The notes under the pieces are model-generated. The model saw only the letters and a list, made by a program, of their open reading frames with translations, ran no database searches and was not told the origin of the DNA. A program made the translations under genes and the position numbers. From positions 401,016,001 through 401,080,000 of the forward strand of contig OZ024740.1 of NCBI GenBank assembly GCA_964016885.1: a stretch of DNA of 64,000 bases, read 5' to 3'. Shown here piece after piece: positions 1-64,000 of this stretch (its first letter is position 1; every line of letters begins with the position of its first letter). This DNA is from Eledone cirrhosa. Taxonomy: Eukaryota.

Positions 1-726
1 AGGTTTAGATATAAGTTTGAAAGCGGAGTCAACGGAAGGGAGTTCCTGTCAACAAACTCACCATACGGTTTATATACAGAAGTCACTGATATCCAAGTAG
101 CTAAATGTCAGCAGAAGGGCAACCAGGAATCATGACCTAGACACGACCCTGCCCCCCTTACAGTGTAAGTTAAGAGACGAAACTTTCACTTGAGCGTGGC
201 TTCTTCTCTGAAGACCTACTCTCCAGCCCTTCTAAGGGTTTCGTCGCTAGTAGTAACATCCGATCAAGCAAAGACTGTACAATAAACATATTACAAGCAC
301 TGGCGTAAGGAAAGATGCATTCGTTTTACAGGACATTGCTAAATATTGACGACTTGAATCTGTAAGACTTTTAACCTAATTTTACTTCATCGTGACATAG
401 CAAGTACAAATATATTGTCTAGATTATTTCAAATCAATCAGCTTATGCTCATAGCGTAACCATTTTGTAGTTTCAGGGGACAGGGTTCTTCGCAAAAACA
501 CTATTTCATGCATTTCCCATCAATTATCTATCTGTTGGCGAATGTAGTGAATCCACGCATGCATATATTAGACACAGACCATTTGAGGGGGAAAACACGG
601 ATTATTCGTTTTTGTCTTGATCTGTCTCCGTTTCACATTTGAAAAGAGGGTAATAGCCCTAAAATATCATTTCTATCACATTGTACCGGTTTTTTGATAT
701 TATCAGTCATTTATATATATATATAA

Positions 727-908
727 TTGGCAATCGTAAGGTTGTGAGTTCGATTCCTGAACCAGGCGATGCGTTATGTCCTTGAGCAAGACACTTTATT
801 TCACATTGCTCCTTCTACCTGGAGTTGCGACCGATAAATAGTATTAGCAATTGGAAAGACCAACGGAAACATTGTTCCCTCGGTCCGATTTGACGAAAGT
901 CGATCGTT
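727..908 (+). mobile_element. tRNA-derived SINE family 2, 5'-truncated copy
   Basis: B-box GAGTTCGATTCC followed by GTCCTTGAGCAAGACACTTTATTTCAC (CORE/V-domain-like); body colinear with 11008-11222. Confidence 0.75.
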
Positions 909-1046
909 TAAAAAAAAAATATATATATATATATATAAAGAGAGAGAGAGAGAGAACACTGGAAAGGTAATATCCGTAGTGGTAGAGCACTCAGTCCATG
1001 GGACGAGTTAGGTAGAAGTAGTAACACAACAGTTAATTCACCATAC

Positions 1047-1084
1047 CGAGAATAAATTTTTCACCTTAGCGGATCCTCAGCTCG
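1047..1084 (-). ncRNA. Minimal type I hammerhead motif (family B, left arm)
   Basis: Minus strand cgag-CTGAGGA-tccgctaaggt-GAAA-aattta-TT-ctcg; stem I cgag/ctcg; stem III decayed. Confidence 0.65.
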
Positions 1085-1102
1085 CAATGGCCAGGGTTAT
1101 TT

Positions 1103-1140
1103 CGAGGTGAGGATCCGCTAAGGTGAAACAATTGTTCTCG
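1103..1140 (+). ncRNA. Minimal type I hammerhead motif (family B, right arm)
   Basis: cgag-GTGAGGA-tccgctaaggt-GAAA-caattg-TT-ctcg; palindromic stem III acaattgt; C3 mutated to G. Confidence 0.6.
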
Positions 1141-1170
1141 GTGTGGTGAACTAACTGTTGTGTCACCACT

Positions 1171-1349
<179 letters not shown>

Positions 1350-1354
1350 TGGTG

Positions 1355-1386
<32 letters not shown>

Positions 1387-1621
1387 ACACACACACAGAC
1401 ACACACACACACAAACACACAAACACATACACACACATATATATATATATATAATAATACTACTCTTTATAGTTATGTATATACTATAAACAGGAAAGGT
1501 CAGTAATTTCCTACTACCTTATCACCAGTAAGAGAAATAGTTCAATGTAAGAACATTAGTTGTTTTACAGAGCAGGAAAATAAATAAATTAGACAATTAT
1601 CAAAGTTGTGTTCAAATCATT

Positions 1622-1677
1622 TAATAGCTGACAATCGTTTCTTCCAAACTCTCGTTTGGTGTCATCGGAGCTTTATC
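1622..1677 (-). ncRNA. Type I hammerhead in PLE family A pLTR (CCGAUGA core)
   Basis: Minus strand gct-CCGATGA-caccaaacgagagtttggaa-GAAA-cgattg-TC-agc; predicted cut 1630/1629. Confidence 0.75.
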
Positions 1678-4049
1678 AATGTTTGCACATATAATTACCC
1701 TCCTATCCAACTGAACAATAATATAGATACATATATATTGATGTTGTGAGCAACAGTTTCGTATATACAGGGTGGAATGGATGTGACATATATTTTACGA
1801 GAATTGTACAATAATTGTACAAAAATTCAAAATCAAGTTAAAAGCACAGAGTGGAATATATGCAACAGATAAAACAAGAGAATAGTCCAATAATTAAAGA
1901 GGCATTGAGAAAGGAGTTTTGAGAAAGGAAGAGTGCATTAAAAATACATATGCAGCCGTGTGGAGAGTGCACATGCGTTAGTCATATATATGAGAAGGAA
2001 ACAAGCAAAGTTATTATGCATATATAGATAAATAAATACTGCACTTTAAGCAAATATGTTAATGTCTATGGGGGATATAGTATGTTGATGATGTTTGAAT
2101 TTGTGTGTGTTGGGAAACATAAAGTTGTTGCAGTCTTTTCCATGACATATGTTGAATTAAATTTTAGTTAATGTTTATATTGAATGTTTTAAGTTAGTTA
2201 GGGCAATGGATTGTAAATTAGTCTTATTATATTCATATTCATGGACGGTACATTTTCCAATCGTTAATTTCCGGAAGTGAATAAGGGGAGCTAATGCTTA
2301 AGGGGAGGTAACTAGCTAATTTTATTCAATTCAGTTATTTAAATTCTTTGCTCTAATACACATTATAATGTGATACCATTGAATCTCTATTACATTATGC
2401 TATATATTTATACTTGATTTTAAATGCAGTGTATTTTACTATAATACATTAAAGGCCTCTTCAGATTGTTATCTATTCATTACTGGACAAGGTATATGTT
2501 ACTAAGAATTGTATAGCTGTTAATATGTCCAAATAGATATATCATATGTGTAATAATATACATTATTGTTTTAAAAGTTAATCCCTAATATACAATGCTA
2601 TTACATTTATATTTAATTATAAATGTATATATACTTTATTATTATTATGTTGTGCTAAAGATAGGTCCCTTATATATATGTTATTAATTTAAATATTTAT
2701 TATATAATTATAAATGTATATATAGTTTCTTATCACATATTACATTTAATGTCTTTACATACTAAATATCCATTACTGTATATAATATAATTAATATATT
2801 GTAATTATATCATAATGTGGTAATTTTATGTTTAATTCTAACTGTTATTGCAGAGCATAAGGTTAGATACAAGTAGTTGTGTAGAGAAAAGGATTGATCA
2901 AAGAGTGTGTAGATGTGGGGGCTGATAAGTCCTAAATGTGAAGTGTTAATGGTGGTGGGGAATCCAAATCTGACATTGTTGTATACTAACAGCTGGGTTT
3001 AAAGTTATGGAGCAAGAGCCGGTATCGGTGTTGGCACGAAGAAAATGTCTCTGACTTTCTATTAAGGAGGTCTAGTTTCGAAAAGATTATAGTATGGGTC
3101 TCTAGAATACAGAGATTACACAATTTATTCGGTGGTTTTTACGATGAAGCCCTACCTACTACTTCTCATTGTAGTGTAAATGGTCTATTCCTAGTTTTCA
3201 GGGAGTGTACGTAGCCAGATAAAGAAGTGGAGCTGGCTAGATTGTGTTTTTTGAAAGAGTGGAGGTGCGAGTTGTATCTCGTCTTGAAGCCGTTCGAACT
3301 AGAGCCTATATGTTTTAGAAGAGTTGTTTGCGTTGACGGTGCATGAGTAGATGATGTCTTTGGTTAAGCAATTATTACCTAAGGGGCAAGTTCTATTAGT
3401 TCTACAATTACATTTATTCTGGATGTTAGCTTGCCGGTTACTATGTTGTGAAGAATTCTGGTTGCTAGGGATAGCACTAGGGTAATGATATCTGTCATAG
3501 CAGTAGGGTAATGATATTGTTATTGATTTCATTAGTGCTATTATCATTATTACTATTATTACTTTACAGTCTGAGTTCAAATCCCGCCGAGGTTAACTTT
3601 GCCTTTCATCCTTACGGGGTCGATAAAATAAAGACCAGTAATGTACTGGGTAATTGCTGGCCTTGTGCCTAAAGTAGAAACAATTATTACTATTATTACT
3701 ACTATGGTTTACATGTACTCAGTTTGCTTCCTGTTGTGTTTTAATTAGTTGGAAATAATTATTAATCTTCCTTTTATTACTACTAGCTATATGGTATGCT
3801 ATGTTCGCTGTGGTGGAGTACGAGATTTTAATGGTATTTCTATTGATAAGATTATTGTACTTGTTGCATGCATTCCACTCTGTGCTTTTAATTTGAATTT
3901 GAATTTGTGTACAATTATTGTAAAGTTCTCGTAAAATATATGTCACATCCATTCCACCCTGTAAATACGAAACTGTTGCTCACAACATCAATATATATGT
4001 ATCTATATTATTGTTCAGTTGAATAGGAGGTTAATTATATGTACAAACA

Positions 4050-4108
4050 TTGATAATGCTCCGATGACACAAAACGAGAGTTTGGAAGAAACGATTGTCA
4101 GCTATTAA
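4050..4108 (+). ncRNA. Type I hammerhead in inverted pLTR arm of family A
   Basis: ttgataatgct-CCGATGA-cacaaaacgagagtttggaa-GAAA-cgattg-TC-agctattaa. Confidence 0.75.
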
Positions 4109-4154
4109 ATGATTTGAACAGAACTTTGATAATTGTCTAATTTATTTATTTATA

Positions 4155-4233
<79 letters not shown>

Positions 4234-4235
<2 letters not shown>

Positions 4236-7200
4236 AAGGCGGGTAAAATTCCCGAGATCCATGGACGAGTTCTCTCCAGCGGTCTCTGTCCCTCATTATC
4301 GCTGCCATGTCCTGCGTCTCCAACAGACCAGTGTCTGTCCTTAGGGCATCAACATATGTTAACCTTGGTCTTCCTCTTCCAGTGTGTCCATGTAGGGGCT
4401 CCCAAAGGAGCACGGAGTGCAATGTCAACTCTGGATGTCGGTGAGCATGTCCAGCCAACCTCAGTCTCCTCTGTGTCACTTTTGAGCTGACTTTTGGGAG
4501 GCTCCCATACAGCTCTGAGTTTTTCATCCTCAGTGTATACTGATTAATGTTCAGAGCCATCCTCAGCATTCTCGTGTAGCACCCATCCACCATCTGAGTG
4601 AGTCTCTTGGTCAGTGTCCAAGTCTCAGACCCATACAGCAGCACAGACTCCACTACAGCAATGAAGAGGCGGATTTTCAGGTCTCTACGAAGGTCCGACT
4701 TCCACACCGATCTCAAGCTGTGGCACGCTGCCCAGGCCTTGCTCTTCCTCTCAACCACATCATCTTCCGTATTCCCAATCTTTGCTCCCAAATACAGGAA
4801 GTCCTCAACCAATTCCAGCGGCTTCCCGCCTACATTAGTGATCCCCTCTGGCTTCTCAACATTCTCTACCAGATATTTTGTTTTAGTCTCATTCATTCTC
4901 AGCCCCACACTCATCGACACAGTCTCAACCTCCCGCATCAAATCCTCTGCCTCCTTCACTGTATTTGTCACCAAAACTATGTCGTCGGCAAATTCAGCAT
5001 CCGATACCTTTTTCGCCCCAACTCTCCTGCTCTGAGCCGGTGCTACAGTAAAGCCAGAGTCCTGGTGTTTCTCCAGTGCAAGGCGCATACAATAGTCCAC
5101 TACGATGATAAAAAGGTAGGGAGCCAATGTATCTCCCTGGAGCACTCCAGCCAGTATCTCAAAGAACTCTGTCATCCCATCAGGTGTAATGACTTGGGCT
5201 TTGGTGTTGGTGTAGAGCAGTGATATCAGGTCCACTATCCTCTTGGGGATTCCATAAGCCTGTAAGATCTTCATCAGGCAGTAACGGTCCACAGAATCAA
5301 AGGCCTTCCTAAAGTCAATGAAAACCATGACCGCAGGAAGGCACTTTGCTCTAGCTCCCTCTAATATCCTCCTCAGCATCAGGATGTGACTGGTGGTTGA
5401 TCTACCCTCTCTGAAGCCGTTCTGGTTGTCCCTGAGCTTCTTCTCCATCTCAGGCTGGATCCTGTTAAGAATCATCCTGTTGAGGGTCTTTGCCACAAGT
5501 GACGTCGGTGAGATCCCCCGGTAGTTGTTGGTGTTAGAGAGATCTCCCTTCTTTGGCACTGGGACGATGTTACTGATCCTCCACTGATTCGGGGCAACTC
5601 CCTTCTCCAGTGCCCCGTTACAGAACCCCAGGATGATATCATCAAAATCACACCACTTCATCACCTCTGATGCTACTCCATCTTCTCCATGAGCCTTGCC
5701 CTCCTTGATCTTCTTCTTGGCTCTCTGAAGCTCCTCTCTGGTGAAGGGCTCTGTCTCAACATCCAGTTCCTCAAACAGCCGCCTGATCTCCCCAGTGCTC
5801 TGGGCTGTGGAGGGTGGCTCTCCTAGTAGGGTCCTAAAATGGTCTAGCCATTTCCTCTTCCTATCCTCGGGCCCCGTTCCCTGGATCTGACTCGAACACC
5901 TTTTCTTCCTCCCTGTGATCTCGTTGATGATCATCCAGCTCTCCTTACATCCAGATCTGTCAACCGCTCTCTCCACACTTCTGATCTTCTCTATCAGTGC
6001 CTCCTCTCTGACCTCAGTGTAAGCGGTACAGAGCTCTTCCCTCATCACCTCCACAGTCTCCATCCTCTCCTCCGTAGGATCAGCATAGAATTGGTCCCTG
6101 GCAGCTTTCAGGTGTTCTCTGGCTGCACACACTTTTGGGTCTGCAGAGCTGACGTGCTTCCCTTTGTTCTTTTTCCTCGGCACCAGGGTTTCACTTGCTT
6201 TCGCCACTGCATTGGTGAAGTGCCCGTACCTCCTCGTCACACTCTCCTCAGTCCATCCAATCTCTCTCTCCTCTGACTCTCCACACAGAGCACTAAACCT
6301 GTTTCTCACTTCCACTGTGAACCTCTCCTGTAGCTTATCATCTTCCTTGAAAGCTCCCCAGTCATAGATTGTTCTCCGGGGCTGAGCCTTGCTCTTTCTT
6401 AAGCTCACGCGGACCTCACTCATAACAAGCCGGTGGTCACTACCCAGTGTACTGAAATAGCTGTATGGTTCCGTGTTCAGAACACTATTCCGCCACTTTT
6501 TCCTCACCAGAATGAAATCAATCTGGGACTTGGACAGGTGCACATCTGAGATGTAGGTCCACATCTTCCCCAGATTCTTCCTAAACCTTAGGTTGGTCGC
6601 CATCAAGTTCGCCTCCAGCAGGGTGTCTCTCAGTAGTCTTCCATTTCGGTTGGTGTTGTTATGGAAGTACCAGCAAGGATCTTCACTGCCCTCCTTACTC
6701 AGATGTGCATTGAAGTCCCCCAAAACAAGCAGGATATTGTGTGCCTGAGTGGTGTTGACAGCTCTACACACTTCCTCATGGAACTCCTCGGCATTCACAT
6801 CACTGTCCCCCTCGGTTGGACTATAGGCTGAGATGACTGTCAGTCTTGGGTTTCCATTGAAGGTCACCCTCAACACTCGCGGGGAGATAGGCATTATTTC
6901 CCTCACCAACAGATTGGTTTTTGCACTGAACACAAAACCCACTCCTCCTACTGCAGCATTTGTTGTGTTCTTCACTGCCGATGTAGTGATGAGCTGGCTC
7001 TTCCTCCCGATCATCACACTCCTCACGGGCTCATCGTGTAGAATCCTGTGTTCTTGGATCGCAAGTATCTGTATACCACTCTCCTCGAACAGATGTCCCA
7101 ACTCCTCTCTCTTCTCCAGCGTTCGAATAGTCCTCACATTCAAAGTGCCCATTTTGATGGCTCTTCTGCAGGACAAAACTACATTCTTTATATTTGTCTC

Positions 7201-7368
7201 AGAGACAGCTGATCCATCATCCACTGGCCCTCTCTGTGGCTCTAAGCCAGCAGAGTCATAACGACCAGGCTGCTCCTTGACAGTGTAATTAGGGGCTCTA
7301 ACCCTAGTGCTGTTAGATCGACTCTCCATATTTCTTTTCAATGGCTGACAATACCTTACCGGCGCCAC
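4234..7368 (-). CDS. RTE-clade LINE ORF: APE endonuclease plus reverse transcriptase, uninterrupted 1044 codons
   Basis: APE motifs GTLNVRT, IQEHR, SAYSP, LGDFNAH, QIDFIL, SDH; RT motifs YRGIS, QNGFR, FIDFRKAFDSV, GVLQGDTLAPYLF, FADD; RTE-like C-terminus GRGRPRLTY. First in-frame ATG near 7329. Confidence 0.95.
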
Positions 7369-7542
7369 TCGAATAAGGTAGTTATTTAACCCATAAATGG
7401 AGCCCTAACAGGTACTACCACCCCGGGCCAGGGCAGACCTGGGAGTCATGACAACTAAGGGGTAACTCCATATTCCCCACATCTCCTGAACTCCCGAACT
7501 GGAGCCTTGCCACTGGATGTAGTTTAATGTCATACCCAAGAC

Positions 7543-7545
<3 letters not shown>
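4234..7545 (-). mobile_element. Apparently full-length RTE-clade non-LTR retrotransposon
   Basis: Single ORF plus ~180-nt 5' region; both ends abut (TA)n. Confidence 0.9.
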
Positions 7546-7603
<58 letters not shown>

Positions 7604-7761
7604 TTGGTGCACTAAAATAGCTATATATATATGAATGTATATATAGTGTATTTTGCAATACACTGTATGCTTAATTAAAAGCATTTCGAAGACCTTATGC
7701 TATTGTTTTAGAGTAGTGACAGACTCACTTACTTTAATTTTCAGCAAGTAGGGGGAGATAA

Positions 7762-7806
7762 AGCTGACAAGGCCTTGTTTCGCATTTATTGATGCTTATC
7801 AAACCC
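7762..7806 (-). ncRNA. Hammerhead with U3-A8 core (family C, copy 1)
   Basis: Minus strand TTGATAA-gcat caataa atgc-GAAA-caaggccttg-TC-agc; stem I has one mismatch. Confidence 0.7.
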
Positions 7807-8237
7807 AACTACCCCTCCTCTTTGCTGAAATCATGGATGTTTGGTTCTTATAGAATTCTAGTAAATAATCAGGAACTGATTATACAGAGCGGTTGCTGGT
7901 CAAGCAGAAATTGAAAATTAGAATTGGTGCTCTGAAATTGCTATATATATATGAATGTATATATAGTGTATTTTGCAATACACTGTATGCTTAATTAAAA
8001 ACATTTCGAAGACCTTATGCTATTGTTTTAGAGTAGTGACAGACTCACTTACTTTAATTTTCAGCAAGCAGGGGGAGATAAAGCTGACATTCATATATAT
8101 ATAGCTATTTAAGAGCTCCAATTCTAATTTTCAATTGCTGCTTGACCGGCTACAGCTCTGTATAATCAGTTCCTGATTATTTACTAGAATTCTATAAAAC
8201 CAAACATCCATGATTTCAGCAAACATGAGGGGTAGTT

Positions 8238-8283
8238 GGCTTTGATAAGCATCAATAAATGTGAAACAAGATCTTGTCAGCTT
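8238..8283 (+). ncRNA. Hammerhead with U3-A8 core (family C, inverted copy)
   Basis: ggct-TTGATAA-gcat caataa atgt-GAAA-caagatcttg-TC-agct. Confidence 0.75.
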
Positions 8284-8408
8284 TATCTCCCCCTGCTTGC
8301 TGAAAATTAAAGTAAGTGAGTCTGGCACTACTCTAAAACAATAGCATAATGTCTTCGAAATGCTTTTAATTAAGCAACAGTGTATTGCAAATTACACTAT
8401 ATATACAT

Positions 8409-8442
<34 letters not shown>

Positions 8443-8444
<2 letters not shown>

Positions 8445-8637
8445 CAAAGGAATTGTGGTAAGGAACCAAATGGACCATAACGCACCAGAGGACTCAATAC
8501 TTAGGGTAGTAGAGTAGGAAATAGGAAAAAGTATGACCCCGACGACAGAGCTCAAGCCGTTTCGACGGCTATTTCTGGACAGAAATAGCCGTCGAAACGG
8601 CTTGAGCTCTGCCGTCGGGGTCATACTGTTTCCTACA
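8443..8637. mobile_element. Fold-back element family D, copy 1
   Basis: Near-perfect palindrome centred ~8578 plus ~80-nt tail; contains HHR 3' half GAAA-cggc-ttgagctct-gccg-TC; four more copies in the window. Confidence 0.8.
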
Positions 8638-8683
8638 TATATATATATATATATATATACAGAGAGAGAGAGAGAGAGAGTGA

Positions 8684-8748
<65 letters not shown>

Positions 8749-11007
8749 GGACTGGGTTGGATAGATTTCTTGCGGTTGTGAGAGGAGCTATGTATTTGTT
8801 GTATAGTGTGCGTGTCAGATTATTATATCCTCATAAGTGAAATAGGATTACATTCGAGATAAGTTATATAGGTTGTGAGTTTATATCAAGTATTAACCTA
8901 AGCACCGTTTGTACTATACAGGACAGCAATTAGAATCATCTGACTTTCCCCATATATATTTACATATGCCAATATATGTGCATCTTCAGTTACTAACTCC
9001 TAATTCATATTTGCCAATATACACACAGACACATACATACATTCAACCCGTTTATGTATGTACATATATATATAATCGTATGTAGGAAACTATATGTATG
9101 GAGGCATATGTCAAAACGACATTTGTAATCTTATATGACAGGCGTTCGTCAATGTATATAGATCAATGAAACTATTAAACTATTCTGAACATATATGTAA
9201 ATATAAAAAAAATATATATATTGTTATATTAATGTCTGTTAATATCATTGTTATGGCGTTAAGCATACATTTTTCTGTCGCATCATTTCATCAATATTAT
9301 GTGTAGTTTTTCTGCCTTTTACATTATTCATAAACCTTCAGATAGTTCAGCATTCATTTGCTCTTTCTTTATAACCTTGTGCTCTCCGCTATAAAAAGTA
9401 TTTTTATACCGATCAGTTTAATAAGTAGTTTATAATCATTATTGACAACATAGGTACAGTATGTCAGATCAACACTATATACAAATGGAACACACGTTCT
9501 CAATCGTTTAGAAATGTCCATCCGTTATTTAGTTAATTCCTTAGTTAGACGTTTGTATCCTTATTCAATGTTTATTTATAATCCGTTACTAGTAAAAACA
9601 GTTTTATTTACCCATAAGGTTACGTTAGATATGGGAAACACAAATTTGTTTGTTTTGGCCGGTTGTTTCTTATAGATTAATTTCCTAAGATCTTTTTTCA
9701 TTCCTTTCTCACCACTTAACCCGCATTGAGCTGATATGCAAATTGACCGGGATATTAATGGAATACATATGCCTTTGAGTGTAGCTGACAATGTGCTTGT
9801 TATAACATGTTACGCCTTCGAATATCACTTTCCGAAATTTTTCCATTTCACATTCACCAGGCCAAAGCATAAACATCGTAGTTTACTTATAGATTAGCTG
9901 TGTTTCTCAAATTACGAGTGAACAACAAAATGATCCAAAGGGTCTCACACCTCAGATATGTTTGTGCAAATTCTAGCGTCCGTAAAACAATCTGTATAGT
10001 AAGAAAATTGGACAGGAGATTATTTCTTCATTCCTTTGTTAGGCAGTAAAGAAAACATTGCAGTATAAGGTTTAGTAAAAGGTAAGCATACCGCAAGCAA
10101 TTTTATGATCAAAGATGTTTAAAACATAATATATCTCGTATTATATTAAACAGTGTGACATTTGTAAGAGGAAATGTTCTGATTTGAGAAGAATACGCTA
10201 CTATCTATAACATGAGGAGTGACCATGCATGGCTTATTCTGATGCAGGGATATAAATCCACTTGCAATCCAAGGAAGTACTCCTCTATCAACTATAACGT
10301 GTTACCCTCTATTTTTATCTAGATAGGTTGTATTATTCTTGTTTAAATCTATGGCGTAAGAATATAGAGCAATTGTGGGAGATAGGTATAAATAACACCA
10401 GGCGATATTGTCTCTCCGCCAGCGGTTTATAAAAACATAACACATTTCTTCCGTAATAAATACCTTTGAATTAACAGTAATTTCATATCTTGTATAAACC
10501 TGTAACAACAACATCTCTTTCTTAAAGTACAAAGAGTTAATTTAGCGCTGAAAAGTTATATAGTTTCACAAGGATTTACAGACAAATAGGCTAAACATTA
10601 TTGGTATTACGAACCAAGAATGCCTCCAACTAGTCGAATTTCTCCAGATTCAGGTCTTTCTCTTTCTATCATTATATTTCATTCTATATATCTAATTATA
10701 TCTAATTCTATTTAAATATTTCCCCCAAATGTTTCAGCCCGTGATTTGAACATTCCAGAATATCATCTCAGCCAACATATTATATATCTCTAGATATATC
10801 AGCGAATCCTTACCCGCAGTACAGAAAATAACCATTATATCATAACGTCTAATAAGAGAAAACTGTTTGGATTGTGGTTTGTATACACAAGATGGGACAG
10901 GAAGATTTCATGAAAGTTGAACTAACTAGAAATTTGAGGGCTTATTGATTACTAGTTTAACACCGGTAAAAACTGGGTTGTCTTATTATAAATACATATA
11001 TTAAAAA

Positions 11008-11222
11008 AAGGCGTGTGGCTGAGTGGTTAGAGAATTGGATTCACAATCTTGAGGTTGTGAGTTCGATTCCTGGACCGGACGATACGTTATTTCGTTGTGC
11101 AGCACACTATATTTCACGTTGCTCCTTCTACCTGGAGTTGCGACCGATAGATAATACTAACAACTGGAAAGACCGACGGAAACATTGCTTCTACGGTCCG
11201 ATATGACGAAAATTCGATCGAT
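11008..11222 (+). mobile_element. tRNA-derived SINE family 2
   Basis: A-box TGGCTGAGTGG, B-box GAGTTCGATTCC; body matches 727-908. Confidence 0.8.
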
Positions 11223-11535
11223 CCTATACATATATAAACGCCGCTCAAATTAGTTTACATTGCCTTAAGGTAGTTGTGATAATGTGTTAAAGTAAACTAT
11301 AGCACTATTAGATTTCCCTGCATCATTAAATAACTATGCTTGTGTCACTCCACGTGATCAGTATGTCTTGAGTTGAGCGAAATATCTGCAAGGCGAATCG
11401 CGTCATTATTGATAGTATGGACCCTGTGCAGATGATATACGTCATGATAGCTAAGAACAATCAAACTTTATATTCAATTTATATATGTATGTGTGTGTAT
11501 GTGTGTATGTATGTATGTATGTATGTATGTATATA

Positions 11536-12590
11536 CTAGCTGAGTAGCATGTCTTTGATGGGAAATAATCACAATAGTATGCCTTCATTTCAATTTTTTT
11601 ATCTGCTGGATAATCCCCTTGATTAATTTGGTTAATTTATAATGTTTGTATAAACAATGTTTGTTGTTTTCCTACTCTTAAACATCCAAAGCTGACCATA
11701 AGTGAATATGGGCTCTTCAAATTGTAAAATGGCAACCGAAAACGTTTGTCCTTGTGATGTGTTGATGGTCATGGCAAAACTAAGACCCACTGGAAAATGA
11801 AGTTGTTTAAATTGAAATGGAACATCAGTGGGGATAACAGGAATTCTTGGAACGAATACATACTTTCCCCTACCATTTCATGTTGAAATGGTGACTTGAA
11901 TCGCGCGTGGATACATATTTTTCACAACCAATCAAGTGCTGTTGCATAGCCTTGGATGGGTCCAAATTCCTCAATAACAAGTGAAGGACATCTGGAGGCA
12001 TTCCTGGTGGTTTCAAAGAGTTGAGGATCACTGTCGGTTAATTGACAGCTTCCGACGGTTCCAACACATTGTTGACAGATTGATAGAGCTTCGAAACCGT
12101 TGGAATTCTTTTTAACAGCTCTTGATTTACCAATTTCACAGTCACATTTTTCGGGGCCAATACAGCCCTTTCACTGAGCCGCATGTGACATGCGAACTGA
12201 TACTAAAGATTAGGGAACACTTTTTCAATGAAATAGAATAATGATTCCACCATCGGGCCCATGGGACTTATATGAATAGCTCCCACAGGAAGTCACCCGT
12301 TGCCAAGCATTATTCTGATTCAAATCCCGCCGAGGTTAACTTTGCCTTTCATCCTTACGGGGTCGATAAAATAAAGTACCAGTATGTACTGGGATAATTG
12401 CTGGCCTTGTGCCAAAAGTAGAAACAATTATTATATTCTGGGCGAACTGCTCTGTTTGTTCGTTTTTACGAAGATATGCTCTCATGTTCTAGCGAGCTTG
12501 AAAACATTAATAGTCGATTTTTTCAGACAAGCTCGGATTTGATCAATCCATTGCCTTTTGGAATAACTGGGAGAGATTGTCTAAAAGATC
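11536..12590 (-). mobile_element. Helitron remnant (PIF1-like helicase C-terminus and 3' CTAG end)
   Basis: Minus-strand translation VFVPRIPVIPTDVPFQFKQLHFPVGLSFAMTIN; frameshifted; terminal CTAG at 11536-11539; SINE fragment nested at ~12315-12432. Confidence 0.8.
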
Positions 12591-12646
12591 CTTCTCCCCC
12601 TCCTCCCCCCTCCTCGTTCTCCTCGTTCTCCTCCTCCTACTACTAC

Positions 12647-12936
12647 GAATAATAAATAAGCAAGTTTGTTTTGAAGCAGCGAGCGTGTTTGAAAATAAAA
12701 ATAGAAGCTTTCGTCGTATTTTTGACTAAATATAATTTAGCCTGATAGTGGGGTTCTGAGTAATGTGTTGGTGTAATGGTAGCACAGTGGCTTGATAACC
12801 AAAGATGTGGGTTCGACTCCCATGTATGTCAATACTCATCCTTTTCCATTTGTTAGAGGGTTCTAAACCCCACTATCAGGCTAACATTTCTTTAGTCAAA
12901 AATACGGCGAAAAGCTTCTACTTCTATTTTAATAAT

Positions 12937-12943
<7 letters not shown>
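12647..12943. mobile_element. Fold-back element family E with internal tRNA-like segment
   Basis: Inverted arms ~12700-12755 and ~12866-12925; extra tail on the left; right end runs into (TA)n. Confidence 0.6.
12762..12832 (+). pseudogene. tRNA-like sequence (SINE head or tRNA pseudogene)
   Basis: A-box TGGTGTAATGGT with D stem GTGT/GCAC; T arm GTGGG-TTCGACT-CCCAT; acceptor and anticodon arms degraded. Confidence 0.65.
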
Positions 12944-12968
<25 letters not shown>

Positions 12969-13378
12969 TACATACATACACATATATATATGTGTGTATA
13001 TATAGAGAGAGAGAAAGAGATGTATGTATGTGTATATATATGCATACATATTACTTTGCCTCCCCTCTCGATCTTTTAGGGTAATTATCAACAAAATGTG
13101 GGAATATACAAACAGCTTCACTAATCTCTCTAACTCCCAGTTTTTCTCATGCTTAGATAGTGAATATATCATTTAGTAAGCCAACTGTTGAACAATAAGA
13201 CATCACCTTAAATAAACAATAATTGTCACACTGTAAAAGTGACTTGAAAATTAGCTAATGTTAGTTTTACTTGCATTAGATTATTCGTGTATTTCATACG
13301 TCTCTGTTACCACATTGTCTCTCTCCATTTTACACAGAACACATACACACACATATATAAACATACACACGTACATTA

Positions 13379-13436
<58 letters not shown>

Positions 13437-13448
13437 TTATATATATAT

Positions 13449-13505
<57 letters not shown>

Positions 13506-13513
13506 TATACATA

Positions 13514-13596
<83 letters not shown>

Positions 13597-13874
13597 GTAC
13601 GTGTGTGTCTATATATGTATATATGTATGTATATAATACATGATTTCTAGATTAGTGCAATAAACTTAGTATGTACTGAATAATATAATTATATGATGTT
13701 TATAGAGTCAATATAATATCTATTATATTAAGCGGTTTCGTATTTTGTGTATAATATCGGTGGCGTTGGAGAGGGGATTGTAAGACAGAGATAGGGATAG
13801 AGAGAGCGAAAGAGAGACGCAGAGAAAGAGAAACTGAGATATATAGAGAGTGATATGTTAGTTTTATTGGTATT

Positions 13875-14110
13875 GGCAATGTATCGGCCGCTCTCTGATA
13901 GGTTTTTGATAGAGCCTGTAGCATCCGAGACATCCGGCGTCTTTGGATCCCGACCACAATATAGCTCATTGCTATCAAAGTGGTGTTGGCCGCACGCAGG
14001 CGAGAACCCTGCGAGATGGATGGCTGTTCCAGCGCATCTCCCTCGTCATCCTTCGGGGCAATGCATTCTCCATACTCTCTGCCAGGACCAAGAGTCAGAG
14101 GGTAAGTTAG
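13875..14110 (+). mobile_element. CRE-like non-LTR retrotransposon 3' fragment (restriction-like endonuclease end)
   Basis: YRPLSDRFLIEPVASETSGVFG, then after a frameshift WLFQRISLVILRGNAFSIL, resembling the ET.G.FG ... QRISIAIQRGNA motif. Confidence 0.6.
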
Positions 14111-14399
14111 TTGGAGGTGGAGGCTCTTGTTCGGACGTAACACATATGCACACATACTCAAAATATATAAAAAGGTTTTACATATCACACGATTATATTG
14201 CTTGTGCATTAATATATAACTCATGAATAAAATATCTAAAATGTCATATTGATATTAAATACGTGGTTGATGCTTCTTGTCACACAATGAAATTTCCATG
14301 GAGACAGCTTGTTGGTTATTAATAATGATTGTTTACCTCAGTTCCACAGCGAAACCTCAACGTAAATAGTCACTAAGAAATATTAAATATTTGGGACTA

Positions 14400-15240
14400 A
14401 TATACTGCAATCCCTCTGACCTGAAATAGGTTAGACGGATTGCAGTTTATGTTGTCACAAGTCTGCTTCATATGTGTCTTGGCTCCTCGTCCTCTACTAA
14501 CTTTTCATTGTGTAGACTCAAACAAAAGAACTCCACTAACAATTTCGTCTTTAGCTCTCCATCAATCCCTACTACTCTTACTCTACGCACTTTGATGATA
14601 GTTGATACTTGACGAAGGTTCCAATACATTCGTTCAACGTTCAGACGATCTCGCCAAGCTACATTCAAAGTCACTCTTAGCATGCGAGTGTAGGCTCCAT
14701 CTAATCGTCTCTCATGTTTTGAGATAAGGGTTCATGCTGAGTATCTATACAGTTGAACAGATGTAGTGGCGTGAATGAGCCTCCTTTTCATGTTGTATTT
14801 AAGTCGAGATTTCTACTTATACTAGATAAATTGCCGATGGCAGCCTAAACCTTATCAATGCGTGTGTTAACATCGCTTTTGCAGCTTTTACTAAGGAAAT
14901 GCTAGTAACGAAATTAATAAATTATTCTACACATTTGAGAGATGTGCCGAAAAGGATTTAAATTTTTCCATTTTGATTTGATTATTTGTATTCTATTTTG
15001 ACCGTGCTAACATGGAGAGGGTTGTTTTTGGTTGAACGTTCATGACTATGGAGAAGAGTGTTTGTTTGGCTTATTAGATCGGAGTGTAGCATTAAATCAT
15101 CAAGGTAACATGCATCCTTGATTTTTTTAGCAGGATATCTTTCATGGGTATAGTATGAATCCATTGTCTTGAATGGTATCGACATAAGTTCTAAGAACGT
15201 AATCTAAGCAAATGATGAAGATATAGGGTGCTAAAGTTTC
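14400..15240 (-). mobile_element. Decayed RTE-clade RT remnant
   Basis: Fragments YLDDLML and YTRMLRVTLNVAW, homologous to the C-terminal half of the 4234-7368 protein; many stops. Confidence 0.7.
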
Positions 15241-15937
15241 AATCCCAACTTAAGAAAATTGACTGTGTTCAAAAAGATATATATTTTGTTGCAACTTCAT
15301 CATATATATTAATTTGTTTGTTCATAATACTACTTACATGTAAAAAGCTTGACGTGACGGTCTGATTGATTCACTTTGGATGCCGCGGTATATCCGCCAT
15401 TTATCAACGCTAACATAAAATATATGTAAGTAACAAATAGTGCTACGCAAACAGAAATAGTGATGCCACATGGACACTCAGAAACCTTTGAGTGTGTTTA
15501 ACAACGACACAGCCTTCGCCATTAAATGGAGTATATAAGAACCCCCCTATGATAATGGGACAACATTTTTCCGGCTGTGTGGAATATACACTCAGAAATG
15601 GGTTCAGAGAAACACTGTTCAAATATACGCCTCGACTGCTAAACGATGCTAAATTCATTCCGAAAAATATTATAGACGGAAATTAACTGAAATTATTTTC
15701 TTCGACTTCCTAACTTTGCAGAACTCAAGTTGCTCCCCTTTTTAGTTTTTTTTATAGTCTATTTATAGCTAAATTCGAAATTACCTGCCTTTGAAGTGCT
15801 CTCCTATATTTTCTAAAGACTTGAAACAAATATTTTGTGGAGGTAGCCATCTTTGTTTATATAACTGGCTGAATGACTTGGGGTGTATAACCTAACGAAA
15901 CTTAAGTACCTGTATATGTCACACTTGTAACTAATTA

Positions 15938-16021
<84 letters not shown>

Positions 16022-16283
16022 GTTTGCATATGTATATGTTCGTAAATATCTATTGTATATTTATGTATATACGTGTGTATGTATTACATCGGACCTTGAA
16101 GATATGTTATGCCAATAAAATGCTACTTATGTATGTGGGTGTTCAAGTTATATCCTAGATGAAATTAGCAATTAGATAGAATAAATGGCAGATATGTTTA
16201 TATAGAAGTAATGAGGGTAACATATATAAGTGTATTTGCGGGAGGAATGAGCGCGGTAGTTAAACGGTATATATAAATGTATA

Positions 16284-16522
<239 letters not shown>

Positions 16523-16850
16523 TGATGGAGGAAACGGTGTAGTAAGAAAAGAGCAGAAACGATAATATTTATAGAGATTTATAAAGGAAGATTCCTCAAT
16601 GGGGGGTGTATTTTCTGGTTACGTGACTGTTACTTTTCAACTGTCAGAAATTCTCGTCTGATTTCACACCTTAGTATCAGTATGGAATGTTTTGTAACAT
16701 AACATAATCCAACTAAGGCAGGTAACACACGCGTATTGAAGATATATATGCATATATACATACACTCTGGGAGTTACCGTTACACACAAAGAAATTCACA
16801 AAAAACACACATGGACACACACTTATCTAACTAACTATCTATATTTCTAT

Positions 16851-16924
<74 letters not shown>

Positions 16925-16941
16925 TTGTCTCTCTCTCTCTC

Positions 16942-16984
<43 letters not shown>

Positions 16985-19050
16985 GAAATTTCTATACATA
17001 TTTGTATAAAGCTATGCTTGAAGCGAAATACTATTTTTATATATATATATAAATATATTTATATATGTATATAAAATTCATTTTGTTTATATATATATGC
17101 GCATCCGGTGTGAAAAAAAATACACATTTATATACATTAACCCTCTGTGTGTGTATGTGTATCTTAATTTGTTTAAGGGTAATTATAACCATTATAATTG
17201 AACATAACCATTCATACTCGCGCACGCGCACACACTTACATGCACATGCAAAACACACACTCTCAATTACACTATGACCTACCTACACACAAAGTCATCT
17301 AATCACATACTGACATGTACACTCCCAAAATTAAAACACATGTGTTGACTTAGACGTAAACGCCTTTTTTCCTGTATGGAACTAAGCAATTTGCATTAAG
17401 TTATATGTACGTGATGTGTTTTTGGCCGACATCCGGTCCCATAAAATAGCAAATATACTCTTAATATCCCTTATGCATTAACTACTGCTACATAATAGGC
17501 AACTGTTATTTTAATTTATTCCCTTATTGAACAAATTAAACAAGTATGGCTTTCTTGTTTTCGCTACCCTTGATCTTTCAAGTCGCATTACGAATAGAAA
17601 TGAATTGAAAATTAAGGAGTTATATTAATTGGGTGTTGGGAAGTTATTGAAAATGAAGTTGTTTTTTATAGCTTTCTAAATGATGACTACACATTTCAAA
17701 TCTGCTTCTAAAATCTTGTTTTGTTCTAGTCTATATTAACGTATAATTACTAGAATTCAAATGAAATCATCTTATTAATATCTTCAAGTTTCAGTTTCGT
17801 AAAAACAAAATTAAAAAAATACAATAATTACGAAAACTTGAAAGCGTATCGTTAAAATGATTAAAAGGAGTACATTATATAATTTGGGTAATGTCATCTG
17901 TTGGTGAATAATTCAACATTTTGATCTGTCTGCAGTTAGTAAACAGTTCCTTGTTGTCCTTGTTTAGAATGAGGTACACCCGCATTGAGATGAACACCTT
18001 TGATAAATGATCTTCCAGTTGTGATAATCTTAAATTGGTTCATCAATATATTTTTTTCCTGCACACAAAAACATTTTACGTTTACAGGTTTAATTATCAG
18101 TAATAACTAAAGCAAGGAAATAATTAAAAATAATCTTATTTTTTCATATTCATTCAATGAATTACAATGTTTTCTTTTTCCTGTAGTTCTTAATGACTTT
18201 TAACATAGAAACAAGGACATTTTCCTTGGAGTCAACAATGAATTTCTTGACACTTGTGATTTACAAATATATTTTTTATCAACCATAGTAGAATGAAGGG
18301 AGAAGTCGGCTGCGGTGAATTAGAATATAAAGAGCTGTAACCTTATATTACATGACATTTTATTCCTTACCGTCCTGTAATTTATAATGAAAGTAGATAT
18401 TATTTATGGCTCAGCTAAAATATATACGGAAACTTGTGTCTTGAAAAAAACAAATCATTAACAAAAATATGTGAGGAGGATATAATTCTTGATATGCTCC
18501 AATGATTATGTATTTTCAGTATTTCCAGTATTACTTTTGCTTTTTGCTTTTTTGCAAATAGACAATAGGCTTTTTAAACAATTCTCTAAAGCTACATACA
18601 TTTCAATAGAATATGGTTTGCAAAAGAATTTGATGTATGTTCTATACATTATTGGTTCGAGAAGAGTTTGTTTTCTATTCAAAGAATAACGCACTGTACA
18701 CGTTTTATTTTATTGATAGGTAATTCTTTTAGGAGTGAAAAGATAAAACAGTAAGTCTACCATGGGGGATTTGAACAACTATTAATACATATCGTAAAAT
18801 ATTTTCATTAGTACTGTACCAATTCTGCAATTCCCATTAATGAGAAGCAACAATATCTTTACACATCATATCACACACAATATATGGAATAAATACAGCA
18901 AATTACTAAAACTACAAAAATATATATAATTTGGGAATATATATTTTTTTCTTTTTCTCCCTCCCCCTCCCCTCTCTCTCTCTCTCTATATATATGTGTG
19001 TGTGTGTCTGTGTGTGTGTGTATATGTGTGTGTTTATATATATATATATA

Positions 19051-19200
19051 AGGAAAATATTCAAGACCCCGACGACAGAGATCAAGCCGTTTCGACGGCT
19101 ACTTCTTGAACATTTTCCTTTTACTCACTCTACTACCCTAAGTATTGAGTACTCTGGTGCGTAATGGTCCATCTGGTTCCTTACCACACTTCCTTCGTTA
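19051..19200. mobile_element. Family D copy 2 (internally deleted fold-back)
   Basis: gaccccgacgacagagatcaagccgtttcgacggct arm followed by the family D tail in opposite orientation. Confidence 0.75.
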
Positions 19201-19221
19201 TATATATATATATATATTATT

Positions 19222-19410
19222 ATTGTTTCTACTTTTGGCACAAGGCCAGCAATTACCTAGTACATTACTGGTACTTTATTTTATCGACCCTGTAAGGATG
19301 AAAGGCAAAGTTAACCTCGGCGGGATTTGAACTCAGATGATAAAGCGACGTAACTCTATGCTTCAAAGCATGGCGTCCGACTCTCTACCGATACTGCCAA
19401 TCCACCGCCC
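19222..19410 (-). mobile_element. tRNA-derived SINE family 1, full length
   Basis: Minus strand GGCGGTGGATTGGCAGTATCGG...GAGTTCAAATCCC...GCCTTTCATCCTTAC.GGGTCGATAAAATAAAGTACCAG (Meta-domain-like core); more than 12 copies in the window. Confidence 0.85.
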
Positions 19411-19420
19411 TATATATATT

Positions 19421-19890
19421 ATAATGAAATGACAGGGGGCTCTATTTGTGTAAATCCTTGAAAGGTTTATTATACCATGATCATTTCGATGACCGAGTTC
19501 CGTATGAATCCGGTGGTATCATCAGGTATTCGAAATATAGTAAGTGAATGTAATAGATAAAATCCATGGGGCTGAAAATCAAAGACCCGAGGGCGACCGC
19601 CATCTAGCATCTTCTACCCCTGCCGGTCGCCCTCGAGTGACGTGGCTAAAGCTTACAGTGTGCTACTACCGGTCAAATAAAGGAAAATAGAAAGGGATAG
19701 GAACATAAGTTAGCGTTAATATCATGCCACAAGAAAAAATAAAGAAAGAAGAGAGAAGAAGGGGGATCTTCCTTCCCCCTTCTTCTCTCTTCTTTCTTTT
19801 TTTCTTTCTTTTTTCTTGTGGCATGATATTAACGCTAACTTATGTTCCTATCCCTTTCTATTTTCCTTTATTTGACCGGTAGTAGCACAC
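19421..19890. mobile_element. Fold-back element family G
   Basis: Inverted arms ~19658-19766 and ~19773-19890; HHR at 19472-19529; GC hairpin at ~19588-19636. Confidence 0.65.
19472..19529 (-). ncRNA. Type I hammerhead motif with long stem II (family G)
   Basis: atac-CTGATGA-taccaccggattcatacggaactcggtcatc-GAAA-tgatca-TG-gtat; palindromic stem III atgatcat; position 17 is G, so this copy is probably inactive. Confidence 0.6.
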
Positions 19891-20262
19891 GTAGTAGCTG
19901 CGGCGCTGCAAATGGGTTACATATGAAAAAGTTTGTCCTCATCAGTGGCCTTCCAACCGTCGTAGGCATTTCGTCGCATTAAAGGCCATATACCTCAGGT
20001 TGGTGCGAGCAACGGCTAAAAAAAGTCGTTGGGACACGTAAATAAGGGGGACGCTAGAGTAAACAAACAAAATGGTTTAAGCAACAGAAAGTGATGAAGA
20101 AGAAACAAGTCCCAGATTTCTATGAATATAAATTCGGTGGAATCGTGAACGAGAGAATAAAGACCATCAAACCTGGTTGAAATGTGAGTAAGGAAGGAAT
20201 TTCGCACAGGTCTAACGGGAGGAAGAAGGGGTCTGGTCTGCGAATTCGGTAAACATAAATCT
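19891..20262 (-). mobile_element. Structured non-coding element family F, copy 1
   Basis: Patchy end-to-end similarity to 25545-26130 with covarying stems; carries the rearranged HHR. Confidence 0.7.
19935..20006 (-). ncRNA. Candidate non-circularly permuted hammerhead (F1)
   Basis: ccaacc-tg-aggtaT-A-tggcctt-taatgcgac-GAAA-tgcct-acgac-ggttgg-aaggcca-CTGATGA-g. Confidence 0.65.
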
Positions 20263-20291
20263 ATATATATATATATGTATATATATTTAAA

Positions 20292-23845
<3,554 letters not shown>

Positions 23846-24336
23846 ATATATCTATATATATATATATATATATATTAGTAAAAAAAGAAAAGAAAATGCT
23901 GACAAATTTTTCAAAGTGAAAAATAGTTTAATTAGGAATAAGTATAAATTAGTAATAAGTATTGGTTAGTATTCAGTTTTAGTTTTAAGTTTTTACCGGT
24001 TGCGCATTTCTAATGCTTTTCAAAAATTATTTTAAGATAGAGCGCTCGTGGGCAAAAATCACGAGCGCTCTACCACAATAAATATAAACTAAACTTTTAA
24101 AAGAGGGTACCAATATCTATCGACCATTCAGTTTAATTCTGGTACTTATATCGTCAATCTTGAAAGGATGAAATGGAACGCGTACGCTGGAATATGGTGG
24201 GCTAACAATGTAAAGACTTCACGAAAACTACTGAAATAATAAGAAATTAAAAATACAGATATGAATTAACTTTTTTTATACATACTTTAATATACATTAT
24301 ATATACACACATATCCATACTAACACATATATACCT

Positions 24337-24378
<42 letters not shown>

Positions 24379-24379
<1 letters not shown>

Positions 24380-24450
24380 GAACTTTTATACTCTACTATG
24401 TATTGAGTACCTTACTTACTGTGGTTACCTCCGATTCAACCCGGAATAAC

Positions 24451-24451
<1 letters not shown>
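24379..24451 (+). mobile_element. Family I tail fragment
   Basis: Reverse complement of ~49072-49143; flanked by (TA)n. Confidence 0.7.
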
Positions 24452-24513
<62 letters not shown>

Positions 24514-24518
<5 letters not shown>

Positions 24519-24601
24519 GGTGTAGATATTACAATATAATGGGAGGAAACATAATAGCACCACTGATTGATGTTGCAGATGTGCAACGAAAGAACTTTGA
24601 T

Positions 24602-24647
<46 letters not shown>

Positions 24648-24735
24648 ATCAAAGTTCTTTAGTCACACATCTGCAACATCATCAGTGGTACTATTATGTT
24701 TCCTCCCATTGTATTGTAATATCTACGCCAATTAT
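24514..24735. mobile_element. Family J: two ~92-nt inverted copies separated by (TA)n, each with a degenerate HHR
   Basis: cca-CTGAT(T)GA-tgttgcagatgtgcaac-GAAA-gaac-TT-tga at 24560-24600 and its reverse complement at ~24645-24690. Confidence 0.55.
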
Positions 24736-24775
24736 ATATATATAAATACATATTAAAACTACAGATATAATAATA

Positions 24776-24929
<154 letters not shown>

Positions 24930-25040
24930 GGTGTAGATATTACAATATAATTGGCAACATGACCCTCCCAAAGTATAACAATATCGGTTTTAACACACGA
25001 TTTCAGATAAAGAATCTTGCTAAACAAATTCAGAAACGAA

Positions 25041-25101
<61 letters not shown>

Positions 25102-25302
25102 GTATATATATGTATATATATATATAATTATATCCGTATTTTTAACCGGTGGTCAAGCAATAATAAACGGTGATTGCCAAATAAATTAACTATGGTGATA
25201 CAAAAGATGCAGAAGCGAAAACCAACCCACACCAGACAGTGAGTGTGTTCTGTTATTATTTCTGGCAATATTATAACAATATGACCCTCCCCAAGTATAA
25301 CA

Positions 25303-25367
<65 letters not shown>

Positions 25368-25376
25368 CATGCACAC

Positions 25377-25449
<73 letters not shown>

Positions 25450-25544
25450 CATATATATATGTGTGTATAAAGTAAACAGAAATAACAACACAATCGGTAC
25501 AGTATATGGAAGGAATATATTAGATTAATATATATATATATATA

Positions 25545-26130
25545 TGAAAAAATGGGGAGAAGAATACTGCAGGTTGCACATGGATAACATGTTATAAAAT
25601 GAGTCCCTCATCAGTGATTTGCCAACGATCATAGATATTTCATTGCATTAAAAATCATATACCTCACGTTGGTGCAATAATAACTAAATTAAGTTATTAG
25701 GACAATTAAAACGCGTAAAGCGAGTGAGACAAGTAAACAACAAAGAGGAAAGCTAACCGTAGATAGGAAGGGAACAAGCTACATAGTTATTCTGTTAGCA
25801 TAAGCTGGGTGAATATATGAGCGCTTAGAAAAAAGACCTTTCGAGATGAATCCAAATGTAAGAAAGAAGGAAAATGTATTCGTCGCGAACGGGGTGAAGT
25901 GAGAAGGGGAGAAACAGTGAGTGAGTGAGTGGAAGTGTGAGGAAGAGTTAACTGACATGACAGAGGGGGCGAAAGAAAGTAGGAGAAACAGAGAGAACGA
26001 GGGAGCAGTAAGAGAGAGAGAGAGAAAAACAGAATCGCAGTTTAGGTAAATATATGTGAAAAAATGGGGAGAAGAATACTGCAGGTTGCACATGGATAAC
26101 ATGTTATAAAATGAGTCCCTCATCAGTGAT
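25545..26130 (-). mobile_element. Structured non-coding element family F, copy 2 (partial tandem, 512-nt unit)
   Basis: Identical 74-nt direct repeats 25545-25618 and 26057-26130; (TA)n on both sides; no credible ORF. Confidence 0.75.
25604..25675 (-). ncRNA. Candidate non-circularly permuted hammerhead (F2)
   Basis: ccaacg-tg-aggtaT-A-tgatttt-taatgcaat-GAAA-tatct-atgat-cgttgg-caaatca-CTGATGA-g. Confidence 0.65.
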
Positions 26131-26754
26131 ATATATATATATATATATATACACATACATATATATGTGTGTATATATATATATATATACACACATATTT
26201 GTGTGTGTACGTGTATGCCGGTGGGGTAGCGGTATACATATTACTTTTATTATAGTTGTTTAAATGCTACCTATTACTTAGTGAGATTCTAAGAATAATT
26301 CCCTACTGTGGCAGATGCAAAACAACTGTTTAATTAAACAACAGACATCCAATCATGTTACAGCCGTGTTGAGGATGTAGTAAATAATGTTTATCGCTTT
26401 TTCTTTTACCTGGCTTTCGTAATTTTACCAAAGAAATTTCAATTATTTTCCAATGTAAAACCAAGGAGAAAATAACACGAAAAGCTTATATATATTTAAA
26501 TTTAACGAAAAGGAAAACAAAACATAAGATAATAAAAAAAAACAACAGCATGTGCATCTTTTCTTTAAAATACCTATCACTGAGGGGCCAAATAACGTGT
26601 ATTTATATCGTTAAACTGTTTGAAATATGAATACTAAAAGCTTTTTCCTGGCTCAAATTCCCATGATGAGAGGTTTAAAAGAAAACAAATATAATGGAGC
26701 TATAACAAAAATATTTAAAAAATATCAAAAATAAAATGAATGATTATTTTTCCA

Positions 26755-27050
26755 GAATTTTCCTTCGAACTTTCTAACATTCTGCTGCTTTTTCCTGGAG
26801 CAAATCCTTTAATTATACACGAAAGATTTTGGGATGACGTGTACGACAGAGTTTTCTGAAAGCTTGTCTGATATGCAATTAGACAGATATATCTCTAAAA
26901 AATTCCTTTTCTTCCAAAGAGAGTTAGATGGTTTTAAATGATAAAATCATAAGAACCTGGAGCTGGTTTCAAGATGTTTCCAACATTTTAAAAGAGCGAG
27001 TTGATTAAAATTCAAAGGGTACATCTTAAACAATCGACGAGAGATCTAAG
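26755..27050 (+). mobile_element. Possible IS3EU-like DNA transposase N-terminal remnant
   Basis: Broken translation FSESLSDMQLDRYISK...EPGAGFKMF...IKIQRVHLKQS resembles the SD..LD...P..G..M...I..QR motif; recognised from memory only. Confidence 0.35.
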
Positions 27051-27215
27051 AAATATGAGTTGAGTATCATTGATGAGAAAAGGTGTTTAACGTTGATTTC
27101 AATGATAATAAGGTTTTCTGCAAGTTATGAATATGCATATATTCATACATAGTTACACACACACACACTCACACACGGGCATGCACATATTTATTTGTGT
27201 ATATATATAGGCATG

Positions 27216-27269
<54 letters not shown>

Positions 27270-27272
<3 letters not shown>

Positions 27273-27458
27273 ATTGTTTCTACTTTTGGCACAAGGCCAT
27301 CAATTACCCAGTACATTACTGGTACTTTATTTTATCGACCCCGTAAGGATGAAAGGCAAAGTTAACCCCGGCGGGATTTGAACTCAGACCGCAAAGGGAC
27401 GTAACTATGCTGGAAAGCATGGCGTTCGATCCTCTACCGATACTGCCAATCCACCGCT
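27270..27458 (-). mobile_element. SINE family 1 copy
   Basis: Near-identical to 19222-19410. Confidence 0.85.
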
Positions 27459-27472
27459 ATATATATATATAT

Positions 27473-27651
27473 AGTAATAATAATAAATTTGAAGACTAAA
27501 ATCCAAAGGGGTCTCGATAAGGATAAATATATATCAAATATATAAGAACCGTAGAGCAAATATTTATTAAAATAACAGATTAAAGTTTAAGCAAAGAATC
27601 GCTGCTTTCACCCTTAACGATTCTTTGCTTAAACTTTAATCTGTTATTTTA

Positions 27652-27658
<7 letters not shown>
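27473..27658. mobile_element. Fold-back element family K
   Basis: ~42-nt inverted arms (~27560-27601 and ~27617-27658) plus left tail, in (TA)n. Confidence 0.6.
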
Positions 27659-27704
<46 letters not shown>

Positions 27705-27723
27705 CACAAACATACAGACAGAC

Positions 27724-29934
<2,211 letters not shown>

Positions 29935-30740
29935 GTTGTAGAAGAAAAATAAAGGACCATCAAAAGGTATCCAATATGAGAGTTAGCGCTCAACAGTTAA
30001 GGAGCAAGTTAATGCAGGAGGTGAGTTTTATTGTAGTACAATAAAGCAATGCAGATATCGGATAAGTAGCACTCTACAATTTGTAGGACTGGAGTATAAA
30101 TAATAATATATAAGATCAAAAGATGGTTAAAAGAGTTCCATGTATTTTATTATGCGCATTTCAAAAACAAATATCCTTTCAAAAACAAATATCCTTCGTA
30201 AACAAACATTTTTTGACGTTAGATTATTCATCCTCAATTCATTATTTTTTCTCCCTTTCATGCTCATCTAACTTATACATATTACACTTATTCATCCACT
30301 CTTCTACTCCTTTCACAATATATCCTTAATTACATTACTATTGCTATACTTTTATATTTTTTTAATAATACATATCAACAATTTCTTTTCATCGCACATA
30401 TTATTACACCCTTAAATATACAAACCTTAATTTAACATTATTCTAAAATTTTTCTCTTCGTTAATTTTCAAATTCTTTTAATTTATATATTATCTTCCAA
30501 CGGCTTTTCAACCTCTCTATGTAAAACAATATATTTTTCTATGTTATAAAATCTATCTCTCTCTCTCTATCACCCATCTATCCTCCTATCTCATCCTTCC
30601 TCATTATACTCCTCCCCCTCCACTTTTTACTCTCATCTCCTCCTCTTTTTCATCCCCCCCCCCTCAAACAGTTTAGTGGAGTAAATATACAATATATTAA
30701 ATATATTAACAAATGGAAACTATATTTATAAAACCATATT

Positions 30741-30806
30741 TATTTTATTATACATATTTCAACGGCCAGCAAGGCAAATTATGATGCGCTTTCATCAGAT
30801 AAAATA
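30741..30806 (-). ncRNA. Type I hammerhead (family H pLTR)
   Basis: Reverse complement of 32264-32329 with a few stem II changes. Confidence 0.8.
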
Positions 30807-32263
30807 CAATACAGATTAGTTTTATAAATGAATATTGACATACCCTGAAAAAAGACAACCTTAACGGTTGGAGCTTCCTGGATAGTGGAGATATTACATT
30901 TATTGAGGGTGATAGAAAGTTATGATTGAGTATGCAAATGAGTGTCCGAAATATATTTTTTAATATATAAAATGTAATATACAACTTATCTCTTTTACAT
31001 AATGTCTTCTATATCCATATATGATTCATATAACTTATTTTCTATTATCTCTACTTCACATATATATTATTACACCTATCTATAGATCATTAAATTCCTT
31101 TATATGACTGCTTGAAACTCCTTTAAGGAAAATCTTTTTCTTGAAAAACTTACTGAAGGGTTTCAGAAAATCTTTTAAAAGTTTCTTTGAAGGATATAGA
31201 AAAACTATATTTTTATATTTTTTAATATTTTTATATTCTTATATTTTCAAAGTTTTTAATATATATATCCAAATGTTTATATATATGTGAAAAACATCTG
31301 GGTTTTTTTGTCTATGTGTAGAGTAACCTATGGTTTATGCTTTAAATATATTCTTATGAAAATGTTTATGCTTTATGCTTTAAATATATACTTATGAAAA
31401 TTTTTTTTAATGTTATAACTTTATAGCAAGTAAAGTTATGACTTCGTATAACATAACATAGGTTTCACGTTCTAATTACATTCTTAAGATAGAAAATTTA
31501 ACTTCTTAACTTTATAGCATTTAATCCTTAGAGTTATCTGAGTTATTAATAAATCACTTATAACTTCCTTTACGCTCCTTTACTGGTTTTATAATACAAC
31601 TAAGTGGTTATTCTTTTGTAAACTCTCGAAAATTTTTCATAAATTTAGAATTATTTGGATATTTTAAATTTTGACTTACAACTTTTAATAAAATAAACTA
31701 TAATATATAATATATATTTCTTAATAACTTATAATCCTTAACATACACATTTAAACTAATTATTAAATTATTAATTAAATCTTTAATCAACATTTTTTCA
31801 ACCTATCATTATAAATATTATAATCAAAACATAACGAATCCTGCATTATAAATATTATTCCTCCACGCTATCCTCATTTCTTCATCTATTATTTCCTCTC
31901 ACGTAAATATACTTACGCTGTATTTGTCCTTCATAACTAATATTTTCTCCCACTTAAAAATATAATCACGCTCTCCTCTCTTCACACTATTTTCACTGTC
32001 AAAAATATATATAATCATTCCTTCTTTTTCTCTTTCTTTCTTTTTTTCTCTCTCCCTCACAATATCACCTTCTTCCAACAGTTTAATTTAAATAAACCGT
32101 TATCTTTTCAACCTTTCGGACAATCATACTTGCATACTCAATCATTACTTTCTATCATCCTCAATAAATGCAATATCTCCACTATCCACGAAGCTCCAAC
32201 CGTTAAGGTTGTCTTCTTTTTTCAGGGTATATCAATATTTATGTATAAAACTAATCTGTATTG

Positions 32264-32329
32264 TATTTTATCTGATGAAAGCGCACCATAATTTGCCTTG
32301 GTGGCCCTTGAAATATGTATAATAAAATA
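32264..32329 (+). ncRNA. Canonical type I hammerhead (family H inverted pLTR)
   Basis: tattttat-CTGATGA-aagcgcacca..tggtggccctt-GAAA-tatgta-TA-ataaaata; 8-bp stem I. Confidence 0.85.
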
Positions 32330-32371
32330 AGTATGGTTTTATAAATATAGTTTCCATTTGTTGATATATTG

Positions 32372-32411
<40 letters not shown>

Positions 32412-32682
32412 TGTGTGTGTTTGTGTGTGAGTATGTATGGATAAACATACGTAGACAGACACATGGATAGTATCGAACAACTGCAGGAATGTGATGAAAA
32501 CAAAGATTTCAGAAATTGTATTGAATATACTGTAAATCGGATTCAAGAAATGTTTTATTATATTTATTCATTGACTTATCTATTGTTGTTTTTACTGTTG
32601 TTGTTGCTGTTGTTGTTGCTGCTGCTGCTGTTGTTGTTGTTGTTGTTGTCGTCGTCGTCGTTGTTGTTGTTGTTGTTGCTCT

Positions 32683-34635
32683 TTTTCTTCTTCTTCTTCT
32701 TCTTCTTCTTTTTCTTCTTCTTCTTCTTCTTCTTCTTCTTCTTCTTCTTCTTCTTCTTCTTCTCCCACTCACTCCAGTGGGCCTTGTTAGAAGCAACCAT
32801 CTCAAATTGATCCGACTGGATCCCCAAGCGAGACCAGCCAAGGTCATGGATGTTATCCAATCCCCTTGCTCGGGGTCTACCACTCGGTCTCCTGCTGTTT
32901 GGTTTTGCTCGTAAAATCTCTCCAACCAATCGTTCCTGAGACATTCTAAGCACATTCCCCTAGTATCAGAGCTGTGGTCTCTCAATTCGGAGAAGTAGCG
33001 GCTCTATCTGGAGTGACATAATGATCTCCGAGCAACGCACCCTATCGAGTAACGTTACACCAAAGACCCTTCGGAGGAAACCCATTTCAGCCACTTGTAT
33101 TCGCGATTGTATTCCTTCGGTTATTATCCAAGATTCATGACCATATTCATGACAAAGGTTGTCACAAATACCGAATTGAAGATAGCGCGTTTTGCTTTTA
33201 CGCCTCCTCCCTTCTTCTGATTGCCGAATGCTAAAGTTGACGCATTACAGCACCAGTTCCTGCAATCCTTGAACATAATTCAGCCTCCTGCCTTCCATCA
33301 CCTGTGATACTTGCACTTTTCTACCTGATTTAATGGAACTCCATTCGCATGTAGAGTGCATTGCGCAGGCTTCCTTGAGAAGACGGGTACTTCAGTTTTC
33401 GCAGTCCTGATTTTCTTTCCATGTAATCTACAAATTCCAACCCGACTGCGCATATCAATCATGTTCATGTAAATAAACAGGGGAGGTCACAGTACACACT
33501 ATTAGTGGACTTCGACTCCCACATTGAATGGTTTAGATTTAGCAGCATTGCTGCTTCCGTCGCAAAAACCGCACTGTTTATCAGCTAGCTTATCGCTTCC
33601 GATTTCCATTGCTTAAATATCTTCCAGATATCCAGGTTACCCGGCACATACGTGTCAGCCAGATAAAATCTTATCTATTTAAGGCTTTTAACGTCTCGGT
33701 CATCTTCCCCGGTGGCCTTGTCAAATTTCAGCTCTTTAACTGCTCTTGTGACCTCAGCCTTTGAGATATTAGACACCGCTCCCAGATGCACTTCGTGTAC
33801 ATCAGATGATGCTGTTGTGATTGGGCTTAGGAGATCAGCAAAGTATTCTCTTCACTCCACGTATTTGAAGAGAGAACCCCAGGCGCGTTCTTGATAGCTA
33901 GTGTGGAGGAGGGCTTCTACATATAAAATCGATGGATGGTCTGCCAAAACACTTCATTTGCAAATCTGAAGTCGAATTCCAGCTTAACCCCAAATTCCTC
34001 CGATGTCTGAAACTTTGGACGCCTTTACTGTCTCTGCTGCGATTTTTCTTGTTTGCCTCTACCCCAAGTGCAAGAAGGAGGACTTATTTCCGAGCCAAGC
34101 TTTGTAGACCTCCTTCTTTTCACAGATGGCGACTTTGATCTCTTGAATTAACCAAGGGTCCTCCTGCCCTCCGGCGTCACACCAAGTCTCTTACACCCAC
34201 AGCATTAAACAGCTGAAGCAGAAACTTCTGAGTTGAACAATCTCCCCGCTGTCTCAACGCTCTCACTTTGATCAAAGAGTTCTCTGAATTTGAATGCAAT
34301 TGTATATGCATACCTCGTCCTGACATCCTTAGCAACAAATGCTTCCCACTTTATTCTGTAGGTCACCCTGGACTTGTCAGTTTTGTGGGCTTCTTTGGCT
34401 TTAGGTTGTCTCAAGTTGCAGCTAATTAGATGGTGATAATTGACAGCTCAACCACTTTCTTAACACAAACACCCATTAAGGTATTGAAGAGATCAGAGAA
34501 TAACATCAATTATTGAGCTCTGTTCCTGATTCACTTATACCATGTATATTTATGGATGTTTCTGTCCTGGAAGAAGGTGTTAATAATAGAGAGTCCATTG
34601 CTCTAACAGAAGTCTAATAAGGACTCTCCATTCAT
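32683..34635 (-). mobile_element. Decayed RTE-clade LINE (second family) with (GAA)n 3' tail
   Basis: Fragments RRPSGRPRARGLDNIHDLGWSRLG, AEMGFLRRV and endonuclease remnants; (TTC)n at 32683-32762 abuts the 3' end. Confidence 0.75.
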
Positions 34636-34656
34636 TTATTGTTATTATTATGATTA

Positions 34657-37500
34657 ACAGAGTGGTGGATTAGCAGTATCGGTAGAGCGTCAGACATCAT
34701 GCTTTGCAGTAGAGAGTTATGGACCTATACGATCTCAGTTCAAATTTTGCCTAGGTAAGATTTGCCTTTCATTGTTACAGGGTCGGTAAAATAAAGCCCC
34801 AGTAATGCACTGGAGTCGATTTAATCGACTTTCTCCTCTCCCCAAATTGTTGGCCTTCTGCCTAAAGTAGAAACAATTATAATTAATGAAAATAATAATT
34901 GTTTCTACTTTTGGCACAAGGCCAGCAATTATCCCAGTGTATTACTGGTACTTTATTTTATCGACCCCCGGCAAAGTTAACCTCGGCGGGATTTGAATTT
35001 AGAATGCCAAGGGCCGTAACTCTATTCGTCAAAGCATGGCTTCCGGCCCTCTACCAATACTGCCAATCCACAATGAAACTAATACTGTTTTGTTGTTGGT
35101 ATTTGTGTTATCTTGATGTTGCTGTTGTTACTTTTGTTATTGTTAATAATGTAAATTAGTCTGCTTTTAAAGCAAACAATTGTCTATATGATAAGAGATC
35201 TATAGATTTTCGCCCCGAAGCTTATTTAATAACAAATTATTTAATATATAAAATATTGGCCAATACGTTTAGGAAAAAAATGATCGCCGTAGAAAATATT
35301 AAAAACAAAATTGAATGGAAGGAACGTTAACGAAAACATTTTATTAATAGCTTTTCCTTGTTAAATTGAACATTTCGAATTAAAGCGTAAAGATAATATG
35401 CCAAACATTTGACATATACCAAAACAAGCTTCAGATTTTCACTAATATCTATATTTTTCCTGATGAATTAAGTGGAAACGTTATTTTACTATTATGCCGT
35501 TTCTCTCCAGCATATCCACCAAATTTGAAGCATATTTTGTTATTACTACATGCATTGGGGGCTGTCGATTAGCAGAATCATTAGAGCGTCGATCAAAATG
35601 CAGCGTCTTACAAGTTCCTGCTCTTTACGTATTCAGTTCAAATATCATCGAGGTCGAAATTGTTATTCATTATTTCTGGGTCGACAGGCGGTGGATTGGC
35701 AGTATCGGTAGAGGGTCGGACGCCATGCTTTCCAGCATAGTTACGTCCCTTTACGATCTGAGTTCAAATCCCGCCGAGGTTGACTTTGCCTTTCATCCTT
35801 ACGGGGTCGATAAAATAAAGTACCAGTAATGCACTGGGTAATTGCTGGCCTTGTGCCTAAAGTAGAAACAATTATTTCTGGGTCGACAGCATGCCGTAGC
35901 AGTAAAGTACTAAGATCGATCTAAGCCACTTTCTGCCCCAACACAATTACTAACCTTGTGTCTAAATTTAAAATTATTAAATGTTAGAAAGAATTATTAG
36001 TACACTTATTCGAAGGCGGTGGGGTGTCAAAATCGTTAGAGCATCGGAAGAAATGCCTTGCAATATTTGTTATGGTTCTTGAAGTGTTGATTTCAAATCT
36101 TACCACGGGGATCTGTGCATTTCATTCATCCGTGATCGATGAAATAATATATTTATTCAGTTCTGGAGTTAATTTAATCGACTTTCTACTTCCCCATATA
36201 ATTGTTAGCCTAATGCTTAAATTAGAATGCTATTATTTCTACATATTTATATATAGGGTGGTGGATTGGCAGTATCGGTAGAGGGTCGGACGCCATCCTT
36301 TGCAGCATAGATTTACGGCCCTTTAGGATCTGAGTTCAAATCTCGACGAGGTTACCTTTGCCTTTCGTCCTTACGGGTTCGATAAAATAAAGTACCAATC
36401 ACATACTGGGGTTGATTTAATCGACTCTCTCCTCCCCCAAAATTGCTGACCTTGTGCCTATATGAGAAACCATTATTTCTTCATATTTACATAAATATTG
36501 TTTCCATGCACTGCATATCTTTGCATTGGGATTTGTGCCAATACATCGGCGTCATTTGCTGATATTGATAGTATAAAATATTTCTGTTCACATACATATA
36601 TACAGTGGACGTTCACTATATGCGATGTTTTTAATAGTGCAATTTTGAATATATGTGGCCATAGAATATATTTCTAAAAATGGGAAAGAATATAAAGGCC
36701 TTAGCGTCCTGTTCCAATTCAGTTAGCATCACCAAACGTAAAGGAGAAAGTACTACCCACATCATTCTTTTCTTGTATTTTCTAATCTTCCGGAAGTATA
36801 ATGGTATGTTTCCTTAATTACATCGGTTTGTTTTTATTTATTTTATGAAATACAACACAGACGATCTCTATTCTAAATGTTCTCACAGTTTTTCTTTGTT
36901 TTTTTGTGGGGTTTCATATTGTTTTTATCAAATCTTCTCCATTTTGGTTTTAAAGAATGACGTTAAATGTAGGTTAATTCTCATAAACTATTCAATTAAT
37001 GGTAACTATTGTATTTTCTAAACTTATATTTTCTTAAACGCCAACTTAATGTGACTGTTTATTTAAATGGTTTCTCAATTGAATATTCTGTATTCTATCT
37101 GGTTCTAGTAATTGCAGAAGTGTTTGAGAGTCAGAAGAGACCTGCAGATGTTGTTCTAAAGTCAAATCACGTCAATGTCAATTTGGGGTCGATAAAATAC
37201 TATTCAAGTAACCTAGTTGATTTGATCAACTTTGCTCTGTCTCGACAATTCTTGGCTTTGTGCTTAAATTAGAAACCAATATTTTCTCCCTTGTTTCAAA
37301 ATACTTATATTCATTTCGGCGACTTATTCTAATACTAATGTCAAACTGAAAAGGCCATAAGTGTTAGATATATGGATTACCATTTTCAAATCCCGCCGAG
37401 ATGAACTTTGCCTTTCATCCTTAAGGGGTCGATAAAATAAAGTACCAGTAATGCACTGGAATTATTGCTGGCATTGTGCCAAATGTAGAAACAATTATTT
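34657..37500. mobile_element. Cluster of about 8 SINE family 1 copies of different ages
   Basis: Copies near 34657-34885(+), 34895-35072(-), 35555-35682, 35686-35878(+), 36013-36230, 36256-36478(+), 37110-37285, 37385-37500(+). Confidence 0.8.
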
Positions 37501-37936
37501 GTATATAGCAAATGAAATAATGGAAAAGATCTATTTGTTGTTATTGTTGTATTGCCCCAAGTAAGGTTAGTGATGTTTCATCACAGGATTCGCTAACACA
37601 TATACTTATTGTTTATACTCCCTCATGGGGTTTCCGGTGACTCAAACCACCACTTGTTTAGTGGCTACCCAGCAGCGTAAAATGTGCAGTCAGATGTAGT
37701 ATGGTGCTGGGAATATCACCTAAACTTATTTTCATACTTCTAGTTGGAGAAAAACATGAACGAGAATTGTAACTAACACCAATATTCTTGTATCACCATA
37801 TGAACTGCTCAATCTATTTATTTTGTGAAGGATTTCAACTGGCACCACGTGGTCAATTGTACCATTGTCGTAATTATTGCTGTCGCTGTTAACATTCTTC
37901 CTGCTGGCCTAGACTTTATATATATATATATATCTG

Positions 37937-37986
<50 letters not shown>

Positions 37987-38061
37987 ATATATATATATAT
38001 ATACTATATATATATATATATATATACATATATACATATATATATGTATGTATATATATAA

Positions 38062-38092
<31 letters not shown>

Positions 38093-38484
38093 TTATATAC
38101 ATATGTATATGTGTGTATATATTTTTTCACACAAACACACACTTATATACCTGTGTGAGAGCACACACATACGTACGTGACAGTGCTCGTGTGTACGTGT
38201 GTATGTATAAGTATATATATATATACATCATTTCACTGCTCACCTCTCCTGGTCACATCATACGCTTTCTTCTTCAACTCTATTCGCTCTGTCATATATT
38301 CTTTCACTCTCATGTTGTTTTTTCTGAGTCTAACTCTGATAGGACAAAGGCATTTCTTTTATTTTTCTATTTCATATACGCATGAACTTAATAACACTTC
38401 TTGTAACGTTTCCCCGTGTTGATTTTCACTGCTTTCATTGTTGACGTTGCACTTTCTCCCTCTTTCTCTCTCCCATTATCCCAC

Positions 38485-38614
<130 letters not shown>

Positions 38615-39899
38615 TATATATGCATGCATTCATATTCACACATACATCATTATAGGAACGTTGCCATATTAATAGTAATATGAGAGTTAAAAAATATCTT
38701 TATCAATGTCTATATCATCATCATCTGCTTCTTAATTTTTGCCCTCCTATTTGTTGTTTCAACTTCATTGGTGGAGTTGTGTAATACAGTAGTGTGCCAG
38801 ACTAACCTCTTGTAGTATTTTGTCACGTAGCTTTCCACGTATTTCACATGCTGCTAGTGTTAACTTTGTTTTAAAACTCTTACTTTACTATGTTGTCGTT
38901 GCTTAACCCCATGCGAACATTGTTAGCGTAGACATATCATCAAAAGATTTTGATTGTGGCTATGTAGTATTTTATTTTCAGACACTGTTGTTCTGGGACC
39001 AAATTATCCAATAAGACCTTTTCTGTGTAAGTTGCGTATATGTGACTTGAGTGAGATTGGGCTCATACCGGGTCGGGTATCCCCGTAGAGAAATTCGGGG
39101 TTCAGAAATTAGCTATTAGAAAAGTATTGGGATGCATTCTTAGAATAGTATGCGTTTACACCCCACACCAAATTTCTAAACTCTTGTTTAAGTTAGAAAT
39201 CATGGAGAGTGTAGGTTCGGGATAAAGTCTTGATGCAGAACGTTATCATCATCTAGTTTTGTTCGATATCGATGGAGAACATTAAAATCGTTCACCATGC
39301 ACTCTGATTTCTTAAATATTATTGAGAATTAAAAGTAGATGGTTGCCAGTCGTATAGAAGACGTGAAGAACAAATGTATTGCTGTTCTATTGTCTATCTC
39401 TTAAGCGAGATGCAGTCCAGCATCTAGCTTAGAACAATGTAGGTCTTATGACATCGGCAGTCTTGTTAGGGGCTCACCTCTATTACACAAACAACGCAGT
39501 TGGTGTGGCCTCACACATTCACCACAATGACTTTCTCCCATTTTTGTAACGTTTTCTTTTGGAAAATTTGTATTTCTCTGACTAAACTAACCAACGTGTT
39601 GATAATTTTCCTCTTACCTTTGGTCCCTAAAGTTCTAAAGCTACATCTACCTTGTTGCATCACACGCCAATTTGTAACAAAAAGGTTATGAGGAAAGACG
39701 AAAACAAAAGGGCATTATATATACTTTCCAGCCTTTAACTCTGCTCAAAAAAAGTATTTGAGATTTTGGCATCGTTATTAGTAAAGAGGTTGACTCTTGT
39801 CGTCAAGTGTCTGCAATCCCGATACACAACATGCAGCTCATGTGATACATCATAGAGTGTTTAGGGAATCAACCTAGCTCCGGTGGGCCTCTGCTTAAG

Positions 39900-40790
39900 G
39901 TGGATAAATCGAAAACTTTTGATAGTTAAGATTATTGATACCTGGAAGCTCTCCTCAAGGCAGTCAGCTTCGGACCCGTCTTCAGAGGCTGGATAGCAGC
40001 AATGTACAGCGGCATCTGCTCGGTGGTGAAAGTAAATGGCAACCTATCGGAACCATTCCAGAACTTGTGCTTGGTCCGTCACTGATGTCCCCTCTTTACT
40101 CCTCTGTATGTATTGGCTCACAAGCCTCTATTGCGGAAGCTGGAGCTGTTGTCGGGCATCCTGCTCGAACTGGGAGGTGGAAGGGCTGCGTTGGAATATG
40201 TGGACGACGTCACCGTGATGGGTTCGATCACCTTGTAAATCCTGATGGTTGGCAATTATTTAGAGGAATATGAAATGCTGACGGGTACAAAATTCAACCC
40301 GGATATATCACTGGGCTTACAGCTCGGCACCTGGAGAGGCAAATTCATACCGTTCAGGAGCGTTGTCTGAATCTGGACGGATGGACCGTTCAAATTTCCC
40401 GGGGTCTGGTTCGGTACGGACTTCTAGGCTACGGATAGGAACTGGAACGAGGTGTGGATCAGTGTCGTCACTCTTACTGAGAAATGGAACGAAAGGAAGC
40501 TATCCCTAAAAAGGTCGGGTGGAAGGGGAAAACGTGTCATTTACCACCACTAGATCGTTTTGCCTTGCTCCTGACCTCGCCTTACTAGATTGGAGCACTT
40601 GCTCTTTCACTTCTTGTGAGGTTTCAGCGATGAGGCTTTCGATCTGCTATCAACAATCTTTACGTGGAGAGCCGGGCATATCGTGAATGGGCCTGCTCTG
40701 AACATGCGACTGCTTAGAGAGGAGATGGTCATCCTCTCGCGGTGCTCTTGGGAATTAAAATGGTTTAGGATCTATGGATTACGCCTCTCT
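39900..40790 (+). mobile_element. Decayed L1/Tx1-like RT remnant
   Basis: GC-richer segment with remnants of the CPLSPLLY motif, YVDDVT and downstream K..G.WFG / L...GR motifs across frameshifts. Confidence 0.55.
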
Positions 40791-41174
40791 GTTGGGGAAC
40801 TTTAGTGTTATTTAATTATTGTAGCCTGTTATATTTTTGCACATGTTTCATGTGAATGCCTGTTGTCCTTCTTGTTTGTATTGCCCTCTATTTTTGTTGC
40901 TCTAGTGGCTAATTAAAACATAATAATTGTTATTTCGGTGAATAAAAGTAAACGCATATATATAAAAAGTTAAACCATATGCATTAAAGAGGTACAATCC
41001 CATATTCTCTAGATTAACACCCGTTGAATCGATATCTCATTTTATCCTTACGAATTGGATCAATTAAGTCACGCGCCGAATTTGGTTTAATCGTCTTTTA
41101 GTTGGCGTAACATGTGTGGTCTTACAATACCAGGAGTTATAAATAACGTGTTAAGTCTTACTTATATTACTAAC

Positions 41175-41201
41175 AGTAGTAGTAGTAGTAGTAGTAGTAG
41201 C

Positions 41202-41269
<68 letters not shown>

Positions 41270-41270
41270 C

Positions 41271-41347
<77 letters not shown>

Positions 41348-41369
41348 AAGTAGTAGTGGCAGCAACATC

Positions 41370-41443
<74 letters not shown>

Positions 41444-41530
41444 TAGTAATAATGGCAGCAGCAGAAGTCGTAGTACTAGTAGTAGAGTAGTAGTGGTAGT
41501 AATAATAGTATTGGTAGTAGTAGTAGTAGT
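41175..41530. repeat. (AGT)n/(AGC)n microsatellite
   Basis: Direct reading. Confidence 0.95.
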
Positions 41531-42868
41531 ATTCGTAGAAATAGAGAGTTAACTACTGTTGATGTTATCATCCAATTTTATCGCTAACGTTCTTTTTCTT
41601 AAAGTCTCTTTGTATATACGCAAAGCGTAACATTTATACATACATACATACATACATAGATACATACATACATACATACGTACATACATGCATATATTCT
41701 TACATACATACATACATATATTCTTACAAACATACATATATTCTTACATACATACATACATACATATATATTCATACATATATACATACATATATTGTTA
41801 CATACATACATACATACATATATTCTTACATACATACATATATATTCATACATATGTACATACATACATATATTGTTACATACATACATATATTCATACA
41901 TACATACATACACACACATACATACATGCACATACATACACACATACATGCTCAACATTCGTATCTATGTATACATATTACACATATATTTATATGTTCA
42001 TATAAACACACATCAGTAGAATGTAATTATCTGAAAAGAATCGTTTCGCAGTAATTGACACTAGTGTTTCTATTGGTGTTTTCTTGTATATTCTTTCTCT
42101 TATTTTGTTGTTCCCATTGTTGATATTTTTGTTGTTGTTGTTGTTATTGTTGTTGTTGTTGTTGTTGTTGTTGTTATTGTTCGTTTATTTCTTTTGGCCG
42201 TTTCTGGGAATGTTGCACATGTTATTATATGTATCGTTTACCCATGAAAGTACCCGGATTGATTGATCTTCATTTGAGAACCGCTGTCTATGGATGGGAA
42301 ATGGTATTGATATCATCGTTATTGAGAATATATCCCATGAGGAGATAAGAAAACGATTGTGATAGAGAAGTCATGAAAACAAACAAGAGAGCGAGAGAGC
42401 GGTGGGGGTGTTTGATAGACCAAGAGAAGGAGAATGAAAGTGAAAGAGAAAGATTGAGAGAGAGAAGTGTAAGTGAGAAGAATTTTAATATTCCATGAGT
42501 GTGGGGAAAGGGGAAACAATTTTTTTTCTTTACGTCAAGATACACTGTTGAGTAAAACTACATGGTTAAACTATTAAACTGCCTTGTATGACTTTTTTTC
42601 ATAGCTTATGTTCCCTATAATCGTATTTTCCTTCAACTATTTCCTAAGCCACGGTGGCGCCAGGTTTGGCTTTGTTTGGCTTTGTTTTGCCTGTTTTTTT
42701 TTCTTTTCTTTTCTGTTTTTCTTTTGTGTTGATTAAATACTTATATAGTCGTGACAAGTTTCGAACTGGGAACACTAGACCGCAAAATAGTTAATAAACC
42801 AGGCTGACTTTCACTAGATTGCTGCTTGCACGAACACGCACATACAGTCATGCACACACACTCATTCA

Positions 42869-42921
<53 letters not shown>

Positions 42922-44519
42922 GAATGTATACACACATATACGCACACACATGTATATATATATTTATATATGTATGAGTGCGTGCGTGCGTGTGTTTGTG
43001 TGTGTTTGTGCGCGCGTGTGTGTGTGTGTGTTTCTATGTGAACAATGCGAACATTATAAATTAGGATGTAAAAATCGATTAATCCTGTTTGATATATATT
43101 CCAAATAGAGCTACACATAGAAATCCGTGTTATCTTTGTCATCGCCACCCAGTATCTTTTTAAATTGATGTACTTGTATTGTATCTTAAACGCCTCACAG
43201 AGAAACGTTTTCCTTGCGGTCGCTTAGTTTACCATTTTTGACAATTTCTTAATTTGCATGAGAAGTCATTTGGATATTGTGATTCATTTTTTATAACTAG
43301 TTCGTAATAAAATATACCTAGTGATATATATGAGTAGTACAGTGGCATCAAACAAGGTATTTTGAAGCCGAAATCATGAGTGTGGCTGTACTTTCAAGGA
43401 CAATCTCTTGAAGACGTGTTTGAACTGTTTATAATGTCTTGCACAAGAAGTACTCTGTTCCTAATACTATTTCTTTGCGTAACGTGTATTGTTGTGAACG
43501 TTACTGGGGCTTTTATATTTTATATTATATTTTATATTTTATATTATATAGATTTTATTATAACCATAGTTTTGATTGTTATTTTCACTGCTTTACTTCC
43601 ATATGCCGCATCTGATTTATTTCAGTAGGAGGGGAAATTTTGTAGTTTGTAAGAACCTAGAAGAAATTGGCAGCAGATACAGATTAGAAAATATCCTATG
43701 TTTTAGGGGTTAGTAACATATACGAAGGTGAAAAATTTCTTGTATATTGAATATTAATATGGAAGAGACTAATGAGAGAAACTAGTGTCTATTTCTGTCT
43801 GATGAGCCATTACCATAGAAAATAATATAATAGATATTTATTATTACTTTTCAATGAATATTAAATTTCATAATAATTTGAGAATTTTTCAGGTGCATAG
43901 AGGTCGAGAAAAGGATACACTCCAATTACATCCATCCGCAGACTGCTCACTGTAACACGATTCTTAACATCAGCGTAAAATAGTCAAATTGAACCAATAT
44001 ATTATAATAAACAAAACACTCTCCATGATATATTAAGTGATCACGACTTCCCTCGTGAAACCACTTGAAAGCTATTAGTGTTATGATGATATAGATACAC
44101 ACACACACACACACACATACACACACACACATACATATACATATATATAAGAGAAGAGCACACACGGGGGACATTCCCATCAGTAGTTGTCCGTGATCTC
44201 CAGCAGACAAATGATGATGGGAATGTCCTCCGTTTGTGCTTTCCTCTTATTTCTAAATATACATTATCAAGTATTCCCTGTTTCTTCAAGAATCTTTATG
44301 ATATATATATTCAATGAAAAATGAAAACATGACTTCAAATATTCTTTTAACGTTGCAAATTCACGCTACGTATTTCCATCGCTGACAAGCTCACGCCAGC
44401 AGGACATGACGCAAGACATTTGATGACAACTTTACAAAATATTAATTAATCAGTTACGAGATAAAGGCAAAACGTAAACAATGATGTGATAGTCCATCGG
44501 TCAGTGCGACATCAGTGAC

Positions 44520-44680
44520 AGATTGCCCCTTGTGGGTTCGTAAGCGTGACCAGGGGATATTCTTCACAGTGACGCTTCCGACCTGTCGTAAAGCCATTCA
44601 GAATCACCTGTTTGATGTTCCAGGAATCGAACCCTCAACTTAACGAACGTGAGTCACCGTCTCAACTACTAGGACATGTA
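44520..44680 (-). mobile_element. Degenerate tRNA-derived SINE head
   Basis: Minus-strand B-box GGGTTCGATTCCT near 44620-44636. Confidence 0.4.
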
Positions 44681-45839
44681 CCTTCACGGAACAAACGAAA
44701 CGAAAGACATTGGACACTAAGCAGACAGACAATGCAATATTTCAGCTGCTTGTTGAGTGTGTTTCCTTGTGAATTCGAACTTAATGACAGTATTACTCAT
44801 CTCACCATGTCAATAACTACTGCAGTCGAAGAGCTAAACACAGAGATCGCATAGCAACAATAGTTGGAGGAGGAGGGTGGTAATGGAATAGTATGATGAG
44901 AAGGTAGGGGAGAGGGAGAAAAGTACTAGAACGAGAGATAGTGTGGGAGATTTTACAGCTATGTCTAGCACATCAAGCAACCACATAGATGCTACTTACT
45001 TGTTACGATAGAATATAATAATGTCTTTTCTGTTGATTCAGCTAATTATTATGAGGTACTAATCAACTCAAACAGATAAAGTATTAGGGAAGTATTAACG
45101 ATGCACTAATTATTTCGAACTCTATACATCTTGTGCTTAAATGAGAAATCGATTCTTGCATATGCTTCATTATGGCTATGAGTTAACTAATGCACATCAC
45201 GTTGCTACAATATCGTATAACAAAAAAATCTTACCGTCCTCTTTAAGGCGGAACAAATGAGAAGCAGTCAATTACACGATGTTTCTTAGTCCTACCCAAA
45301 CCCAGAAGTCGTCTGGTGGAATACCTTCCCATTCCAGTAAAACTGTCAGTCCAGCTGAGTATTAAATTATCACAAAATATAGTCAGTCCAAACGGGGTCG
45401 GCATCTAAGAATCTTTAATTTCATTAATACATTTGACGCTTATTTAATACTAGGGACCTGAAATATGTCGTAATATTATCTGTCCATTATCCATCTGAAG
45501 AAACGGATTAAGCTTGGCTTTAATGCCATTAATCTCTATAGTGTTCAGACATGACGGTTTCCTGTATAAAGTATGAGATTGTCGATTGGTTGGCTATAAG
45601 TTTATATCTCGTTACAGGTGCTTCAACATTTCACTCTACGATTATTTGAAGAAAGGGATTAAGCACTGTAGATTTGAATGTTATGACACTGGAATATAAA
45701 ATAATGGATTAGACATAGGATTGCGTTCCACAATACCTGCTGTGGAAGGCTCTGCGAGAGTATGGGATCAATAGTTAGCTTATTGTAGCCCGGATGTTTT
45801 TATACGAATGCCCCTGTATTTGTGTTTGAATAAATGGTG

Positions 45840-46630
45840 CTAAATTGAAACAATTCAATTTAGGGCCTGGACTTCAGCTCTCCTGTTCATTATTTTCATG
45901 AACAGGTTTGACAAGCGTACTTGGGTTGGAGGTGGTAACATCACTGGCATGTGTAGAATCAGTCGGCTGAAATTTTGCAAACGACATGATATTACTTAAC
46001 TCAACAGAAGGCGATCTCTCATTCGCAATTGATAGGTTTGATGCCGAGTGCTACATGGCTAGAATGAAAATTAGTGCTGCAAAAACTGAGACATTCATTA
46101 AGAAAACTTACGCAGTGCATTCTACACAAGAAGGAGTTCCACATATGCAGATCAAGAAGTTCGTGTATTTCGGGGCAGTGTGCACGAGTGATGGAAGGCT
46201 GGTGGCTGAATTATTGCAAGAATTGCAGGAGCTGGTGTAGCAATACACTAGTTTCAGCATTCGGCCATCTGAGTGTGAGAAGGTATAAAAGACAAATTCG
46301 CTATCCTTTATGTGGTAACACTTACATATGATCATGAATCTTGGGTAATGACCGAAAGAATACAATCGCAAATATAAGTGGCCGAAATGGGGTTCCTAGG
46401 AAGGGACATTAGGGTAACGTGACTCGATAGAGTGCGTAGCTCGGAGATCAGAGATTCACTCTAGGTTTGGCTGCTACTTCTCCGCATTGAGAGATGACAG
46501 CTTCGATTCTATGAATATGTAGTTAGAATGTTTCAGGAAAGAAGAATCTCTGGACAGATTTTATGGACAGAACCAACCGGCAGGAAACCTTGAGCCAGGT
46601 GGTTGTATAACATCCATGATCTCAGCTGGT
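45840..46630 (+). mobile_element. Decayed RTE-clade LINE (same family as 32683-34635)
   Basis: FANDMILL...MKISAAKTE and AEMGFLGR fragments; ACATCCATGATCTCAGCTGG matches the other copy. Confidence 0.7.
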
Positions 46631-47150
46631 TTCGCTTATATATGAAAAAAATATGAAAAAAAAAACAAAAGCTCAAAACAATCCATTTATTCACAAGTTT
46701 TATAGACAGAGTGGATTGCAATAGAACATATGTGTGTGGGTATTTGTAAATATCCTTGTAGGGGAGATAAAACGATTTTTAGATATTTTAACTGTGTTAA
46801 GCCTGATTGTGGATTTACAAACTAAAGCTATCATTTTCTATAGCAAAGGGATTGTGCATTAATCTAGACTCATTCCGATAATATTGTATCTACAAAAGAT
46901 AGTCAATTTATTGGGGTGTTTACTACGCCATCTTGTGGGGCCGATTAGAAAAAAATACATGTAAACAGATCAGATAGGAGGTACTGTTAGCAAGTGACAA
47001 ACAGCAGGTGACGAAGCGATATCTATAAAACGAAGTGATAACTGAAGATGTGGAAGATATTGCTGTCACCACACCCACAGATTTTATACATTGCAGCGAA
47101 CGTAGTTATCACCCTTCTTCCGTTTCTCTTCTCAATCTATTTATTTTACT

Positions 47151-47220
<70 letters not shown>

Positions 47221-47236
47221 TTGTATATATATATAT

Positions 47237-47268
<32 letters not shown>

Positions 47269-47269
<1 letters not shown>

Positions 47270-47980
47270 CAAGAAAAATAGTACAGCATAATCGAAGCTC
47301 TGGTTGCGGGCAAGCTAACGAATGCTGTCGGGAAGTGCAGCCAAAAGCACTCAATAAAGAATTTTACCTTAGAGTTATAACATTACGTTTAGACAGCTAT
47401 GCAAATTGAAGCCAGCGACCGAAAAGCGAGCCGCTAGGACCAGAACTACGAAAAAACCGACTCAGGGAAAAGTTTGACAGTTACCTGGACCATCATCATG
47501 GACATATTACACAAAACTATACAATATCTCCACTAGGTTTCTGTAAATTCGAAATCAACAAAATCCATTTGCAGGGGCCTGCAAGTTAATTGGACTTTGG
47601 AAGATAGAACAGTGGAATTTACTTCATCAACAAGGTTTCGTTCTGCCTCCACCGGTTGCAAGAACTAGTAGCAAACACTGCTCGTAGTCACGTGGTTTCT
47701 CCAAGGGATGTAACCCCCGGTTTTGGCGGTAAAATTTAAAATTTGAACAAAGGATTTAAATCCTTTACACAAACCGAATGAAAGCTCTCGACTACATGTT
47801 ATTAAACAAACATAAACAATTAACCTATCAATAGAATTGTCTAATTAAATTAATTAATTAATCATTAAATCTAGTAGATAATAATACAAGAAAGTAGTAC
47901 AGCATAATCGAAACTCTGGTTGCAGCCAAGCTAACGAATGCTGACGGGAAGTGCAGCCAAAAGCACTCAATAAGGAATTA
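47269..47980. mobile_element. Family L: ~95-nt direct terminal repeats around ~520 nt, in (TA)n
   Basis: 47269-47363 is repeated at 47885-47980. Confidence 0.6.
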
Positions 47981-48003
47981 TATATATATATATATATATA
48001 TAT

Positions 48004-48187
48004 AAGGAAGGAAATGTGGTAAGGAACCAGGTGGACTATAACGTACCAAAGTACTCAATACATAGGGTAGTAGAGTGGGTAATAGGAACCAGTAAGACCC
48101 CGACGGCTGAGCTCAAGCCGTTTCGACGGCTAATTCAGAATTAGCTGTCGAAACGGCTTGAGCTCAGCCGTCGGGGTCTTACTGGTT

Positions 48188-48190
<3 letters not shown>
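48004..48190. mobile_element. Family D copy 3
   Basis: Tail plus palindrome centred ~48137. Confidence 0.8.
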
Positions 48191-48225
<35 letters not shown>

Positions 48226-48231
<6 letters not shown>

Positions 48232-48910
48232 ATGGAATACTATTAGCTTCTCGCTAAAACAATTTCTATAGCTTTCATTTATATTTATACTCGGATTTTT
48301 TTCCTTGAGTGCTTAAATTATCTGTGACTAATCCCGGTTTTTTTAATAAAAACTGCGATAATATTGCTGTTTGCTGAGCTCCTTTTGTAGATTTTTTTTT
48401 CGGAATGTATTTGACTGTTATTTCTTGTAAACAAACATTCATTTCATTCTGACGTCACTAGCCATGTTTTTCCTCATGTGCGTTTTTCATAATCACGCAT
48501 GATGGTGAACTAGCCAGTTTTAGAATTCCCTTTTTGGCCTGTAATTCTGTGGGAGCTCTGGTTATCTGTTGAGCTCTGCTGACGATTGAAATCCAACCGT
48601 GACCATCTCCACTCAAAGTTTTCAAGAAATAGTCTTTAAGACTATACAGAGCATTTGATGTTTTTCCAAATTGAAGGATAAGTACTTTAGACTTTATTTT
48701 ATCATGAGTTAAGGGTCTATTGATTCTTCCTTGGATTTCACTAAATTCTGTGGATGAATTTGTATCCTGATTCTCTTTTGAGATGAGTTTGAATTATTTT
48801 TCCTACATCTTACGTTAACTATTTTTCCCATCTTCACGACATAGTCGCATATATGTTATGGAATACTGTTAGCTTCTTGCTAAAACAATTTCTATACCTT
48901 TCATTTATAT
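48226..48910. mobile_element. Family M: ~56-nt direct terminal repeats, period ~626 nt, in (TA)n
   Basis: gttatggaatact.ttagcttct.gctaaaacaatttctata.ctttcattt at 48229 and 48855. Confidence 0.55.
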
Positions 48911-48916
48911 ATATAT

Positions 48917-49015
<99 letters not shown>

Positions 49016-49070
49016 CAAATATGCGTATATATATATATATATATGCGCATATATATATATATATATATAT

Positions 49071-49254
49071 ACGTTATTCCGGGTTGAATCGGAGGTAACC
49101 ACAGTAAGTAAGGTACTCAATACATAGCAGAGTATAACAGTTTTAATATAGATGAGATTCTACAGGACTAGAACTGTTTCATTCATTAGAAATCATCAGG
49201 ATGATTTCTAATGAATGAAACAGTTCTAGTCCTGTAGAATCTCATCTATATTAA

Positions 49255-49257
<3 letters not shown>
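49071..49257. mobile_element. Fold-back element family I with hammerhead core
   Basis: Perfect palindrome centred ~49199; minus strand CTGATGA-tttctaatgaat-GAAA-cagttctag-TC-ctgtag. Confidence 0.75.
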
Positions 49258-49315
<58 letters not shown>

Positions 49316-49345
49316 CAAATATGCGTATATATATATATATATATA

Positions 49346-49394
<49 letters not shown>

Positions 49395-49396
<2 letters not shown>

Positions 49397-49586
49397 GAAA
49401 ATGTTTGACCCCGACGGCAGAGCTCAAGCCGATTCGACAGCTATTTCTGAGTCCAGAAATAGCCGTCAAAACGGCTTGAGCTCTGCCGTGGGGTCAAACA
49501 TTTCCTATTACCCACTCTACTACCCTAAGTATTGAGTACTCTGGTGCGTTATGGTCCACCTGGTTCCTTACCACACATCCTTCGTT
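49395..49586. mobile_element. Family D copy 4
   Basis: Palindrome centred ~49451 plus right-hand tail. Confidence 0.8.
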
Positions 49587-49685
49587 ATATATATATATAT
49601 ATATATATATAGTTTAATAAATGCACAGAGAACAAAAAAGCAGAGCGGCAGTACAAATGATATTGTTTTTAGTTTCACGCTAGAT

Positions 49686-49722
<37 letters not shown>

Positions 49723-49724
49723 AA

Positions 49725-49806
<82 letters not shown>

Positions 49807-50284
49807 TAATATTGATATGTCCACCACGTGAATAATACCTATGCATTTCTTAACACGTAATTGATACGTAATGATAAATACTCAGAAATGGAACTATAAT
49901 ATTTTAAGTGGATATGAATATGAGTATTGTGATATGATAAATATATAGAGGCAGAGAGGGGAGAGAAGTGTTAGATAAATATATAGAGGCAGAGAGGGGA
50001 GAGAAGTGTTAGATAAATATAACTATCACTTTCCTGCTCTCTTTCTTTACCTCTCTCTATATAATAGGCACACACAATATATATACATGTGTGTAGTTCA
50101 GTGAATTACTGGTGGTGGTAGCAATGTGATCACTCGATGCATAGCCAGAGTGTATAAATTAAGAAAAAGATTATTGTACATAACCTCTGTGGGGGATCCT
50201 AATCCAATCCTCAGTGAAACATACGATACTGGTCGATACAAAATAGAAACCTAAGTACATGAAAACGAAACTTCATCGTTTATC

Positions 50285-50335
<51 letters not shown>

Positions 50336-50379
50336 TGTGTGTGCGTGTTCGTGTGTGAGTGTGTTTATATATATATATA

Positions 50380-50710
50380 TGGTGTTCTGAAATAGCGATG
50401 TATATATGAATGTATGTAGAGTATATTTGATAATTGTTTTTACTTTTGGCACAAATTATTCCAGTGTATTACTGGTACTTTATTTTATCGACCCCGTAAG
50501 GATGAAAGGCAAAGTTAACCACGGCGAGATGTGAACTCAGACCATACATGGCATAACTCTATGCTGCAAAGCATAGTGTCCGACCCTCTGCCGATACTGC
50601 CAATCCACCGCCCTTTGGTAATATACTGTATGTTTAATTAAAAACATTTTGAAGACGATTCGCTATTAATTTTAAAGTAGTGACTATGTCATTTACTTAT
50701 ACATTATCCT
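50380..50710. mobile_element. Old family C fragment interrupted by a SINE family 1 copy (50430-50613, minus)
   Basis: Flanks align to ~7607-7735. Confidence 0.65.
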
Positions 50711-51014
50711 CAACAAGAAAAAGCAATAAAATAGAACGCATTATACCGGACCTCGGAAAGGTATTTTTTATTCGCTCTGCCCTCGACTCATTTAGTACAA
50801 TTTTTCAGTTTAATGTTTTAATGTCACTACTAAATAACTATCACGCTATGATATATAGAAGATTGACGGTGGAAACTTGCTGAAAGAAATGAAACACTGT
50901 GAGGTCAAATGGCAAATGGTTAGTAAACTGAAGTATTCTGAGGGGAAGTCATAAAAGTGGTGAGAAGAATTAGCTTTAGAGAAATAAAGATAAATAATGA
51001 AAACAGTAAAAATA

Positions 51015-52462
51015 AATGTTTTTACATTTGGCACAAGGCCAGCAATTATTCCACTGTATTACTGGTACTTTATTTTATCAACCCCGTAAGGATGAAAGGC
51101 GAAGTTAACCTAGGCGGGATTTGAACTCAGACCATAAAGGGCCTTAATTCTATGCTGCAAATATGGCGTCAGATCCTCTAGAGTTTCTACTTTTGGCACA
51201 ATGCCAGTGCCTCACAGATACTTTATTTTATCGACCTCGTAAGGAAGAACGGCAAAGTTAACCTCGGCGGATTTGAACTCAGAACGTAAAGGGCTTTCAT
51301 TCTATGCTGCAAAGCATGGTGTCTGAAGCTCAACCGATACTGCCAAACCACCGAAAACAGTAAAAATAATAACAGTAAGTTATTTTCTATTTGGACATGT
51401 CTATGTGAGTGAATAAATATGTATATTCAGAGAAGGAAAATGAGAAAACATTATAGCTATTAGGGGAATTTGAAAATATGAAAACCTGTTAACATAAATT
51501 ATGTTCTCTCTCACACACACAATCAAACAGACACATACACTCACATATGCACATGTTTACATACTCATAGAGAAACACGCTCACAGATCTTCCTCTATAT
51601 TATCCAAAGAATTCTTCGTGTTTTCAAAACAAATTTTCGTATAAGGCATATTTGACTATTATATCTACCACATCGAGCAACTATATAGAGGGTTCTGTGT
51701 TTACTATTCCATTCATTTGCTTAATCGTTGTTCAAGATCAGGTTTGATCTAATTGAGGTAAAAGCGATCCTGTAGTGATCATTCCGAATTTTTTTATATC
51801 TATAATATTATCCAACCTGAGATTAGTAAGATGGAGATTAATACATATGTATGTATGCATGTATGCTTGGTAAGGAGGGTGATATTTGGACACCCTGTGG
51901 GATGAAATACAAGACCCGGCAAAGGCCGGAGGAACTCAGCAGAGTCAACGGCCATCCAAGTACTTTTTTTTCCACCAGGGAGTGAAAGGCCTGCAGTTGT
52001 TGTCACAACACCTTTCTAGGAGGGACACTCTGAAATAAACCTGTGCCTCTGGAAGCATCCAACGGTGTTGACCAGTTCCTCTTTTCGGGTAGAGTTTTCG
52101 ATGCTCAGAGAGTGGGATTGGTCGAGTGCAAGGCTTTTCTCCACTTAAAAAATCTTCAAAGCACAGGCATTGCTTGTTCAGGATCTGTTACAGGTTCGTG
52201 TGGCTGGCCGTAGCCTAAAAGTGCACCAAACTCTACAATCTAACAAGCGATTGCAATACTCTTAGCAGAGTTTGCAGCCATCATGTAAGTATGCATGTAT
52301 GTATGTACGTATGTATAGGCGGCAAATTGGCAGTCAGATAGAATGTTTATGGTATTCGTTCCGGATCTCTGCTCTCTGAGTTCAAATCCTGCCGAGGTCA
52401 ACTTTACCTTTCATCCTTTCGAGGTCGATACAAAATAGTACCAGTATAGTACTGGGGTGGAT
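51015..52462. mobile_element. SINE family 1 copies at 51015-51180(-), 51183-51352(-) and 52318-52462(+)
   Basis: Same core as other family 1 copies. Confidence 0.75.
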
Positions 52463-53349
52463 TCTTCATCTATATCCGTTTCTCACTTCCTCTCTCTCAC
52501 TTTCTATCTTTCTCTGGAATAAATCTGCTGTGCTCAGGCCTGGAGAAGGAGGGGCTCCGCCAGGCTTAAAATTCGCAAGAAACGCCATATGCCAATACGG
52601 TGCCCCTACGACTGTATCAGAACTTGCGGGACCATACATACATATATACATGTATGTATTTATGTATGTATGTATTTATGTATATATTATATATGTATGT
52701 CTCTCTCTCTGCATATATACATATATATATAGGTGTATGTATGTATGAATGTATATATATATGTATGAATTTATGTGTAAATACACCCTAGTTTTGTTAT
52801 CATTTCATATAGCCGATAAAAGGATCGTCACGGGTTATTACATAGCCCTGAAGTTGATCATGATTTAAATGTAAATACCAAGCGAAGTGAGATCAATTCT
52901 TACGTTGATTTAAATAACTCACAGATATCTTAGTACACTTTCTGATAATAGCGCTGGTATTACTTGTCGTGTTGTTGTTATGAATGTTGGCTATGATCGT
53001 AAAAGCGAAATCCCACATGGTGTAAAGTATTTTTTCAGTAATCCGGTCTGAATAATGCTACGCTACGTTGGCGAGTAAAATATGTTTTACTTATATATAA
53101 CAGAATAAAATAAACCAGTTATTCCTCTAGGCGGTTTAGGTGGGTGAAAATTGTATAGGAAAACATACAAAAACACACTTTTGATGTTTTATGCCTGAAC
53201 GTCCGATGTCGAATTTGACACGTTGTATGCAACATGTATGTATGTATGTATGTATGTATGTATGTATGTATGTATGTATGTATAAATATATATATATATG
53301 TGTGTGTGCGTGTTTGTGTGTGTGTATGAATATATATATATATAAATAA

Positions 53350-53404
<55 letters not shown>

Positions 53405-54090
53405 TAAAAAAATAATGAATAAAACAATGAAACAGTTCCTTATATTAAACAAAAAAAGTTCATTATTTAACGATCGTTTCTAGGATATATATGTGTTAGA
53501 ATTGGCATGCATATTCAACAGATCTATGTACAAAATTATACAAAATTATACAAACTATCAAAATTAAATATACATACCCAACACATATATATGCCGTCTT
53601 CAGAAATAATGAAATATATTTATTGATAATAACAACAATTCAAAATTTCAGGTCCGTTTGGGAACAGAGTTCAAATTGACCAATGAGAATACAAAAAATT
53701 TTATGCAGTTTGGTGTGTGTATATACATGTAATTAACTTCATACACATATTTACATAAAGATATATGTTCACATGCATACGCATGCCAAAAAGATGTATG
53801 CAAATACAAAAATTCAAGGCTAATGTCTCTGTAAGTCTATAATCCACAGATAAAATGCGTATAGACACATAAATATGAAATAAATGTATACACACATTCA
53901 TATACTCACACATATTCGTACACTCACACACACACGCGCGTATATGCATAAACATACACATAACTACGAACATACATACACACACACACCCCCACACACA
54001 TATATATGTGCATATAGTATTATCATAAGCATATGGACATTAATGCACGCACATAAACACTGCCACACATATTTAGATCAGGATACAGAA

Positions 54091-54147
<57 letters not shown>

Positions 54148-56424
54148 CGCATATTTTGTTGTTTAGTCTCATGTCAACCATGATCAAGCATACCACTTTT
54201 ATGCACGTAGTTGTTTCATTCCACATAACCCTTGCTTTGGATTACATGGAGAAAACCTGTACATGCTCTCGACATGCCAGAACTAATAGCAAATCTTATC
54301 CTTACCGCAATAGAATTGATGAATATACTGATTAACTGTGTAATGGTTTCAATAAGGAAGTAGAGAATTTAAGATGGTTAGGAACAGACCAAAGATCGGA
54401 GGATAAGTTTAATCAAAGAAGCACGCAGCAGCTGTATGTGTTACTGTTGTTGTAGATGTTATTTATTATCCTGAGATCAATCTGTATTATGCAAACATAT
54501 GATTAGAGAACATCCATGTAGGACTACCTCGTCTTTTAAGGGCTCTAGAACTTTATTATCCTTAAATTCCTTTCTAGCTTGGTCCAAGAATTATTCTACT
54601 GCTAGATTTGCAGCTCAAAAAATGACCTATGTATTGTCTTATTAGCTCTAGCTTAGTCACAGGTCAGCCTAGATGCAATAGATTCATTTATTTTATTATG
54701 TATGGAAATACATTACCTAATATGCCCATCCTCTTCTTCTACAGCAATGTCAGATTTGAAAGAATATGACTGCTATCACTAGCAGATTAAGTGACTGGAT
54801 AGATTGGCCCTCATCGGCTCGGTGTTAAAAAAGACTGGTGATGGCAGTATGGATCTGTTTGTTGCTGGGTGGTAGAATACATTGATGGTAGGTTGGAAAG
54901 AATATCTCTGTATTTGACAACACTGGAAATAGCGTTAGGCTGGAAGAAATCTGCTAAGAACAAATAGCAAAATGATTTTTGTCAAGTGGTGTTTGTATCA
55001 TTTGACATGTGTTAGAGTGTAAGGTGACACTATATTTTCTGATTCATGCATGTATGTGTGGATGGTCTTACTTTTTTATATACGTGTACGTATGTAAGTA
55101 CTTACATATGTTTATGTACACTTGGCTACTCCCCCACACACACATACATACATATATATATGTGTGTTTATGTATATTTGTATGTATATGTATGTGCGTA
55201 TGTATAGGCCTGTATTTCGCTGTGATTATAGACACATATAAACTCAAACATACACACACTCATATATATATTCGTATGTATGTGTGTATATATGTTTGTT
55301 TGTATGTATGTAGGTATGTAGGTATGTATGTAAAAGCACACACACAGACGCACACATACACACACACACAAACACATACAAACACACACATGCACACATG
55401 CACGCACAACCACGCATACACACACATCTTTATTTATAATATATATATTGGTAAATTTAAAAACTTTGATAAATGTTGGCAAGTATTGGCCCAGGTCATG
55501 TCTAAGTTAATAGCACCTTTTACATATTTTTGCCACTTTTAAGTTTCACGACCATAGCTAAGGTTAGATATGAACACTGAATTGAAGATAGCGAGTTTGA
55601 CTTTTACACCTACCTCCTTTCTACAGATAACTGAGGGCTGAAGCTTGTACATTACTGCAGCAGCTCCAAAAATTATTGCATTAATTCAGCTTCCAGCACT
55701 AGTAAAAACGCCCCCTAGATATTCTTCCACTATCATGCAGGGTGCACTATGTAGGCTTTCATGAGCTGACGAGTGTTTCAGTTATCACAGCACAGATTTT
55801 CCTTAGAAGTTACCATAGGAATTACCTAAAAATCAGATTTACTTTGGTATCTGTGATATCCTTGGACATCCACTCAGAACGGATGGGTGAGGATCGAAAA
55901 TTGTTTGTCTGTATGGTCTAATTGGATTTACATAATTTTCCTACGCAACAAACTACTTCATCTAAGATTGCTTTTATATAAACCAATGTCACCTTTTCTT
56001 TTATTATCTCTGACATTCTATAGTGTTGCATTAATTATCTCCCCTTCTTTACCCACACCTTTCTCTTTCACTTCACATAGGTCAAGGTCATGTTTCTCTA
56101 CCGATAAGGCCACCTGTCTTCACTTTGGCGTTATTTTCCTTCACGTTACAGCCATCTAAGGTAGTTCCTCTCGGGTGTCACTCTATTTACTAGTTTATCT
56201 ACTGCTAATTTTGTGATAACAAAATTATTTTGCCAAGTCATTCACTCTTTGCCTTGTCTAATTCCGAACAACCGATGTGATAATTTTCCTTGTGGCTTGG
56301 GTATATACTTAGCATTAGTAGTCACCATTCTAAATACCGAAAATTCGGATTTCTTTTGATACCTTAGACAACCATGCTCAGAACGTATTACTGAATGTCG
56401 GAAATGGCTTGTTTATATTATCTA

Positions 56425-56775
56425 ATTGTTTATATTATCTACAAGACTCCCGATGACAAGCGCCAACCTTGTTGCTAATACCTTGGTCAAAATGTTTAAC
56501 TCTGCGTACAGCAGAGATGTGGGCCTGAAATTATCTACGCTGTCTCCATTGTTCGGTTCCCTTTTCAGCAGTGCCACCCTTCCTCGCCTCACAGAACTGG
56601 GAATTCTCCTGTTGTGCTGCCAGTTGCTGTAGACATCTGCCAATAGGTCACCGAACAAGTGTGGCATGTATACGTAAAGCTCGTAGTGAAGACCACCCAA
56701 AACAGGCGATGTACTCCTCACGCAGCTAGGGGCACACCCCGAGCAAATGGTTGGATAACATCTAGGAGCCTGGAG
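56425..56775 (-). mobile_element. L1/Tx1-like RT fragment
   Basis: SPVLGGLHYELY...RVALLKR...NFRPTSLLYAELNILTKVLATRL. Confidence 0.7.
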
Positions 56776-56778
56776 ATC

Positions 56779-56955
56779 AAGAAGAAGAAGAAGAAGAAGA
56801 AGAAGAAGAAGAAGAAGAAGAAGAAGAAGAAGAAGAAGAAGAAGAAGAAGAAGAAGAAGAAGAAGAAGAAGAAGAAGAAGAAGAAGAAGAAGAAGAAGAA
56901 GAAGAAGAAGAAGAAGAAGAAGAAGAAGAAGAAGAAGAAGAAGAAGAAGAAGAAA
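56779..56955. repeat. (GAA)n microsatellite
   Basis: Direct reading. Confidence 0.95.
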
Positions 56956-57434
56956 TAGATAAAGGAGCGGAAATTAATGGCTTTATGTGAAGCATATTAA
57001 TTTCAGAATTAAATTGATCTTCTTGATCCGTGTGTTGACCCACTGAATGTTATAATAAATTCACAAGAAGGGAGCCTGGTTCAAAGACGAGAAAAACATA
57101 AAAGAATATCACGGTGTCATATTTTAAATTTAATGCGGATATATACTGCTTCTTTAGTTTACATACATACAATACATCAAATTTTACATACAAACATACA
57201 CAAACGTACATAGAGGGTTTATTTTAAAAAGAACTATATATGAATATGTATATGTATATGCAAGTACGTGTATGGTTGTTTTTGTATATGTGAACGTAGG
57301 GCTACAAGTGTATTATCACCTTCACATGCAAGACTTTAAATATGTTAGATAGATTAACAGCATCAAAGTATTTTTCGTAAAGTATCATTTTTCCTTTTTC
57401 AATCAACTTTAAAACAAGTGACTTATTTTTTCTG

Positions 57435-57483
<49 letters not shown>

Positions 57484-57501
57484 TCATATCAAAAACCTTG
57501 C

Positions 57502-57534
<33 letters not shown>

Positions 57535-57637
57535 TATATAATGTGTGTGTGTGTGTGTGTGTAAGTATGTTTCAGCTGTGTTAGGGCGAGAAATTAAATT
57601 GTAATTTTATTTATATACATACACATATATATATATA

Positions 57638-57713
57638 GAGGTTGTCCCCAAAGTATGTATGCATACTTCAACAGTATACTCAAAGTATGTAAACATTTTT
57701 TGGGGACACCCTG
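57638..57713. mobile_element. Tiny Tc1/mariner-type MITE
   Basis: Imperfect TIRs CAGGGTGTCCCCAAA / GAGGTTGTCCCCAAA flanked by TA. Confidence 0.6.
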
Positions 57714-57889
57714 TATATATATATATATATTTATATATGTGTGTGTAGGAATGTATGTATGTATGTATGTAAGTGTTTGTACGTATATATTTCGTTTAAG
57801 CATGTATTAAAATCACAATTATTCAATTTTTTATTTATTTTCTGTTCATCTTCAACCACAATAACACCTGGTGGTGTAGTAGTTGTTGT

Positions 57890-57998
57890 TGTTGATGGTG
57901 TTTTTGGTAGTGATGATGATGGTGGTGGTGTCTTTGGCAGTGATGATGATGGTGGTGGTGTCTTTGGCAGTGATGATGTTGGTGGTGTTGATTTTGGC
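57890..57998. repeat. 30-bp minisatellite, about 3.5 units
   Basis: ggtggtggtgtctttggcagtgatgatgat repeated. Confidence 0.85.
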
Positions 57999-58900
57999 AG
58001 GAATGTTCTGCTTTCCATTGCAATCATTATACTTTTTATTGGATAATTTCAACATTTGACTGAAAAATAGTATATATACATATATACATTGACACACGCA
58101 CACAAGCACGCACATATGAAAGCACACACACACACACACACACACATATATTTATATTTATATATATATATGTATATATATATATGCATATATATATATT
58201 GTAGAGTGATCTTTTAAAGAATATCCAAAGTTAGAAGATCACCGAATCCATGGGACGAGTTCTCATATACATATGTTTATGACACTAAATATGCACTCCT
58301 TTTGGTACAAATATTTTTTCGGATGCCTCTTCCAGCACCCCACACCTCAGTCATAACATGAAGCCAAGAGAAGCTGCGGGATTTTGGTCTGACACAGAAA
58401 TATCTGACATAGATCGACAAAGACACATGTGTACCTTAATAAAAGCATAGTCAAGGTTGTGGAAAAATCTGATGCATAGATGTTGGTGTATAGTTATGTA
58501 AGTATGTATGTATGTATAATTATAAATGTGGATACATATTGTATTGTTTGTGTGTAAACAGTGAAATGCATTACTTTCAAACATATTGTATTAAAATTTT
58601 GACTGTGTTTACATTTTAAACTTTCTACTACAGATATCTTATATTCCCTTATTAGTTCATTATGTTTGGATTCGACCAACTTACCTCACATTTACTGCAG
58701 GGCAGCAGCTCAATCACTTCCCACGAATTTCTCTATAGTCGAAATGAAAGACGTTCACGCGAGCTTGGCCGAAGACCAAATGATGTATTCTCAATCTATG
58801 TATCATGCGACCGTTTGAACAATAACTACATCTCGAAGAAGAGTGAAAGAGAGAAAGAGAGGGATATGAGAGAGAGGGAGAGAGAGTGATAGAGAGAGAG

Positions 58901-58940
<40 letters not shown>

Positions 58941-58942
<2 letters not shown>

Positions 58943-59064
58943 AGGGAGTGTAACTTGGAGTTACTGTAGGTTCACCTGGGTGAGCACTCGATGTTTAGAT
59001 TCACTTCAGTGTCGATGTGTAGATCTAGACTGAGTGTATTATAGTGAAATAAGATTTCACTATA
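58941..59064. mobile_element. Tail-only PLE-type insertion with 11-bp fold-back end
   Basis: Ends in tatagtgaaat-aag-atttcactata; in (TA)n; carries the GCACTCGAT tail motif. Confidence 0.4.
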
Positions 59065-59066
59065 TA

Positions 59067-59123
<57 letters not shown>

Positions 59124-59126
<3 letters not shown>

Positions 59127-60715
59127 AAAGTTCTATTTAAATTGTTGGGATACAACAAGTAAATATTTTTATAACTGAAATAAAGCACTCGACAAGTATT
59201 TGGAGTAGATATACGATATTAACAAATGGAAACTATATTTATAAAACCATATTTATTTCATTATACATATTTCAAGGATACCAAGTTAAATTAGACAAAA
59301 TACAATATATATCAGTTTTACAAATAAGCATTGACGTACCCTTTCAAAATGCGACCATTACTTTTGGAGGACATCAGGATAGTGGTTTGTTTATATTATT
59401 TAGTAAGTCGTAGTGTTAAGGATAAGTAAAAAGACGGAGAGAGAGAGAAAAGCTTGGAGAAAAGAAAGGGAGAGATAAATAAAGAAAGAGGAAAGAAAAA
59501 AAGAAAAAAAGAAAAAAAGAAAAAAAGAAAAAAAGAAAAAAAGAAAAAAAGAAAAAAAGAAAAAAAGAAAAAAAGAAAAAAAGAAAAAAAAGAAAAAAAA
59601 GAAAAAAAGAAAAAAAGAAAAAAAGAAAAAAAGAAAAAAAGAAAAAAAGAAAAAAAGAAAAAAGAAAACAGAGGAAAGCAACAGTGTTATGTGCTTTTTA
59701 TGATTATATATCTGTCTGTATATATGCAGGAGTGACGCGTGTCTACCAATCGGGTGAAGATGCACACACATATTTATGTATATATATATGTATATATATG
59801 TGGGTGTATGGCTAGGAATTATGTGTGCATGCTTACCCATGCAGTTTTGATTGCAGATATGCATGATTTTAACAGCCATAAATGCATGAAAGTTAATCCT
59901 ATATATTTATATATATACTGGGAATTTTTATTTAATAACACAAGGAATGTATAGCAGTAATAATAAAAAAAATCACTTATGCTCTGTATGTATATATTAT
60001 ATGCGGGAGTAGATATAATGTGTATTTTCTAAGTATATGTGTATATATATATTTATGTATCTTTGCCTATATATACGTGCTGTACGATAGGTAATTTCTC
60101 TAGCAATATACATTTTGTGATGTTTAAATTCCAATTTTTAGTATATTGATCTCAATTTTTAAACTAAATATCCAATCATAATTAAACAATGATTAATTTC
60201 TCATATTATATACGTATATTCCATTCATGAATATTAATATTTCTAATTTTATTTATTCATTTCATCTCAATTGTTAACTCAACTTAATATGACATGACTT
60301 AAGGTTTTCGTTCTCTCCCCCTCTCTCTATCTCTATATTTCTCTCTCTTGAGTTTTTTCTCTCTGTCTGGTGGTTTGATATCTCTCTGTTGCTTTCCTCT
60401 GTTTTCTTTTTTTCTTCTTTTCTTTCCTCTTTCTTTATTTATCTCTCCCTTTCTTTTCTCCACGCTTTTCTCTCTCTCTCCGTCTTTTTACTTATCCTTA
60501 ACACTACGACTTACTAAATAATATAAACAAACCACTATCCTGATGTCCTCCAAAAGTAATGGTCGCATTTTGAAAGGGTACGTCAATGCTTATTTGTAAA
60601 ACTGATATATATTGTATTTTGTCTGATGAAGGCATACCATAAATTAACTTGGTATCCTTGAAATATGTATAATGAAATAAATATGGTTTTATAAATATAG
60701 TTTCCATTTGTTAAT

Positions 60716-60720
<5 letters not shown>
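59124..60720. mobile_element. Non-autonomous fold-back relative of family H
   Basis: Inverted arms ~59215-59685 and ~60385-60720, homologous to the 30700/32370 pLTRs; (GAAAAAA)n expansion in the left arm. Confidence 0.75.
60615..60679 (+). ncRNA. Canonical type I hammerhead (family H relative)
   Basis: tattttgt-CTGATGA-aggcatacca..tggtatcctt-GAAA-tatgta-TA-atgaaata. Confidence 0.85.
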
Positions 60721-60808
<88 letters not shown>

Positions 60809-60974
60809 TTGATAAACTGGTCAGATGCTGTTATAAATCTTGGAGGCGATAGATTTGTTTACTATGTCTGCAGCATATTTCTGATGGACATTAGATTGTA
60901 CCTTTTTAACATCGTACAAGTTCCAATACACGTAGAAATCGGCAACAAAAGAAACAAGATAAAGTTTAACTGTA

Positions 60975-61170
60975 ATAATTGTTTCTAATTTTGACACAAG
61001 GCTTGCAATTCCCCAGCGCATTACTGGAACTTTATTTTATCGACCACCTAAGGATGAAAGGCAAGTTCACCTCGGCGAGATTTAAAAAAAAAATCAAAAC
61101 GCAAAGGGCCATAACTCTAGGCTGCAAAGCAGTGTGTCTGACGCTCTACCGATACTGCCAATCCAACTGT
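60975..61170 (-). mobile_element. SINE family 1 copy
   Basis: Same core as other family 1 copies. Confidence 0.75.
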
Positions 61171-61720
61171 AATAATGTTTTTTTCATTTAACGCAAGACC
61201 ACCAATTATGGGGGAAATAATACTAAATAGACTCAGTACTGACACGACTAGAATGAAAGTCACGGTGTAATACAGAGTAGGAATAATTAATTAAACCACT
61301 TTTCCTACGCTCTAATGATTCTGAAAATCTATCAACACAATTCCTTTCATAGGGTCAACATCATACATCTAGGGATGATGTGTTAGGCAATTAACTCTAG
61401 TACGTGAATTTGTTGAAACCGGGATAACGATAATATTCCATATATCATCATAAGATTATGTGTAAAGTCAACAATTTTTAAACGTGTTCCACAATTGTAC
61501 ACAATAAAGCTTTATCTTCTCATTTATTAGACATGGTTCAGTGCAAATATGTTTGTATATATATATTATTGTTACTTTTTCTGGTATTTTAAGGCATCAA
61601 ATAGAATCGGTGTAATGAAATATGTTGTATGCGAGATACGTCATATTTCAAAAACACACACGAGCGCCAATATGTACACACGCACAGATGTAAACATACA
61701 CACACATATATATGTATATG

Positions 61721-61813
<93 letters not shown>

Positions 61814-61938
61814 ATATATATATACAGTATATATACAATATATGTATGTGTATATATATATACAACTTATATATATATATATATAACTTATATATATAAC
61901 TTATATATATACCTTATATATATAAAACTCATATATAT

Positions 61939-62032
<94 letters not shown>

Positions 62033-62176
62033 CTTATATATATATATACCTTATATATTACATTGTAATAAATACGATTACGAAAATTGCACTTTAGATA
62101 TGTTTCAGCTTAAGAGGCCACACACGCGCAAATAGATTTTCTTTACTACGTATATTAATGTATATATGTATATGTT

Positions 62177-62317
<141 letters not shown>

Positions 62318-62460
62318 TTATATGTATATATATATATATATGTATGTATATATTTATATGTATGTATACATATGTGTGTGTGTATGTGTGTATATAATGT
62401 ATATATATATATATATATACATATAAATATATATATATATATATATTTACATATATATAT

Positions 62461-62529
<69 letters not shown>

Positions 62530-62901
62530 TATATATGTATATATATATATATATATATACATATATACATGTATCTATACACATATTAACATGTGTGTAA
62601 CTATTTTCCATTTGTCAATTTTCCGGCTTCCCAGTACAGAAATCACTGACAAGGGAATTATATTAGAGAAACACAAGTATGTCATGTTATGGTTGTATTC
62701 AAAATGTGCTAATTTCAAATAGGTTTCCTAATACACTATATAGATTTCACAAGATTTCACAGATGTTATGCTACAATTGGCTTAATACCGCTATTCGAAT
62801 TCAAGCTCACCAAATATATATTAAAATCATATACATCTGTATACATACACGTATGTACACTTATAGAGTCACACATTCACACATATACATACATATATAT
62901 G

Positions 62902-62955
<54 letters not shown>

Positions 62956-62973
62956 GTATATATATATATATAA

Positions 62974-63022
<49 letters not shown>

Positions 63023-63056
63023 CAGATATATATATATACATACATATATATGTATG

Positions 63057-63095
<39 letters not shown>

Positions 63096-63240
63096 ATATA
63101 TACACATATATATATATCTATATATATGTTTGTGTATATATATGTTTGTGTCTGTGCACGTATGTATATATGAACATGTATATATATATATTAATTTGTA
63201 TGTGTTTGTGTTTTATGATATGAATATATATATACATACA

Positions 63241-63304
<64 letters not shown>

Positions 63305-63351
63305 AATGTCTGTATGTGGCCTTCTCTCTCTATCTCTCTGTATATATATAT

Positions 63352-63407
63352 AGGAACCAGTAAGACCCCGACAGCTGAGCTCAAGCCGTTTCGACGGCTA
63401 ATTCTGT
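63352..63407. mobile_element. Family D copy 5 (single short arm)
   Basis: aggaaccagtaagaccccgacagctgagctcaagccgtttcgacggctaattctg between (TA)n runs. Confidence 0.75.
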
Positions 63408-63939
63408 ATATATATATATATATATATATCCCCCTCCCTCTCCTTCCCCCTATCTCTCTGTATATGTTTGTGTGCGTCTGTGTATTTATGAGCATATGTT
63501 TTTATGTGTATAAAACCGTGAAAATAAAATAAGAGTAAATACATACTGCATGAAATAAGGAAATAAGTATCAGAATATAACAATATAAAGAATTCTTTAT
63601 TACTGTGAAGATTTCGGTGGTTGAGTTGTTGCTTTTAATTTTCCGGAACACTAATATATCATTTGCTTCACAGCAGTCGAAAAGAACATTTAAATACAAT
63701 GTATTGGTTTATGTATATACTAAATTTCTCTATTTCTTTCTTTAATGTTTGAAATATATCTCCTGAAGCTGTATTAATTTCTCAAGAGTTTTCTTAAATG
63801 CTTTCTGTACTTCAAAATTTTAACAAAAAATATCAAGAAAGGAATGGTAAACCGCATGTTTATAAAGTTTGTGTATGTCATTGTAAATGTTATTGAAATC
63901 AATCAAAAGTGATCCTGTCAACACCACGTCTCAGTATGA

Positions 63940-63985
<46 letters not shown>

Positions 63986-64000
63986 TCTTCGTTTTTCTGC

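Follow-up and report, generated by a model that had tools for sequence, protein, structure and literature searches.

A high-copy non-LTR retrozyme of Eledone cirrhosa that probably inserts by Penelope-like priming of both strands of a (TA)n target

Penelope-like elements (PLEs) have been proposed as the mobilising partners of metazoan non-LTR retrozymes from co-occurrence and repeat homology, and the available text of the reports leaves the mechanism open (PMC7229834; 10.64898/2026.07.22.740005). A PLE protein was found to cut and extend both strands of AT-rich DNA in vitro, with two internal start sites defining the tail; in the accessible portion of that study no RNA reads ended at the hammerhead cut, and cleavage was unnecessary in vitro (PMC11167929). 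The minimal hammerheads of Schistosoma PLEs, in the sections available to us, have the U3-A8 core covariation that is also seen here, and PLE hammerhead pairs lie on opposite strands, 100-700 bp apart (PMC4209133). Our analysis of one locus and its family suggests, with a probability of about 0.75, that the locus is an insertion of a high-copy 320-nt non-LTR retrozyme made by a Penelope-like enzyme priming both (TA)n strands, and that the junction between its two arms is an ordinary truncation.

The insertion and its predicted hammerhead

The window is the whole stretch of 64,000 nt that was analysed. It holds a two-armed insertion, in which a 493-nt arm and a 337-nt inverted arm stand head to head between two (TA)n runs (Table 1). 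Positions are numbered from the predicted hammerhead cut: position 1 is the first base 3' of it (window 8085, minus strand) and position 320 is C17 of the next hammerhead. The direct repeat 7597-7769/7917-8089 has a spacing of exactly 320 nt and 97% identity (5 differences in 173 nt). The inverted arm spans 8087 to ~8421, one whole monomer with ~15 nt added, has 94% identity with the direct arm and merges at its 3' end into the right (TA)n. The hammerhead is on the minus strand in the direct arm and on the plus strand in the inverted one, and a private change at 7804 disrupts one stem I pair of the former. These alignments bear out the description in the earlier note of about 1.5 tandem monomers of period 320 followed by a complete inverted monomer. 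The stronger signal, overlooked in the same note, is that the two outer ends are both fixed sites of priming within (TA)n. It also placed an older interrupted copy at 50380-50710; the copy is there, with matches at 50380-50428 and 50614-50698, and it ends at 50698. The piece between the two matches has 14 BLAST matches within the window and is thus a repeat.

Table 1. Features of the retrozyme locus and of the older copy in the window
Feature	Window coordinates	Strand	Details
Left (TA)n target run	7546..7597	.	From sequence; target-site duplication unreadable
Long arm, 493 nt, 1.5 monomers	7597..8089	-	RNA-sense 3' end at 7597, 169 nt past a cut (longer fixed start site)
25-nt tail, at one outer end only	7597..7621	-	Positions 145-169 after the cut
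Complete type I hammerhead	7762..7806	-	U3-A8 core 7802-7796; predicted cut between 7766 and 7765; read through uncut
Remnant of second hammerhead	8082..8089	-	Stem I 3' strand (8085-8082), C17 (8086) and three bases common to the inverted arm
Head-to-head junction, 3-nt microhomology	8087..8089	.	ACA fits both arms
Short-start arm, ~337 nt, monomer plus ~15 nt	8087..8421	+	3' end in internal AT run, 144 nt past the cut
Complete type I hammerhead, inverted arm	8238..8282	+	Core 8242-8248; predicted cut between 8278 and 8279; read through uncut
Right (TA)n target run	8412..8443	.	From sequence
Older partial copy, positions 32-161 after the cut	50380..50698	-	80-88% identity; split by another repeat

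The monomer folds into a type I hammerhead. Stem I has 4 bp and continues into a long, interrupted helix, stem II has 4 bp, and stem III extends ~4 bp past the core pair and shows compensatory changes. Over 76 copies 93.7% of the cells are paired and 9 of the 14 pairs have two-sided changes, covariation counts that are inflated by kinship among the copies. None of 500 shuffled controls reaches the observed pairing, and slid structures drop to 16-44%. The underlying alignment comprises 75 of the 90 extracted loci plus one further old copy (L174); three of its 76 rows are misaligned and were retained. In stems II and III it is whole base pairs that change from one subfamily to another. At the core, 65 of the 76 rows have U3-A8 and six have C3-G8, the latter being more divergent copies. 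Rfam gives no hammerhead at the gathering score, and weak HH9 matches at 7734-7816 (minus strand) and 8225-8300 (plus strand) with E values of 0.17 and 0.36, respectively. Left unconstrained, the hammerhead region takes up a fold that is 3-7 kcal/mol more stable than the one obtained when the core is kept open. We regard the hammerhead as predicted to be active, and with ~4 bp of helix III past the core pair it could work as a monomer.

The extra copy in this alignment (L174:2210-2871) is old and has a canonical C3-G8 core. It lies within the TA run that borders a PLE at its 3' end, and this PLE has a U3-A8 core and a stem II similar to the ones in the youngest retrozyme subfamily, by exchange or convergence. 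A second, unrelated two-armed (TA)n element also occurs in the window, at 8444-8635, 19102, 48133-48141, 49444-49459 and 63401. Its read depth is several-fold above that of the retrozyme, and its arms have a near-fixed start with ends ~54 or 134 nt later (38 arm rows), so that the heads are palindromic and the tail is 80 nt long; it shows no hammerhead core. At 12762-12831 there is a tRNA-like Rfam match (34.6 bits), possibly a SINE head.

The retrozyme family and a candidate Penelope-like partner

Across the 3.0-Gb genome there are 3,374 exact matches to a 25-mer of the monomer, in line with the dispersed retrozyme-like family that had been proposed from the window. Going through the matches in contig order, we sampled every place of the first 100, and added the 40 best-scoring regions; duplicate and array loci were skipped in the analyses of this sample. 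The position-ordered set contains 116 arms in 67 locus records. In this set 54 of the 116 arms end near position 144 and 50 near position 169. Head-to-head pairs make up 36 of the 67 locus records, and 30 of these 36 join a 144 end with a 169 end. An AT repeat follows 88 of the 104 fixed outer ends. Arms have a median length of 281 nt; 39 of 104 are longer than 340 nt and extend into a further monomer. Among 61 joints, microhomology is 0-4 nt in 48 (3 nt in seven) and longer in two, and 11 have inserted bases.

The monomer is non-coding and its 320 nt fall within the 150-450 nt expected of retrozymes; every unit has a type I hammerhead, and the dispersed copies range from monomers to multimers. 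As in PLE-type insertions, there is an inverted truncated head-to-head copy, a tail at one end and a microsatellite or AT-rich target. Both insertion ends lie within (TA)n, where a target-site duplication is unreadable. The ORF with reverse transcriptase (RT) and GIY-YIG domains that marks an autonomous PLE is missing from this non-coding element and such ORFs are located elsewhere in the genome. By sequence criteria the element forms a new non-LTR retrozyme family, which would insert like a PLE. One array of 27 full monomers (G000:C14:23499023-23508240; L021-L030, L129, L130) is framed by two-arm ends. Identical monomers repeat in it at higher-order periods, and hence it expanded after insertion.

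The genome has 10,597 GIY-YIG candidates, and both RT and GIY-YIG were found in seven of the ten long ORFs scanned. Six loci (L203, L204, L208, L211, L212 and L214) belong to one PLE family with RT and GIY-YIG and 91-98% identity between copies. This family has a minimal U3-A8 hammerhead, head-to-head pairs and two kinds of 3' ends, a short one ~76 nt and a long one ~142 nt past the hammerhead, and its last 7 nt before (AT)n are identical to those of the retrozyme long end. BLAST found no homology between the monomer and the 3' repeats of the PLEs at 50 GIY-YIG loci of the 10,597 candidates. We consider this PLE family a candidate only for the mobilising partner.

The copies could also be read as 3' stubs of the terminal repeat of an autonomous PLE, and not as a retrozyme that moves independently. 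Their architecture does match that of PLE stubs in the same genome; however, the 39 arms extending into a further monomer and the array with 27 full ones make this reading improbable. In addition, tblastn with the PLE protein gives a match in only 7 of 172 locus records, with none at the 5' end of any arm, and the sole match adjoining an arm lies past its 3' end. In that record (L113:2-973) the arm's 3' end adjoins truncated PLE coding sequence on the same strand, through co-integration or later insertion. Still less credible is that the inversion arose in assembly or through a fold-back rearrangement of the DNA. No read or contig from four runs spans the locus and reads pile up family-wide, but the arms are ~6% different and dozens of loci have this same pair of fixed ends.

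Our preferred reading is that a Penelope-like enzyme would nick both strands of the (TA)n target and start one cDNA at each of two internal RNA sites, 144 and 169 nt past the cut, after which the two truncated cDNAs would be joined by 0-4 nt of microhomology. The template would mostly be uncut at the ribozyme, i.e. a circle or a multimer, and the ~2-3% of arms reaching the hammerhead that stop exactly at the cut likely do so because that RNA had self-cleaved.

Origin of the arms and their 5' ends at the predicted cut

The two arms of one insertion share 21% of their rare variants, against 1.6% for cross pairs (<10% divergence), and their divergence is 3.3% versus 5.6% for cross pairs. The arms would thus have a common sequence source or have been homogenised later, and gene conversion could partly explain the common variants. 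The earlier note had proposed that a single RT switched strands at the junction. Among the 43 pairs that combine both kinds of end, copying of the long-start arm fits 22, copying of the short-start arm fits six and neither fits 15; in these 15 each arm has template that is missing from the other, and they still share 16% of their rare variants. Since fold-back in either direction fails for these 15, a strand switch by a single RT does not serve as the general mechanism. Two priming events on one RNA species would account for all three pair classes and fit better, fold-back accounting for at most 28 of the 43. Some copies do have perfectly symmetric joints, and snap-back occurs there. The pair in the window belongs to the 22 that fit copying of the long arm, a class that both models allow.

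For the window copy itself, the earlier note described exactly where the direct arm stops (8086-8089, i.e. C17 plus 3 nt of microhomology), and its claim that this junction coincides with the cut does not hold, since the arm ends 1-4 nt upstream of the predicted cut between 8086 and 8085. The G at 8086 is the complement of C17 and fits the direct arm only. The arm therefore keeps a base that is missing from the 3' cleavage product, which speaks against the self-cleaved 5' end proposed for this copy. It is unlikely that self-cleavage made the RNA 5' end here and that the inverted arm was then copied by one RT folding back. In favour of it, only 1-4 nt separate the junction from the cut, the 337-nt arm fits within the 493-nt arm, the two have two rare variants in common, and five other loci have perfect snap-backs at the cut. 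However, C17 stays on the 5' product, so this route needs an added G and three matching bases; the joint is asymmetric, with the other arm starting at position 128; 15 of the 43 family pairs cannot arise in this way; and mismatches number 17 in 291 sites between the arms and 5 in 143 between monomers, although this difference is not significant (P 0.36). At position 317, where the window arm ends, none of the 44 rows of the equal-detection tally given below stops. With two junction ends, one would come to lie within 4 nt of the cut by chance in 2.5-5% of cases, and hence a single junction proves little. The most likely origin of the window junction is an ordinary truncation, 1-4 nt away from the cut and joined by the 3-nt microhomology.

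The 5' ends were also tabulated across the genome relative to the cut, as had been suggested for the window copy. The anchor just downstream of the cut is matched by 1,780 arms. Our first design counted arms with three foreign bases directly 5' of position 1. It gave 31 rows, which reduce to 26 arms at 21 loci of the 1,780, compared with 7 of 3,374 at position 96 (odds ratio 7, ~4 once detection rates are corrected). Five of the 31 rows were dropped, i.e. three internal deletions (L143, L145, L146), one 2-nt duplication at the cut (L136) and one complex case (L149), and two same-strand skips ending at the cut (L138, L139) were retained among the 26; two of the nine control rows at position 96 were dropped as indels.

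The second design has equal detection at all positions. Here 14 arms (12 loci) of the 1,780 end at position 1, compared with 25 ends over the ten positions upstream and 32 ends over 12 positions in a control window matched by 1,903 arms, the upstream and control positions together giving ~2.5 ends per base. The tally of position 1 and the ten positions upstream excludes three deletions, one read-through variant and one duplicate of 44 rows, and three of the 35 control-window rows were dropped as deletions; all end tallies were made by hand from the listed rows. The Poisson P for the excess at the cut is 1e-5 with 12 loci and 1e-3 with the nine that remain when palindromic ones are dropped. The stop rate is 2-3% at the cut versus 0.4% per base, a roughly fivefold excess, and most arms read through. 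The footprint of in vivo cleavage that the earlier note saw in the window copy is not supported there, and would lie in the modest excess of family 5' ends at the exact cut.

The four positions directly upstream of the cut have 5, 3, 2 and 0 ends. Downstream, among the 100 listed of 243 matches, which are mostly read-through length variants, positions 2-10 have 15 ends over 9 nt against six at the cut (P 0.007), or against four without the same-strand skips (P 0.09). The profile shows a peak at the cut with a shoulder 3' of it, and a few bases upstream the ends are back at the background level. Such a profile is expected if run-off occurs at a cleaved end that is slightly trimmed; the shoulder could also come from a pause at the stem I hairpin.

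The whole excess might instead arise without cleavage, if the RT paused at the stem I hairpin and snapped back on the four-base palindrome directly 3' of the cut. We find this possible but doubtful. The downstream shoulder among the 100 listed of 243 matches is what pausing would leave, 5 of the 21 loci ending at the cut are perfect snap-backs, and symmetric joints occur at other positions too. On the other hand, a control 4-nt palindrome has three ends and no symmetric joint in 35 rows, the excess persists when the palindromic loci are removed, and the background rate is regained within a few bases upstream of the cut. The genomic 5' ends probably hold an indirect, family-level trace of hammerhead cleavage.

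Most arms pass the hammerhead without indels, in agreement with the in vitro result, in the text available, that uncut RNA is the main substrate (PMC11167929). For seven of the 26 arms it is only on the second pass that the cut ends the copy, which we take to fit partly cut multimers better than a pure circle. The comparison of circle and multimer by divergence gives 3.9% between neighbouring monomers and 4.1% between same-register arms (P 0.63), and rare variants are in common at 3 of 105 and 15 of 195, respectively (P 0.13). Template jumping between cut monomers is disfavoured by ~154 read-through passes with no excess of indels at the cut. Three same-strand skips (L138, L139, L149) have their downstream breakpoint exactly at the cut and are possible template jumps from a cleaved end. 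At one locus (L151/L152) both arms stop exactly at the predicted cut and are joined by a ~30-nt A/T homopolymer. Most of the apparent 5' ends at positions 304-307 turned out to be places where the alignment broke off in older subfamilies whose stem II differs, and profile alignment shifted all of them except two (L018 at 306 and L049 at 307).

With about even chances in our judgement, these copies record the germ-line life cycle of a retrozyme, in which a PLE enzyme would copy the same circular or multimeric RNA twice, using two fixed starts and both strands of the DNA, and the 2-3% of stops at the cut would give the frequency with which the ribozyme fires. If this is true, they would provide direct sequence evidence that PLEs mobilise retrozymes and that U3-A8 hammerheads cut in vivo. 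The single locus is ordinary, and the value lies in the family statistics: thousands of insertions have the two-start signature of PLEs on a true tandem retrozyme and a measurable minority stop at the cut. The family makes it possible to test the nature of the template and whether the hammerhead fires in vivo.

Comparison with known systems

A literature search of the main texts of openly accessible papers returned no report of two-armed retrozyme insertions or of 5' ends at a hammerhead cut. Like the metazoan non-LTR retrozymes in the available text of PMC7229834 and 10.64898/2026.07.22.740005, the family has a ~300-nt non-coding tandem monomer of low GC with one type I hammerhead per unit, and occurs as dispersed copies and arrays. 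Different from those elements, as far as that text describes them, are the U3-A8 core in most copies, the two-armed insertions, the two fixed starts and the 5' ends at the cut. Circular RNA was shown for the described retrozymes, whereas the family here is known from genomic sequence alone.

The insertions resemble those of endonuclease-bearing PLEs, in the portions of PMC3846280 and PMC8557442 accessible to us, in the head-to-head inverted truncated copy, the tail at one end, the microsatellite or AT-rich target and the palindromic or microhomology joints; as in the available part of PMC11167929, two start sites define the tail. They differ from the PLE insertions described there in having no ORF, a tail of 25 nt versus 30-40 nt, and arms that span several monomers. 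In contrast to PMC11167929, within the text available, a minority of the retrozyme copies stop at the cut. The retrozyme hammerhead also differs from the minimal hammerheads of PLEs in the sections seen of PMC4209133, its helix III reaching ~4 bp past the core pair with compensatory changes. In the accessible text of PMC3774820 the ribozyme cut site of R2 marks genomic 5' junctions, as it does here; R2 is, however, a site-specific autonomous element with an HDV-like ribozyme, whereas in the present family the mark is that of a hammerhead and is found in only 2-3% of the arms.

Follow-up and report, generated by a model that had tools for sequence, protein, structure and literature searches.

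Type-SGC hammerhead ribozymes are described by Eckert et al. (2023), in the accessible text of PMC10085705, from metatranscriptomes only, with none in the genomes of known organisms, and they are reported to cleave in vitro. Metazoan non-LTR retrozymes, according to the available parts of two sources (PMC7229834; 10.64898/2026.07.22.740005), are ORF-less and highly self-paired units of 150-450 nt with one type I (C-G-S) hammerhead each, which occur as tandem and solo copies in thousands per genome, give demonstrated circles, and are proposed to originate from pLTRs and to be mobilised by PLEs. Naiads are autonomous PLEs with an N-terminal GIY-YIG domain and a reverse transcriptase (RT), for which the available portions of Craig et al. 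(2021; PMC8557442) describe (TA)n targets, no canonical hammerhead, and eight 'HHR_half_core' motifs with GAAA far off on either side. Finally, the Poseidon PLE of the anole (Frangieh et al. 2024; accessible parts of PMC11167929), likewise autonomous, carries a canonical, protein-assisted hammerhead, has AT-rich targets, and was seen in vitro to possess two internal RT start sites with a tail of 30-40 nt lying between them. In the literature at our disposal, which included few subscription papers and the 2026 preprint without its supplements, we found no paper that connects permuted hammerheads with Naiads, with retrozymes or with the genomes of animals.

In the present study, we analysed a window of 64,000 nt, the whole stretch of DNA considered here, from the Eledone cirrhosa genome (3.0 Gb; contig OZ024740.1, positions 401,016,001 to 401,080,000), which contains two copies of a hammerhead-bearing repeat that we call family F. 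Family F is a young, non-autonomous retrozyme family of the PLE type. With the metazoan retrozymes it shares ORF-less units of a few hundred nucleotides, one hammerhead per unit, tandem and solo copies, thousands of copies in the genome, and a proposed mobilisation by PLEs with an origin from pLTRs; it differs from them in its weakly folded units of 492-623 nt and in the S-G-C order of its hammerhead, which no rotation of a circle turns into C-G-S. With Naiads it has in common the (TA)n targets, partial tandems, inverted 5' copies, a one-sided tail and the ribozyme layout in the 3' region (PMC8557442, as far as accessible), the difference being that family F has neither an ORF nor alignable Naiad sequence.

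Copies in the window and units of the family

Both copies lie on the minus strand, as do all of their features given here, and the motifs listed by the first-pass annotation are consequently antisense. Positions 25545-25618 recur exactly at 26057-26130 (74 nt, offset 512) with (TA)n on either side, just as had been described from the start for a 512-nt unit with a 74-nt overlap. This copy 2 comprises a full 512-nt unit of subfamily A (25546..26057), made up of a body of 68% pyrimidine, a hairpin, the ribozyme and a 3' end with tail, and an upstream, 5'-truncated partial unit (26058..26130), which has the same sequence as the 73-74 nt at the 3' end of the full unit, begins 4 nt upstream of CUGAUGA and is without the S and G blocks. 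The ribozyme, preceded by an 8-bp hairpin (25678..25699), opens with a bridge strand (25667..25677), followed by block S (25652..25664; stem III strand, AUA triplet, stem I strand), block G (25633..25647; stem II strand, GAAA at 25641-25638, stem III strand), and the bridge partner together with block C (25607..25627; stem I strand, CUGAUGA at 25614-25608, and one nucleotide able to pair with position 11.1); by analogy with hammerheads, the cut would fall between 25658 and 25657. An optional 3' tail of about 48 nt (25546..25593) lies between two preferred insertion ends, and (TA)n flanks the element at its 3' end (25527..25545) and on the 5' side (26129-26189).

Copy 1 (19896..20258), previously taken for a unit of about 400 nt, is really a 363-nt, 5'-truncated piece, 98.9% identical, of a 621-nt subfamily B unit, with the ribozyme at 19937-20010, CUGAUGA at 19945-19939 and the predicted cut after 19989. 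The three CUGAUGA cores on the minus strand thus begin at 25614, 26126 and 19945. The final 11 nt of the copy 1 unit are swapped for a palindromic repeat. A near-perfect palindrome (19652-19895, 93-nt arms, 98% complementary) adjoins the 3' end of copy 1; pieces related to it occur in loci L044 and L108, and foldback repeats of this kind are found in (TA)n by many family F loci (e.g. L003, L015).

Over ribozyme and hairpin the two copies align locally with a score of 92 (z 28, 0 of 500 shuffles), and outside these parts the local similarity is also significant (score 65, z 5.8, 0 of 500 shuffles), with the islands picked out by the first-pass annotation in the same order; global alignment outside the ribozyme is weaker (z 2.5, 8 of 500 shuffles). 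The covariation proposed for the hairpin is borne out between subfamilies, since 94% of cells are paired and both partners change in 3 of 8 pairs, with slid controls at 11-53%. The nine subfamily units compared can be aligned over their full length; mean pairwise identity is 0.81 for the ribozyme and 0.78 for the hairpin, and falls to 0.53-0.58 in the other parts. A structured RNA under selection for structure, as had been suggested for the whole unit, can be upheld for the roughly 100 nt of hairpin and ribozyme, but the rest of the unit folds no better than shuffles (two body segments, z +0.87 each, no folding signal). When folded as circles, the units are 41-48% paired (z -0.9 for the 512-nt and -2.6 for the 621-nt unit), short of the highly self-paired state of known retrozymes. 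As to coding content, no ATG frame of at least 50 aa is shared across the nine subfamily units, three of which are without any such frame, and an ORF with N-terminal GIY-YIG and RT is absent from the units and from the sense-strand upstream sequence examined. A 121-aa frame of the 512-nt unit was considered as a gene and rejected, being low-complexity and not kept across subfamilies.

At the genome level, a first look returned 2,678 candidates for one copy and 3,005 for the other, identity being 97-100% in the best 40 scored matches of each, and the exact ribozyme pattern gave 4,567 matches (control 0), a lower bound, since six loci with family F pieces were found in 556 kb taken for other reasons. 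The repeat was also present in two contig runs, where presence alone was recorded. Sixty loci were selected from the first 100 pattern matches listed, rare variants being deliberately included; they contain 86 ribozymes, and their tandem spacings (18 at 492-623 nt, one at 999 nt) replace the earlier unit size of about 400-510 nt. Within (TA)n the family is arranged as fragments, partial tandems, inverted pairs and arrays, one of which (locus L118) has at least 8 units. A genome search for copy number and unit length, as the first-pass annotation had proposed, was informative on both, and the view in that annotation of an ORF-less, high-copy, retrozyme-like family mobilised in the manner of PLEs accords with these thousands of young, ORF-less copies in (TA)n.

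Wiring of the hammerhead core

Across 43 aligned cores, the bridge strand comes first and is followed by one strand of stem III, AUA, one strand of stem I and a short linker. A stem II strand and GAAA come next, and then the other stem III strand, the bridge partner, the other stem I strand and CUGAUGA. A five-helix model pairs 94.4% of the cells, with 11 of 24 pairs compensatory and slid controls at 31-44%; the core letters were imposed by the search pattern, and the covarying positions were free. Five nucleotides of the bridge strand pair with the strand 5' of GAAA, where they continue stem II, and the next six with the strand that precedes stem I on its 5' side (93% and 97% paired for helices 1 and 2, respectively). 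Stem II of family F obtains one pair from the strand after CUGAUGA and the rest from the upstream bridge strand; position 11.1 pairs downstream in 37 of the 43 sequences, and, as a point against the proposed ribozyme, the 10.1-11.1 pair is broken in 6 of the 43. Ordinary folding of the pseudoknotted core yielded z of -0.55 and -0.65 with a method that cannot represent a pseudoknot, and an Rfam scan of the window gave microsatellite-driven microRNA matches and no hammerhead among the 150 of 244 matches listed. By analogy with known hammerheads, the family F core is predicted to self-cleave.

Compared with the type-SGC ribozymes (HRIMA-1 and a variant, in the accessible text of PMC10085705), family F has the same S-G-C order, a linker of 2-5 nt from stem I to the stem II strand, stems I and III, an intact core of CUGAnGA, GAAA and U-H triplet, and a helix tying stems I and II. 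In type SGC, however, the strand that directly follows CUGAnGA forms stem II, and the joining helix is on the 3' side, whereas in family F a single stem II pair comes directly after CUGAnGA and the bridge strand lies upstream. Such an upstream supply of stem II, amounting to all but one pair in family F and to the whole stem in nine of nine Naiad cores, breaks block C of type SGC, and the wiring of family F, as read from its sequence, appears to be undescribed so far.

The E. cirrhosa genome contains, in addition, two older S-G-C families with GUA triplets (e.g. L149-L168, L138-L148), for which 81 pattern matches stand against 9 in the control and 18 members align at 80% column identity. A lone intact-looking S-G-C core was noticed on contig C591 (L137), and ten near-identical S-G-C copies are clustered on C27 at 2.74-2.84 Mb.

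Naiad 3' ends and the PLEs of the genome

What the first-pass annotation had missed is that the ribozyme layout of family F occurs in Naiad PLE 3' ends. From 113 Naiad-related metagenome loci, 80 were taken, and the 55 with at least 150 nt beyond the match were searched with a descriptor open to all six block orders, on both strands and in five shuffles of each (275). The S-G-C core was found in 7 of the 55 Naiad 3' regions, with none in antisense, none in 275 shuffles and none in any other order, the canonical one included; the remaining 48 gave no hammerhead core by descriptor, so the fold is not universal in Naiads. Three of the regions without a core (L296, L304 and L306) have another conserved motif in common, for which Rfam gave no match at gathering score. 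Two further S-G-C cores were added by eye, bringing those examined to nine, some of them closely related (L282 and L283; L336 and L347), and six of the S-G-C loci hold frames of 690-946 aa with Naiad motifs. A gathering-score Rfam scan of 15 Naiad loci returned no match.

In all nine Naiad cores, position 11.1 starts a Watson-Crick helix of 6-7 bp with an upstream strand (shuffle p 0.0015-0.049 each), after which comes a second bridge helix of 4-11 bp; after CUGAnGA there are 0-1 stem II pairs in eight cores and 3 in one, as against 6-7 upstream in every core. These upstream helices from 11.1 indicate a Naiad core opened between A9 and stem II, and a natural hammerhead is reported to tolerate an extra nucleotide between A9 and G10.1 (PMC3705267, in the part available). 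Inspection by eye of 60 of the 62 CTGATGA places in the supplement of PMC8557442 assigned S-G-C order to seven Naiad ends, including both octopus consensus sequences, whose ends match family F in block order and resemble it in the upstream hairpin and, roughly, in the distance to (TA)n. The ends of two nematode Naiad consensus sequences (places 34 and 35) were seen by eye to have full stems in C-S-G order, previously known from two metagenomic sequences only.

Turning to E. cirrhosa itself, three protein queries, one of them with a stricter first look, detected Naiad RT as decayed remnants, short or stop-ridden, and no intact Naiad, in agreement with Craig et al. on cephalopods (PMC8557442, accessible portions). 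Neither the octopus-Naiad ribozyme motif, searched for as an exact match, nor either of two patterns of Naiad RT motifs had a match in the genome, and the 3' ends of the remnants (8 loci by descriptor, 55 overlapping loci by profile) carried ordinary family F insertions and no S-G-C core. Architecture is shared with Naiads, and no sequence-level link to the E. cirrhosa remnants was found; on architecture, not sequence, family F likely descends from a Naiad 3' end.

Two young PLE families that target (TA)n are candidate helpers. The first, of the L196 type, has RT with a C-terminal GIY-YIG domain in an 801-aa frame; its copies end in (TA)n, are 94-98% identical in 17 of 18 compared, and bear a tail of 40-43 nt on 6 arms and none on 10. 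The second, assigned to the Hydra clade from motifs, is 98-100% identical, with frames up to 741 aa, a tail of about 115 nt and (TA)n ends. BLAST of family F units against the loci of both candidates found family F insertions only and no similarity to either. The search for an RT-bearing parent, raised by the first-pass annotation, thus found no intact Naiad with the three queries, and the two young PLE families share no sequence with family F. Given only decayed Naiads beside these two families, it is likely that family F persisted after its parent was lost and that it is copied in trans. On architecture, not sequence, the likeliest helper is the C-terminal-endonuclease PLE of the L196 type, with the young Hydra-clade family as the alternative; tail length favours the former, while age and a fusion in locus L059 favour the latter. 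In that locus (600-1428, plus strand), a fragment of a young Hydra-clade RT is joined to the 5' end of a subfamily B copy, both having the same orientation and no (TA)n separating them, and a template switch is possible.

Could the copies be terminal-repeat fragments of a still active ORF-bearing PLE, the case that the first-pass annotation had named as damaging to its reading? Their target, tail and inverted-pair anatomy is that of autonomous PLEs, but copies longer than one unit run into the next unit with no ORF between, no sense Naiad ORF stands beside a copy in the searched loci, and no notable Naiad protein match was found in the loci. The young autonomous PLEs of this genome, moreover, have 3' ends unrelated to family F. 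Even considering that 120 family loci were inspected among thousands and that the genome searches score the best candidates only, we deem this explanation very improbable.

Several other repeats were encountered. The window contains two decayed Hydra-clade-like PLE copies on the minus strand (29900-27640 and 24000-20480), the latter with a degenerate hammerhead-like motif in canonical order near 20690-20620 and ending in the (TA)n of copy 1. A 1,056-aa open frame with LINE endonuclease and RT domains (Pfam Exo_endo_phos_2 and RVT_1) lies at 4234-7404 on the minus strand. A repeated motif of CUGAUGA followed by a hairpin, at 32272 (plus), 30798 (minus) and 60623 (plus) and common in other loci, is probably another hammerhead-bearing repeat family. 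Lastly, the minus strand of L196 (5362-6300) carries a tandem of units of about 469 nt in which CUGAUGA precedes GAAA, the canonical order; these units likely represent an ordinary retrozyme family of E. cirrhosa.

Insertion ends and the copied RNA

In the best 30 subfamily A loci, a set selected for full length, all 3' ends lie within 2 nt of one point and are followed by (AT)n-type repeats, while the 5' ends are scattered and the insertions comprise 1.0-2.5 units. The 60 pattern-selected loci have 67 terminal ribozymes and 62 located ends; counted from the predicted cut, 46 of these ends fall at 102-121 nt, 9 at 64-69 nt, 5 at 84-86 nt and 2 elsewhere. The preferred ends are thus 64 nt and about 110-112 nt past the predicted cut, some 40-50 nt apart, and in seven of seven inverted pairs one arm has the tail and the other has none. 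Repeat boundaries and the AUA site do not coincide: the insertions begin at two internal sites and not at the cleavage junction, a feature overlooked at first. Family F displays the PLE hallmarks of 5' truncation, partial tandems, an inverted 5' copy, a one-sided tail of 30-50 nt and a (TA)n target, the same end anatomy being described for PLEs by Craig et al. (2021; PMC8557442, in part), and it resembles the Poseidon PLE in its AT-rich targets and in the two internal RT start sites around an optional tail (PMC11167929, accessible parts). This tail anatomy and the two start sites suggest that the ends of family F are set by the enzyme and not by the ribozyme, and ends at 64 and about 110 nt past the cut suggest a template that runs on across the cut site.

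On balance we judge it fairly probable that family F is a non-autonomous retrozyme-type PLE, likely derived from a Naiad 3' end, with predicted S-G-C self-cleavage, and likely copied in trans by the RT of a living PLE. Tandem copies would be transcribed, and the ribozyme would cut after AUA to release unit-length RNAs, which, by analogy with animal retrozymes, would likely be ligated into circles. A PLE endonuclease would then nick the (TA)n target, and the RT would start internally, at a site either 64 or about 110 nt downstream of the cut, and read back across the (re-joined) cut site through up to several units, leaving 1.x-unit tandems such as 512 + 74.

Whether a circle is needed is a separate matter. 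Units within one insertion differ by 1.9% (340/17,909) and 2.1% (300/14,004), subfamily B divergence between loci being 2.6%, and several variants in L118 are common to just 2-3 of 7 units; such within-insertion differences and variants are more in keeping with multimeric donors, or with local duplication at a later time, than with a single monomer circle. They would also suit an account with the same element and helper in which insertions arise from uncut multi-unit read-through transcripts and the ribozyme trims or cuts late. Arrays of up to at least 8 units are available as donors, nearly all copies are intact across the predicted cut, and the unit is not highly self-paired, unlike the retrozyme circles described in the accessible text of PMC7229834; in vitro, according to the part of PMC11167929 available, unprocessed RNA is the main PLE substrate and the PLE hammerhead is dispensable for insertion. 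Nevertheless, most within-locus differences are explained by post-insertion mutation, and the covariation speaks for long selection on the hammerhead fold. Since all animal retrozymes tested gave circles (PMC7229834, in part) and the fold is under selection, the circle is retained as the likelier route, and the circle-free account seems to us unlikely.

A further question is whether the fold still cuts at all, or, cleavage having been lost, is maintained as a signal at which the PLE RT binds or pauses. This would agree with the presence of at most one stem II pair on the catalytic-strand side, and with 5' truncations that do not peak at the cut (4 of 22 sites there versus 15 at TA-like spots 7-10 nt on, by a hand tally of the first 100 rows); in six of 30 subfamily A insertions, moreover, the 5' end falls at unit positions 439-447, where the fold has its 3' edge. 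Yet Naiad cores with a column identity of just 50% retain CUGAnGA, GAAA and the U-H triplet, and the cleavage of type-SGC ribozymes in vitro, like the tolerance of an extra nucleotide at A9/G10.1 in a natural hammerhead, tells against a lost activity. We hold this alternative to be quite improbable.

Beyond the preferred reading of a trans-copied, non-autonomous PLE, we tentatively put forward a bolder one, to which we give somewhat less than even weight. It holds that a hammerhead core can open between A9 and stem II and be rebuilt by an upstream bridge, a wiring that would lie outside the six block orders proposed in 2023, that such cores are active in many Naiads, and that family F is a circular-RNA parasite that switched to the RT of another PLE clade after the death of its parent clade. 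If true, non-circularly permuted hammerheads, so far a feature of environmental RNA whose origin is unknown, would be placed in animal genomes, in thousands of copies; it would be explained why descriptor searches saw no hammerhead in Naiads, and the same searches would be missing a whole class of retrozymes. The bridge-strand wiring would constitute a new and short ribozyme design that is directly testable. Furthermore, a young parasite without a living parent makes the long-proposed, unproven enzyme link between retrozymes and PLEs testable, and with it the copying of one PLE clade's RNA by another.
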